Source: Deltaproteobacteria bacterium (GTDB taxonomy: Bacteria; Desulfobacterota; Desulfobacteria; Desulfobacterales; JAABPS01). From it: a stretch of 62,246 bases of DNA. The stretch covers positions 1-62,246 of the forward strand of contig JAFDFT010000001.1 in assembly GCA_019309685.1 (NCBI GenBank), read 5' to 3'. A program made the position numbers and the translations under genes. Below, in pieces: positions 1 to 62,246 of this stretch. The first letter of the stretch is position 1. Every line of letters starts with the position of its first letter. The notes under the pieces are model-generated. The model ran no database searches. It was not told the DNA's origin and saw nothing but the letters and a program-made list of their open reading frames with translations.

Positions 1-1
1 A

Positions 2-763
2 AGGGCGGTCCTGGGACGAAATCACTTCTTGTTAGAAAAAATGTCTCAAATCATGGAAGACGCGAAAATCCCGCATACTTATGTAGGTAAAGAATCAAAG
101 CTGACAAACAGTGAGGATTTCAGGCGCTTCCACGCGTTTTTAAAACTGATCGTTAATCCTTATGATAACTTTGCTTTTTTACTTATCCGGGACATACTTG
201 ATATATCTATTGAAGACCATGCAAAGATCCGTTTTGAAGCAGCTAAAGAGGGCAAGAGTCACTTTCAGGTATGGTCCGCCGGTGGGTGGCAGGACGATTA
301 TTTTAATCAATTTGTCGAATATGATTTCGCTGAAAAGGTAGGGAGCGCTGTTTCTGGTAAATTCGATGCTACTAAAATTGTTAAATTTATCAATGAATCA
401 CCAGCTCTTACAAATAATGATCATCCGGTAGAGTGTATTCGTAAATATTTGGATTGGCTGGCCGTGTATGATCTGCAGGACGAAATAAGAGAAGAAACCA
501 AAGGCTTACAGTTAATGACCATGCACGCATCAAAAGGCCTTGAATTTCCAACTGTTATAATCGCCGGAATGAACCAGGGGATCTTACCGTCAAAACGTGC
601 CACAGATATTGAAGAACTGGAAGCTGAAAGGCGCCTTTTCTTTGTGGCCATCACCAGGGCGGAAGATAAACTTATAATCACCACAAGACCGGAAACAAGC
701 GAGTTTCATGGCAAAGTAAGAGTTGAGCCTGTTTCGATGTTTGTGGGGGAGCTGATGCCATAA
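2..763 (+). CDS. UvrD/PcrA-type SF1 DNA helicase, C-terminal segment (the 5' part of the same gene is at 61257..62246)
   Basis: Frame is open from base 2 (RAVLGRNHFLLEK...). C-terminal helicase motifs LMTMHASKGLEFPTVII and RLFFVAITRAEDKLII. Track ORF 29..763 is the TTG-started tail of this frame. Confidence 0.85.
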   Translation, partial: RAVLGRNHFLLEKMSQIMEDAKIPHTYVGKESKLTNSEDFRRFHAFLKLIVNPYDNFAFLLIRDILDISIEDHAKIRFEAAKEGKSHFQVWSAGGWQDDYFNQFVEYDFAEKVGSAVSGKFDATKIVKFINESPALTNNDHPVECIRKYLDWLAVYDLQDEIREETKGLQLMTMHASKGLEFPTVIIAGMNQGILPSKRATDIEELEAERRLFFVAITRAEDKLIITTRPETSEFHGKVRVEPVSMFVGELMP

Positions 764-780
764 GGGTTTAAAGGAGGACC

Positions 781-1539
781 ATGAATAAAACAAACATAGA
801 ATATCTTGACTATACCTGGAATCCCCTGGTAATGCGCTGTTCTCCAATTTCTACCGGCTGTGCAAATTGTTGGCATTTGGTCGTGGCGGATCGGTTGGCT
901 GTGAATCCAACAATGTCAAGAAGACGGCAAAACGCATATAAAGGATCTATTCCGTATCTCGCCGAGAAAGAACTAACAGCGCCGGGAAAAAGAAAAAAGC
1001 CGTCCATTGTCGGCGTTCAGTTCATGGGCGATCTGTTCCACCTAACTATCTCTTATAAGCTATTTGAAAAGATTATGTTTGAGATCGGTGAGGCTTATTG
1101 GCACACATTTATTGTTCTTACAAAGCGGCCAAACCGAATGAGGTCATTTATTGAGAGATATTATGGAGCAAAAGGGTTGAGCGAGCCGCTTTCAAACTTA
1201 TGGCTCGGTGTATCCTGCTCAGTCCAGAAAGACGCAATGGATTACATTCCTATACTTGCCAACATTCAAGCTGCTAAAAAATTTGTAAGCTTTGAGCCCC
1301 TGCTTGACAGCATAACCTTTCCTTTCCGGCATGATCTTGATTGGGTTATAGCCGGTTGCGAAAGTGGAAGTGTGCGGCGAAAAACAGTCCTGAGTTGGTT
1401 TCGACACTTAAGAGATCAGTGTGTCGCTTTCGATATACCGTTTTTCTTAAAGCAAAGGGAAGTCAGCGGCAAGGTCGTTAAAATGCCGATATTAGATAGT
1501 AAAGTGTGGGATCAGTGGCCTATTACGAAAGGAATTTAA
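781..1539 (+). CDS. Gp37/Gp68 (DUF5131) family protein
   Basis: AAAGGAGG SD. Family hallmarks in order: TWNP, CSPISTGCANCWH (3-Cys), VQFMGDLFH, VLTKRP, WLGVS, SFEPLL, DWVIAGCESG. Confidence 0.75.
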   Translation: MNKTNIEYLDYTWNPLVMRCSPISTGCANCWHLVVADRLAVNPTMSRRRQNAYKGSIPYLAEKELTAPGKRKKPSIVGVQFMGDLFHLTISYKLFEKIMFEIGEAYWHTFIVLTKRPNRMRSFIERYYGAKGLSEPLSNLWLGVSCSVQKDAMDYIPILANIQAAKKFVSFEPLLDSITFPFRHDLDWVIAGCESGSVRRKTVLSWFRHLRDQCVAFDIPFFLKQREVSGKVVKMPILDSKVWDQWPITKGI

Positions 1540-1541
1540 TT

Positions 1542-1913
1542 ATGCCGAAACTCATAACAATCTGTATTCTTTGTATATTTTTTAGCAGCTGCGCAACTTT
1601 TAACCCTGATCCATGGACGAAAGACCAGATCATTATGCAAGGGGTTTTGTCGAGCTTGAATATTGTTGATTGGGGCCAAACCCTCGATATTGCCGATAGG
1701 CCCGATGAATACCGCGAGATCAATCCTATCCTTGGGGATCATCCAGACAGGGGCGACGTAAACATATATTTTGCAAGTACGATGATCTTGAAGGTTTTGG
1801 TAACACACCTGTTGCCTACTGAATATAGAGAATATTGGCTCGGTGGGAATATTGCGCTATCAGGCTATTTTGTGCATCATAACCACCGGATAGGGTTGAG
1901 GGTAAACTTCTAA
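1542..1913 (+). CDS. small lipoprotein
   Basis: MPKLITICILCIFFSSC: signal peptide with lipobox-like FSSC. ATG immediately follows the stop of the upstream gene. Confidence 0.6.
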   Translation: MPKLITICILCIFFSSCATFNPDPWTKDQIIMQGVLSSLNIVDWGQTLDIADRPDEYREINPILGDHPDRGDVNIYFASTMILKVLVTHLLPTEYREYWLGGNIALSGYFVHHNHRIGLRVNF

Positions 1914-1914
1914 C

Positions 1915-2004
1915 ATGCGCAACCTTTGGGATTTTATAATACTATTGGCTGTGGTGTTCGTGGCTATTCTTTTAGAAAAACTGTTTCTTTTGCTGGGGGT
2001 GTAA
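1915..2004 (+). CDS. 29-aa single-TM micro-protein (MRNLWDFIILLAVVFVAILLEKLFLLLGV)
   Basis: Hand translation. ATG lies 2 nt after the upstream stop and the core is hydrophobic. Below the ORF-track length cutoff. Confidence 0.3.
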   Translation: MRNLWDFIILLAVVFVAILLEKLFLLLGV

Positions 2005-2005
2005 A

Positions 2006-2131
2006 ATGGAAGTATTAAAGGTATATATTATAATGCAAGTCGGCCTTCACATAGCTTTTGTTATCGGTATTACTTGCTATGCAATGTGGATCTCCGTAAT
2101 GGCTCCAATGATCAGGGGGTTATTTCCATGA
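2006..2131 (+). CDS. 41-aa membrane micro-protein
   Basis: Hand translation MEVLKVYIIMQVGLHIAFVIGITCYAMWISVMAPMIRGLFP. Its TGA overlaps the ATG of the next gene (ATGA). Confidence 0.3.
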   Translation: MEVLKVYIIMQVGLHIAFVIGITCYAMWISVMAPMIRGLFP

Positions 2132-2472
2132 GCGTTGAATTAAAGTATCTGCAATCTTTAGAGTTTAGTATGGGTAATGGGCAATGCCCCGAGTGTAATG
2201 GAGCCTCAAAGTCTTGGCATGGCCACCCTTGTTACCCTGGGCCTGAAACTATTGGCCATGAAGCTGATTGCCCTTTAGCAGCGGCCATTCAAAGCTCCGG
2301 CGGGGCCGTAGTTTTTAAGGGACAATTAGAGGCGCTGCCCCTGGGCGACCGATATAAAAAAGGTTCAATGCTCTATGCAATGCGTCATAGTGCGGAGTAT
2401 AAAGCCTGGAAAAAACGAATGAATGACGAATTTGACGATTTGATAATTAAAATCATAACCGAAAAAGATTAA
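2128..2472 (+). CDS. hypothetical Cys/His-rich protein (114 aa)
   Basis: Internal ATG of track ORF 2074..2472, coupled to the upstream micro-ORF. Contains CPECNG...HGHPC...HEADC. Last gene of the plus arm. Confidence 0.5.
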   Translation: MSVELKYLQSLEFSMGNGQCPECNGASKSWHGHPCYPGPETIGHEADCPLAAAIQSSGGAVVFKGQLEALPLGDRYKKGSMLYAMRHSAEYKAWKKRMNDEFDDLIIKIITEKD

Positions 2473-2479
2473 TAAGCAG

Positions 2480-5400
2480 CTACTCCCATTGTTTTTGAAT
2501 TTCAAGAGCTTTCCAGCGCTGATTTTCAGGAATATTATTAAACCCTGGCTTCATTCTGGATTCAATCATACCTTCAATGTCAATGATCCTGTGAGGCCTA
2601 TTGACTTTTGCGGCCTTTTCGTTCCATTTCGCAATCTCTTGCATAATGGCCTGCGTTGCCTTGTAATCTTCCCGCCTTAGAGCGTTTACAAATCGATCTG
2701 CAAAGGACCGTCTTTTCTCTGAAATAGAAGTTTGCATCTTCTTTGTTGCTCTATAAGAGGCAAATCCCTTTGATACAGATGTGGGCTGCAGGCCAACAAA
2801 ACTCTTTTGGACAAACTCTTTAGTTGTGATCTTCCTGGGGCCGGCTTTCCCCACTGCGTTAATATCCCGGCCACTTCTGGTCCTGTGGCCTATTGTGTAT
2901 AGTTCAAGGCCCCTCATTGCGTTTCTAACAGATAACGGAGTGAACGGCGTTTCAGCCGCCGCCCGGTAATAGTTGCCTGACTTCAAGCTTTTATACATAT
3001 TTATTGAATCTTCATAGGCCGCGTACGGCACACCGATAATGTCATAAACGTTTTTGGGTACTTCAATTGATAGTGATCCGGAAAAATCCGCACCAACTAC
3101 ACCAGGAAGACCGTAAACGATTAAGTCTTTCATCCATTGATCCGGTACCATCTTTCTTGCCATTGTGAGCGCGTCCTCGTCGTCTTCTCCAATTGCCGCG
3201 AAAAGGATATCAGTAAACACCTTAAAAAACGGTAGAGACGTTAAACCGCCCATTAAGAATAGATTTCTAAGACTCCTGGCAAAAGCTTTCTTTCCGCCTC
3301 GCTGGTTAAAAAACAGATGTCTCATTGCTAAAAGATAGTTATGGCTGAAGGATCTGAACGTATAAGCCGCCCTGGCAATCTTCTGAGCATCCCCGCCTCG
3401 CATACCTGTGGGCATATTTGCCTTGCCATAGAGGAAGTGGCTATCATAAACAACCGTTTTTGCAAACGCTACTGCATCATCATGTGACATGCCCTTTTCT
3501 TTCACACCGACACGATAAGCAGCGAGCCCGGTTGACGCCCGGTTGAACTTCTCAGCCACTTGCATGAAGATACCTGACTTATCAATAACCTTTTTGAAAT
3601 GTTTACCTATCCCGACACCTGGCATGTTCCCTTTAAGTTCTCTTAAAAACAGATCCATGGTTGCGCCGGATTCTACCATTTCATGTAAAGCCTGCTGTTC
3701 GTTTTTAGTTATGTGTTTATAATCAACCTCTTTCCCGAACCATGCGTTTTTGGACGTTAAAGCCCTTCTGGTGTCTACCATGGCCTTGCTCAACTTTCTG
3801 TGGGCTCCTTTTGTGTGAAGTCCCAGCATGGGGGCTGCCATTACAACATTTTGTGTAAGGTTGACCATACCCGACTTAATCACAAAGCCAAGATATTTAA
3901 CAAAGAATATCCCTCGAAGGGTATCAACAGCGCGATCCGTTTTATCCTGGTTAGCCAGCATGTCCTTGACGTACTTAGATAAATGCTTGTACCCGGCTGG
4001 GTATTTTTTCGCGTCCACATTAACAAGGATCTCATGGTGCGCCTTTGTTCTTGTAATTTTTGTTTTAAATCCGGCATATCCGGAAAGATAATCAAACAGT
4101 ATCCCGAATATGTCTTCTTTTTCATGGCCAGGGATATTCTTTCTGTGAATTCCATGCTTACCCCAGCCCCTTGCTTTGAAAGTGTCTGCAACGGCTTTTG
4201 ATAGCGCATCTTCCATGTCTGCCGTTAAACGTCTGCGTGCAAGGTCAAGAGCCTCTTTGCGAGTTTTACCCTCTTTATTGTAAAGTCTATCAGCTTCATA
4301 CTGAACCCTGGACGTTGCAAGATCCTTGCCCGCCGATGAGACAACCTGTTGAATTCCCTCAATTGGTATCTGAAAGAAGACTTCATCCGGCAGTTCTTTC
4401 AGCGGTCCAGGATCGCTTATCCTATAGTCAGACACACTACCCTTAAGCTTCCCTTTTGCGACCGCATCTTTTAACCACTGTTCAGCTCTTGCCGACGCTT
4501 TTCTATTAATAGGCAATATCCTGTCTTTGGTTAAGCTGAAATGCTCCCTGAAAACAACAATTTCCTTTTCTTTATTAAATATCTGAATATAACCGCTGCC
4601 GGTCCGCCGGTGCGGAAAATAATTATTAGCTTTGTTAATGTTCGCCCTGTATTCTCTAATCTTTGACGAGTCAAGATCCTCGATTCTCATGGTCCTGTCA
4701 ATATCGACGAACTTTTCGTCAAGCTTTTTCCTGATAGTTATAAAACCCTGTATAACCGCTGGGTTAACCCGGCTTTTTTCAAGGAAAGCTTTAACTTCCC
4801 GATAGTGTTCAGGATCGATTTCAATGTCTTCGCCCTGCTCTGCAGGCTTGTTCCAATCGGTCGGGACCGCCTTCTTTGGCATCCGTCTATCATCCCATTT
4901 CCATATCAAGTCTTGTAGTTCTTTCTTTTGAGCTTTGGACCATTTCCCATATTCGTCCTGTAGTTCCCCCAGGTCCCCTTCATAATCGTTAAACAGCTCG
5001 GTTGATCGCGTCTCTGCTGCTTTTATTTCAACGCCAACCGCATCTTTCATAAACCAAAACTTTTTGCCTGCCCAATAAGGATTATTGAAAGTTCGATCAT
5101 ACCACTTCATATCCTTATCAACAAAACCCTTTCCGAAACGATCCTGGGCGTATTTAAACAAGCCTTTAGATTCCCGGTGTATTTTCTTGTGTGAAGGATC
5201 TTTGAGTTTCTTTAAACCTTTTTTTGCTTCCGGCATGTGCCTATTAAGCAGGTCTTTGATATCCTGGTCCAAGTCTTCTTCGTCGATCATACTGTCAAGA
5301 TCATCTGCCGCCCATGGGGAGCGACCGCCTTTCTCCATGCCGTAGGCTATGTTCTCTTTCATTTTTTCAGGCCCGGCCTGGTCAATCTTGCTTCGCGCTA

Positions 5401-8400
5401 AATCGATTGCCTGTTTTTTGATCGTGCCATTTGCAAGCTGTTGGCCGGTTGTGGCTTCTGTAACCGTCCACTCTTTATCATCCTCAGCTCTTGATATAAA
5501 AGCTTCTATCGGCTCGCCGGTCCAATCATCAGGCACAACGTCAACCTTTTTAGCATTGTCCGGGGCCGTCTCAAATTCTCCTCGAACATTTACATAGTAT
5601 TGTGATGGTTCAGGTCGGGGAGTCTCGACGGGCGTTTCCATTACGGGCGTTTCAGCTTCTTCAATATCGGTTTCTTTTAAGCCTATCGATTTCAACATAT
5701 TGTCTCTATCGACTTGCCGTTCTGTTGCGACTTCCTCCGTGACGTCCTCTCTTACCCTTGAAAGATCGTTTAATTGGTCTTCAATCTCTGACAACTGCTG
5801 TTCCTTGTCAGCTATTTCCTGGCCTTTACCGAACTTCTTATCTGCAAGCGTTTGATGTTCTGCAAGCTCTATTTCAAGCTCCTTAATATAATCCGTTTCC
5901 TTTTGTGGCTCTGCGAGTCTTTGTTCAATACTGTTATTAATAACAGTAGTTAATCCACCAGGTCCCCTTGTGGTTCTTCTAATAATAAGATCGCCCTCAT
6001 GCCTTAACTCAACCATTGTATCGTCAAGCACATCTTCATTAAGAGTGATAGGTGTACCAGGCTTTTTGAGAACCTCGTTAAGATTATACCACACCAGGGG
6101 CTCAAAGGTGACTTTAAGATCTAAGCCGTGGACCTTGGTATTAAAATAAACTTTATCCTGTCCGGCTTTCTGCCTTGCACGATAATCTGAATAGGAAATA
6201 CCCTTGAAGCTCTTTTCAATTTTACCCTTAATGTTATCCCATTCTTTCCGGAATTCCTTTATAAACTCTTTGCTGGTTAATTCCTCGCCTTTATATGTAT
6301 AGGTTTCAAGTTTTCCGGTCGGGAATATCGATTTAATCGTTTTTGCAACACCTTCTGCTCTAACAAGGTTTTCTTTTTGATTCGGGATATCGATCTCTTT
6401 AAGACTTTTTACACTGCGCCTGGCTGAAGATACCGCCCTTTCGTGGCTTGATTTAAGTATCCGTAAGTTTTTAAGATCAATTTCAAGATCATTCTTTGTA
6501 AACAAAAGAGGATTTCCGGAAAAAGCGGCTTGCATTTCTGCATAAGACACCTGTTCTTCGCCTAAAGGTTCGTCAAAGGTCCTGCCGTCTATATCTCCAT
6601 TAAGCATTTGATCGATAAACTTTTGCTTTTTCATCAATCGATCATACATAACAGAATCAAGAGTATTTTTAACACCATAGTTAAATATCTGCACTTCTGC
6701 GTTTTCGTTCTTTTCTCTTACTATCCTGCCGTTTCTTTGCTCAATATCCATTGGCCGCATGGGTGCGTCAAGATGGTGAGCTGCTATAAGCTTATTCTGG
6801 ATATTAACACCAATGCCAAGTTTGGCCGTCGAACCGATAATAAATCTTATCTTGCCGTCCCGGGCTCTTTGGAAAACAGCTTCCCTTTGAACATCGGTTT
6901 TAAGTTCTCCGATAATAGCAATCTCTTTGGCCTTCATTCCCTTTGCAATCAGCTTGTCTCGGATATCGTGATAGGCATTAAAGGTCTTGTCTGAATTTTG
7001 ATAGATATCAAGAAAGGCTATCTGTACGCTGTTATCTTCTGCCGTATCCTCATAGATCTGATAAATGTTTTCAATAGCGGTATTTAACTTGCTGCCAGGA
7101 TCATCTTTATAATGTTGTGGGTCGATCAGGCGTAAATCAACCGCAGCTTTCCGGGCCTGGCCAAAGAGGACAAGAGGAACGTGCCGCTGTCTCATTTTCT
7201 CCCTGCCTGTCAACTGCTCCCAATGTTCCCGGGTATCCCTTAATATTTCAATAAAGCCTGATAGGGCATTTGTACGCTCAACAACAACCATTTCAGGCTT
7301 GCCGGTTTTAATCTTTGGAAGAACAAGCCCAGCATCCTGGGTTAAAACAACATCAGACGCCGTATGGAACATGGTTAATAGTTCAGGACCGTTTACATAC
7401 TTATTGAATCTTTCGACCGATTTAAACGTCCCGGACTCGGTTTCTTCAAGCGCGACTGTGGTATCTCCAAAGTTTGCCGCGAAATCATCAAATAACGTTG
7501 CGTTATATTCTTCAAGCAGATCTGGTCGGATATATCTGATCATGGTCCAAAGCTCTGCGGTTGTGTTGGATATCGGCGTACCTGTGGCTAATATGATGTT
7601 CTTACCGCCGGTTTTCTGCCTGATATAATCGGCTTTTAAAAGTAAGGACGTACTGCGCTGTGCAGATCCCTGGTCAATCCCCTTAACCTGGCCCATTTTG
7701 GTAAAAAACTCTGAGCGTTTGTAATTATGCGCTTCGTCGATTAAAAGAGCATCAACGCCAAGCTGCTCAAATTTTAGGGCATCGTCAACGCGTCTGTTTA
7801 ATAGTTTTTCTAAATGCGCTTGTTTTCGTTTCTTAAGGGCCTTCATCTGCTTAACCGTTAAAGATCCCTTTCCCTCTGCCGCTTCGAATTCGTCAACGGT
7901 CGCTTCTATCTCGTCAAGTTGTTCCTGGACGAAAGCTGCCTCTCTTTCGGCATCGTCTGCAATACCGTCAAAGAATGAATGAGGCAATATAACAGCATCC
8001 CAATCGCCGGTAGCAATTTGAGAAAGTAACTTCTTACGGTTTTTACCCTTCCTCTGTCCGTCGCTGGGAATAAGGACTCGCGCTTGCGGGTAAAGCTTAT
8101 GAAATGATTTAGCATATTGCTTAATTGTGGCGTTTTGAACTACGATCAAGGGCTTTCTTGCGGTACCTATCCGTCGCATTTCCATGGCCAGGGTAACAAA
8201 AGAACCCGTTTTTCCGGTCCCTACACCATGGGAAAATAAGGTTGACTCCTGCAAACCTCTTGCAACTGCCTTCTTTTGTAACCAGCGCAGTTCCCTTTCG
8301 CGAGAAGCGTTCGGAAAATATTTAACGTCGGGTGGATCAAACGTTCTTAAAACATATCCGTTAAATTCCTCATTATATATTTTTGCTAAATCCGGTCCCC

Positions 8401-11400
8401 ACTTTTCGTGGCTTTTCGACCACTTTAAAAACTCCGCCTGAATTTCTTTCTGTTTCTCTGTGGCTGCGAGCGTGGCTTCTGCATTAAGGACTTTCGACAT
8501 TCCGCCTTCTGGATTCTGAACAGAATCATAAACCTTTGTTCTCTTTAGATTTAAAGCATCCTGAACGAGTACATGCCCTTTTACTCTCCCCGTTCCCCAG
8601 GTATTTACATTCTTTGCGTTATCGTGTCGGGATCTCGGCGAAACTTTCCATGCGGAAGTTTCTCTCGTTCGTGCCTGCTGAACTTCGGTATCAACCTCCA
8701 TGGTTGTTGATATGAATTGTTGGATAAGGTCGTTAGGTAGCCATGAGCTCCCCAGCTTGAAATAAATAAATTCTATGTCTAATTCTTCCGGCTGGACAGC
8801 TTTAAGCGCTTTAACGTTATGCTTATATTCTGGTTTTTCGCTCGCCTGCTGCTCAACAAGAATAAGCTTTTTCTTAACATTCCCGGAAAGATAGTTCTCG
8901 GGAGTCTCGATCATACCGTTTTCAGGGTTTAGATATCCAAGCTCCTGATCAATAACATCTTTATAAACAGCTTCTTTAGTCGATCCTGTAAGATCGGCAA
9001 TGAACTGAGTGTTTACTTTACCTTTATAAATTAAAGAAAGCGCTATCGCGTCTTTTACATTATCTGCTGTTTTAGGTTCTCTAAAAGGAAAAATGGTCCG
9101 CTTCGCGAATATGGCAGACTTTGTAAAAGAAACAATATTTACCTTGCGTTCCTGCCCCTTTTTGGCTCCGCTTTTAAATTTAGTGGTATGCTGCTTGACC
9201 GTTTCATCTTCCAGGGCATCAACCACAGGAAAGTCATTATCTATCTTTTGCAAGAAAGAGTTTGCAGGGGCGCCGACGTTTCCGTTCTTAGAAACGAAAG
9301 CATCGTAATCTTTGTTTAATTGTTTCCGTAATTTTGTGATTTCCGCGTCGGTTGCGTCCTCTTGCTGCATCCGGTCGATAATCTTTATAGTCGTGTCTTT
9401 TAATTTTAAATAATCCCTGGCCCTGCTTTCCCGGCCCTTATTATCGATTGCTTTAACCAGCTTACCTTTTGTGTTGTAAATTTTAGGCTCAACAAGGATA
9501 CCGTCCTCAACAACGCGAAACTTGCCGTCTTTTTCAAGCAGTATATTTTCTTTCGTGCCTATATCGGCATATTCCTTTTCGCCTTCTTCCACGATAGAGC
9601 CTTCACCGGCTATATCTTTTGGCAGGGTTTCTATGGCTTTTTTGATTTGCTCGGCAAGATCCCCTTTGTTTGGCAACAGGGTATACGTTTTTTCACCATA
9701 CATGGTCCCTTTTTTCGAGTGCTTCCCCATGACCATTTCAGGATGATCGACAAAATATTCATTTATAGGGACCGTATCTGATGCAGCACGACCGGACTTG
9801 ACTTCCTTTGTGATCCTGAAGTCTTTTCCCAATCCCTGCAATTCGTTGTCTTTTTTCCGAAAAATAAGAATATCGGTAACAACTTCGGTGCCAGCGTCCT
9901 TCTTAAACGCCGTTTCTGGAAGTCTTATTGCACCGATCAAGTCGGCTTTATTTGCAATATACTCTTTAACGTTACCATTTGTTGTTGAATCTAAGGTATA
10001 TCGTGAAGTAATCGCGATAACGAGGCCACCAGGTCGCACAGAATCAATCGAACGCGCAAAGAAGTAGTTGTGTATGCTCCAATCTGAGTAATCAGGATGC
10101 TTCTTGTCGTAGACCGGATATTTACCAAAAGGGAAGTTACTCACAACCAGGTCCGCGGAATTGTCGGGGATCCCCTTTGCATTTTCAAAGCCGGTTATTT
10201 GAATTCGAGCCTGCGGATATAGCTTTTCAAGTATTTTTCCTGTGATTGTATCTAATTCGACACCTACCAGGGCAGAATTATTGCGCATAGCTTCGGGCAT
10301 TAAACCAAAGAAGTGACCGACACCGGCAGCGGGCTCTAAAACAGTCCCGCCTTTAAAGCCGAAATGTTCGGCAATGTCCCAAATAGAATTGATAACCTTG
10401 CGTGATGTGTAATGAGCGTTTAGGGTGGACTCTGCGGCGCTGTCCCATTCTTCCTGAGTCAATAAGCCGTTAAGCCTGGGATGAAGGTGTCTTCCGTACT
10501 TGCTTTTCCATTCCTCGTATTTTTTAAGATCATCCCCATATCTACTGAAATAGTTTTCAGGCTTTTTGATATCGGAAGAATTCTTTAGGAAGTTGTCGTA
10601 TTTGCGGGTAAAAACCTTTTGAGCGAAAGCGCCCCAGCCAACATACTGAGCCAGGGCCTTCTTTTCTTCAACGGTAGGATTACGATTTTCGGATTCGAGC
10701 TGTTTAACAAGTCGAATTGCTTTTATATTGGTCTTGATTTTAGTTACGTCACCGCGCGGAAACATAAGGTCGCCCGCTTCGATAACGTGGTTTTGATCTT
10801 CTTTCTTTGTTAGGCTGTCATCGTCCCTAAGATTTGCAGTTCCAGCTCGTTCGCCAGGCTCCTGGGTGGATTCTGACCGCTTGCCGGGCCGTCCGACGGC
10901 GCCACTATCTTTGCGTACACCACTTCCTCGATCTGGTCTGGTTCCATCTTCCCCTGCAGGCGCAGTATCGATGTCAGTATCGACGACCTCTGCACTATCC
11001 GGAGCAATATCTGTTTGAGCTGGTCCCGGTCTTCCTGAAACAGCTTCCGGGTGTCCTGCGGGTGGTTTTCCAGTAGCCATTGCAGATGGCTTTCCCACTC
11101 CGGGTAGTTCTCCGGATTCTCTATCTCCAATTCCTCCGGGTTCAGGTTCTTCAATTCCTGTAGTGACAGTTCCGACGCCTTCAACACCTTCAACGATAGA
11201 TCCACCTGTGGCCTCCTTTCCCATTTCTTCTTTTATAAATTTCTCAATATACACCTTTCCCTTTAAGGAAAGAGTATCAATCATAATTTTAACAAATTCA
11301 GATCCACTTTTACCCGCTGCGATAGCTGCTTTCAAGGCTTTGTGTAAATGAGGCTTTATCTGTTCCCATTTATCCGGGTTGAATTCTGTAGAAAATTCAC

Positions 11401-13411
11401 CCTTTTGGCCAAGGATATCGCTAACAGCCTTCAGCTCGTCGGCAAGGACGGTAAGGTTGTCAACAACTTCTTTGCCCTTAATCTCTCTTTCTTGCCTTTT
11501 AAAGTCGGCAAGTAGTTCGGTGGGGGTTGAATCTTCTACAGGTTTGGTTATCTCTCGTATTCCGGGTGATACGGATTCTTGGTCTTCTTCGGTAGGTGAT
11601 TTCCGGGTTTGGTCCACCGGCTTGCGCTGAACAGTCTCTTGCTCATATCCTCGCTGAAGGTCAGATTCGGATCCCGGTTTAATAACCCGGACACGCCCTC
11701 GAATTTTCGGGAGTCTTTCTTCAATTTCTTGCTCAGTTTTTTTAGGTTTTCTTTCATAGCGTATTACCCCCTTAGCTTCAGTCTTAATATAATCCAATTT
11801 TTTGAATTTGTCAAACAAATTCTTGTCTAAAACCTCAGTTTTTCCTTTTTCATGTTTAAATACTTGAATAGAGTCCCGACCGTCCACATTATTATCAGAC
11901 ATTTCAAAGATAACGTTATGATTATCTTTGTATTCCTTAAACAACTGTCGAAACGTAGGAAGTGAATAATTATAGGCCTTTACAGAGGCACTCAATGGAA
12001 CTTTACGGCCAACAACTTCGCGACCTTCTGCCCGGGCTTCTTCTTCCTGGGCCATTTTACGCAATCTTACTCTAACCTGAGAAGTTTCCGCGTCAATGTC
12101 AGTAAAGCCAATGTGAGCTTCCCCACCTTGTTCAAGTACCTTTTCTATATATCCTTTTGCTTTTTCATAATTGCCTAAAAGCGAATCATAAGCTACATGG
12201 TGTCCCTTTTTTATGGCTCTATTTAAGATTACGCCTGAAATCTTTTTTGCTTCTTCGTGATATGCGACAGCTTCTTCGCCCTGGTCGTGGCCTAAATCAA
12301 CTTTTACCTGATCAGCATTAGGATCGACAAAAACTTTCAGGTCTATCCCCATATCAATAGAGCCGCTTGTTTTACCCGCACCAGGGAGCCCACCCGTTAA
12401 AACGATAGTTTGTGTTTCTCCAAGGTCTTTAGCTGTGGGCTTGCCCTTTAAGTGAAGATTAAACAGCCGTCTTTTCTCTTGCCGGGTAATTTTGACCGGT
12501 GCCAACTCGGTTGCAAGCTCTATTTCCTCGATAACAGCGTCAAGGATCTCGTTTAATTCGCCAAGTTTGGTCCGGCCAGTAACCTTTTCTATGGCTTTAA
12601 GGATAATATCTTTAAGCTGGCCCCATAGGGTTTGAGACTCATTTTTAACGCCTTTGGCTCCGATTGAATTCAACCAGTTAGCAAAGGTTTTATTGGTAAG
12701 ACCGTATGTTGCGAGCTCGTCAACTTTTGCTCTGCCGGTATCTATCTCTGTGAATATTTTTTTAACATATGTCGGGGCGGTATCAACGTGTGTTTTTAAT
12801 GTATCGTAAAATTCAACGAGGTCTTTATGGAGCGTTTCATAGGATCCGCTTTGTGTCTTGATAACGTTATTAATAAGAGCATGAATTGCCTCATGCGCGA
12901 GCGGCTGGTCAAATTTGTCGGCGGTTCTTTCTGCCTTTTCGAGTAGGCCCCTGTTAATAAATATTCTGTTCGTCCTGTTACTGTAAACTGCGATAGAAGT
13001 CGGCCTTGCCTTTATATTATTAACAACGCTGATCTTTACGTCGTATTTTTTAATGGCATTAAAAAGCGCTCCGTATTGTGTTGGAACTCCAACCTTGCCA
13101 AAAAAGGCTTCAACAAAATCTCCAACGGGAGATACAGTTTTAACCTCGTCCACCGTTTCATTGAAAGCTGTGAAAAAGTCGGCTTTCTTGACCGGCGCTA
13201 TCGGCTTGTCCGACATGTTCTTTCTGATAAACTCAATAATATCAACACGATCTTTTTGAGCCTCTGCCAGTTTTTCCCCGACAACCTTAAGCGCTGCCTT
13301 CCGATCTTCCATGCCTAATTCGACAAGATCATCGACCAGGCCGTTAATTTCGGTTCGTTCGTCCCTCGATATCTTAGCCAGTTTGAAACATTTATTAGAT
13401 ATCATCGTCAA
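2480..13411 (-). CDS. 3643-aa polyvalent protein: HExxH module, zeta-toxin-like P-loop kinase, disordered linker, N6-adenine MTase, SNF2/DEAH helicase, hydrophobic C-terminal region (DarB-like, probably virion-delivered)
   Basis: One uninterrupted ORF. Motifs: HEAIH 12881..12895; GGLPGAGKTS 12365..12394; P/G/E/D-rich linker 10802..11209; YVGWGAF; LEPAAGVGHF 10310..10339; SNFPFG 10124..10141; GVGTGKTG 8204..8227; DEAH 7727..7738; QRNGRIVR 6716..6739. Confidence 0.9.
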   Translation of the reverse strand: MTMISNKCFKLAKISRDERTEINGLVDDLVELGMEDRKAALKVVGEKLAEAQKDRVDIIEFIRKNMSDKPIAPVKKADFFTAFNETVDEVKTVSPVGDFVEAFFGKVGVPTQYGALFNAIKKYDVKISVVNNIKARPTSIAVYSNRTNRIFINRGLLEKAERTADKFDQPLAHEAIHALINNVIKTQSGSYETLHKDLVEFYDTLKTHVDTAPTYVKKIFTEIDTGRAKVDELATYGLTNKTFANWLNSIGAKGVKNESQTLWGQLKDIILKAIEKVTGRTKLGELNEILDAVIEEIELATELAPVKITRQEKRRLFNLHLKGKPTAKDLGETQTIVLTGGLPGAGKTSGSIDMGIDLKVFVDPNADQVKVDLGHDQGEEAVAYHEEAKKISGVILNRAIKKGHHVAYDSLLGNYEKAKGYIEKVLEQGGEAHIGFTDIDAETSQVRVRLRKMAQEEEARAEGREVVGRKVPLSASVKAYNYSLPTFRQLFKEYKDNHNVIFEMSDNNVDGRDSIQVFKHEKGKTEVLDKNLFDKFKKLDYIKTEAKGVIRYERKPKKTEQEIEERLPKIRGRVRVIKPGSESDLQRGYEQETVQRKPVDQTRKSPTEEDQESVSPGIREITKPVEDSTPTELLADFKRQEREIKGKEVVDNLTVLADELKAVSDILGQKGEFSTEFNPDKWEQIKPHLHKALKAAIAAGKSGSEFVKIMIDTLSLKGKVYIEKFIKEEMGKEATGGSIVEGVEGVGTVTTGIEEPEPGGIGDRESGELPGVGKPSAMATGKPPAGHPEAVSGRPGPAQTDIAPDSAEVVDTDIDTAPAGEDGTRPDRGSGVRKDSGAVGRPGKRSESTQEPGERAGTANLRDDDSLTKKEDQNHVIEAGDLMFPRGDVTKIKTNIKAIRLVKQLESENRNPTVEEKKALAQYVGWGAFAQKVFTRKYDNFLKNSSDIKKPENYFSRYGDDLKKYEEWKSKYGRHLHPRLNGLLTQEEWDSAAESTLNAHYTSRKVINSIWDIAEHFGFKGGTVLEPAAGVGHFFGLMPEAMRNNSALVGVELDTITGKILEKLYPQARIQITGFENAKGIPDNSADLVVSNFPFGKYPVYDKKHPDYSDWSIHNYFFARSIDSVRPGGLVIAITSRYTLDSTTNGNVKEYIANKADLIGAIRLPETAFKKDAGTEVVTDILIFRKKDNELQGLGKDFRITKEVKSGRAASDTVPINEYFVDHPEMVMGKHSKKGTMYGEKTYTLLPNKGDLAEQIKKAIETLPKDIAGEGSIVEEGEKEYADIGTKENILLEKDGKFRVVEDGILVEPKIYNTKGKLVKAIDNKGRESRARDYLKLKDTTIKIIDRMQQEDATDAEITKLRKQLNKDYDAFVSKNGNVGAPANSFLQKIDNDFPVVDALEDETVKQHTTKFKSGAKKGQERKVNIVSFTKSAIFAKRTIFPFREPKTADNVKDAIALSLIYKGKVNTQFIADLTGSTKEAVYKDVIDQELGYLNPENGMIETPENYLSGNVKKKLILVEQQASEKPEYKHNVKALKAVQPEELDIEFIYFKLGSSWLPNDLIQQFISTTMEVDTEVQQARTRETSAWKVSPRSRHDNAKNVNTWGTGRVKGHVLVQDALNLKRTKVYDSVQNPEGGMSKVLNAEATLAATEKQKEIQAEFLKWSKSHEKWGPDLAKIYNEEFNGYVLRTFDPPDVKYFPNASRERELRWLQKKAVARGLQESTLFSHGVGTGKTGSFVTLAMEMRRIGTARKPLIVVQNATIKQYAKSFHKLYPQARVLIPSDGQRKGKNRKKLLSQIATGDWDAVILPHSFFDGIADDAEREAAFVQEQLDEIEATVDEFEAAEGKGSLTVKQMKALKKRKQAHLEKLLNRRVDDALKFEQLGVDALLIDEAHNYKRSEFFTKMGQVKGIDQGSAQRSTSLLLKADYIRQKTGGKNIILATGTPISNTTAELWTMIRYIRPDLLEEYNATLFDDFAANFGDTTVALEETESGTFKSVERFNKYVNGPELLTMFHTASDVVLTQDAGLVLPKIKTGKPEMVVVERTNALSGFIEILRDTREHWEQLTGREKMRQRHVPLVLFGQARKAAVDLRLIDPQHYKDDPGSKLNTAIENIYQIYEDTAEDNSVQIAFLDIYQNSDKTFNAYHDIRDKLIAKGMKAKEIAIIGELKTDVQREAVFQRARDGKIRFIIGSTAKLGIGVNIQNKLIAAHHLDAPMRPMDIEQRNGRIVREKNENAEVQIFNYGVKNTLDSVMYDRLMKKQKFIDQMLNGDIDGRTFDEPLGEEQVSYAEMQAAFSGNPLLFTKNDLEIDLKNLRILKSSHERAVSSARRSVKSLKEIDIPNQKENLVRAEGVAKTIKSIFPTGKLETYTYKGEELTSKEFIKEFRKEWDNIKGKIEKSFKGISYSDYRARQKAGQDKVYFNTKVHGLDLKVTFEPLVWYNLNEVLKKPGTPITLNEDVLDDTMVELRHEGDLIIRRTTRGPGGLTTVINNSIEQRLAEPQKETDYIKELEIELAEHQTLADKKFGKGQEIADKEQQLSEIEDQLNDLSRVREDVTEEVATERQVDRDNMLKSIGLKETDIEEAETPVMETPVETPRPEPSQYYVNVRGEFETAPDNAKKVDVVPDDWTGEPIEAFISRAEDDKEWTVTEATTGQQLANGTIKKQAIDLARSKIDQAGPEKMKENIAYGMEKGGRSPWAADDLDSMIDEEDLDQDIKDLLNRHMPEAKKGLKKLKDPSHKKIHRESKGLFKYAQDRFGKGFVDKDMKWYDRTFNNPYWAGKKFWFMKDAVGVEIKAAETRSTELFNDYEGDLGELQDEYGKWSKAQKKELQDLIWKWDDRRMPKKAVPTDWNKPAEQGEDIEIDPEHYREVKAFLEKSRVNPAVIQGFITIRKKLDEKFVDIDRTMRIEDLDSSKIREYRANINKANNYFPHRRTGSGYIQIFNKEKEIVVFREHFSLTKDRILPINRKASARAEQWLKDAVAKGKLKGSVSDYRISDPGPLKELPDEVFFQIPIEGIQQVVSSAGKDLATSRVQYEADRLYNKEGKTRKEALDLARRRLTADMEDALSKAVADTFKARGWGKHGIHRKNIPGHEKEDIFGILFDYLSGYAGFKTKITRTKAHHEILVNVDAKKYPAGYKHLSKYVKDMLANQDKTDRAVDTLRGIFFVKYLGFVIKSGMVNLTQNVVMAAPMLGLHTKGAHRKLSKAMVDTRRALTSKNAWFGKEVDYKHITKNEQQALHEMVESGATMDLFLRELKGNMPGVGIGKHFKKVIDKSGIFMQVAEKFNRASTGLAAYRVGVKEKGMSHDDAVAFAKTVVYDSHFLYGKANMPTGMRGGDAQKIARAAYTFRSFSHNYLLAMRHLFFNQRGGKKAFARSLRNLFLMGGLTSLPFFKVFTDILFAAIGEDDEDALTMARKMVPDQWMKDLIVYGLPGVVGADFSGSLSIEVPKNVYDIIGVPYAAYEDSINMYKSLKSGNYYRAAAETPFTPLSVRNAMRGLELYTIGHRTRSGRDINAVGKAGPRKITTKEFVQKSFVGLQPTSVSKGFASYRATKKMQTSISEKRRSFADRFVNALRREDYKATQAIMQEIAKWNEKAAKVNRPHRIIDIEGMIESRMKPGFNNIPENQRWKALEIQKQWE

Positions 13412-13625
13412 ATATTCCCGCGATAAAAGATTGAATTATAGTTTCAAGCATTTCCACATCTTCCCGGAGGATCTTTGCCTTTTCCGCAAGATAGGCCCCG
13501 CCGTCTTTGGCTGTCTTTTTAACGGCCTCAACTATTCCGCCCAACGTTCCAAGGCCAAAGGCCATTTGCTTACTTGCGCTAAAGCCTAAACCCTGGCCGG
13601 GTTGCAAATTAAACACTGTTTGCAA
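13395..13625 (-). CDS. hypothetical small protein (76 aa)
   Basis: Track ORF that overlaps both neighbours by a few codons, in the same orientation as the virion block. Confidence 0.4.
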   Translation of the reverse strand: MQTVFNLQPGQGLGFSASKQMAFGLGTLGGIVEAVKKTAKDGGAYLAEKAKILREDVEMLETIIQSFIAGIFDDDI

Positions 13626-14217
13626 GCTCCTGGGCCAAAATGCCCGCCGTTAAGTCTGAGATATCGGCGCCGTCTTTATCCTTCATTTCTTTGTTTAAAA
13701 TGGGCGTTATATCGTCTGCAGGATCATAAATAATCAGCTCCCATGTAGATCCGTTTTTAACCAGAGCCTTTTTGCCGTCAATTACATCTTTCAGGTAATC
13801 GGTATCTAAAACCATTAGTTGATCATGTTCCTCTGTGGTCAGCCCGCTGCCGACGGAAATAGTCTGCTTACCTACTGAATTGTTGCTTAATATGCTAATC
13901 CCGTTTGACGGGATATAAACATCAATCAAGTTGTTATCGTAGTCAGTTAGAATCACATTATAATTATTGCCTGTAAAATCAAACGTGTATCCGTTTATAA
14001 TTTCCACGGACGGCGTTTTCGCTATCCCGGATAATGTGACAGTCTCGTACCAATTAGCTATTCGTAAGGCCCATAGCCCATCCGTGAACGACCACTCCAA
14101 ACGCCTGAGTTCTTTGTGTACGTCCACCAGGCTAAGGGCATAATTATTACCACTCAAAAAAGCTAAATCGCTTTGAGGAATGGTAAATATCTTAGATACC
14201 CAATCAACTGAGTACAT
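13609..14217 (-). CDS. hypothetical virion/tail-module protein (202 aa)
   Basis: Track ORF coupled to the upstream gene (shared base 14217). No motif recognised. Confidence 0.5.
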   Translation of the reverse strand: MYSVDWVSKIFTIPQSDLAFLSGNNYALSLVDVHKELRRLEWSFTDGLWALRIANWYETVTLSGIAKTPSVEIINGYTFDFTGNNYNVILTDYDNNLIDVYIPSNGISILSNNSVGKQTISVGSGLTTEEHDQLMVLDTDYLKDVIDGKKALVKNGSTWELIIYDPADDITPILNKEMKDKDGADISDLTAGILAQELANSV

Positions 14218-15959
14218 TAAACCTCGGCTTCCATCGTGCCAGAGAAGCTAAACCCTCCGGATCCAATCGTTCCAGATATAGCGATAAACTTATCAACCCC
14301 GGAAGCATCACCGTGGCGAATCCAGCCAACAACATCAATATCAGACGAATACACCAGGGAGTTTGAAAGCGATTTTGTGGTCCCGCCGCCTGTCATTGCG
14401 TCATAAAAGATGCAGTGAAAGCCTGGATCGCTTGCGACAATTGCATCATCAGTAACAGTTCCAACTAAATTGAATGTATCGGTACCGGAAGACCATGAAT
14501 CATACTCATAAAACTTATAGGTCGAGGTCCCATCTTTCAGTACGCCGAACCATCCTGTTTGTGGAGTATCCGGCGAAATGGTTTCATTAACCCGAATTAC
14601 TGCCGAGGTAACAATCTCACCGACACAGGTATAAACCGTATAGTCTGGCGCATTAAGAACAGCATCTTTAGGCGCAAGAAGTACATGCAGGGTGTCCGCT
14701 GCGTCCAGAGCCTCAACGGTCCCCTGTATGGCCACATTGTTTGGAGGCGTAACCGTATTACCGTCTAAATCTTTAAATGAATCTACCGAGCCGATCTCGT
14801 TAGAGTCAAAACCGATACCATACGCACCGATCCAGGCACCTGTAAACTGAGCCAGGTGATTAGGGTTGGTAGTAAGTTTAACAGCATCGGCGTCAAGTAC
14901 CGCTGTGGCTGAACCGTTACCGGTGATGGTTAAACCGCTGGCAGGGGGCACCCCTGTATTCAAGTGCAGAATATAACGAGCCGTAGAGCCACCCGCTAAG
15001 GCGTCAACGCCAACTAAGTTGCCAGTACCCGCCGTTGCGCCTGTACCCCAGGAGCATGTTTCATTTTGAACGTGGGTGCCTGCACCCGACACAATCGAAC
15101 AGTCATAAACGCGCCCGGTCCATAAATCTCCATCGACGCCATAGAGTGTGTCAGTGGATCCGTCAACAAGGATAGCTTTAACAAACTCATATAAGGCTTT
15201 TTTAGATGATTGCGGAGAATACGACCACTCGCCCAAAAAGGGCTTGTTCCCGTTTCCGTCAAGATCAAGGAGGTTGTACCCTTCTGATTTAGAAATCCCG
15301 TATGCCTGTACGGTACCTAATACAGTGGTATTTTGTGGATCATCTTCTGTAATAATAGAGGCAACCGATTCACCTAAAGCCAGCCCTGTTTCCCACACTG
15401 CGTAAGTTTCCAGCCAGGTAGAGGCTTTAACATTAATCAATAAATTATCAATATCCACACCCGTATCGCGGCCCTTAACCATGATACGCAATAGAATATT
15501 AGAGGCCGTTTGATTCTTGCCTGTACCCCAATGTGAAGTCAGCTCGACATTATCCTGGATGATTTTCAGCGGGATGGGTGTCGAATTAGAACCGTAAACA
15601 ATTACACCGTAATAGATATCATCGCCGTCATTTTGGGACACTGAGCCGCCGAAATGCTGCTCCATGACCGTATCCGTCACCGTGTAGTTGATACCATAGT
15701 CGGTCGTGTGATCGTTCAGTGTAACAATCTTGCCCAACGCTTCTTCCTTTGACGGGTTAGGGAAAGACAGGTTGACTTCATCATCACCGGAAATTATAAA
15801 ATCCCAAGCCAGCTTTTGCAAAGCTCGGTTGATCCACTTAACGTGAAACGTATGAGTCCCTGTAACAAAGGTTATCGCCCCCGATGCTGCCACTTTGTAT
15901 TGTGCGAGCCAGGCTGCGATTGCTGTTGCGCTGTCAGCATCAGTATCATAAATAGACAT
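14217..15959 (-). CDS. tail fiber / receptor-binding-like protein (580 aa)
   Basis: G/T/S/N/D-rich beta-type composition, located in the tail block. No enzymatic motif seen. Confidence 0.5.
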   Translation of the reverse strand: MSIYDTDADSATAIAAWLAQYKVAASGAITFVTGTHTFHVKWINRALQKLAWDFIISGDDEVNLSFPNPSKEEALGKIVTLNDHTTDYGINYTVTDTVMEQHFGGSVSQNDGDDIYYGVIVYGSNSTPIPLKIIQDNVELTSHWGTGKNQTASNILLRIMVKGRDTGVDIDNLLINVKASTWLETYAVWETGLALGESVASIITEDDPQNTTVLGTVQAYGISKSEGYNLLDLDGNGNKPFLGEWSYSPQSSKKALYEFVKAILVDGSTDTLYGVDGDLWTGRVYDCSIVSGAGTHVQNETCSWGTGATAGTGNLVGVDALAGGSTARYILHLNTGVPPASGLTITGNGSATAVLDADAVKLTTNPNHLAQFTGAWIGAYGIGFDSNEIGSVDSFKDLDGNTVTPPNNVAIQGTVEALDAADTLHVLLAPKDAVLNAPDYTVYTCVGEIVTSAVIRVNETISPDTPQTGWFGVLKDGTSTYKFYEYDSWSSGTDTFNLVGTVTDDAIVASDPGFHCIFYDAMTGGGTTKSLSNSLVYSSDIDVVGWIRHGDASGVDKFIAISGTIGSGGFSFSGTMEAEV

Positions 15960-15973
15960 TTAATTCTCCTTTT

Positions 15974-17644
15974 CTAAATTGGTTTTAATCTTATTGTTAA
16001 ACTGAACCCTGAAGATGTTATCTCGCCACTAAAATTCTGCTGCACAAAATCAGGAGCCGATATATTAAATTCTCTTGCCCATCCGACTATATCAACGGGC
16101 GTCGCGCCGCTGTATGTTGTTGCCGCTATCCCACTGGCATTGCAGGCTATACTTAATATAGGGCTCTTGTCTGAGTCTAACATTACGCGCACTCGACAAG
16201 TTGTGCCAATCGGTAGCCCCGTATCATCATTAAGCACCGTTACGGATACCGGGACAGCTCCGACGAATAAAGTATCTGCATTTGTCCCTGTGTTATTGGC
16301 TGTTGACGGGTTCGATTCGTTGGCTTTATTAAGAACTAACACTTCGGTCGCTGTTCCTGTTCCCCCTGCATCTGTGCCTGTTGCTACGAACTTTGTCCCT
16401 ATATTATTGTCGGCTGCTCCAATCGTGGTGAAATCTGAGCCGCTTACTGTTAAAATCTTATATCCTCGATCAATGACAAAATTGGTATCTGTAATTGTTG
16501 CAGCATTGTCGGAGTTTAAAACGTCATAATCGTTATTGTCAAAAGTGTCACCATCTGAGCCATAAGAACCAACGGCGTCATATTCAATCGCCGCTGGATC
16601 GTTTGTGACGTCGGTATTGTTTACATAGATATTATTTTTAAAGTTGGTTACTACCGCCGGGGCAAGTACAGCCGCTAAGGTCCCGGTATAACCACCAATA
16701 GTATTGTTTTGAAAAATAGATAGTCCTGGTGTTATTTGCCCGCAATTATTAAAGACATTACTTGTTATATTTTCGCCTGCCGCAAATATAGCAGAGCTGG
16801 CCTTTTCGAATTGAACGCCTGTTAAATCAAAACTGTTAAGGTTCGTGTCGCTGGCATCGATGAAGAAGTCCTGCGCTGCTGCTGCTCCATAAGAGCCACC
16901 AGCTATATCGATATTACAGGCACTTCCCTCGAAAGTAACGCCATACAGGGTTGAATTAACAGGCAAATCTTTAAACTGGACTTTTTGCCCGGACGCAAAA
17001 TATGTTGTAGTTGCGCCGTTACCGACTATGACGGCCCCTGCGAAAAAATATATATCGTCTATTCTTGTTACAATCCCAAAGGCATCAACCAAATCAAGAT
17101 CCGCAACATGACTCCAATCAATGTCGTCCCCACTTGTGCCGCCTGTGACAGTGTACCCGTCGCCATAGGTCCACGCATCTAACCATAAATTAGTCGCGTT
17201 TTTGGGCCGGGTATGAACATTCATTCTGATACCGATTCTTGTGATAGTCGAATGAACGGCTCCATTATCTTCTGTGGGTGTCGAGGTAGTATCAACAACA
17301 AATTGTTTCCATCCACCGCCGTAAGTATCTGCGCCGCCCACTGTCCAATAGTCCTCGTTAGTTCCATCAGAGACAAAAATCTGTATCCCGTCAAGAGCTT
17401 CACTCTGTAAATACGCAGTTATGGTGTTGTTCATCCAGAGTCTTAGATGTTCCCCGCCCGACAAATCCCAGGAACCATCAACCCATACCTCTTGTGAGGC
17501 GCTGGGAGTGAAAATGCAGGCAACGGAATTGTCGCCCTGGACCTTATTATCCGCCTCTAAAACGAACGTGTCACCGTCCCACTGTGCGGTTGATTCAGCG
17601 TTATCGATAACCGTAGGCTTATTTGTCAATACTGCTATGGCCAT
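15974..17644 (-). CDS. tailspike-like protein with probable right-handed beta-helix (556 aa)
   Basis: Recurrent N-rich rung-like motifs: VFNNCGQI, FQNNTIGG, FKNNIYVNN. Confidence 0.5.
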   Translation of the reverse strand: MAIAVLTNKPTVIDNAESTAQWDGDTFVLEADNKVQGDNSVACIFTPSASQEVWVDGSWDLSGGEHLRLWMNNTITAYLQSEALDGIQIFVSDGTNEDYWTVGGADTYGGGWKQFVVDTTSTPTEDNGAVHSTITRIGIRMNVHTRPKNATNLWLDAWTYGDGYTVTGGTSGDDIDWSHVADLDLVDAFGIVTRIDDIYFFAGAVIVGNGATTTYFASGQKVQFKDLPVNSTLYGVTFEGSACNIDIAGGSYGAAAAQDFFIDASDTNLNSFDLTGVQFEKASSAIFAAGENITSNVFNNCGQITPGLSIFQNNTIGGYTGTLAAVLAPAVVTNFKNNIYVNNTDVTNDPAAIEYDAVGSYGSDGDTFDNNDYDVLNSDNAATITDTNFVIDRGYKILTVSGSDFTTIGAADNNIGTKFVATGTDAGGTGTATEVLVLNKANESNPSTANNTGTNADTLFVGAVPVSVTVLNDDTGLPIGTTCRVRVMLDSDKSPILSIACNASGIAATTYSGATPVDIVGWAREFNISAPDFVQQNFSGEITSSGFSLTIRLKPI

Positions 17645-17648
17645 TTAT

Positions 17649-18053
17649 TTATAATTCCTCAACCACAATCTGTTTAATGTAATTATACCTATCCCTGATT
17701 GTGGTAAATCTCCATTTGCGCTTTTTAGGGTTTCCAACTGCTACCGGCGCCAATTGCGTTACCGGTTCCGGAGTTTTATTTAGATCTTCCTGTATGGCCT
17801 GTACGATCTGTGCAACCGTAGCGGTTGATTCAGACATTTTATCTGCTGAAACTGCGAGGCTTTGGGCCATATCTATTACAACGTTTGCAGACTTCAACAT
17901 AACGCCCGATGTCAGGTCCGGCTTTTTCTCCTGGACTATAACCGGCTTTTTCGGTTTTGTTTTTATGCTGCTCTTATTCCTTGTTACTTCAAGGCCTTTC
18001 TTTTCAACCTTCTTCTTAAGAGCCGCTTGCGACATTCGTTTCATTAAATACAA
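17649..18053 (-). CDS. hypothetical basic protein (134 aa)
   Basis: Track ORF that overlaps the end of the upstream gene by 10 nt. Confidence 0.5.
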   Translation of the reverse strand: MYLMKRMSQAALKKKVEKKGLEVTRNKSSIKTKPKKPVIVQEKKPDLTSGVMLKSANVVIDMAQSLAVSADKMSESTATVAQIVQAIQEDLNKTPEPVTQLAPVAVGNPKKRKWRFTTIRDRYNYIKQIVVEEL

Positions 18054-21000
18054 TCCCTTAAGATTTTGAGTGAAAGTATCCTCTCGTCGATATCTTCAAG
18101 AGCTTGCCCGGCATCCTCTTTCACTTTAACAACTTCGCCGGTTTCGGAGATCTGAACTTCTGATTCATACTTTAAGCCCTTGCCATGCTCGGGCGTGATT
18201 TCTATTTGTTCCCGTTTTAGGAGCGCCTTGGCTTCCTGTGGGGCCTTTTCTGCGACCTTTTCCGTTTTAGGTGTCTCGGGTAGGGCCTTTCTTTGTAAAT
18301 CAGGATAATCTTTAAGGACTGATTCTGGAACGGGTTTGCCCTGGTTAATAGCCGTATGCACAGCGTTTTTGTGAAAGGTATTCTCAGTATAGGACGTTGC
18401 CCCCTTCCGTGGCTTTCCGTGTAGCGATTCATATTCAGAAAGTGTCATTTCCCACGTTTCTTTGCCCTTCTCAGAGGCCGGAGGTTGGACGATCTTTTCT
18501 GCCTTAGTTTTCTCCAATTTATCTGTTGGAGATCTCCAACTTTCTGTTGGATATCCAACAGGTTTTTTCTGTTTTCCCCAGGAAAGCCAGTTCTTAAACT
18601 TCTCAACTGACATTTCAGTAATATCACCAAAGCCCTGCCAGCCTTCTTCATAATTGGCAAGATAACCCTCTTTGGCAGCTTCTTCACTTGAAAAGCCGGT
18701 CATTACCTTGTGCTCGTCAAACTTGCCTGTTCCTGGTTCAACCTGATCAACAATATAAACATTAGGACTTTCAGTATCGGGACCGACAAAGGTATCAATC
18801 TGATCACCGTCTTTGCCTTCGGTACGGTTGAAATATCCGTAATGATGTTTCATTTCGATTGACCATTTTTTCCCGTCAGGAGCAACGCCTTTGCGCTGAG
18901 ATCCTTTCGGGTTTTCAATGGCAATCTCCATGCCCTGAATATGGATTGCCCCTTTTAAATAATTTCCTGCTTGCTTTTGTTTTTCAGATGGGTTAATATC
19001 AACCTTAATTTCTTGATCACCAATTTTAGAGGAAGCTATATGTCTACCATCAGGAAGTATGTCTGTTTTAATTGTGGAATCACTTTTAGTAGAAATTGGA
19101 GTTCCAGGAAAGGTCAAGTCCGCTTTTTCTGTTGCGTCTCTTGCAGAAATTCTTTTGATTGTGGAAGAAAGAGAATCAACGAAACTGATTACAGGCTTAG
19201 GTATAGATACGTCACTCGGAATGGAAAGCCTATGGGTGAGCATCGTTTTGTTATGGAGCAAACCATCGGGCGTCCACTGGCTTCCGACGAGGCCGTTCAT
19301 CACATCAACGGGGATAGTCTTGATAATCGCCCTGAGAACTTGCGGATCGTTGAACGAGGATCTCACAGAAGAAAGTATCATCTGCTGTCTGTCCCGCTTG
19401 AGCGAATTAAAACTCTCAGACTGCAGGGTTTTAGTATTAGAGCGATTGCCAAAAAGATTGGAGTTAGCAAGAACACTATCACCAACAGACTCGTCGACCT
19501 TGGATTTCCTCTCTGTAGGCCGTAATTCAATAGTCGTACCCGCACCCGCAAGAGCTACATCAGTCTTTTTGGGTGCGGGCACTTTCGCTACGCGGCGATC
19601 TGCTTCAGAGATTACAGGCGGTTGCCCTTCGTCTCTTTTCTTTTGTTGTTCCTGGATATCAGTTTTAACGGTAGCCCAATATTTCTCATTTGCTTGCCGT
19701 TCTGCTTCCTCTGCAACTTCGACCTGTTGTAATGTCGTTGGTCTTGCTCCATACTTTTTCCGGCCCTTGGCAATCTCGCCTTCTTTTCGCTGCTGTTCAA
19801 TATTAGCTTCAACGCCCTTCCAGTATTTATCTTCCTCGCGCTTTTCTGTAATGAATTCACCGGCTTGTGTTATTTGTTCCTCGATACCGCCCAGCTTTTC
19901 AACCCGCTGATCTTCCTCTTGCTCCGCTTCAAACTCTTTGATTTTCTCTTGATTACGCCTTCTTGTCTGAAAGTCTGTAGTCGTTGGTTCTTCAACCGTC
20001 GGCTTTTCGGCCTTCGTGGGTTTTGTGGTTGAAAGGACCTCGTTTATTGCGTCGTAAAGAATATCATCTTTCGGTAGGTCTTTAAGCTCGCCTTCTAATT
20101 GTTCGCGAGTAATTTGCCCACCGTCAAGAGCCTCTTTTAATTGCTCTGTTTTCCTGGTCAGGTCGGTTTCTTTCTCGTCTTTATTGGCTTTAAGTTCTCT
20201 TTTATAATCGGCAATAACAAAGGGAGATCCTGCAACCTGGACGCCACCGGTAAGCATAGCACCACCAACGGCTCCCACCTTCATAGCCTTCTTTGCTTTT
20301 TTATGAATCGCCGGAAATTCGTTTAAAACTATCTTGGCTATTTCTGCGCCGGTCTTCTCATGGTTAGCTGCATAGAGATTGGCTATTTCATCAGGATATT
20401 GCTGTAAATATTCCTCTAAGCCTTCACCTGTGATATTGGCACCCAAAACACCTATGAACTGTCTGAGGCGTTTTCCAAAACCCATTTTGGCCCCGGTCTT
20501 GGAAAAGATCGTCTTCAACATTTTGATTTGAAAGATAGATCCGGCCTGTTCCAAAGGTGTATTTATTGCAGAGGTAAGCAGGCCAATTTCCCTTGCAAGC
20601 TCTTTATCAATACCAGCATCAACCAGCTCTTTGCGTTTCTGCCCGTATATCTGATTAAACATCGATATCGTGCCAGCGGGGATATTAAGGGCAGTTAAGG
20701 CCATACCAGGACCGAATCTTGACACACCGCCTGCAGCGGTTTCAATTATTCCTGAGCTACCAGGTAGAGGTTCCGGCAATGTTTCTACCCATTTTTCATA
20801 AGTCTCTATGCTCTCGTCCCTGATTTTTACAGAATAATCTCTTTTTAGGTCCTCGCGTTCCCTGGAAGTTAATGGAGATCCCTTGTCTTTTTCTGCTTGC
20901 CGCAGCTCTTTACCAAAAAGAGCTTTTTCGGTATCTGATAAAACGTTAAATGCAATTTCCGGCTTTCTTAATTCATACGCCTGGCTCGGTCCTTCTTTTT

Positions 21001-21367
21001 TCTTGTATGGCTCAGGTTCGCTTTTTGCATAGCTTTTCATGTGTTCCGCTTCACCTATCGCACCCTGGGCCATATCTCCTAACCCCTGGGCCGCATTGCG
21101 AAACATCTGTGTGCCAACTCTTTTAAATGTGAGTTCTGGGACTAATCCTGTAGCTGGGTCAACTTCGGCATAATCGGACTCTCCTTGTTCTTCGCCTTCG
21201 AACAAAGATTCGCCAAATTCCATGAAGGCACCGGCCATTTGTTTGCCAAGGCCCACAGCCTTTTGAGGCTCTTTCGGCTCAGGTTCTTCCCCTTCCCAGG
21301 TTATCTTTGTTGGATCTATTTCAGGGGGTTCGTTGTACCACGTTATTTTCTTTGGATTAATTGACAT
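18044..21367 (-). CDS. 1107-aa virion-module protein with a C-terminal inorganic-pyrophosphatase-like domain; carries an antisense HNH gene inside it
   Basis: Continuous ORF with an E/K-rich coiled N-part. The C-part IENPKGSQRKG...YGYFNRTEGKDGDQIDTFVGP resembles the PPase core pattern (E-PKGS ... YG-IP-T ... DGDP-D-). Confidence 0.75.
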   Translation of the reverse strand: MSINPKKITWYNEPPEIDPTKITWEGEEPEPKEPQKAVGLGKQMAGAFMEFGESLFEGEEQGESDYAEVDPATGLVPELTFKRVGTQMFRNAAQGLGDMAQGAIGEAEHMKSYAKSEPEPYKKKEGPSQAYELRKPEIAFNVLSDTEKALFGKELRQAEKDKGSPLTSREREDLKRDYSVKIRDESIETYEKWVETLPEPLPGSSGIIETAAGGVSRFGPGMALTALNIPAGTISMFNQIYGQKRKELVDAGIDKELAREIGLLTSAINTPLEQAGSIFQIKMLKTIFSKTGAKMGFGKRLRQFIGVLGANITGEGLEEYLQQYPDEIANLYAANHEKTGAEIAKIVLNEFPAIHKKAKKAMKVGAVGGAMLTGGVQVAGSPFVIADYKRELKANKDEKETDLTRKTEQLKEALDGGQITREQLEGELKDLPKDDILYDAINEVLSTTKPTKAEKPTVEEPTTTDFQTRRRNQEKIKEFEAEQEEDQRVEKLGGIEEQITQAGEFITEKREEDKYWKGVEANIEQQRKEGEIAKGRKKYGARPTTLQQVEVAEEAERQANEKYWATVKTDIQEQQKKRDEGQPPVISEADRRVAKVPAPKKTDVALAGAGTTIELRPTERKSKVDESVGDSVLANSNLFGNRSNTKTLQSESFNSLKRDRQQMILSSVRSSFNDPQVLRAIIKTIPVDVMNGLVGSQWTPDGLLHNKTMLTHRLSIPSDVSIPKPVISFVDSLSSTIKRISARDATEKADLTFPGTPISTKSDSTIKTDILPDGRHIASSKIGDQEIKVDINPSEKQKQAGNYLKGAIHIQGMEIAIENPKGSQRKGVAPDGKKWSIEMKHHYGYFNRTEGKDGDQIDTFVGPDTESPNVYIVDQVEPGTGKFDEHKVMTGFSSEEAAKEGYLANYEEGWQGFGDITEMSVEKFKNWLSWGKQKKPVGYPTESWRSPTDKLEKTKAEKIVQPPASEKGKETWEMTLSEYESLHGKPRKGATSYTENTFHKNAVHTAINQGKPVPESVLKDYPDLQRKALPETPKTEKVAEKAPQEAKALLKREQIEITPEHGKGLKYESEVQISETGEVVKVKEDAGQALEDIDERILSLKILRDCI
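19040..19525 (+). CDS. HNH homing-type endonuclease (161 aa), antisense within 18044..21367
   Basis: SD AGAGGAAG (19028..19035) lies 4 nt before the ATG. Zn ribbon CFNC...CCVSC. HNH core GEHRFVMEQTIGRPL..EAVHHINGDSLDNRPENLRIV. C-terminal HTH IRAIAKKIGVSKNTITNRL. Confidence 0.7.
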   Translation: MSTIRKYVCFNCGITFSRNWSSRKGQVRFFCCVSCRNSFDCGRKRINETDYRLRYRYVTRNGKPMGEHRFVMEQTIGRPLASDEAVHHINGDSLDNRPENLRIVERGSHRRKYHLLSVPLERIKTLRLQGFSIRAIAKKIGVSKNTITNRLVDLGFPLCRP

Positions 21368-21372
21368 AATTT

Positions 21373-22509
21373 TTAATGTTTTGACTCATGATTTTGTTCT
21401 TTTGCATACCCATAAGTACCATCATCGTACTGGACTACCTCTTTGCCGTTTTCATCTACACCCCGTTTAACAATCGTCTTTTGTTGTGGTTTTAAGCTTG
21501 TCGATATAAACTTATCAATTTGATATACGTCTTTAAGTCTTTTGGTTTCTTCTGCATTTTTGATCGGATCATATTTCTTTGTTGGATCCATCCCATCAAT
21601 TGCTTTTATAAAAGCTGTTACCATATTAGCAGCTTTCTTATCGCCCATAAGCTTTTCCATAGCCTGTTCTTCATTAAGACCAGGAACAATGCTTGCCATG
21701 TATTGAGCGTTCTTCTGTAGTGTCGATCTGGTATCTTTGGCCGATATTGAAGCTTTGATCCGCGCGTTTTTCGTTACCAAGGCCGCTGCTCTCATTTCGG
21801 TTTGTAGCTTTTCAATCCTTGCATTATCTTTTGCAATCCCGGCTTTCCCCCACTTTGTAGCCGCGTATGGATTGAGTGAGGATATTCTTGTTTGCGCCTG
21901 CTGAATAAGTTTTTGAGGATTGTTTGAGTCAGCTTCAATCTGAGCAATGTTTTTATTATATTGAGCTTGATTGATCTGGTTGTCAGCTAAGGCTTCGTCA
22001 AGCTTCTCTATCTTTGCCCTTTTCGCTCTTTTGCCGCTTGTGTTAGCAATCGCCCAGGCCTGCACTTCGGGACCAGCTTCACCATGAATAACAGGCCTAT
22101 TCGTTCCTTTGTGAAAGTATTTATACTTGCCTGGTTCATCTTTATTAACATCATAATTCAAATCAGTAGCAAGCTTGTCGATATTAATAGTGCCGTCTTT
22201 ATTCTTATAGAACATAAATTCAGCGCCTTCGGCTGACCGAACAAGATCTGAAGACGATAATTGCCGATTATAAGCCTGTGAAGCTGCAACATCTTCTTTG
22301 CTTTTCAGCTCGCGCCCTGGTTTTTCCTGTTCGTACATTTCGGATGCTCTATCATCGATCACAGATTGACGGCCTATGTCATACTCTTGCTGTCTTCCCC
22401 TCAATCCAAGGCTCTTTAATGCTATATCCGACCGGCTTTTATCCCTACCTAAACCACGAACTGTACGAGATAAAACATCTAAAGCGTGTACGACTTGTTG
22501 ATTACCCAT
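21373..22509 (-). CDS. hypothetical virion-module protein (378 aa)
   Basis: Track ORF, K/Q/A-rich and helical in character. Confidence 0.6.
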   Translation of the reverse strand: MGNQQVVHALDVLSRTVRGLGRDKSRSDIALKSLGLRGRQQEYDIGRQSVIDDRASEMYEQEKPGRELKSKEDVAASQAYNRQLSSSDLVRSAEGAEFMFYKNKDGTINIDKLATDLNYDVNKDEPGKYKYFHKGTNRPVIHGEAGPEVQAWAIANTSGKRAKRAKIEKLDEALADNQINQAQYNKNIAQIEADSNNPQKLIQQAQTRISSLNPYAATKWGKAGIAKDNARIEKLQTEMRAAALVTKNARIKASISAKDTRSTLQKNAQYMASIVPGLNEEQAMEKLMGDKKAANMVTAFIKAIDGMDPTKKYDPIKNAEETKRLKDVYQIDKFISTSLKPQQKTIVKRGVDENGKEVVQYDDGTYGYAKEQNHESKH

Positions 22510-22518
22510 GATCCACCC

Positions 22519-22923
22519 CTACAATTTTTGTGTTATTATTAGATATTGTTTACCATCGCTGGCTGTTCTAAAGCCTGTGATTAAATAACCTGAAAGAAGC
22601 GCTGTAAACAAGGCTTTTTTATTCTTGTTTTCGATATGGCCCATAAGGTGCTTTGCTCCCATCTTCTTAAACGTTTGGTGAAATTCCTTATTGATTTGTG
22701 CCGCCCGCTTTTTGGTCCTGTATTCTGGAAGCATCCCGGTTGCATTGATATAGATTGTGGTGCTGTTGAAAGAAAATCCCGCCGTAAAACCATATGTTTT
22801 AAACTCGTCTTCGGCTGTAAGCATCACCGGAGGCATTAAAATAGGCGCTTGTTTGTCAAAGCACCCAAAGTATAGCTTAGGATAAATCTCTTTAATCTCG
22901 TTATGATTAAGCCGCTTTATCAT
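22519..22923 (-). CDS. hypothetical protein (134 aa), possibly GNAT-like
   Basis: Track ORF. The C-terminal HLMGHIENKNKKALFTALLSGYLITGF is only loosely reminiscent of an acetyltransferase C-terminus. Confidence 0.45.
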   Translation of the reverse strand: MIKRLNHNEIKEIYPKLYFGCFDKQAPILMPPVMLTAEDEFKTYGFTAGFSFNSTTIYINATGMLPEYRTKKRAAQINKEFHQTFKKMGAKHLMGHIENKNKKALFTALLSGYLITGFRTASDGKQYLIITQKL

Positions 22924-24098
22924 TTCGCGTCACTTTCTCCGCCACCAGACCCGTCAATATCGGCACTGATACCGCTAAAATCGTCGTCAAGGTTTTGTGT
23001 CCCGGGTGCTGTTGTATCTGGACCGTCTTCTCGCCCTCCAACGTTCCAGCTACCATCATCCTTATATCCGCCGTATCTGCTATCAAAGTCCACAACACCT
23101 TCCGCGTCCGTTCCTAAAGCTGACATTTCAGAGGGATCAACATCTGCCGCTGCTTGTCGGTCAGCTTGTCGATCAGACTTTCGATCTCCGAAAACGTCAA
23201 CCCCGGCTTCAATAGCGGCCATTTCGTTTTCTATTCCTATTCCTGCCGCTTCATATCCTGGTGTCCCAGGGCCATGCTTATTGTCCGGTCCCCATGGGTC
23301 ACTAATATTAAAATCAGCGTCCCCTTCTCTTTCGGCTTGATTTCTGACTCGCTTTGACAGTCCAAACTTATCCGCCCAGGTAGGATCGTGAGAAATTGCC
23401 TCCAAAACCCCTGGGTCTAAATGTTCAGAGGGTGGAGCCGTGTATGCGGCCATAACATCAGGATCTTTTGAATATTCATCATAATCTTGTGCTTGCGTTA
23501 TTTGATCTTGAACATAGGTATCACCAAAACCAAAACCCTGTTCTGAAAAAACATTTTCAAGCTGCTTTCCTCTGTGTTGCGCATCTGTTGCGGCGTCTAC
23601 TGCTTTATAAAGACCATATCCAGCGCCATATGTCGGGTTCATCATTGCCGGGACTACTCCGCCAAGTCCTGCATTAAGATATGCTCCACCCGCAGCGGCC
23701 AATAAACCTTTCCCGGCAATTTTTTTACCGAAGCTTTCAAGCTCAGGGTTCATATAGTCCCTGCTCATTCGTGCCTGGATAGGGTTTGAGTCAGGCATAT
23801 CTGGCGAGGTAGGGCCTCTGCCTTCGCCTTGCGGATTTGTATCAATTACAGCCCTATCAGGCCTGGTCGGAGCTTCTACTGTCTCGGCTTCCGGTATAGC
23901 CTCATCCGGTATAGCCTCAGCTTCCGGTCTGGACCTTCGCAACCCCAGGCCAACGCCTAATTGTCTTGGATCGATATCACCAGATAGAAGTCTTCGGCTC
24001 CGTCTTCCAGTTATCCCGCCCTTCTGCCTGTTTAATCCTTGCCTTTGCGCAAGAGCAATTATACGCTTTAACATTTCTTCTTTTGATATTGTCTTCAT
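22920..24098 (-). CDS. hypothetical G/D/P-rich (internal virion-like) protein (392 aa)
   Basis: Track ORF with ATGA-type coupling to the downstream gene and acidic low-complexity tails. Confidence 0.6.
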   Translation of the reverse strand: MKTISKEEMLKRIIALAQRQGLNRQKGGITGRRSRRLLSGDIDPRQLGVGLGLRRSRPEAEAIPDEAIPEAETVEAPTRPDRAVIDTNPQGEGRGPTSPDMPDSNPIQARMSRDYMNPELESFGKKIAGKGLLAAAGGAYLNAGLGGVVPAMMNPTYGAGYGLYKAVDAATDAQHRGKQLENVFSEQGFGFGDTYVQDQITQAQDYDEYSKDPDVMAAYTAPPSEHLDPGVLEAISHDPTWADKFGLSKRVRNQAEREGDADFNISDPWGPDNKHGPGTPGYEAAGIGIENEMAAIEAGVDVFGDRKSDRQADRQAAADVDPSEMSALGTDAEGVVDFDSRYGGYKDDGSWNVGGREDGPDTTAPGTQNLDDDFSGISADIDGSGGGESDAK

Positions 24099-24107
24099 AA
24101 TTTTTTC

Positions 24108-24440
24108 CTAAAAAAAGTCCATTATTGCATCATAGATATCGCCCATAGCCCCGGTTTCACTTAAAATATTAAGCCCGAGGTTGGCATATCCGAGATTGTT
24201 TGCCCTGTTCTGGTGCTTTCTTGCATCGTGAGCTGTCTCGTCGTCTATAGCAAGTTGCTTCTCACCTAAAGCAAAGTCCCTATCAGCTTGCGCTTCGCTG
24301 GCTATAAAAGCTTTTTCGGCAAACTCTTTATCTTTCTTTGCTTGCACCCTGGCAGGAAGATAAGGCGTTTGGGCGTTTATAATATCTTCAGCGCTTGACC
24401 TTCTTCTCAACCCCGTAACTGCTCCTATTTGATCGTACAT
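24108..24440 (-). CDS. hypothetical protein (110 aa)
   Basis: Track ORF. Confidence 0.5.
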   Translation of the reverse strand: MYDQIGAVTGLRRRSSAEDIINAQTPYLPARVQAKKDKEFAEKAFIASEAQADRDFALGEKQLAIDDETAHDARKHQNRANNLGYANLGLNILSETGAMGDIYDAIMDFF

Positions 24441-24451
24441 GGCTTGATCTC

Positions 24452-24967
24452 CTATTGTTCCATATCGAGGTAATCAGGAATATCGCCCCTATAATTTTTA
24501 AACCGATGAATTCCCAACGTCCCCAGCCTGTCCATGTCTCTAATACCACGGTTAAGACCGGCATTATCATAGCGGTCATTCATTGTTTCCAGTTCTTCCA
24601 GGATCTTATCGTCCCTTCCCTTCTGTTTGTGTGCCCCATATGACGACAAACCAAGATTGCCTAAGCCAATAGCAAAGGCCTTTTTTCCCTGGCCTTTACC
24701 ATAAGACAAGTCTCTATCAGCCATAGCGACGCGTTTGTCGGACAGGATATTACGCCTTTTTCTTTCTTTTTGCAGAGACTTAAACCCTCTTTCTCTGTTG
24801 GTATTCTGTGTGTTTAGGATCATGCTTTGAATACCTTTCCTCATGTTTTCGGCTGCGAATTCCGGATCTGCCGACACGGTGCTTAAAATCGCCCTGTGCT
24901 CAGGCCTTAAAGTCATAATCTTTTGTCGTGCTCTCTGGTATCTTGGATTGTTGGCCCAGGATCTCAT
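24452..24967 (-). CDS. hypothetical protein (171 aa)
   Basis: Track ORF. Confidence 0.55.
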   Translation of the reverse strand: MRSWANNPRYQRARQKIMTLRPEHRAILSTVSADPEFAAENMRKGIQSMILNTQNTNRERGFKSLQKERKRRNILSDKRVAMADRDLSYGKGQGKKAFAIGLGNLGLSSYGAHKQKGRDDKILEELETMNDRYDNAGLNRGIRDMDRLGTLGIHRFKNYRGDIPDYLDMEQ

Positions 24968-24970
24968 TGT

Positions 24971-25285
24971 TTAGCTCCCTTTTTGAAGTTGGATATTTCT
25001 TATTTGTTCAAGCGCTTTTTCAACAGCCTTTAAGGTGTCTTTAAGATCTCGATATCTTTTCCTTATTATTTCAGGCATTTTCGTTTCGTCTGTGCCGTAT
25101 TGCTTTTCTATATCATATATTTGAGTTGCCGTATCGTTCCGAATATCCCTGTTGATTTTATAATCAAGCCTTAAGTTGGTGGCATGAAGTTCGGAGGCTT
25201 TCGCAAGATATTTTTCAGCGCCAACAACAGCGGTTACGATACTGATAAGAATAACGACTGAGCCTAAAACAGTTTTAATATTCAT
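24971..25285 (-). CDS. single-pass membrane protein (104 aa from the internal ATG)
   Basis: MNIKTVLGSVVILISIVTAVVGA TM segment. GAAGGG SD precedes the internal ATG of track ORF 24971..25327. Confidence 0.5.
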   Translation of the reverse strand: MNIKTVLGSVVILISIVTAVVGAEKYLAKASELHATNLRLDYKINRDIRNDTATQIYDIEKQYGTDETKMPEIIRKRYRDLKDTLKAVEKALEQIRNIQLQKGS

Positions 25286-25298
25286 CTTGTTTCCCTTC

Positions 25299-25619
25299 TT
25301 AGGTATGATTTTCCAACATGCCCTCAATCCTACCTAAAGCCCGGCTCATCTTCTCTTTCCATATCGAATCTTCCCTCCGGGCTAACTCTCGTTTACCGTC
25401 CATTTCTTTCATATCTTTTCTAAAACCGTCGAATTTATCGCATATAGATTTATCAAGTTTAACGTGCGAATCTTTACACTCACCTTTAGTAACGTACACT
25501 GAAATACCATCCTTTTTATATAAAGCTGTTCTTAAACTGCCCTGGTTTTTGCGAACTTGCCACCACACAAAAGCCATCATTCCTGCCAAGACTAATCCTA
25601 TTATGTCAGTTCCACTCAT
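25299..25619 (-). CDS. single-pass membrane protein (106 aa)
   Basis: N-terminal TM segment IIGLVLAGMMAFVWW. Confidence 0.5.
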   Translation of the reverse strand: MSGTDIIGLVLAGMMAFVWWQVRKNQGSLRTALYKKDGISVYVTKGECKDSHVKLDKSICDKFDGFRKDMKEMDGKRELARREDSIWKEKMSRALGRIEGMLENHT

Positions 25620-25789
25620 TTCGAATTCCCCAATTTTTCTTTTGTGACAACCCCGCTGCCATTACAAAATTCACATGGTTCTTTTATTGCTGTTATTCTA
25701 TCCGCATAGTAGCAAATTTTACCATTTAAGATTTTCTCTACGATATGTTCCCCTTCGCAGACAGGGCAAGTTTCCAGTTCTGTTTCCAC
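25616..25789 (-). CDS. 57-aa zinc-ribbon micro-protein (GTG start)
   Basis: Hand translation VETELETCPVCEGEH...EPCEFCNGSG (CxxC...CxxC). Fills the gap between the 990-aa gene and 25619, and its TGA overlaps the next ATG. Confidence 0.35.
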   Translation of the reverse strand: METELETCPVCEGEHIVEKILNGKICYYADRITAIKEPCEFCNGSGVVTKEKLGNSK

Positions 25790-25794
25790 TCAAT

Positions 25795-35533: not shown

Positions 35534-36619
35534 CTATGCGTTCGGATCTGCGATATAAGTATCAACTGCTATTACACCGAAATCCAAGCTGTTAAACCTG
35601 GCCTTGGAACAACCGAACATAGCCCCTGCGGTAATGACAAGAGCGTTACCACGGTCGTCTGTTTCCTCATTCCAGGAGTAACGGCCAAAGGCTCCGCCTC
35701 CGCCCCATGCGATTACAGCCGCCTGTGCGCCTAAGAAAAGCGCTCTTGCAGCATCAACGTCGCTACCTGAACCATAATCATCAAAACGAATTACATTTCG
35801 GTGTTTATGCAGGATAACGTCGGCGTATTCGCCCAAAGCGTTATGATACAGGTGATTTCCGTCACCGCGCAGGCCTGCGTTCTTCTGAATATCAACCCAA
35901 TCATTCTCAGAGGTTGACGTTCTTAGTGAGTAAGCCTGGAAGGTGTGCATAAGGAAGACAAACTTATTCTCTCCCTGTACGCGGAAAGGCTGGATCATTG
36001 GATCGAGAGTTTCAGCTTTTGCGACCAGCTTTTCAACAATTCCCAAAGCCAGGCCATCAGCCGAATCAAGATCGCCCTTACCGGTAGCAGCGCCGCCATA
36101 AATCTGATGTGCTGCGTCCGGGGCTCTTAAACTGTTGTTTGCTCGCCCTGCCCATGAAAGCCCAACATGGAAGGAAGTATCAACACCACGAGCCCCAGCC
36201 AGGTACATCATAAGCTGTTGGTCGTAATCTTCTGCCCACCATGTAGAAAGAGCGTTACGGCCTTCAAGCCGCATATTGTAGGGCACTCTCTGCTCTGACA
36301 TTTTGCCCTTTGATTTCGTGCCTTTACGTCTTTGGCTGATGAAAACAAAATCATTAAAGAATTCCAGCGCTTCCTCTGCGCTCGTTCCTTCAATTTGATC
36401 ATCATCCTCAGCACCGTCTCCGCCGAGTTTCATACGCAGGGCAAAGATGATTTTCTCACCAGCCTGCTTATTGAGCTCAGTTTTGACTTTAATAAGGGCA
36501 TCGTCGCCCGTACCCATAAACTTGCGGAAATATTGCTTTACTTCCGCTTCTTTGGCAAGGCTGGTTGACCAGCGCTGAACTGCCAAAGGATCATTTAATG
36601 CAAATTCTGTTGCAGCCAT
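35534..36619 (-). CDS. major capsid protein, N4 gp56 family
   Basis: N-terminal signature RWSTSLAKEAEVKQYFRKFMGTGDDALIKVKTELNKQAGEKIIFALRMKLGGDG...IEGTSAEEAL. Size 361 aa, positioned after the scaffold gene. Confidence 0.85.
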   Translation of the reverse strand: MAATEFALNDPLAVQRWSTSLAKEAEVKQYFRKFMGTGDDALIKVKTELNKQAGEKIIFALRMKLGGDGAEDDDQIEGTSAEEALEFFNDFVFISQRRKGTKSKGKMSEQRVPYNMRLEGRNALSTWWAEDYDQQLMMYLAGARGVDTSFHVGLSWAGRANNSLRAPDAAHQIYGGAATGKGDLDSADGLALGIVEKLVAKAETLDPMIQPFRVQGENKFVFLMHTFQAYSLRTSTSENDWVDIQKNAGLRGDGNHLYHNALGEYADVILHKHRNVIRFDDYGSGSDVDAARALFLGAQAAVIAWGGGGAFGRYSWNEETDDRGNALVITAGAMFGCSKARFNSLDFGVIAVDTYIADPNA

Positions 36620-36642
36620 AATATTTCTCCTTTACGCCGCAG

Positions 36643-37782
36643 CTATCCGCCTAAAGCTTTACGTTCCGCATCGGGAGACATTTTGTGGAAATCCCCTTCC
36701 GAAAGGTTTGTCTTGTCGTCAATTTCCCCACCTTCTCCCGGTATATTGCCTATAAAGCGGCCATCACCGCGTGCGGTTTCTTGAAATTTCTGTAAGAACT
36801 CCTTGTTTTCTTCTTTTACCTCTGCCTCAACTTCTTTCCTTATTGTGGCTCGCAGAGTAGCACTTTCATTCTTCGCGACCATAGACTTGTTGATAAATGT
36901 CACAAGAGAAGCTGCACCTTCACCCATAAGAAAGGCTTTTTTGCTTCCTGGGAGTATAAATTTCGTGGCAGGGTTGGTCATGGCATTGAGATATGCAGCG
37001 TTAAAACCACTTTCCTCTGCATACTCTACAAGATTATTCATAACCTCTTTGCCTTCATCATATATTCCCGGAACGGCTGTTTCAATTTCAGCAACAACTT
37101 TATTAATATTTCCAATCTCGGCTTGTTCTGCCTTGGTTCGATTGTCTTTCGTTGTTTTATCAGCACGGTCCTTGCCTTCCTGTTGCCTGAGCTTTCGCTC
37201 ATAGAGTGTTGCAGCGTCAGGATCTTCCTCTAAAAGTTCCTCAAATTCATCATCAGACAAATCTTTTAGGTCCTCTTTCTCAATTTCATCACCTTCAGGC
37301 TTGAGTTCCCCTGTGCCTTCTTCAATTAGTGCCTGAAGTGTCTCGATTTCACCTTTCAGCTCTAAAACTGTCCGTCGCTCCTTTTGAAGCGCAGGTAATG
37401 CGACAAAGCCTTTTGGCGGAGGTTTGGAATAGTCGGGCGGTTCCTCTTCCTCTGCGGGCTTGCCTTCGCCTTCAATCGGTTTTGCTTCCCCTTCTATTAC
37501 AGGGGCCTTAACCTCTCCGGCTTCACCTGGCTTTGCTTCGTCAGGTTTTTTTGCTTCTGCGCCTTCCTCTTTGGGTTTGGCTTTGTCGTCTATCGACTTG
37601 GAGCTGGCCGGTTTTTCCTCCGGTGACGGTTCCTCTCCCTTAAGTTCAGACTCGGACACTGATTCATTGTCGAAAAGTGAGTCAAACTTAATCGGCTTAC
37701 CTTGATCTGTTGGTAAATCGGTTATGTTTGTCGGACTTGCCTCTGCCTCTTTTACGATTACTGCTGCTTCTGCGTCTGCCAT
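36643..37782 (-). CDS. scaffolding protein (379 aa)
   Basis: Highly acidic E/K/P/A-rich coiled sequence directly upstream of the capsid gene. Confidence 0.65.
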   Translation of the reverse strand: MADAEAAVIVKEAEASPTNITDLPTDQGKPIKFDSLFDNESVSESELKGEEPSPEEKPASSKSIDDKAKPKEEGAEAKKPDEAKPGEAGEVKAPVIEGEAKPIEGEGKPAEEEEPPDYSKPPPKGFVALPALQKERRTVLELKGEIETLQALIEEGTGELKPEGDEIEKEDLKDLSDDEFEELLEEDPDAATLYERKLRQQEGKDRADKTTKDNRTKAEQAEIGNINKVVAEIETAVPGIYDEGKEVMNNLVEYAEESGFNAAYLNAMTNPATKFILPGSKKAFLMGEGAASLVTFINKSMVAKNESATLRATIRKEVEAEVKEENKEFLQKFQETARGDGRFIGNIPGEGGEIDDKTNLSEGDFHKMSPDAERKALGG

Positions 37783-37886
37783 TACATCCTCCTGTTTAGG
37801 TCATTGGACGAGTGACCCCTGCCGTTATCGATGGACAGGTCAACGAATTATATACTTCAGACCGTTTTTCGTTACGGCCAACGATG

Positions 37887-37943
37887 CAAAATAAAAAAGC
37901 CCCATCAAATAAAAATCGTTAGAATTTTATCCGAGGAGGCTTT
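37887..37943 (-). terminator. imperfect long hairpin followed by a U-tract (GGGGCTTTTTTATTTT on the minus strand)
   Basis: AAAGCCTCC...GGGGCTTT pairing, then a T-run, in the 250-nt gap between the Pnk-like and scaffold genes. Confidence 0.4.
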
Positions 37944-38034
37944 ATGCGTTTTCGGCTTGGCCCGTAGTGCTCAACCTAATGCGATCCATGTTAATAAGGT
38001 TCGAGGTTACAGGTGTTATGTGTTTATTTTTAAG

Positions 38035-38787
38035 TCATGAGTTCCTATCGTCAAAGTATTTGTGTGCAAATATCTTCCTTCCGCCAACATCAAACAGCGG
38101 GTTTTCGTTTATATAGTTAAACGGAATTTTATTCTTTAGTAAAAAAGCCCTGGCTTCGTTCTCGAAGTTCCCGCTTCTACAGGTCCATATTATAATAATG
38201 TTTTCCTGGTTTTGCCATAAGAGCTTGATCTTATTCACCGTTTCCGGGATAACCGGCCCAATCGTAGGAAAGTCGTTTTCAACAATGGTACCGTCAAAGT
38301 CAAACGCGTAAAACTTATATCTTTCTGGTCCTGTGTAGATTACGTCAAAACCTTCATCAAGAGACGGCTTTTCATAGTTGTTAGACATAGTATGGAATAC
38401 AGTCTCCCAGGTTGCTGCGGGGATCCCGTTAGAATCATCCTGTCTGCGTTCTAAGCACTCTGGATAGCCTGGTCCCCAATCATAAGCTATAATCTTACAA
38501 CCGAATCGGTTGCCATACTCAACATACCTGGCTCGCCTTGCTTTATCCATATTGGTACGATCAACGACAACATCATTCCCGGTCCTTAGCGCCGTTAAAA
38601 TGGCCGTCGCTTCTATATTTTGGTAAATCTCCTTCTTTTTATAATCATATAGCCCATATTCGCCACCCCCGACCATTTGTTGAATCGAATCCATATTGAC
38701 TATAACGTCTCCATCTTTGGCGAATCTGTTTGCCAGTACTGATTTACCGCTGCCTATATTACCAATAAAGACATTTAATGTACTCAA
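38035..38787 (-). CDS. bifunctional polynucleotide kinase / HAD phosphatase-like protein (Pnkp-like)
   Basis: TTG start. N-terminal P-loop GNIGSGKS and DRTN. C-terminal DxDxT motif FDFDGTI with a HAD-type tail. Confidence 0.7.
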   Translation of the reverse strand: MSTLNVFIGNIGSGKSVLANRFAKDGDVIVNMDSIQQMVGGGEYGLYDYKKKEIYQNIEATAILTALRTGNDVVVDRTNMDKARRARYVEYGNRFGCKIIAYDWGPGYPECLERRQDDSNGIPAATWETVFHTMSNNYEKPSLDEGFDVIYTGPERYKFYAFDFDGTIVENDFPTIGPVIPETVNKIKLLWQNQENIIIIWTCRSGNFENEARAFLLKNKIPFNYINENPLFDVGGRKIFAHKYFDDRNS

Positions 38788-38881
38788 ACTTTCTCCCCTT
38801 TTTCAAACTTTTCAAGCAGCTTCACAAGGTGTAAGGCTATTCTTTTTAATATCTTAACGATTGTTTTTGTTTCTTCAGTCA

Positions 38882-39163
38882 TTATATTACCCGAATTAGG
38901 TGCTTTTTATCTTTTCCCATAATTGCGTCAAAGTATGAATTGGACTTCGCTTCTTTATAAAAAGATTTAGACCAGACTTTCGCTGCGAGCTTGTTATTAA
39001 CCGCTACGACTCCATAATCTTTATTGTTGAACCTGACCTTCCCGGGACCTGTGATTACACCTCCGGCAATAACAGGCTTAGGAGCTGCAAGCAACGCCTT
39101 TGGAGCGACCAGGGCGAGCCCGGCTAAAACTCCAAGTTTTTTAAGAAAGATTCGTCTATTCAT
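38882..39163 (-). CDS. 93-aa protein: Tat-type signal peptide fused to a copy of the capsid N-terminal arm
   Basis: MNRRIFLKKLGVLAGLALVAP matches the RRxFLK twin-arginine consensus. The last 40 aa align with capsid residues 7-46 (about 17 of 40 identical). Confidence 0.55.
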   Translation of the reverse strand: MNRRIFLKKLGVLAGLALVAPKALLAAPKPVIAGGVITGPGKVRFNNKDYGVVAVNNKLAAKVWSKSFYKEAKSNSYFDAIMGKDKKHLIRVI

Positions 39164-39456
39164 TTACTTACAACCTTGATATCAGGTTTCTTTTCTTCCT
39201 CTTTCTTTTTAATGTTCACATCAACCAGGGTAGCCGTGAATCTCAACCGTGAAACGTTCGTAACTGAAACTTCATAGACGAACGGGCCGATGGTAAGTTG
39301 TAATCCAACCGGAGGAACGAAAGCCTGCTTTTCCTTTAAGGGAAGGCTTAGAAGCTCCTTTATTCGCAGTTTAGCGTTCAAAGGTACATTGTCGGCCTCT
39401 TTGATCTTTAACGATTCCTGCTTACCGCTGCCTATGATCTTATTCTCTGGTTCCAT
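39160..39456 (-). CDS. hypothetical protein (98 aa)
   Basis: Track ORF with ATGA coupling. Confidence 0.5.
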   Translation of the reverse strand: MEPENKIIGSGKQESLKIKEADNVPLNAKLRIKELLSLPLKEKQAFVPPVGLQLTIGPFVYEVSVTNVSRLRFTATLVDVNIKKKEEEKKPDIKVVSK

Positions 39457-39465
39457 TATCTAACC

Positions 39466-39621
39466 TCATTTTGGAATAACTATGTGGTATTCCTTGTGGA
39501 TTGGATTATACCACGCATCTGCCTTATAGAAGGTCGGCATGTCTGCAATATACATAAGAACGTATGCAGACCCGCAAAAGACAATGATGAATAGTGTGTA
39601 TTTAATAAATTTACTAACCAT
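39466..39621 (-). CDS. 51-aa membrane micro-protein (internal ATG of track ORF 39466..39813)
   Basis: MVSKFIKYTLFIIVFCGSAYVLMYI TM segment. Its start overlaps the stop of 39614..39838. Confidence 0.3.
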   Translation of the reverse strand: MVSKFIKYTLFIIVFCGSAYVLMYIADMPTFYKADAWYNPIHKEYHIVIPK

Positions 39622-39838
39622 TCTTTTTCCCAAACCTCTGATCAAACCATTCAGGGGATCCGGGCGAGGCCGGGAAGGTATCATCGTACTTATCCCGGAA
39701 AGATCCTGTATTGTCAGATCTGAATCTTTCAGAAAAGCACCTGAAATCCCTGCCGTTTGGAAATATTCTTTGACTGCGCATTTCCTTGTCGGCCTGTTTC
39801 TCAAAAGCCACATCTTCTGCCGCTGTTAATTGTCTCAT
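39614..39838 (-). CDS. hypothetical protein (74 aa)
   Basis: GGGAGGA SD, then ATG in a TAATG overlap with the upstream micro-ORF. Confidence 0.35.
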   Translation of the reverse strand: MRQLTAAEDVAFEKQADKEMRSQRIFPNGRDFRCFSERFRSDNTGSFRDKYDDTFPASPGSPEWFDQRFGKKNG

Positions 39839-39933
39839 TAAATTCCTCCCCTAAATACAAGCTGCGCGATACCAAACAGTATCAATGCAAACAAAAAGCC
39901 CACTGCAAAGTCTATCAATTTGGTCCAGCTCAT
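39838..39933 (-). CDS. 31-aa membrane micro-protein
   Basis: Hand translation MSWTKLIDFAVGFLFALILFGIAQLVFRGGI. ATGA overlap with the portal stop. Confidence 0.3.
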   Translation of the reverse strand: MSWTKLIDFAVGFLFALILFGIAQLVFRGGI

Positions 39934-41984
39934 TGAATAGCCCCCTGGGGTTTAGATATGTGCTCTAATGCTTTCTGTGTCATTTCAAAGCCTTTCGCGA
40001 TTGCATCCACCCTGAATTGATCACCTTTGAGCTTCGCTTCTTCCATATCTATTTTGGCATCTATTAATATTTTCTGTATTTTGGCCTTAAGCTCAATATT
40101 TTCAAGTTGTTTTTGGTTCAGTTCCAGGTGGATACCAGCCTTCTGAAGTTGCTCGGCTTCCTGTTGTTTCTTTTGAGCCGCCTCCATTTGTTTCTGATTT
40201 CTATCCTTAATTTCTTCTGGCGTCAAGTCTTCATCCTCATACTTCTCACCTAACAATGGTTTAATCTTAGCAAGTAGCATATCTTTGTTTGGAATATTAG
40301 ACATTTCGAACGCCATGGACATCAATTGAGGGATGATTTCCGGGGGAGATTTCTTGACCCACTCAATAATCAAGTTCATGTTTTGTTCACGGACAGTATC
40401 GCTCTGTGGTTGATCTGATATGACCGTATCATACTTGCCCTGAGTGATATCATTCCGAATTGTAATCTGTTTATTCTCGCCAATAACCTTTTGATTAAGC
40501 TGAACAAATCTTTCAGCGCCACTTAATCTATCGGTTATCCTCAACACCTTTGGAGCAGACCAAAATCCTTGAACATTGGCCACTACCTGCTCACCAATCA
40601 TGTGTAAGGATCTGCGCTTATTATCAAATAAAGTAGCTGTTGTGGTTGCGCCCTGGGTAATTTTCTTTTCAAGGGCTATACCGGAAAGTGCAGGCGTTTT
40701 AAATCCAGAGCTTTCACTGTTGGCCCCGGACATTTCCTGGATCTCTCGTTCATCCTGCTGTAAGATTGCGGTCTGTGAGGGTGCAAGTTCAGCTTGTTCG
40801 TGAATCTTTATTTTATCTATCATTCCTTTTTTAACAACAACAAAGCCGTCTAACTTGTTTGCTTCTTCATAAACTCGCTGCAGGCCGTCTTTATCCTTTG
40901 CAACACCTTCCTCTACCGTTACTCTCCTGGATTTTAGGAAAGCAAGCGCCATGGACCGTCTTTTATTAACTTCTTCATCCTGGCCCATTATTTGTTTTGG
41001 CACTCCGTATGGAGTATTAAACCTGTCAATATATCCAAGGAAGGGAATAAACGGATATTCATCATGCGGGAACGGTGAGCGCTGTTGCATTAATATTAAA
41101 TCATCAATGAAGGTACAGACATACATTTTCTTAACTGTTGCCATAACGACCTGTTGCGCCTGTTGAACGATTTGGAATTGTTCGTTCAGATCTAATTCAT
41201 CCAACTCGATCACGGTACCGTCCAAGAAGGATGCAAACGTCCGCGTTTCGTCCATAGGATACCACATTTCTACAGGCCTTACCCTTTTCCTCTCTGCCTC
41301 AACCCAACCGGATCCGGCCATTTGTCGCCTGTTTTCTTCGATATAGCTTGCTTCATCATCAAAAAAAGAGCTGTATGTGTCTGACTGTGCGCCTGATAGC
41401 TCGTCAAACTTGGCTTGAAGCGCTTGTGACTTCTCTTTAAACATCGCCTTAACAGAGGAAAGGTCAACCCAACGCTGTTGAAAGACATATTTTGTGGAAT
41501 CAGGGCTCCACCATGGCGGAGAAAAAGGATCTCCCCACATTTCTTTCCAATCACGGTACTTAAGGGTAATCTTTTCCTTGCGAGGATCACGGTTAAGAGT
41601 TGGAGACAGACAGCCAAAGCCAGGTATAATCTGATCTTTAAAGGCCTGGGATATAAGATATGTGCCGCTGCATTGATCCATTATAAACTTAATGCTCTCG
41701 GTCATTATCTGAGATACTTCGGAATCTTTGATCGTCCTGGCCTTCGCCGTGATATCATATTTATTGATAGCTTCATATCCCAACAATAGATTGACCGCAG
41801 GAAATGTTCTATTAATGGTGACAGGATCGATCCCAGCATCAATGGCAGCGTCATAATCCTCTTGCGTCCATTGAGCCTTACCACCATCATACATTTCTGA
41901 ACAACGCCATGCTTGCGCTCTCCAATCCCTTGCCGCCCATTGAGCTTCTTGGACCCATGTATTTAATGTTGCTATTTCAATCAT
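39930..41984 (-). CDS. portal protein (684 aa)
   Basis: Size and position immediately after TerL (TAATG coupling), with an acidic coiled C-terminus. No motif-level proof. Confidence 0.7.
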   Translation of the reverse strand: MIEIATLNTWVQEAQWAARDWRAQAWRCSEMYDGGKAQWTQEDYDAAIDAGIDPVTINRTFPAVNLLLGYEAINKYDITAKARTIKDSEVSQIMTESIKFIMDQCSGTYLISQAFKDQIIPGFGCLSPTLNRDPRKEKITLKYRDWKEMWGDPFSPPWWSPDSTKYVFQQRWVDLSSVKAMFKEKSQALQAKFDELSGAQSDTYSSFFDDEASYIEENRRQMAGSGWVEAERKRVRPVEMWYPMDETRTFASFLDGTVIELDELDLNEQFQIVQQAQQVVMATVKKMYVCTFIDDLILMQQRSPFPHDEYPFIPFLGYIDRFNTPYGVPKQIMGQDEEVNKRRSMALAFLKSRRVTVEEGVAKDKDGLQRVYEEANKLDGFVVVKKGMIDKIKIHEQAELAPSQTAILQQDEREIQEMSGANSESSGFKTPALSGIALEKKITQGATTTATLFDNKRRSLHMIGEQVVANVQGFWSAPKVLRITDRLSGAERFVQLNQKVIGENKQITIRNDITQGKYDTVISDQPQSDTVREQNMNLIIEWVKKSPPEIIPQLMSMAFEMSNIPNKDMLLAKIKPLLGEKYEDEDLTPEEIKDRNQKQMEAAQKKQQEAEQLQKAGIHLELNQKQLENIELKAKIQKILIDAKIDMEEAKLKGDQFRVDAIAKGFEMTQKALEHISKPQGAIQ

Positions 41985-43489
41985 TATGCTGCTCTTTTTC
42001 TTTTAGGTGAAAAGTCTGCCGCAGTATTTGCAAACTCATGTGCTACTGCCATGGTTATAAACGCATCAGCCGGGTTACTGGCCCAATTGTGATAAGGTTT
42101 GTCTCGATATGTGCCGCGCTTATCGTCCCATTCTCTGCGATAGTTCTCTAAAGCCTTAATTCCGGCTGCGCAGTTCTTCTCATGGAAGATACAGTGAGGC
42201 AGGATAGACCTGGCAGCGGATATCTGGTCCGCATCGTCTTGAATATCCTTTCTCAACTTTGGAGCCACTTCGAAATCTATCCCCAATTCCAAAGCTCTTT
42301 CAACGCGAGTCTTGCCTGTTCCCCATTCTGTGTTGTTAATATCGTGCGGTCCGGTATGTTTCCCGAACTTATAGCCGGTGTCTCTTAAAATATCCTTATA
42401 GAAGGGTAGGCCTTCGTTGTAATTCTCATAGAAATCAATAAGGTGTATCATATTGCCGATTGTTTGCGAAAACCATATAGCCGTTGTATCGCTGGCTCTT
42501 AACCCCAGGTCCCACCAGGTATCAATCGGATATCCTTCTTCGGTCGGAAAGATGGTAATTCGTTTCTCTTTATAGATCCTCTGGAATTGACTTGTAAAGT
42601 ATGCACCTTCAATCCTGGCCTCGAAAGCTTCCTCGGGTGTCGAGGGATGCTCTCGCTTCATTTCGTCGCCCTGGGTTTCCCACTTCTTCGAGTACCATGC
42701 TTGCTGCTTTCCATCCAGGGCGATACTATGTTTATCTTTAAGGGATTTAAAATAAGCCTCAAGAGGTTTCGGGATAACAACCTGAGCGTCCAGGGTATTA
42801 CGGGGATCTTGCCACCATGGGAAGAAAAAGAACTTGAAGTCGAGCATGGTTAATTTAACCTTGCCTTCTTTCTTCTTCTTCGCAGCCTGGCAATAATCAA
42901 AGAAATATCCTTCGTTACCTTCTGCGGTTGATTCAATGGCTATAAACTGCCCGGCGTGAACAGTGTTTAATGCACCGGTGACGATCTCTTTTGCTTTATC
43001 CGGAAACTTCTTACATAGCTTTCCGAACTCAGAGATATGTAAATACTGTAAAGTGCCTGATCTAAGGCTTGTACCTACCCTAATGGCAGAGTTATTGTTG
43101 AATAGAAGCTCTCTGGCGGAGTCGGTTTTCGCCGTAATGACGTCTTTTATCTCTTTTGGGAGGTTATCATAGGCAAACTTAACTTTATCTTTAAAGAAAG
43201 CCTCGGCATCTTCCCTGTTATGAGCGATTATACCGGCCCTCATGTTGGAGTTGAATAGGCAGATGTCAAGAAAGAGGATACAAAAGAAGGTTGTGACGCC
43301 ATGCTGTCTTGATTTCAGGATGATGGAAAGGAACCATAAGAACTTGTATAGAATCTGCTGGACCATATTCGGACGGAACTTAACCTTCTCGCCCTTTTCG
43401 TTGACGATCCAATACAGATTGTTGAGCCGCCACTTTTGGTTGGCCATGTTATTCTTAAACTGTTTAAGTTCTTTTGTTTCTTTTTTCAT
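41984..43489 (-). CDS. terL: terminase large subunit
   Basis: N-terminal ATPase region LKSRQHGVTTFF and IIAHNREDAE, then a C-terminal nuclease-type region. Start is uncertain (GTG 43519, ATG 43489 or 43447). Confidence 0.8.
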   Translation of the reverse strand: MKKETKELKQFKNNMANQKWRLNNLYWIVNEKGEKVKFRPNMVQQILYKFLWFLSIILKSRQHGVTTFFCILFLDICLFNSNMRAGIIAHNREDAEAFFKDKVKFAYDNLPKEIKDVITAKTDSARELLFNNNSAIRVGTSLRSGTLQYLHISEFGKLCKKFPDKAKEIVTGALNTVHAGQFIAIESTAEGNEGYFFDYCQAAKKKKEGKVKLTMLDFKFFFFPWWQDPRNTLDAQVVIPKPLEAYFKSLKDKHSIALDGKQQAWYSKKWETQGDEMKREHPSTPEEAFEARIEGAYFTSQFQRIYKEKRITIFPTEEGYPIDTWWDLGLRASDTTAIWFSQTIGNMIHLIDFYENYNEGLPFYKDILRDTGYKFGKHTGPHDINNTEWGTGKTRVERALELGIDFEVAPKLRKDIQDDADQISAARSILPHCIFHEKNCAAGIKALENYRREWDDKRGTYRDKPYHNWASNPADAFITMAVAHEFANTAADFSPKRKRAA

Positions 43490-43805
43490 TTCGTTCGGTT
43501 CTCTTAAAGAGTACCCCACCTTTAATGAAAATCAGCTCTATCGACGGATCGTTTAATAGTGCTTGATACTCACGAGGAAATACGTTTTTATATGTATCCC
43601 ATATAACATCGCTCATTCCACCGTAACAACCATTTAAACTTTCAAGTCTCTCGCCCGTGGGGCACCCATCATTTTCCCTAATGATTATAGGCCTTTCTGA
43701 GACTGCCATTTTTTGGGGAATTGCGAAAAATTGCCATTTCCGAGGGCCTCGTCTCTGGTTTAAGACCAGTGTGTCGTTATACGGTATGAGATTATCTTCA
43801 TTCAT
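43464..43805 (-). CDS. hypothetical protein (113 aa)
   Basis: Track ORF. Confidence 0.4.
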   Translation of the reverse strand: MNEDNLIPYNDTLVLNQRRGPRKWQFFAIPQKMAVSERPIIIRENDGCPTGERLESLNGCYGGMSDVIWDTYKNVFPREYQALLNDPSIELIFIKGGVLFKRTERNEKRNKRT

Positions 43806-43983
43806 TCTGGTTTACCCTGGCTGTCTTTCCGCGTTCAGCATTGCGAAACTTATTCTTTTTTTGGGCTATTATTACTACCCCATAGTTTACAGGATCATAT
43901 ATAATCGGCGTTCCGTCCAGTGTATGATCAGGAGCGTTTTCCCCAAAGTCTTCTTTGCTCATTCCTATTATTAAGGGCTTCAT
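43798..43983 (-). CDS. hypothetical protein (61 aa)
   Basis: Track ORF coupled to TerS. Confidence 0.35.
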   Translation of the reverse strand: MKPLIIGMSKEDFGENAPDHTLDGTPIIYDPVNYGVVIIAQKKNKFRNAERGKTARVNQNE

Positions 43984-44525
43984 TTTTGGTTTATCCGAGC
44001 TGTTTTGCCGTCAATTTCATCAAGAAGGTTGCTGAAAGTCTCTGCAAACCCTTCACCCTTCTGCTTATTATCCTTTTCGAACAACCCCTCAAACTTTGCC
44101 AGATATTCAAGAGCCTTAAGCTTATCAGACATTTTAATCTTTTTAGTGAACTGGCCATAGATAATGCTTTCTTGAACATCAACACCGACGAGCGCTGCTG
44201 CTGTATTCTTGTCAATCTCATGAAGTTTCTTAAGAGTACCGTCCCTGTTATAGATCTTCCTAATATCAAAGAACGCGATCTGAGCAATGCCTTTTATGAT
44301 ATTGGCTGCGTTAACATCTGCTAATTTCGTAGCGCGGGCCTTCCTGATTGCTAATTCCTTGACAATGTTATCATTTGTCATCAGCCGGGAAGCATTTTTT
44401 CTTGCGGCTTTTGGCGCGTAACCAGCTTTAATATAAGCCTTTTCCTGAGTCATACCTTTGATAAGGTTATGAATAAACTTGTCCTGCATGGGGGAAAGCT
44501 TTGCTTTTTTCTTTTTTTTAACCAT
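43980..44525 (-). CDS. terS: terminase small subunit
   Basis: LSPMQDKFIHNLIKGMTQEKAYIKAGYAPKAARKNASRLMTNDNI is the typical TerS HTH N-terminus. Confidence 0.75.
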   Translation of the reverse strand: MVKKKKKAKLSPMQDKFIHNLIKGMTQEKAYIKAGYAPKAARKNASRLMTNDNIVKELAIRKARATKLADVNAANIIKGIAQIAFFDIRKIYNRDGTLKKLHEIDKNTAAALVGVDVQESIIYGQFTKKIKMSDKLKALEYLAKFEGLFEKDNKQKGEGFAETFSNLLDEIDGKTARINQK

Positions 44526-44537
44526 AATTATTTCTTC

Positions 44538-45071
44538 TTATATTTGGTTCAAGCTGGCAAACTCTCCATGATACTTTAGGGCTGCTTTATTATAGACAAT
44601 AGCCGCTTCAGTCCTGTCTTTAAAACAACCGAGATAAATGGGTTTTTTGTTTGCAGTTATTCTCACCATCCATTGTTTTATATCCTTAAGCCAAAATACG
44701 CCCTTAAATCCCGATGTGTTATTTTTACTAAGACCGGTATTCCTATTATTTTCCGCCCTTATACAAACCCTGAGGTTAGACTTTCTGTTATTTAAAGGAT
44801 TTCTGTCTTTATGGTCTATCATTCTCTCCTTGCTGGATTTAAACCCCATTATTACGTTTGATATCGTCTCGTGACTCCTGTCCCTTTTTGTTTGTACGCA
44901 ATCGATCTTCCCCTTTCTCGAACAAAGACACCACTTAAAGCCTTTAACTTTCTCAGTGTCTTCGGCATCAATTATCGCTCGGGCTCGTTCTTTGCCTTTA
45001 GTATCATACAGGACGAGTTCAGCTATATTACCCTTGATGATTATTTCGTTTGGATTATATATGGTTCTCAT
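44538..45071 (-). CDS. HNH endonuclease with C-terminal AP2 DNA-binding domain
   Basis: IDHKDRNPLNNRKSNLRV (HNH), then SGFKGVFW...WMVRI...LGCF.....AA..YN.AA..YHGEFA (AP2). Paralog of 59376..59996. Confidence 0.8.
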   Translation of the reverse strand: MRTIYNPNEIIIKGNIAELVLYDTKGKERARAIIDAEDTEKVKGFKWCLCSRKGKIDCVQTKRDRSHETISNVIMGFKSSKERMIDHKDRNPLNNRKSNLRVCIRAENNRNTGLSKNNTSGFKGVFWLKDIKQWMVRITANKKPIYLGCFKDRTEAAIVYNKAALKYHGEFASLNQI

Positions 45072-45263
45072 TTAGTCATTTTTCTTCCGTCTCAACCCAA
45101 AGTCAAAGATCTTCTGCATCCGTTTTCGCCTTGGTTCCGGATCCGAATATCCACCTGCAGGATAACTTGTTTGCGGTTTTACTGGCGGTTTCGGTTTCGG
45201 TTTTCTCTCCCTGATCCCTATTTTCTTTCTCAGCCTTGCGAGTACTCCGCGCTTTTTCTTCAA
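45072..45263 (-). CDS. hypothetical highly basic protein (63 aa)
   Basis: Track ORF, K/R/P-rich. Confidence 0.4.
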   Translation of the reverse strand: MKKKRGVLARLRKKIGIRERKPKPKPPVKPQTSYPAGGYSDPEPRRKRMQKIFDFGLRRKKND

Positions 45264-45285
45264 ATGCCCCTCCCTGACTGTTTGA

Positions 45286-45486
45286 TTACATAAAATTAAT
45301 TTCTCTACAGCTTATATCCAAGGCCCGGTTATAATCTCCGAAACGATGAACCATGAAATGATAAAAATCGGCCTGTGAGATCCTGAGACTTTTTAACCAC
45401 TGCCACCTGGTACAACTGTAAATGATTATTATCATATTTCCGTGAAATTTTGTATCTGTGATTACTTTAGGGACGCCCGCGTCCAC
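45286..45486 (-). CDS. hypothetical protein (66 aa, GTG start)
   Basis: Track ORF. Confidence 0.35.
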   Translation of the reverse strand: MDAGVPKVITDTKFHGNMIIIIYSCTRWQWLKSLRISQADFYHFMVHRFGDYNRALDISCREINFM

Positions 45487-45677
45487 TTCAAAGTCATGGA
45501 TCCGTCAGGCCCGCTTAATGCTTAATCCGCCCCATACTGTGTCAGGGACAATCCAGTCCCCTACTTTTCCAGGACCTCAGCCCCCTGCACAACGATCTAT
45601 TTCCTCTTTAGTTGCTCGCCAAAAAGCTTCAATCGCGTGTAAGGGGACCTCGGGACCTTCGTACTTGATACCTAACA

Positions 45678-45863
45678 TTATTTCTTAGCGGCCTTTTCGA
45701 CCTTGTGACCGATTCCAAGAGCTGTAAGAGCGCTAAAACAAACCATAGCGCCCTGATACATCTTGTCTGGATTAACGGGCTCACCGACAAATCCTGCAAT
45801 TATCATTGCAACGCCGGTACAAAGAACACCTCCTGAACCAAGTTTTGTTTTCCATCCTGTCAT
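45678..45863 (-). CDS. holin-like two-TM protein (61 aa)
   Basis: Two hydrophobic segments (GGVLCTGVAMIIAGFVG and GAMVCFSALTALGIG) with a basic C-terminus KVEKAAKK, near the lysis genes. Confidence 0.45.
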   Translation of the reverse strand: MTGWKTKLGSGGVLCTGVAMIIAGFVGEPVNPDKMYQGAMVCFSALTALGIGHKVEKAAKK

Positions 45864-46030
45864 TTTATTTTTCTCCTGTTTTATTGGTTAACGTAAACCC
45901 TTCGGTTAAAATGATATGTGATGGATTAAAACGGCTGCGCTACCGTCAAGGTAAGTGGCGCTTTGCCTCTTAGCCCCGTCCACCACATATAGCCCATGAA
46001 ACGAAACCTAAGTAACATGGGGATGATAGC

Positions 46031-46480
46031 CTATCTCCGAATAAATTTAGTCTGTCTCGGTGTTGCCATAGCTATACCGTTACGGAAAGAAAAGACGAAC
46101 TTACCCAATAATACCGAATTATAATTGTCAAGAAAGCCAAGCGTTCCGTCAGTTTTGAGAAAGACACCTACCAGCTTTTGAACTTCTGCCATGAGTACCA
46201 TGTTTTGCGTAGTCTGCCCGTAATTTTTAAAGATATACGTTGCAGCGTACTCTAATGCAGCTTGACTTACGGTTTCATTGTCTGCTTTCAGATAAGCATC
46301 GCAAATCTCAACCACTTCGTCGATCTTATCCAGGTTGTTGGAGCCCACCATCACCCCGGCAATGATTCCACCATGGTCTATGACGGCTTGCCCTGATTCT
46401 GATTCCAGAAATGCGTTCATGCCCGTACAGCCTGTAAATAAAAAAACTATTGCAATTATTATAAATAGAGATTTTCTCAT
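46031..46480 (-). CDS. lipoprotein (149 aa)
   Basis: MRKSLFIIIAIVFLFTGC lipobox. Confidence 0.6.
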   Translation of the reverse strand: MRKSLFIIIAIVFLFTGCTGMNAFLESESGQAVIDHGGIIAGVMVGSNNLDKIDEVVEICDAYLKADNETVSQAALEYAATYIFKNYGQTTQNMVLMAEVQKLVGVFLKTDGTLGFLDNYNSVLLGKFVFSFRNGIAMATPRQTKFIRR

Positions 46481-46584
46481 TTTCTGCCTTTGCCTCCTTT
46501 TTGTGGGGTTTTACAGCCGCCCCTGCCTTTATTGGCCCTCTTGCCCTTACCCGATCCGTCTCTCTTGGGTACTCCTTTTGCCAT
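46477..46584 (-). CDS. 35-aa Gly/Lys/Arg-rich peptide
   Basis: Hand translation MAKGVPKRDGSGKGKRANKGRGGCKTPQKGGKGRK. AAAGGAGG SD, and its TGA overlaps the lipoprotein ATG. Confidence 0.4.
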   Translation of the reverse strand: MAKGVPKRDGSGKGKRANKGRGGCKTPQKGGKGRK

Positions 46585-46601
46585 CACAACCTCCTTTAAT
46601 G

Positions 46602-47459
46602 TTATATGCCTCCAAAGATCAGCCTTTCATTAATAGCTTTTCCGTTGAATTGAGGAATTTGCGTAAATCCACCCGCTTCAACATCGAGTAAAACATCTGA
46701 ATAAATATCGTTCCATGATTTTGCCGGGTGAATATGTTTAATGAGGTTGTGTGTAAATGCGCCCTGCCAGGTGTCGTTTATATAAGCGTCTGCTGATGTT
46801 TGATTATCCCTACAGCCGGATAGCAAAACATGGTTTAGTTCTATCGCTCTGGTTCCTATTTTCCTGTTTTGTAGTTCTCTCCCGGCGCTCCGCATCTGTA
46901 TGTCCCTGGGGGGTGCTAAAAATCTTGGCTGTTGCTTTGTTGGATTGTTGATGTCCCGGGTCATGCTTCCGGAATGGCAAGCATCAATTATGCAAGTAAG
47001 GGATGAATTTTGAGGAATTTCCTTGAATATTTCGGATAAATAATCATCGGTAAGTGGTAAATCCCAATTTATATCGTGGGGACATAAGATTTCGTCTAAA
47101 CCGTCGTTTAGCTCGTCTCCGTCTCTATCCCTTACCTGTGAGCCGTGTCCCGAGTATTGAAACACAAGCTCACTGTTCTCATGGTCCACCAACCATATCA
47201 GCCGGTCTATAATATTATTATGCGTTGCTCTTTCGTCTGTAACTACTCGAATATTATCCGCATCGAAATTGAACTGCTCAATTAAGACGGTTCTTAGGTG
47301 TTCCACATCGTTACAGCACCCGCGTAAATCACAATTAAGATCAGGTCTGTACTTATTAATCCCAACAAGCAGGGCGTATTTATATCTGTCGCCCACCTCT
47401 ACGTTTGGTTGACTCACGCTGGGCGGTTTATTAAATAAATTGCTTAAAAATTTACACAT
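46602..47459 (-). CDS. caspase/metacaspase-like cysteine protease (peptidase C14 fold)
   Basis: YALLVGINKY. Catalytic His in YSGHGS (47145..47147) and catalytic Cys in IIDACHSGS (46977..46979). TAATG coupling to the amidase gene. Confidence 0.85.
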   Translation of the reverse strand: MCKFLSNLFNKPPSVSQPNVEVGDRYKYALLVGINKYRPDLNCDLRGCCNDVEHLRTVLIEQFNFDADNIRVVTDERATHNNIIDRLIWLVDHENSELVFQYSGHGSQVRDRDGDELNDGLDEILCPHDINWDLPLTDDYLSEIFKEIPQNSSLTCIIDACHSGSMTRDINNPTKQQPRFLAPPRDIQMRSAGRELQNRKIGTRAIELNHVLLSGCRDNQTSADAYINDTWQGAFTHNLIKHIHPAKSWNDIYSDVLLDVEAGGFTQIPQFNGKAINERLIFGGI

Positions 47460-47902
47460 TATTTTCCCCTAAAGGCTTCAATGTTAAATCGTTTACCAGG
47501 GCAGGTCTTCCAGGGTGCCAGCTCTGTGTGTCCAAATACCTTTGCCGCTGGTATTTCGAATGTCTGCCTTAACGCCATAACCAGCTTTAAACCGCAGGCA
47601 AGCATTGCAACTGGCAGTGGATCATTGTCATAATTACCAATAAAACAAATACCCAGGCTGCGGCTATTCATATTATTCTGTTTACAGTGGGCTCCGTTTT
47701 CGTTCCACAATCTGCCGATAATGATCTCGTAACGGTCCCTAACCAATTCAATCATAAAGTGGTATCCGATATCTCGCATGGGTTTGTTACGATATGGACT
47801 ATCTGGATGAAGGCCGGTGTGCCATTTTCTGATGGCAGAGGTATTGTAGGATTTTCCGTCGGTGCTTAGGCTATGATGAAGGGTTATAAATTCTGGTGTC
47901 AT
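47459..47902 (-). CDS. N-acetylmuramoyl-L-alanine amidase (PGRP / T7-lysozyme type) endolysin
   Basis: ITLHHS, GYHFMI, GAHC, SLGICFIGNYD, GHTEL...CPGKRF. Confidence 0.85.
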   Translation of the reverse strand: MTPEFITLHHSLSTDGKSYNTSAIRKWHTGLHPDSPYRNKPMRDIGYHFMIELVRDRYEIIIGRLWNENGAHCKQNNMNSRSLGICFIGNYDNDPLPVAMLACGLKLVMALRQTFEIPAAKVFGHTELAPWKTCPGKRFNIEAFRGK

Positions 47903-48009
47903 ATAGCCCCTTATTGAAGTTTAGGCGCGAGGTGGACGGCCCCGCGCCCAATGGAGGGTAATTATGAAAAGAAACGTAAAGGGAAATTTAAAATAGCAAA
48001 AACCTAATG

Positions 48010-48378
48010 TCAACTCTTTTTTCTGTTTTTTATTATTTCGGGGAAATTTAAGCATAAGATCTTATCTTCAACAAGTCTGTGGCACGCAGGGCATAAAGTT
48101 ACACCATTTTCTGATATATCCAGCCTGAGCCTTCCCCTGGGAACGATGTGATGGAAGTGTAGCTCCGATCTGCGATAGATCTCTGAGCAATTAGGATTAA
48201 CACAGTGCCAGCCGTCCAGGGCGTGAACCCTTTGTTTAAGTTTAGAGTATTCGTAAGGAGAAAGTTTAACGGCCAGCTTTGGATAAGCAAAACCCGTCCA
48301 ATCAACCGGCTTTTTCTTTTTATGTTTATTTTTCGGATCTGGTTTCATGGATAAGTTTATCCAATATCGGTGTTTCAA
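48010..48378 (-). CDS. small HNH (His-Me finger) nuclease
   Basis: GWHCVNPNC...LHFHHIVPRG...ENGVTLCPACH. Confidence 0.65.
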   Translation of the reverse strand: MKHRYWINLSMKPDPKNKHKKKKPVDWTGFAYPKLAVKLSPYEYSKLKQRVHALDGWHCVNPNCSEIYRRSELHFHHIVPRGRLRLDISENGVTLCPACHRLVEDKILCLNFPEIIKNRKKS

Positions 48379-48835
48379 CCACAGGTAGTAGCCGGCCCAG
48401 GCTTTTTAAAAACATGCGGTACCTGTATTTGTCCATGCTTTTTTCTTTTTTTAAGGCGAGGAGTCTTTGAGCTATCGGCACGAGGACCTTTTTGTTTTTC
48501 TTGCCGTGTTTTTCCTGCCACATCTTTTGGTTGTATTGCTTTAAATAGTCCTTTGCGCAGGCAACGCACCATTTTTGACGATATCCAGCTCGCGGAATTA
48601 CCCTTAAAGCAACGCCACAGGCATCACACCACAACAACATATATTTTTTCCCTACTTCATGATCCGGGCAGAAAGAGTGATTCTCTAATATCCGATTTTC
48701 TTTATCTGTAATGTAAATATATTTGCATCCACATAGATACACCACGACTTTATATGGAATATGGCACTTCCTGTACTCTTGTATTAACAATTCAACGTCA
48801 GTCATTAAATTATCCCTATTTTTTTGGCCAGCCAT
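48326..48835 (-). CDS. hypothetical Cys-rich protein (169 aa)
   Basis: Several C-x-C / CxxC pairs (YLCGCKY, FCPDH, WCDACG, WCVAC). Confidence 0.45.
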   Translation of the reverse strand: MAGQKNRDNLMTDVELLIQEYRKCHIPYKVVVYLCGCKYIYITDKENRILENHSFCPDHEVGKKYMLLWCDACGVALRVIPRAGYRQKWCVACAKDYLKQYNQKMWQEKHGKKNKKVLVPIAQRLLALKKEKSMDKYRYRMFLKSLGRLLPVVETPILDKLIHETRSEK

Positions 48836-49008
48836 GGTTTAATAAACACCGAGTAGTCATTGTCTCTTAAGTGTTCGCGGGTGTGATATCTTCTTGATAC
48901 CCAAAAATCGTTTTCCCCATCCGTATAGAGAATTGATTTATATTTTTCGTCGTCAATTTTCTCTGTAAGGCCGACTACAATATCTTTTTCGTTTCCGTAA
49001 ATTGACAT
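48805..49008 (-). CDS. hypothetical protein (67 aa)
   Basis: Track ORF. Confidence 0.35.
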   Translation of the reverse strand: MSIYGNEKDIVVGLTEKIDDEKYKSILYTDGENDFWVSRRYHTREHLRDNDYSVFIKPWLAKKIGII

Positions 49009-49034
49009 ACCCCACCTTTACGTTTCTATTGTTA

Positions 49035-49886
49035 TTACTGTAATCTCCGGCTTTCCAGAGGCGATTTTTGTCTGTTTTTCCCTGATTTCTTCGACTTTTT
49101 TCCGTGTTCCCAAAACGGGATAATGTATTTAAAATCCTTGTTTATTTTTTTATAGCGGTTTTCATCTAATATTTCTATTTTAATGTTTGGGTAATACTTA
49201 GCCATTCTTTTTAATTTTGTTTTGCTTTTGTCGTCCATATACCCCTTAACCTCTATATAATACTCATTATTTATTTTAAAATCAGGGGTGTATGACCTTA
49301 CTCCTCTTTTTATTTTCTCAAACCAGAAGGTGTCCGGCTCATATTCCCAGGATTTAATTTCGTCTATTGTTAATAGAAAGTTCAAATATCTTGCAATATT
49401 GGCTTCCCATGCAGAACGAAAATATTGACTGTTTAAGTCTTTTCTTTTCCCGCCCCTTGCATTACTATATGGATTTTGTTTATGGTTTTTAGGTCCACTG
49501 AAACGATCACTTAGTTGTTGCCTATATTTGTCTTGATTATATAGAGATTTTGGGTTTCTCCAATTTTGTTTCTTTTTTAAGCTGATGTTTTTTTTTGCTT
49601 CCGGTGTGTGTTGTTTGCCGGTAAACCTCTTTATTTGTTCACCATTGGCAATCCTCTTTTTCATTGATTTTGCTGCGCGCCCCTTCTCTTTTATATTATC
49701 CTTTCTTTTCGGATTTGTTATATTTAGGCGCGTCGCCTTGTGTGATGTGGCACCCTTTGATCTACCTAAAAGAAGAGATAGCTCTTTTAGATTAAAAAAA
49801 TCGCTGTGGGTGTTTAAATAATAGTTTTTTAATTTTATTAATTCTTGTTCGGTCCACTTCATTTGATCAACCTCTTTCTCTCCCAC
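49035..49886 (-). CDS. PD-(D/E)xK-type nuclease with N-terminal Myb/SANT-like module
   Basis: WTEQELIKLKNYY at the N-terminus. C-terminus RSAWEANIARYL...WEYEP...YTPDF...YIEVKG (D...E-K core). Confidence 0.55.
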   Translation of the reverse strand: MGEKEVDQMKWTEQELIKLKNYYLNTHSDFFNLKELSLLLGRSKGATSHKATRLNITNPKRKDNIKEKGRAAKSMKKRIANGEQIKRFTGKQHTPEAKKNISLKKKQNWRNPKSLYNQDKYRQQLSDRFSGPKNHKQNPYSNARGGKRKDLNSQYFRSAWEANIARYLNFLLTIDEIKSWEYEPDTFWFEKIKRGVRSYTPDFKINNEYYIEVKGYMDDKSKTKLKRMAKYYPNIKIEILDENRYKKINKDFKYIIPFWEHGKKSKKSGKNRQKSPLESRRLQ

Positions 49887-49950
49887 CTGGTCATGGTTAA
49901 TATTCGGTTCCAGGTTGGGAGAGGATAGGGTAAAATTATTTTATATTTCA

Positions 49951-50691
49951 TTAGGCAATTACCGGAACGCCCGCTGTATTTCTTTCCAGCCATTCTTTAA
50001 TGTTTTGAATTGCTGCCAGCGTCCAGGCTTCGCCGTCGGCTTCATAAAGCACCGCTGTGGGCTTTCCGTCGTTTCCTTTGTGCATCCTGAATATAAAGTT
50101 TGATTCCGGCTGATCGACTTCTCTGAAAGTTCGGTATGGTTTTAATAAAAGCGGTCCCGCGGGAACAGATACCGGCGCCGTTTCGTCTGATCCAGAGGTA
50201 AGTCCGGCTTTAATATGAAGCGTTTTGCTTACTCCATCATCAACGTATTTTTTAATTTCTGAAGAATTGATGGTTGTTAAAAAGTCTAAAATCCTTTCTT
50301 TTGCGTCCAGAGGTTGAATATCTTTAAACTGAGATTGTAAATTTATAATAAAAGTTTCGGGGTCAAATTGAACTCCAAACTTAAACGCGGCTAAATCCAT
50401 CCTTGCCTCTATATAAATTTCCCGCCGCTTGTCGTTGTCCAGGTGGCTTATAAGCTGAACCACTGTGTGATTGAGAATACAAAAAACCGGGTCCTTGGTT
50501 TTGTCTATTTTTTCCTCAACATAATCGGCAAGGCCGGTCAGCGTATTAATATAAAGCGTTTCCGGTTGATATGGAAGTGGTAGTAAAATTGGAAACAGCT
50601 TTTTTGTTGAATATTCTTGTTCTCCGAGTGAAAACCTTTCAGCCTTGTTGATATCTAAAATTTTATCAATAGTTTCTGGTGTTAATGCCAT
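49951..50691 (-). CDS. hypothetical protein (246 aa)
   Basis: Track ORF. Confidence 0.55.
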   Translation of the reverse strand: MALTPETIDKILDINKAERFSLGEQEYSTKKLFPILLPLPYQPETLYINTLTGLADYVEEKIDKTKDPVFCILNHTVVQLISHLDNDKRREIYIEARMDLAAFKFGVQFDPETFIINLQSQFKDIQPLDAKERILDFLTTINSSEIKKYVDDGVSKTLHIKAGLTSGSDETAPVSVPAGPLLLKPYRTFREVDQPESNFIFRMHKGNDGKPTAVLYEADGEAWTLAAIQNIKEWLERNTAGVPVIA

Positions 50692-50715
50692 TGCCTTTTC
50701 CTCCTGTTTTAGTTG

Positions 50716-51063
50716 TTATTGTTTGTCGAAATCGATAACCTTTGGTTTAAGTGGAAGCGGGGTTTGCTGTGGTTGCAGCTCCCTGGCAACAACCTTCCCT
50801 TTTTCATCCGTTTCAAGCATTGCCGCTGTGACAAAAGGCTTGCTTTTCGGGTTCTTAATGTCGGTTCCCACTTCAATCCCGACGATGTTCCTCGAATCGT
50901 TTGTTGGGGCGATTTTCATCTGGACCGTAATTGTCCTGACTTTATCAGACGAATTGTGGTCGTAAATGTCAGTTATAACTTCGCTAACTGCATCGTCAAA
51001 CTTTTGAACAACCATACCCCTGCCAATATTCAATAAACTCATTATCTCGCTTTCAGTAATCAT
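50716..51063 (-). CDS. hypothetical protein (115 aa)
   Basis: Track ORF. Confidence 0.5.
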   Translation of the reverse strand: MITESEIMSLLNIGRGMVVQKFDDAVSEVITDIYDHNSSDKVRTITVQMKIAPTNDSRNIVGIEVGTDIKNPKSKPFVTAAMLETDEKGKVVARELQPQQTPLPLKPKVIDFDKQ

Positions 51064-51365
51064 TCTACCCCCTTTAAGTTATATTTAATGCTTTCCCCTG
51101 TATTTAGGTCTGTCTTGTGAAAGTTATATTTAATTCTTTTGCCTGTTTTTAGGTGTATCCTGTCAAAACTTATTCCAAGCAACCTACAAGCCTCTATCCC
51201 GATTGGACCGCCGAACACCCCAGGGTTGCCCCTGGTGTCTTTTAAGCAGCGCCAACACCATACAAGGCCCTGGAATTCAGACCACTCGACCTCGCCATTG
51301 CATAAGTCGCAGGACATTTCGTAAGCCGATGGTGACATAACATATACCCATTCACGCCTTTTCAT
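51060..51365 (-). CDS. zinc-ribbon protein (101 aa)
   Basis: CDLCNG...WCWRC. Confidence 0.5.
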   Translation of the reverse strand: MKRREWVYVMSPSAYEMSCDLCNGEVEWSEFQGLVWCWRCLKDTRGNPGVFGGPIGIEACRLLGISFDRIHLKTGKRIKYNFHKTDLNTGESIKYNLKGVE

Positions 51366-51658
51366 TGTTTTGTTATCCCTTTCGGTGGAACGGTTAAAAT
51401 TTTCTTAGCCATTTTTTCAATATTTGCGGCCATCTGGATAGCTGCGTGCGGTGAAATGGTAAAAGAATCAATTTTCGTTGAAAATGCAATATTAACCTGA
51501 TTTAAAAATTCTGATATTTTAACCTGGATCTGTTTGGTTCCCGAGGGCATACCTGTGGGATTTACGGGCAGAGGATGTTTGAGCATTTCCTCTTTTTTTA
51601 ACGCTGCACCTTCCCTCATTGTAAAATCATTAATTATATCTTCAGAGCTCCTATCCAT
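51362..51658 (-). CDS. hypothetical protein (98 aa)
   Basis: Track ORF. Confidence 0.45.
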   Translation of the reverse strand: MDRSSEDIINDFTMREGAALKKEEMLKHPLPVNPTGMPSGTKQIQVKISEFLNQVNIAFSTKIDSFTISPHAAIQMAANIEKMAKKILTVPPKGITKQ

Positions 51659-51881
51659 TATTCATCCCCTTTTCTTTTTTATAGTTTTCAATAGCTTCCA
51701 TATGAGCCTCGTTTATTTTTTTCAGCCTGTTCCTTTCAATATCCTGGGCCTCCATTAAAGCCTCAATTATATGTTTTCGCTCTCTAATCATGCGCTTTTC
51801 AGTTACTTCAACTCCAACAAAAGGCCCAAATATAGCGAGCGTAACAAAAGAAATAACAATCAGCATGTAGTTTATATTCAT
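51651..51881 (-). CDS. single-TM protein (76 aa)
   Basis: MLIVISFVTLAIFGPFVGV. Confidence 0.45.
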   Translation of the reverse strand: MNINYMLIVISFVTLAIFGPFVGVEVTEKRMIRERKHIIEALMEAQDIERNRLKKINEAHMEAIENYKKEKGMNNG

Positions 51882-52087
51882 TACCCCTCCTTTTCTTCCA
51901 GCGGATATTCACACATTCCCTCTTTAAAATATCTGCAATAAAATATATTATAATGATCTTGCGGACATAAACATTCTTGTTTAGCCTTCTGATCTCTTTT
52001 GAAAATTATGTAATATCCGTAAGTAACCAGGATAATTAACAGACAGAGGAAAATTCCTACAACTATGCCTTTTTGGTATGGGTCCAT
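51881..52087 (-). CDS. single-TM protein (68 aa)
   Basis: IVVGIFLCLLIILVTYGYYII. Confidence 0.45.
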   Translation of the reverse strand: MDPYQKGIVVGIFLCLLIILVTYGYYIIFKRDQKAKQECLCPQDHYNIFYCRYFKEGMCEYPLEEKEG

Positions 52088-52638
52088 CCTATTTCCTTTT
52101 CGGTGTCTTTAAAGAGATTGTTGGTTATTTGCGTTAATTTTTCTGGTGAGTCTGTAATTAATAAATCTGTTTTATTATTACTAACAACCCGATAAGCTTC
52201 TATAAAATCCTTAACAAACCACTTTTCCTCAGATTCCTTCATATTACTACATAGAGCTGACCATGGGAATCTTTTTTCCATTAGCCATGTTGTTATTTTA
52301 TCGTCAAAATTTGGTTGCCAGGAAGCTCCCCGCTGCCGGATCTGACATAAAACCTCTGTTGCTTGTATTGCTGCCAAGGCTTCTATTGCTGGTTGTTGCG
52401 ACTCAATTGCTTTAACAAAGACGCCTACCGCTGGCATCCTGTTATAAATCCAATCATACATAACTTTTGTAAAAGCTTTCGCAACTTCTTCCATTGGAAA
52501 TTGTTTTAAAACTGTAAAATAAAGATTAAGTTGATCTTTTGTTATTTCTGGAACACTACAATTAATCTCAAAAGCTTTCATAAAAGTTGCGAACTTAGCT
52601 ACATCATTCTTTGATTGTCTCATTAATAAAATCCTCAT
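52063..52638 (-). CDS. hypothetical replication-associated protein (191 aa), possibly a helicase-loader type
   Basis: Based on position after the replisome-organizer gene only. No firm motif. Confidence 0.45.
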   Translation of the reverse strand: MRILLMRQSKNDVAKFATFMKAFEINCSVPEITKDQLNLYFTVLKQFPMEEVAKAFTKVMYDWIYNRMPAVGVFVKAIESQQPAIEALAAIQATEVLCQIRQRGASWQPNFDDKITTWLMEKRFPWSALCSNMKESEEKWFVKDFIEAYRVVSNNKTDLLITDSPEKLTQITNNLFKDTEKEIGWTHTKKA

Positions 52639-52794
52639 ATGGGTTTCTAATATTACCTTTTTTGTCGTTATATTTACCGCTTAATACTTTTGCAAAATTA
52701 GTCGGGCGCACCAACCAGAATAGATCAGCCGTCCAGCCGGTGTCGTTGTCACCCATTAAAAATTTACTCTTACCAACATATATAAAAAACTTTT

Positions 52795-52880
52795 CCCAAT
52801 TTTCTATAATCTGCCTTTTAGGATCTTCTCGCCAGCGCCCAATTTTCTATAATCTGCCTTTTAGGATCTTCTCGCCAGCG
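52795..52880. repeat. perfect 43-bp tandem duplication (2 copies: 52795..52837 and 52838..52880)
   Basis: cccaattttctataatctgccttttaggatcttctcgccagcg read twice in direct succession. Confidence 0.95.
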
Positions 52881-53435
52881 TGTCCTTAAGTGATTTTCAG
52901 AAGCGTCCGGCCATGATTCAATATGCGGAAGACTCGGTAATATTTTATGATAAAGTCCAATTATTTTTTTTTGTGGACAGGGAGGGGGCTTATACCCCTT
53001 TCCCTTAAGGGGTATATCTTCTTCTGCTTCTTCTTCTGCTTCTTCTTCTGTCTTGAGGATTTTCGGAGCGTCTGCGGAGGGACTACGGAGTTTACGCCTC
53101 GTCCACTCCCCTATTATTTCCGTGAATTTAGGAATAAAAACAATAACTTGTTCGTCATTAAAGGTTATTTCCCACTTGCCCGACTTTTGAATGTGTTTCA
53201 AACACTTCATAACGAGTGTGGATTGTCTTTTGTTTAACTTTCGACTGAGATATGATCGTGTTACGTTTAACTTCCAATCGTGTTTTGTTTTAAACTCCCG
53301 ACTGTAGATTTCTAAAACCCCAAAAAACACTAAATATCCATCAGCTCCAAACCTATCCATCAGGTCAAATATAAAAGGATCATCAAGGCTATCTGAGATA
53401 TGTTTAAACCACTTGATTTGACACCTCCAAAAAAC

Positions 53436-53508
53436 AGAAGCTCTCAGGAACATGATCGGTTGCGATACCGCTCTTAACATTACTGTTAAAAGATTCCTGA
53501 GAGCTTCT
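53436..53508 (-). terminator. 15-bp perfect inverted repeat (43-nt structured loop) followed by GTTTTTT; terminator or attenuator in front of the replisome-organizer gene
   Basis: agaagctctcaggaa (53436..53450) pairs with ttcctgagagcttct (53494..53508). On the minus strand the 3' arm is followed by a T6 run and then GGAGG. Confidence 0.45.
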
Positions 53509-53594
53509 CTGTCTTGCAAGTTTTATTAGTTTTACGCATTTCATCATTAGTTTCATATTCCCCCACTACTAAAACATTTTAAAAAAGTCAACAA

Positions 53595-53726
53595 CTAAAA
53601 CCACATGGCGCAAAATAAAAAACCGAGTACAAATCCTATAAACAAACTAATACCCATAATCCATAAGTCTCTGCTTAACTCAGGGCTTATTCTTTGTTCG
53701 TAAAGTTTTGGTTTGTATTCTGTCAT
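53595..53726 (-). CDS. 43-aa membrane micro-protein
   Basis: Hand translation MTEYKPKLYEQRISPELSRDLWIMGISLFIGFVLGFLFCAMWF, with a GGAGA SD. Confidence 0.3.
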   Translation of the reverse strand: MTEYKPKLYEQRISPELSRDLWIMGISLFIGFVLGFLFCAMWF

Positions 53727-53730
53727 TGAT

Positions 53731-53961
53731 TTAATCTCCATATAATATTTCCCTGGTGTTGTCTTTTAGTTCTTGCCAGACTGTAAATCCATTTCCAGGT
53801 TGCGCTTGCAGACGCTTAAACAATTCTTTTCCTTTTGGCGGACATTGTTTAATTAAAAATTCTACCATATAAAGCAAATCACCAACAGACTCTGCTTCAA
53901 GCATAATTAAATTACGCCCTTGCGTTACATGGTTCATGGCTTTACCTCCTGTTTTAGCCAC
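53731..53961 (-). CDS. hypothetical protein (76 aa)
   Basis: Track ORF. Confidence 0.45.
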   Translation of the reverse strand: MAKTGGKAMNHVTQGRNLIMLEAESVGDLLYMVEFLIKQCPPKGKELFKRLQAQPGNGFTVWQELKDNTREILYGD

Positions 53962-53977
53962 TCCAGGACATAGCTCC

Positions 53978-54175
53978 TTAGAACAGCTCTTTCTGCGCCG
54001 TCCTCAAAAATTTACTTATTTTTTGCCGTTCTTCTTGAGTTGGGTCGTATAGGCCGGTGATTATCCGGCTGAAGCGGGCATGTTCTATGCCTGTCCCCTT
54101 AACTAAATCTTTGTTTCTCCAGCCATTTTTCCTAATGGCGCTTAATAGTTTGTGTCTATAATTTCTTACTTTCAA
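53978..54175 (-). CDS. Xre/Cro-type HTH transcriptional regulator (65 aa, TTG start)
   Basis: NKDLVKGTGIEHARFSRIITG HTH. GGAGGG SD 6 nt before the TTG. First gene of the minus arm. Confidence 0.7.
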   Translation of the reverse strand: MKVRNYRHKLLSAIRKNGWRNKDLVKGTGIEHARFSRIITGLYDPTQEERQKISKFLRTAQKELF

Positions 54176-54296
54176 AGGTTGCCCTCCTGTAATTTAAAAT
54201 CAATGGTATCAATAAGTACCATAAGGGTTGGCTAATGTCAAGAACTATTATTCTTGTCTGGAATGGAATAAAATGAATAATAATTCAAAATAACTC

Positions 54297-54326
54297 TTGA
54301 CACCGTTTTTGGTTTGTGCCTATAAT
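54297..54326 (+). promoter_or_regulatory. sigma70-type promoter: TTGACA, 18-nt spacer, TATAAT
   Basis: Both hexamers are perfect (54297..54302 and 54321..54326), about 48 nt upstream of the first plus-arm ATG (54374), which has an AAAGGAGG SD. Confidence 0.7.
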
Positions 54327-54373
54327 AAGCCAAAGTCGAAAAGGATTAGCCTAAATCAAAAAGGAGGTTTAAA

Positions 54374-54571
54374 ATGTATTTTGCAATAGATGAAAGCACC
54401 AAAGAGGTGGTTGACCAAAACGGTGTAAGGTTTACAGCCGGCCAGTTTCAGGAAATAAGAGAAAGGTACGACAGGCTTAATAAACCGCTTGATATGACCC
54501 TGAGTTGCCAAAGGCTTGTACGTTATAGATATGATTGGGGAAAGCTCGCTAAATTTTATAACGAAAACTAA
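54374..54571 (+). CDS. hypothetical early protein (65 aa)
   Basis: Strong SD. First ORF after the promoter. Confidence 0.55.
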   Translation: MYFAIDESTKEVVDQNGVRFTAGQFQEIRERYDRLNKPLDMTLSCQRLVRYRYDWGKLAKFYNEN

Positions 54572-54746
54572 AAATCCCAACCACCAACCCAGCCAGACAC
54601 ACCTTCGGGAATGTGAAAACCCGGGAAGGCGAAAGGGTTTAAAGTCCATCCATCAGACCTCACAGGCTCAAGCCGTGATAGCGTGATGGGTGAAGAAAGG
54701 AAAGCGGGAGGCTACGAACCAACATTAATTTTTAAAGGAGATTAAA

Positions 54747-55013
54747 ATGCTATACGATTCAGATGGAAGAGACTCTATATCTACAGAAAGATTACCTGAA
54801 AGATGTGAACCTGACTATGAAAGCATGGTTGAAAGAATTAACAAAAAGATTGCAAAAACTTCGGCTTTTAAGGACGCAGCTTTGGACTATTTTGATGGGA
54901 AAAGAGCAAGCGGGAAAATGGCAGAGCTTATTGGCGAGTTGGTAACTGAAGAACGTCAGCTTTCGCAAGAACGATATAGCCTTATTAAACGCCAAGAAGC
55001 AGCTAAAAGCTAA
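54747..55013 (+). CDS. hypothetical early protein (88 aa)
   Basis: AAAGGAGA SD. Acidic and helical. Confidence 0.5.
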   Translation: MLYDSDGRDSISTERLPERCEPDYESMVERINKKIAKTSAFKDAALDYFDGKRASGKMAELIGELVTEERQLSQERYSLIKRQEAAKS

Positions 55014-55027
55014 AAGCAATAAGTAAA

Positions 55028-55327
55028 GAGGCTACAAGAACAGTGTGCGCCCCTCAGTGAGGGCAGCTATAGCAGGGACGGCACAGCCAGCGCGCAATGC
55101 ATGCGCCGTTAATATAATTGCTTGCGAAACTGAGCGACCTGGCGGGGGCGCATATCCATCTTGGCTGCGGGAATTAAAGCCACTACAGGGCGTAGGTAAG
55201 TAGCAGTAGTCTGGAACCTGACAAAAACGCTGCAAATTTAATTCCCGTAGCCATTAACAAGCAGGCTGCGGAGGCCGCCGCCGAGTGAGGTCGGCGAAAC
55301 CGCTGTGAAACGGTCTTCGTAGCCTAA
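55028..55327 (+). ncRNA. candidate structured RNA (about 300 nt, GC-rich, ORF-free)
   Basis: 17-bp helix 55162..55178 with 55237..55253 containing a single G-U that is only compatible with plus-strand RNA. Closing helix 55030..55041 with 55312..55324. Several GC hairpins, two of them with AGTGAGG loops. Confidence 0.35.
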
Positions 55328-55347
55328 CTATTAAGAGAGAAATCACA

Positions 55348-55452
55348 ATGGATGAAATCAGAGTAAAACTTGTCATTTATTATTTACAGACACGCACAAA
55401 AAGCTTTAAGGAAGCTTTAAGATTAGCTAAAGAGTTTATGGGAGAAACATAA
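55348..55452 (+). CDS. 34-aa micro-protein
   Basis: Hand translation MDEIRVKLVIYYLQTRTKSFKEALRLAKEFMGET. Weak SD AAGAGAGA. Confidence 0.3.
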   Translation: MDEIRVKLVIYYLQTRTKSFKEALRLAKEFMGET

Positions 55453-55465
55453 AAAAGGAGGAATA

Positions 55466-56638
55466 ATGGGAATTCAAGCATTAGAGAAAATCAAGGAGTT
55501 GATACCGGCTGAGGATTATAACGCTCTGTCTGGTATTGTTGGGAAAGACGTCATTTTTTTGGGCGAAAACGAGGCTTTTGCCTTAAAGGATAACGAGGGT
55601 GAAATTAGAGCCTTTAAACAGCGAGTGACGCTTTCCCACAAAGAAGGAACATTGATTCAACCCGTAAAGGGCGGGCCTTTCGTTATAAGCGCACAGGGTT
55701 ATGAAGTTTGGGCGGAAGCTGCTGGGGCTTGTGTAATCTTTCCTAAAGAGGTTCTTGTCGGGGGGCAATGGCAACCAAACCCCCATGTAGAACGGGACGA
55801 GACAAACAGACGAATACTCGCAGTACACGCAAGGGCTGTAGCCTTTCGGTTTTCTTCTAAGGGTATTCCCCAGGTGTCGGACTGGTCCACAATTTTTGAT
55901 ACTCCATCTTATCGCATGATAGACCTGTTGGCCAAAGCTAAAAGCACACCCCAGGCGTTCAGGTTGCTTCCTACAGGCGATAACCCAGATGGAAAGGGTA
56001 CATGGGCAGCATATCCGTTCGACGAAAGCATAACGCTGTGGATCAACACTTCTCACGATGAAGCGTTAAAGTGGTTTTCTCAGATCCTTAACAGAGAAAA
56101 GAAAGCCCTTGACTTCGCTCAGACATTTGCAAAAAGAAACGCCCTGAAACACCTTTCCGGCCTTCAAAAAGCACAATCAAACGTCTGGACTCTTTCTGTT
56201 CTTTGTTGGCGTCCCACCTCCGGAAACATAATTAAATGGGATGCTACTCAGTATATCAAACTTCAAGACAAGGTTGGCTCGCTGATTACCGGCAATGGTG
56301 ACGATTTTGCGCCCAATGTAAAGCAAATCGAATCGCAATCAGGACAGGAAAGAGTATCTGACGAGGAAGGCTTTGAAGGGATTGAAAAAGAGATCGATCC
56401 TGAAGACCAAGAGCCTGCCGAGACTAAAAAAGACGAACCAGAAACAAACAAGACTAATGCAGTATCATCCGAAGAGCAAAAGGTTATAAAAAATTATGAG
56501 GTAGCAAGGGACTCGTTTCCGGACGAATACGCCGCCGCTACAAAAAAATTAGGATTAATAGGGAAAACCCTGGCCATTGAAGACATGAACGCTATTTATA
56601 AAAGGGTTACGGACAGACTGAACGAACAGGCGGTATAA
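55466..56638 (+). CDS. hypothetical protein with acidic C-terminal tail (390 aa); possible recombination / ssDNA-binding role
   Basis: AAAGGAGG SD. The acidic tail DEEGFEGIEKEIDPEDQEPAETKKDEPE and the neighbourhood are the only evidence. Confidence 0.6.
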   Translation: MGIQALEKIKELIPAEDYNALSGIVGKDVIFLGENEAFALKDNEGEIRAFKQRVTLSHKEGTLIQPVKGGPFVISAQGYEVWAEAAGACVIFPKEVLVGGQWQPNPHVERDETNRRILAVHARAVAFRFSSKGIPQVSDWSTIFDTPSYRMIDLLAKAKSTPQAFRLLPTGDNPDGKGTWAAYPFDESITLWINTSHDEALKWFSQILNREKKALDFAQTFAKRNALKHLSGLQKAQSNVWTLSVLCWRPTSGNIIKWDATQYIKLQDKVGSLITGNGDDFAPNVKQIESQSGQERVSDEEGFEGIEKEIDPEDQEPAETKKDEPETNKTNAVSSEEQKVIKNYEVARDSFPDEYAAATKKLGLIGKTLAIEDMNAIYKRVTDRLNEQAV

Positions 56639-56650
56639 AAGGGGGTAGCC

Positions 56651-57637
56651 ATGATAACAAGAGTTTCAGTGGTAGGGTTTAAGGGGTTAGAATTCACCCA
56701 CCGCTTAAAAAAGCGTAATCTCATTATAGGGCCTAACGGATCGGGCAAAAGCGCCATATCGGACACGATAGCGCTCACGGTTAATGGCAGGATTCCAGGA
56801 GCCGGAAAAACAAATCAAGCAATCATGGACGCCTTTGCGTCAAATAGTAAGATGTTTGTCGGCGTAGGCGTTGGAGATGAAGCACTATTCGAACGCCGGT
56901 TTATCCGGAATAGCAAAGGCAAGGTTACCCAAAAGTTCCAGGCGGGAAGCGGTCTGGTCACAAAAGAAAAGTTTATATCTGACTTTTCAGTGGCAGGCAA
57001 GCCGACAATTATTGATCTTTCCGCTTTTATTGGTCTTTCCGACCAAAAGAAAATCGATAATGTTTTTGAGTTGTATCCGCCAAAGGGCGACGTTATGGGC
57101 CTGCACGATCAGATTGAAGCTGCTACAGAGAGCCTAAACGAACTAACCACCACAATAAAACAAACAGAAGGGGTTATCGAAAAACTCACCGCTGATCAGG
57201 CAGAAATAGAACTACCTGCAGGGACCCTGGCCGAAGTTAATCAAGAGATAGAGAGAACCACCGCAGAAGTGAAGCTCGCCAGGAAAAACCTTTACACAGC
57301 ACAACAAAAAGAGGCTGAAAAAAAGGCAGCAGAAAAAGCCGAGGCAGCAGCCGCCGAGAATGCCAGAAGTGAAAAAGAAATTCTCGCCATGGCGGAAAGT
57401 GAAGAAAGTCCGGTGGAACCACCCGCAAATAGACCACAGCTCGGTGGAGATCCGGGTTATACGGCAAGAAACAGTGAAGACTTCCAGGATAGAGTTCACC
57501 CAGGCCCCAAGCCGGTCGAACCATCAGAAAACCCCGCAAGAATCAGCATATGGGCTATTATTAAAACCATAGAAAAAGCTGGGTGTACGTCATGCGCCGC
57601 ATTACTTCAGTGCAAAAAGGAATTGCGGAAATATTAA
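56651..57637 (+). CDS. SMC/Rad50/DndD-like ATPase, N-terminal half (Walker A, outgoing coiled coil, CxxC hook)
   Basis: VVGFKGL...LIIGPNGSGKSAISD. Long E/K/A coiled coil. Ends at AGCTSCAALLQC. Confidence 0.7.
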   Translation: MITRVSVVGFKGLEFTHRLKKRNLIIGPNGSGKSAISDTIALTVNGRIPGAGKTNQAIMDAFASNSKMFVGVGVGDEALFERRFIRNSKGKVTQKFQAGSGLVTKEKFISDFSVAGKPTIIDLSAFIGLSDQKKIDNVFELYPPKGDVMGLHDQIEAATESLNELTTTIKQTEGVIEKLTADQAEIELPAGTLAEVNQEIERTTAEVKLARKNLYTAQQKEAEKKAAEKAEAAAAENARSEKEILAMAESEESPVEPPANRPQLGGDPGYTARNSEDFQDRVHPGPKPVEPSENPARISIWAIIKTIEKAGCTSCAALLQCKKELRKY

Positions 57638-57688
57638 AAGTTTTATGTCATGACGTATAATCTTATGTTATAAGCTGGTTCTTAAATT

Positions 57689-58393
57689 ATGAAAAATTAT
57701 TTATCCTTTGGTGGCGGTGTCAATTCGGTAGCATTATATCTGTATTTCCTCGACAATAATGTATCTTTTGAAGCTGTTTTTGTCGACCATGGCACCGATT
57801 GGCCCGAAACTTACGAGTATGTTAAGATGTTTAAAGATAAATATCCACTTACAGTCTTAAAACCAAGCATCCAGGGATATAATAATTTATATAAATATTG
57901 TTGGTTTAAAGAGTGGGTTCCATCGCCTTTGCGCAGGTGGTGTACGGACAAGTTTAAAATGAGAGCTATACATAAATATTGCCAAAAACCCTGCTGGCAA
58001 ATGCTTGGCATAGATTTTGGTGAACAGAAACGGGCCAAGATGAGCAGTAGCAAAGGCTTTGAGAACCGCTTTCCACTTATTGAAGCTGAAATCGATAGAG
58101 AGGGTTGTAAGGACATTATTCGCTCACACAAATTACCCTTACCCATTAAGTCCGGTTGTTTTATATGCCCCTATCAGAGAGTGCACCAGTGGAAAGAATT
58201 AAGGCGGAATCATCCCGGCTTGTTTTGTAAAGCTGTTGAATTGGAAAAACGAAATATGGAATATCGAAAGAGGCAAGGTAAAACTCCGATGTTTTTAAGT
58301 ATGTCAAAGAGATCATTACAAACCATAGTTGATGAAAAGCAACGACAAATATTTAAAGAAGACGAATATCCGCCTTGCAATTGCGGCTTATAA
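57689..58393 (+). CDS. PAPS-reductase / DndC-like PP-loop protein 1
   Basis: LSFGGGVNS PP-loop variant at the N-terminus. Cys pairs SGCFICPY and PPCNCGL. Confidence 0.75.
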   Translation: MKNYLSFGGGVNSVALYLYFLDNNVSFEAVFVDHGTDWPETYEYVKMFKDKYPLTVLKPSIQGYNNLYKYCWFKEWVPSPLRRWCTDKFKMRAIHKYCQKPCWQMLGIDFGEQKRAKMSSSKGFENRFPLIEAEIDREGCKDIIRSHKLPLPIKSGCFICPYQRVHQWKELRRNHPGLFCKAVELEKRNMEYRKRQGKTPMFLSMSKRSLQTIVDEKQRQIFKEDEYPPCNCGL

Positions 58394-58513
58394 CAAGCCG
58401 CTGAACTCTGAGCGGGAAAAGTCGGCACAAGGGCGGGAAGTCCGAAATAACTCATAAAAACGAGTGCGCCAGATTAGCTATATCGTTATATTTCTTGAGG
58501 AAGGGCTTTAAGG

Positions 58514-58720
58514 ATGAGCATTAAAATAGATCACATAGATTTGCAAAAAGGCGACCATCTTTTTGTAAGGTTTAAGGGTTGCGTTGAACATTCATTGGTA
58601 ATTAGTTGGTTAGAAAAAGATGAGCTTCCGACAGTATCCGGCCCTTTTAACTGCAAGTCTAAAAAATTTAAAGTGTCTATTCATGGAATGGAATTAATTA
58701 AAAAAGCAGACGAAATATAA
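58514..58720 (+). CDS. hypothetical protein (68 aa)
   Basis: Track ORF with a GAGGAAGGG SD. Confidence 0.45.
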   Translation: MSIKIDHIDLQKGDHLFVRFKGCVEHSLVISWLEKDELPTVSGPFNCKSKKFKVSIHGMELIKKADEI

Positions 58721-58790
58721 CAAGTAAATGCACCTGACTCTAAAACGCAGAGCAGGTGATTAGATCGTTATAAAAGAAAGGAAAACCACG

Positions 58791-59363
58791 ATGGATATAA
58801 AAATAATAGAAGATCAAATCGAAGGCTTGATCAAAAAAGGCAAAGGACTCAGGGAACAACAAAGGCTTTTTGATAAGCGCTCCGGGATTGTGGAATTAAT
58901 AGAAAAAAACAAATTAGATATGGTGAATCTTGAAACCGATCTGGCTACAAAAAAAGAGGATCTGTCAGAACTGAAAGCTCAAAAGGCTGACGCTGTGAGG
59001 GATACGCTGATATCAATGCAGGATAAAATAACCGAGCTTCTTCCGGAAGGTGATGGAATTGTTCACCTGAAAGATGATGGCAGTTTTATTATCGGCTGGA
59101 TGCTTCCCAATAAACCCCTGGTCCCGTATGAAGGTCTTTCCGGAGGCCAAAAGGTCGTATTCGGTCAAGCTCTTGGCAATGCGCTCTTGGGCAATGCAAA
59201 GGAAAAGTTCTTGATCTACGAAGGCGGGGAGGTTGACGAAAAAAACCTTATCGCTTTGCTAAAACAAGTCGGAGAGAGAAAAGACGACACGCAGATCATA
59301 ATAAATACATGGTGTAAACCTAAAGATATTCCAAAAGAATGGCACTTAATTGAGTTAAAATAA
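58791..59363 (+). CDS. SMC/Rad50/DndD-like ATPase, C-terminal half (returning coiled coil, signature motif, Walker B)
   Basis: Coiled N-part, then LSGGQKVVFGQAL (ABC signature) and KFLIYEGGEVD (Walker B-like). Confidence 0.65.
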   Translation: MDIKIIEDQIEGLIKKGKGLREQQRLFDKRSGIVELIEKNKLDMVNLETDLATKKEDLSELKAQKADAVRDTLISMQDKITELLPEGDGIVHLKDDGSFIIGWMLPNKPLVPYEGLSGGQKVVFGQALGNALLGNAKEKFLIYEGGEVDEKNLIALLKQVGERKDDTQIIINTWCKPKDIPKEWHLIELK

Positions 59364-59375
59364 AAAAGGGACATT

Positions 59376-59996
59376 ATGAGAGTTTGCAAGGTTGAAGGGT
59401 GCGACAGAAAGCATAGTGCAAAAGGGTATTGTGGAAGACACAGGGAGCAAGTGCGGCTATATGGCAAAATTTTAGAACGAACTCGTTCCGATCCTAACGA
59501 AATTATTATAAAAGGGAACATTGCTGAAATCGTTCTTTATAATAGGAGGTGTCAAGAGGTCGCAAGAACTGTGATCGATACCGAAGACGTTGAAAAAGTT
59601 AGGGGATATAAGTGGCATGTGAACGCTCAGGGATATGCTGCCACGCGACCCAAAAAGAAAGTGCTAAAAATTCAACACATCATTATGGGTATAAATGCCG
59701 ACTATAAAAACCAAATTGATCACAGAGATCGAGACAGGTTAAACAACCGCAAATCCAATTTTAGATTTTGTACGCAGGGAGACAATGCAAAAAACTCTAC
59801 AATACCAATAAACAACACATCTGGTTTTAAGGGCGTTTCTCTGCACAAAAACAGCAAGAAATGGAGAGCACGGATAACTTTAGATGATAGGCTTATTTCT
59901 TTAGGAGTATTTAAAGACAAGCTTGACGCCGCCCGAGCCTACAACGAAGCAGCCCTAAAATACCACGGTGAATTTGCGTGTTTAAATAAGACATAG
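59376..59996 (+). CDS. HNH endonuclease with C-terminal AP2 domain (paralog of 44538..45071)
   Basis: CKVEGC...GYCGRH zinc motif, shared PNEIIIKGNIAEIVLY, IDHRDRDRLNNRKSNFRF, SGFKGVSL...WRARI...AA.AYNEAALKYHGEFA. Confidence 0.8.
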   Translation: MRVCKVEGCDRKHSAKGYCGRHREQVRLYGKILERTRSDPNEIIIKGNIAEIVLYNRRCQEVARTVIDTEDVEKVRGYKWHVNAQGYAATRPKKKVLKIQHIIMGINADYKNQIDHRDRDRLNNRKSNFRFCTQGDNAKNSTIPINNTSGFKGVSLHKNSKKWRARITLDDRLISLGVFKDKLDAARAYNEAALKYHGEFACLNKT

Positions 59997-59999
59997 ATT

Positions 60000-60410
60000 A
60001 TGAAACCCCTCAAAATGTCCAAACAAAGGCCGGAATCTGGCCCACTGATGGCTATAAACGATTGGGCTCAAATTAAAAACTGGCTGCACTTTGTTAAGCC
60101 TGGCCGGTGGGTAAAAATAGCCTTTTCTGTTGTCTATCATATCAGGACTATCGATCAAAATAGTTGGTATTGGGTAAATTGCACAAGGTTTGCGAAAGAT
60201 TTTGGATGGGACGGTCCCGATGAAGTTCATGAATATTTTAAGGGATTATTTTTAAAGAAAAAATACACGCTTCCCAACGGTACTTTATGCGAGACAATAG
60301 GCTCAACTACAGATTTAACCACAGTTGAGTTTACGGAATATGTCGATCAGTGTCGAGTTCATGCTTATCATCAATGCGATTTTGCATGGGAAGACCCTAA
60401 AAAGAGGTAA
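60000..60410 (+). CDS. NinB/Orf-family recombination mediator-like protein
   Basis: RTIDQNSWYW corresponds to lambda NinB RSLDQNRKLW, and IGSTTDLTTVEFTEYVD corresponds to IGQSTSRMRVGEFAELLE. Confidence 0.6.
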   Translation: MKPLKMSKQRPESGPLMAINDWAQIKNWLHFVKPGRWVKIAFSVVYHIRTIDQNSWYWVNCTRFAKDFGWDGPDEVHEYFKGLFLKKKYTLPNGTLCETIGSTTDLTTVEFTEYVDQCRVHAYHQCDFAWEDPKKR

Positions 60411-60412
60411 TT

Positions 60413-61240
60413 ATCAAAATACCAATTAAAATATTATCGCTTGGCGCCGGTGTTCAATCCTCAACAATTTTTTTAATGTCCTGCTATGGAGAGCTTGAAA
60501 GGATAGACGCGGCCATATTTGCCGATACTCAGTGGGAAACTAAAGCTACTTACAGGTGGCTTAAATTCTTAAAGAATGAATCTAAAAAATATGGAATTCC
60601 AATTCATACCGTTAAGCAGGGAAATATTAAAGAAGACGCGCTTATTTCACAAGTGCGTGGATTAAAAAAAGATGGTGTGCGGTGGGCGTCAATGCCGTTG
60701 TTTACCCTTGGACCGAACGGGGAAAAAGGTATGATCCGCAGACAATGTACTTATGAATATAAGATAAGGTGGATAAAGAAAAAACAAAGGCTAATCGCTG
60801 GCTACAAGCCAAGAAAAAGAATTCCGCCCGGAACCGTTGAGGTGTGGATGGGAATATCAACTGACGAGGCTAACCGGACGAAAATCTCTAATGATAAATG
60901 GATAGATTTTTACTATCCGCTGATCGACCTTAGAATGACACGGCTCGACTGTTTGAATTGGTTTAAAAAAAAGAACCTTCCAGAACCGCCACGATCCGCA
61001 TGTATAGGTTGTCCTTACCATCACGATTTTGAGTGGCGAAAACTAAAGAATGAATCACCGGAAGAATGGCAAGATGCCGTTGAATTCGACAAAGCTATCA
61101 GGAAATGCGGCGGTATGCGTGGGGATATGTTTATACACCCTGCCCGGATACCGCTGGATGAAGTTGACCTTAGAAACGCAAAAGATCATGGCCAATTATC
61201 GTTATTTTCTGATGAATGTGCGGGAATATGCGGCGTATAG
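60413..61240 (+). CDS. PAPS-reductase / DndC-like PP-loop protein 2 (start unresolved; the first ATG at 60476 would delete the PP-loop)
   Basis: The frame is open from 60401 and encodes IKIPIKILSLGAGVQSS upstream of the first ATG. Cys pairs SACIGCPY and ECAGICGV. Confidence 0.7.
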   Translation: MKIPIKILSLGAGVQSSTIFLMSCYGELERIDAAIFADTQWETKATYRWLKFLKNESKKYGIPIHTVKQGNIKEDALISQVRGLKKDGVRWASMPLFTLGPNGEKGMIRRQCTYEYKIRWIKKKQRLIAGYKPRKRIPPGTVEVWMGISTDEANRTKISNDKWIDFYYPLIDLRMTRLDCLNWFKKKNLPEPPRSACIGCPYHHDFEWRKLKNESPEEWQDAVEFDKAIRKCGGMRGDMFIHPARIPLDEVDLRNAKDHGQLSLFSDECAGICGV

Positions 61241-61256
61241 CAAAAGGAGAATAATC

Positions 61257-62246
61257 ATGATGCTTAACGAACACCAACGAAAAGTAATTGAAGCAACCGA
61301 AGAAAATATACTCTGTATCGCTCCCCCAGGATCAGGGAAAACCCGCGTACTTGTTGAAAGAGCAGCACACCTAATCGAAAACAAGAAAGTATCACCATTT
61401 GAGTTGCTTTTATTGACATTCACAAGGAAAGCAGCAGGAGAAATGCGGGAAAGGCTTGTTGAAAGAATAGGTAACAATGCTCATAACATCACAATAGGCA
61501 CATTTCATGCCGTGGCTCTGGGTCTGATTCAAAGATTCGGGGAGTTTATAGGATTGCGCCCCGGACGGATTACGGTCTATGGCGATTGGGAGACAAACTA
61601 TCTATTAAAAGAAATTGCTATTGAAATGGGAGTTTATAAGAAAGCCTGGAAACCCAAGAAAAAGGATGTCGATAAGGCGTTTAATGATTATTATAACAGC
61701 GGGATCGCTCCGGAAAAAGAAGATCCAGCCTATAAGATATTCAAAGTCTTTGCCGCAAAGTCTTTGCCGCAAGACTCCGCGAAAACAACTCCCTGACCTA
61801 TGGGAGCATCCTCACAGGGTTGCATCTTCTATTGCCCCATATCAAGCAGTACCTAAAATATAAACATGTAATGACGGACGAATCACAGGACTCTGATAGC
61901 CTGCAGTGGTATCTTGTAAGGAAAATTCAGAGAATATGCAAAGCTACCCTTTTTTGTGTAGCGGATCCGGATCAATCTATTTATGGGTGGCGCGGGGCCG
62001 ATACGGAATACTTGATCAGAAATCAAGCCGAATTTACAACGTATGAGCTTGAAATCAATTACCGGTCTGAAGGGGATATCGTCGAGGCCGCAAACAGCCT
62101 TATTTCTCACAATAAAAACCGTATCGAAAAAACTATGGTTGCCGACAAGGACGCTAATAGTCCAATAGAAATTAAAAACAACTTAGACAGCGCCGGAATT
62201 GCCAAGATGTGTGCATTTTTAGAGAAAGAATCTCCGGGCGTTAAAA
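61257..62246 (+). pseudogene. UvrD/PcrA-type helicase, N-terminal and central segments, frame broken by a 14-bp tandem duplication (continues at base 2)
   Basis: AAAAGGAGA SD. CIAPPGSGKTRVLVER (motif I) and LLLTFTRKAAGEMRERL. The frame stops at 61796. From 61772 another frame reads RLRENNSLTYG...HVMTDESQDSD (motif II)...DPDQSIYGWRGA...NYRS to the window end. Confidence 0.85.
61743..61770. repeat. perfect 14-bp tandem duplication (aaagtctttgccgc x2)
   Basis: Read directly. 14 is not a multiple of 3, and removing one copy joins the two helicase frames (YKIFKVFAARLRENN). Confidence 0.95.

Follow-up and report, generated by a model that had tools for sequence, protein, structure and literature searches.

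The Early Operon and Its Gene-Free Stretches

The window, the whole 62,246-nt stretch of DNA that was analysed (contig JAFDFT010000001.1), belongs to an uncultured phage whose host is probably a member of the Desulfobacterales; the source MAG may not be that host, since binning is no proof. Two gene-free stretches, IGR1 and IGR2, flank the small gene ORF88 on the plus strand, downstream of a consensus early promoter (Table 1). Neither contained a credible ORF, and both were richer in GC than the DNA around them, in agreement with an earlier note on this DNA; the GC fraction of 200-nt windows was 0.44-0.53 within them and 0.31-0.40 around them. In a plus-strand scan, neither a second good promoter nor an intrinsic terminator was found between the promoter at 54297..54326 and position 55466, and no sigma-70-like or terminator-like site was present on that strand inside 54572-54746 or 55014-55347. 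The two stretches form a chain of four sense-strand structured modules, M0, M1a, HP and D3, which sit between ORF65, ORF88, ORF34 and ORF390, genes that would be co-transcribed.

Homologues of ORF88 were found in metagenomes (69 in total), and long non-coding modules adjoined the gene in most of the loci examined. The AF2 model of its product showed two long helices, a generic helical hairpin, for which no PDB fold match was significant and none was informative; deletions disrupt the gene in two further assemblies of this phage. A 31-aa ORF directly 3' of the D3 copy in the related locus L134 looks, by eye, like ORF34.

Table 1. Positions of the promoter, genes, gene-free stretches and structured modules in the window.
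Feature	Position	Strand	Description
Early promoter	54297..54326	+	TTGACA-18-TATAAT, 12/12 consensus; would drive the whole plus-strand arm
IGR1 (= module M0)	54572..54746	+	Gene-free stretch 5' of ORF88
ORF88	54747..55013	+	Small early gene, 88 aa, flanked by modules
IGR2	55014..55347	+	Gene-free stretch 3' of ORF88; carries M1a, HP and D3
M1a	55028..55160	+	Starts GAGGCUAC; long irregular closing helix
HP	55162..55253	+	93-nt three-way junction
HP P1	55162-55178 / 55237-55253	+	Basal stem
HP P2	55179-55183 / 55192-55197	+	Loop ACAGGG (55185-55190), invariant
HP P3	55200-55204 / 55229-55233	+	Loop AACCUGAC (55215-55222), invariant
D3	55263..55325	+	15-bp stem AGGCUGCGGAGGCCG / CGGUCUUCGUAGCCU, -28.7 kcal/mol
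ORF34	55348..55452	+	Small gene after D3; from the ORF list

Structure and Covariation of the Modules

The strong self-complementarity that the earlier note had seen in both stretches was borne out against shuffled sequences for IGR2, which none of 100 shuffles matched on the plus strand (z -3.0; minus strand, z -2.0), but not for IGR1 as a whole (z -0.5); IGR1 and some M1 modules folded no better than shuffles. The hairpin at 55155-55260 gave z values of -5.1 on the plus strand and -2.5 on the minus strand. The 17-bp helix described earlier, now P1 of HP, proved exact, its single non-Watson-Crick pair being G55167-U55248, and the motifs listed with it were all present (gcgca-atgca-tgcgc, cgccga-gtgagg-tcggcg at 55279-55296, two AGTGAGG and three GAAAC). 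The proposed closing helix of the whole second stretch (55030-41 with 55312-24) could be drawn, with a duplex energy of -15.3 kcal/mol and 2 of 12 positions mismatched, but was absent from the MFE fold. The idea of a single RNA of about 300 nt gave way to a chain of independent modules, which were found separately and reordered elsewhere.

M1a, HP and D3 share one plan, in which a long helix of 15-20 bp closes off an apex that is either conserved or freely replaced. The apex was replaced in the M1-type modules and in D3, and that of HP is a junction with two invariant loops; M0 differs in plan, being a leader with two hairpins.

HP is known in four variants, those of the window, G000:C475, L137 and L141. 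The comparative alignment suggested in the earlier note revealed compensatory changes: over the four variants, in a counting alignment that was fitted to the model and so favours the structure, 95.1% of the pair cells were paired and 7 pairs had changed on both sides. The same pairing was reached by 1 of 500 shuffles, and slid controls were 33-46% paired. The loops ACAGGG and AACCUGAC, which hold a 4-nt complement (CAGG/CCUG), were unchanged in all four variants while the stems varied freely, and P1 was 15-17 bp long, followed by the junction. Each variant contained 3-5 G-U pairs, which become mismatches if read on the minus strand, and HP folds stood out more on the plus strand (z -5.1 and -4.1) than on the minus strand (z -2.5 and -0.1). 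The earlier proposal that the plus strand encodes a novel structured RNA thus holds for HP, on the grounds of no Rfam match, covariation in the four variants and strand-specific G-U pairs.

The closing helix of M1a (about 55044-55062 with 55138-55154; GUGUGCGCCCCU.../...GGCGGGGGCGCAUA) comprises approximately 17-20 bp with small bulges, with G-U pairs on the plus strand only, and encloses a GC-rich, window-specific interior that holds the gcgca-atgca-tgcgc hairpin. In L135 (487-577) the M1a arms were nearly identical, with a coordinated extra U-A pair, around a different and shorter interior, and the closing stem GUGCGC.../...GCGCAUAACCAUUAA surrounded unrelated interiors in L135, L136 and L151. 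In L137, M1-type termini were present and the closing stem was missing from the MFE fold.

The stem of D3 (55263-55277 / 55311-55325) had escaped the earlier note. At its apex lies the hairpin CGCCGA-GUGAGG-UCGGCG (55279-55296), and two GAAAC motifs fall within the module. D3 was 96% identical to L134 2176-2245, where the substitutions (C to U, A to G) stay paired as G-U. Its stem shares GGCUGCGGAG... / ...UUCGYAGCC with the HP of L141, and the covariance model R2 matched the L134 copy weakly (18.5 bits); D3 is a paralogue of the basal stem of HP.

M0 begins with a C-rich, G-poor segment, followed by a small UUCG hairpin (about 54598-54615), the hairpin H3 (54647-54692) and a purine-rich tail ending in GGGAGGCUAC (54706-54715), after which comes the ORF88 SD (ribosome-binding site, RBS). 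It was 76% identical over 170 nt to L134 1737-1897, there directly 3' of the promoter; its 5' part also occurred in L137, and its 3' part in L141, L136 and L151. H3 adopted the same fold in four relatives, with compensatory changes in its outer stem when read by eye (CCAUCA/UGAUGG to CCGUCA/UGGCGG and UCACCA/UGGUGA). The covariation of H3 is claimed from these individual folds, as MAFFT/RNAalifold mis-aligned the 3' arm and gave a weak consensus.

Distribution and Exchange among Phages

The modules are exchangeable cassettes, which in related phages occurred in other orders or were absent. HP lies 3' of ORF88 in the window and 5' in L137; in C475 and L141 its neighbours are unrelated genes, the C475 copy being 83% identical to that of the window with unrelated flanks. 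L134 carried M0 and D3 without HP, and an M1-type module in L135 sat after AGAGGCUAAAA, at a place where L142 and L136 pass straight to AUG. Among relatives sharing ORF390, the module slot was empty or otherwise filled, and none of the four loci L130-L133, found through this conserved 390-aa gene, held a module; a GC-rich 300-nt stretch in L130 was not significantly structured. HP occurred once per phage contig, the source MAG having two copies on two different phage-like contigs, and was also found once in a 30.6-kb virus record and once in the 4-Mb MAG G531. All module copies were sense-oriented.

The HP and M1-type modules of the relatives end in a single-stranded CCAUUAA with the next RBS within about 10 nt, an arrangement seen at 10 module ends; in the window, M1a ends in ...AUAUCCAUCU, not CCAUUAA, and D3 in ...CCUAACUAUUAAG. 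A GGAGG-type RBS motif was present on both sides of some modules, as is expected at any intercistronic site.

The Rfam scan proposed in the earlier note gave no match at gathering thresholds over the whole window (Rfam 15). A permissive scan of 54300-55600 (E up to 10) returned only mir-7131, with 17.8 bits against a threshold of 74, and no module of nine related loci matched Rfam. The region had no blastn match among the INPHARED phages. Exact-pattern scans for HP yielded only the C475-type phage (L122) in IMG/VR, where the other matches were due to chance and failed the covariance model, and two chance matches in the JGI metagenome contigs; in the GTDB genome contigs, an identical C475-type HP was found in JAFDHL010000001.1, together with one chance match. 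The covariance models R1 and R2, applied to about 800 genomes of the same order or class, gave two weak matches, neither convincing: that in G046 was a plain palindrome, and that in G153 lay between convergent chromosomal genes (E about 0.3 after correction). A hammerhead-like reading of the motif CUGACAA was rejected, as the motif lies in a hairpin loop and not in a junction, and no ribozyme model matched.

Proposed Role in Early mRNA Processing

These conserved, covarying, strand-specific and exchangeable intercistronic modules most likely govern the cutting, stabilisation or translation of the early mRNA. The reading favoured here, at somewhat less than even confidence, is that they are cis-acting intercistronic processing and stability elements. 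The cistrons would be separated by cleavage of the RNase III type (double-strand-specific) or of the RNase E type (single-strand-specific, at the A/U-rich tail), the upstream piece of mRNA would retain a protective 3' hairpin, and the downstream cistron would begin with a short open A/U-rich leader and its RBS. The source MAG encodes an RNase III homologue. The HP loops ACAGGG and AACCUGAC are left unexplained by pure processing, because neither RNase III nor RNase E requires invariant loops at its sites; they may point to an additional sequence-specific partner, and HP may accumulate as an RNA of about 95 nt.

The early genes of phage T7 are separated by the RNase III processing hairpins R0.3-R1.3, which the modules resemble in being long irregular hairpins that separate small cistrons in a polycistronic early operon with a strong promoter, interrelated within the operon and ending just 5' of the next RBS, with a 3' hairpin that would remain on the upstream message. 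There is, however, no sequence relation, and cleavage is here a prediction; R0.3-R1.3 are bubble hairpins, HP a three-way junction whose loops are invariant, and the present modules, unlike those of T7, have interiors open to replacement and are shuffled from phage to phage. The T7-type position, a hairpin between cistrons of one early transcript, was found here for genes that are presumably co-transcribed. Compared with the roughly two helical turns, usually with an internal loop, of the T7 type, the helices measured about 17-20 bp in M1a, 15 bp in D3 and 15-17 bp in HP P1, the last being shorter than two turns unless stacked on P2 or P3. The link between T7 and RNase III has been mentioned in the literature (PMC4858673).

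A second likeness is to the PeSLs of T4-type phages, in which an early promoter is combined with a terminator-like stem-loop and which mediate gene shuffling (PMC2839356, PMC4122927). Like the modules, PeSLs are intergenic and conserved; they sit beside small, variable early genes and delimit the segments that were inserted, deleted or replaced between one related phage and another (PMC2839356, PMC4122927). The modules differ in being much larger, in showing covariation at the RNA level and in having no promoter- or terminator-like site on the plus strand, so that the PeSL unit of early promoter joined to terminator-like stem-loop was not found in them.

Alternative Explanations

An appreciably less probable view has HP, perhaps along with other modules, acting in trans as a small RNA that is excised from the early mRNA and binds a specific partner, of host or phage origin, through its invariant loops. 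It draws on the constancy of those loops in four variants with freely changing stems, and on the downstream gene, which differs in every copy, so that HP is not tied to one gene. HP also lies among small early accessory genes, a kind that often counters host defences, and its long P1 would protect both ends. At the same guarded level, HP could act as a decoy that engages an RNA-binding or defence protein of the host, regulate host mRNAs, or associate with itself through CAGG/CCUG. Against this, the loops had no complement of at least 10 nt elsewhere in the phage and no candidate partner was identified, HP has neither promoter nor terminator of its own, and both loops of the putative loop-loop pairing are invariant. 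An origin as mobile DNA is improbable; the modules would then be palindromes of the MITE or REP kind, bounded by terminal inverted repeats, that have spread among phage genomes and have no RNA function of their own. Such an origin would account for the 17-bp terminal inverted repeats of HP, its occurrence in unrelated flanks at 78-83% identity, the conserved ends (GGCUAC / GGCUGC ... GUAGCC-AUUAA) and a presence that varies between related phages, one site appearing filled in L135 and empty in L142 and L136. HP was, however, single-copy in each genome or record, with no multicopy burst and no convincing copy in about 800 other genomes; every copy was in sense orientation, no target-site duplication was evident at the HP borders in the window or in C475, and no transposase lies near the modules. 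Moreover, substitutions in the HP arms that give G-U on the plus strand would be G-T or A-C mismatches in DNA, and the compensatory changes and invariant loops indicate selection on RNA. ERIC/IRU, Correia/NEMIS and REP/BIME are likewise units of about 100 nt with inverted-repeat ends that lie inside operons and form RNA hairpins, and their transcripts affect mRNA processing and stability; they are multicopy and occur in both orientations, whereas HP is single-copy, sense and seen only in phages. Somewhat more improbable again is a riboswitch-like cis-regulator, sensing a ligand or protein and controlling translation of the gene directly downstream. Purine riboswitches form a three-way junction with kissing loops, HP has such a junction with conserved loops that could kiss, and it ends 5-10 nt 5' of the RBS in L137, L141 and C475. 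Yet the four copies precede four unrelated genes, D3 intervenes before the next gene in the window, the RBS is never within the structure, and a P1 of 15-17 bp is far too stable for switching; neither a consistent class of downstream gene nor a platform overlapping P1 was found. The likeness of HP to the purine riboswitch aptamer and the phi29 pRNA is architectural only (a 5'/3' helix with two hairpins and CAGG/CCUG loops): Rfam gave no match, riboswitches have a far shorter P1, no consistent gene follows, and the phage is not phi29-like.

The other readings concern single features of the region. The 10-bp complementarity of 54709-54718 with 55316-55325, noted earlier, is real and perfect (-20.5 kcal/mol), and it had been suggested that this pairing, or that of 55030-41 with 55316-25, encloses or exposes the 88-aa ORF. 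This is very unlikely, given that the 15-bp D3 stem (-28.7 kcal/mol) already occupies the 3' strand. The long-range duplex weakens in L134, from -20.5 to -11.1 kcal/mol, where the local stem remains at -27.4, and in L141 the 3' arm of HP covaries with its own 5' arm (-25.0) rather than with the upstream GGCUAC (-6.5 kcal/mol); the complementarity arises from the motif common to all module borders. In type I CRISPR repeats a handle of the form (A)AACCG or GAAAC comes after a GC-rich stem, and the hairpin cgccgagtgaggtcggcg with its aaaccg bears a loose likeness to them, which had led to its reading as an RNA anti-CRISPR (Racr) that mimics a solitary repeat. Racrs, which occur as solitary repeat units between viral genes, resemble a CRISPR repeat in sequence and structure, normally one of the host's subtype (PMC10651486). 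They belong with hosts that carry CRISPR-Cas and are expressed as small RNAs, often from their own promoter directly upstream. The hairpin is likewise intergenic in a phage early operon, and the modules share with RNA anti-CRISPRs (PMC10651486) their nature as small structured non-coding elements near early accessory genes. This reading is nevertheless extremely doubtful: no array-like repeat of this sequence was found in 401 genomes of the same order, and no array or Cas1 in the source MAG, which is 87% complete (G001, of the same genus, has Cas1 with no array on that short contig). The 22-mer 55279-55300, with up to 3 mismatches, occurred at most once per genome, with 4 singletons against about 17 for the reversed control. 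The hairpin also lacks a promoter of its own between 54326 and 55466 on the plus strand, and as the tip of a 15-bp stem homologous to HP P1 it would be buried. The least credible proposal is a structured replication origin, to which the GC-rich, palindromic character of the region and its closeness to the control region had lent support. An O-like initiator (52818-53519) lies instead on the other, leftward arm, where it and its partner gene occupy 52063-53519, close relatives of the neighbouring conserved genes have no modules beside them, and the strand-specific G-U pairs point to RNA.

Significance

Phage early operons concentrate host take-over and anti-defence functions, and nearly all attention has been directed to their small proteins. 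In the present operon, which is strongly promoted, about 500 nt are devoted to conserved RNA structure, and phages exchange a small set of RNA modules, alike at their ends, without regard to the genes on either side. Should the modules serve as signals for processing and stability, as favoured here, they would extend a T7-like segmentation of mRNA to an unrelated, uncultured group of phages whose hosts are anaerobic bacteria of sediments. A trans-acting HP would represent a new class of phage small RNA with a defined and testable fold. HP, for which a covariance model has been built, is in either case a clean candidate for founding a new RNA family. It might even be the first member of a class of trans-acting three-way-junction sRNAs cut at the conserved module borders, whose two invariant loops would bind a host factor, for instance as a decoy for a protein of defence or RNA surveillance, or would drive self-assembly. 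This is a minority possibility that, if true, would make the modules 'RNA cassettes' which phages swap as they swap genes, with processing ends in common, as a non-coding counterpart of moron exchange.

The early operon and its two gaps

The window, which is the whole 62-kb contig C123 of the 3.6-Mb metagenome-assembled genome (MAG), reads as a phage genome, and the two GC-rich gaps IGR1 and IGR2 are located in its rightward arm. Since neither a terminator-like site nor a further good promoter was found on the plus strand from the early promoter up to the conserved 390-aa gene, both gaps are predicted to be transcribed within the early operon. In relatives, the 390-aa gene is found directly behind the promoter or behind other small genes. 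On one contig carrying such a relative (L130, 3330-3620), a 300-nt GC-rich and apparently non-coding segment lies directly behind the early promoter; its sequence is unrelated to the window modules and its fold is not significant (z −1.2). The replication-initiator gene contains a 43-bp perfect tandem duplication (window 52795-52880) that is not fixed. Two other assemblies represent this phage: in L139 only one copy is present and another 50 nt are missing, and in L138 152 nt are missing at this site, with 0 mismatches to the window outside such differences.

Features of the early region and of the RNA modules
Feature	Position	Strand	Remarks
Small Xre-type regulator	53978-54175	minus	leftward arm
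O-like replication initiator			leftward arm
Promoter TTGACA-18-TATAAT, perfect	54297-54326		faces right
ORF65			first in rightward arm
IGR1 (module M0)	54572-54746		76% identical to L134 1737-1897, there directly behind promoter
ORF88	54747-55013		between IGR1 and IGR2
IGR2	55014-55347		holds the three modules below
M1a	55028-55160		L135: 5' and 3' arms almost identical, interior different and shorter
HP	55162-55253		four variants: window, C475, L137, L141
D3	55263-55325		96% identical to L134 2176-2245
ORF34			follows IGR2
390-aa gene			follows ORF34
Rad50-like ATPase			follows 390-aa gene

Folding and conservation of HP

A novel structured RNA of about 300 nt had been proposed in the earlier note, and all the elements listed there were read from the sequence where it had placed them, including the GC-rich gaps (0.44-0.53 versus 0.31-0.40 nearby) and the 17-bp helix (55162-55178 with 55237-55253), whose sole wobble is G55167-U55248. 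Compared with dinucleotide shuffles, the plus strand of IGR2 folded better (z −3.0, 0 of 100 as good) and the minus strand less so (z −2.0). The HP hairpin alone gave z values of −5.1 and −2.5 for the plus and minus strands, respectively; IGR1 as a whole was not exceptional (z −0.5). Two mismatches occur in the supposed closing helix, which is missing from the minimum-free-energy (MFE) fold, and a 15-bp stem (55263-55277 with 55311-55325, −28.7 kcal/mol) had been overlooked.

A DNA search of the MAG revealed a second copy of 55161-55253 on its other phage-like contig, C475, 83% identical and with unrelated flanks; it, too, is situated between small genes, on the downstream side of a divergent regulator/promoter pair. 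IMG/VR record 3300033153_010544 and a contig of a 'Deltaproteobacteria bacterium' MAG each have an identical copy of the C475 type. Immediately 3' of HP on C475 (L002 1612-1767) lies a 51-aa, strongly hydrophobic ORF (MIPILLLGILIGSMLTAISLFLWGE...) that could encode a small membrane protein. Neither scanning IMG/VR, JGI metagenomes and GTDB contigs for sequence patterns nor searching about 800 genomes of the same order or class with covariance models gave a further HP variant. Protein look-ups for homologues of ORF88 and of a neighbouring small gene gave short metagenome contigs (L134-L137, L141, L142, L151-L157), two of which carry HP variants: L137 840-938 (65 bits), upstream of an ORF88 homologue, and L141 434-525 (56 bits), with unrelated genes on both sides. 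Each searched record contained HP only once, and its orientation was always sense.

The HP consensus comprises three helices: P1 of 15-17 bp, a short P2 with loop ACAGGG and P3 with loop GGAACCUGAC. In the model-fitted alignment of only four sequences, 95.1% of pair cells are standard and 7 of the 26 pairs are changed on both sides, values that a single one of 500 column shuffles reached; when the partners were shifted by 1-3 columns, pairing fell to 33-46%. Only when read on the plus strand do the stem substitutions between the window and C475 preserve wobble pairing or compensate for each other, and the 3-5 G-U pairs of each copy would turn into A-C mismatches on the minus strand. Both loop motifs are invariant and contain a 4-nt complement (CAGG/CCUG) through which they might make contact. 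The P3-loop 9-mer GAACCUGAC reappears in the same orientation at window 54807-54815, within the conserved CEPDYE-coding part of ORF88, probably by coincidence. The finding is real and more than chance, and for HP the core reading, a novel structured RNA, is right; the idea of a single RNA, and that of a switch enclosing ORF88, did not hold, the RNA being four shuffled modules.

Separable modules and their borders

Related contigs show that the two gaps are concatenations of separable modules. Parts of M0 recur in L137, L141, L136 and L151, and its hairpin H3 (54647-54692) adopts a similar fold in every relative that carries it; the outer stem CCAUCA/UGAUGG changes to CCGUCA/UGGCGG and to UCACCA/UGGUGA, a comparison made by eye, the automatic alignment having been poor. 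The M1a arms of L135 include a coordinated extra U-A pair. The M1a closing stem ((G)UGCGC... / ...GCGCAUAACCAUUAA) also closes four other modules with unrelated interiors and, as judged by eye, one in L151; L137 has M1a-type termini, but the stem is not formed in its MFE fold. Since the D3 stem (GGCUGCGGAG... / ...UUCGUAGCC) resembles the basal stem of HP, above all that of L141, and is weakly matched by the HP covariance model R2, D3 is a paralogue of HP whose tip is simple. Another non-coding module, not in the window and without an Rfam match, recurs next to ORF88 homologues (L135 847-1025, L152 ~2340-2530, L156 ~2350-2420), with the common blocks GAAAAACCGUGCAAGCGRCCUGU, GGCGACAUC, GGUCACUG and ACAUGCUGCGGA.

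The 3' terminus of HP and of M1-type modules is ...CCAUUAA; GGAGG and a start codon come next, within about 10 nt, an arrangement found ten times in the small related loci. The motif (G/A)GAGGCUA(C) stands before modules. In L142 and L136, AGAGGCUAAA leads straight into AUG, whereas in L135 an M1-type module of ~180 nt, with its own ribosome-binding site, is inserted between AGAGGCUAAA and the gene. Given this filled or empty slot and the differing arrangements around the 390-aa gene, the modules behave as cassettes in an accessory slot of variable content.

ORF88

The ORF88 family has 69 metagenomic homologues. Its AF2 model shows two long helices, with the N-terminus disordered, and gave no significant match in the PDB. 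ORF88 is interrupted in both other assemblies of the phage, by a 28-nt deletion and a lost 7-nt repeat (L138 2641-2727) and by replacement of 114 nt with 9 (L139 2647-2657), whereas IGR2 is the same in the two. The changes reflect either population variation in a dispensable gene or errors of assembly. Neighbourhood is the only observed link between ORF88 and the RNA modules. In L156, a called 153-aa ORF adjoining the ORF88 homologue contains a tRNA-model match above the gathering score (2729-2845, 31.3 bits) whose anticodon arm carries a 52-nt insert.

Alternative readings

The long-range pairing of 54709-18 with 55316-25 (−20.5 kcal/mol), from which the switch had been proposed, competes with the much stronger local D3 stem; in L134 it weakens to −11.1 while the local stem keeps −27.4, and in L141 the HP 3' arm has changed to fit its own 5' arm and not the upstream GGCUAC. 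The complementarity arises incidentally from the common border motif. A hairpin had also been likened to a CRISPR repeat, the similarity that defines RNA anti-CRISPRs (Racrs; PMC10651486); neither an array nor Cas1 is present in the MAG, and none of 401 same-order genomes contains the 22-mer more than once when up to three mismatches are allowed. The suggestion of a replication origin is not supported, as the replication genes sit on the other arm. An Rfam scan matched no family to the modules. A purely DNA-level mobile palindrome is unlikely because of the single copies, constant orientation and RNA-type substitutions.

Proposed role

The plus-strand structure is conserved and intercistronic in a strongly promoted early operon, the closing helices are long, and a conserved single-stranded A/U-rich tail lies directly 5' of each ribosome-binding site. 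The best-fitting explanation is that the modules act in cis, where they may segment the mRNA, protect its 3' ends and influence translation of the next cistron. RNase III sites lie between the T7 early genes and provide the analogue for this role; an RNase III gene is present in the MAG. Cis processing leaves the invariant HP loops unexplained, and a second, sequence-specific role of HP, such as a released small RNA binding a partner, is a minority prospect, at about one chance in four. The modules constitute a new set of RNA families of modest breadth, with a function that we infer to be exerted in cis.
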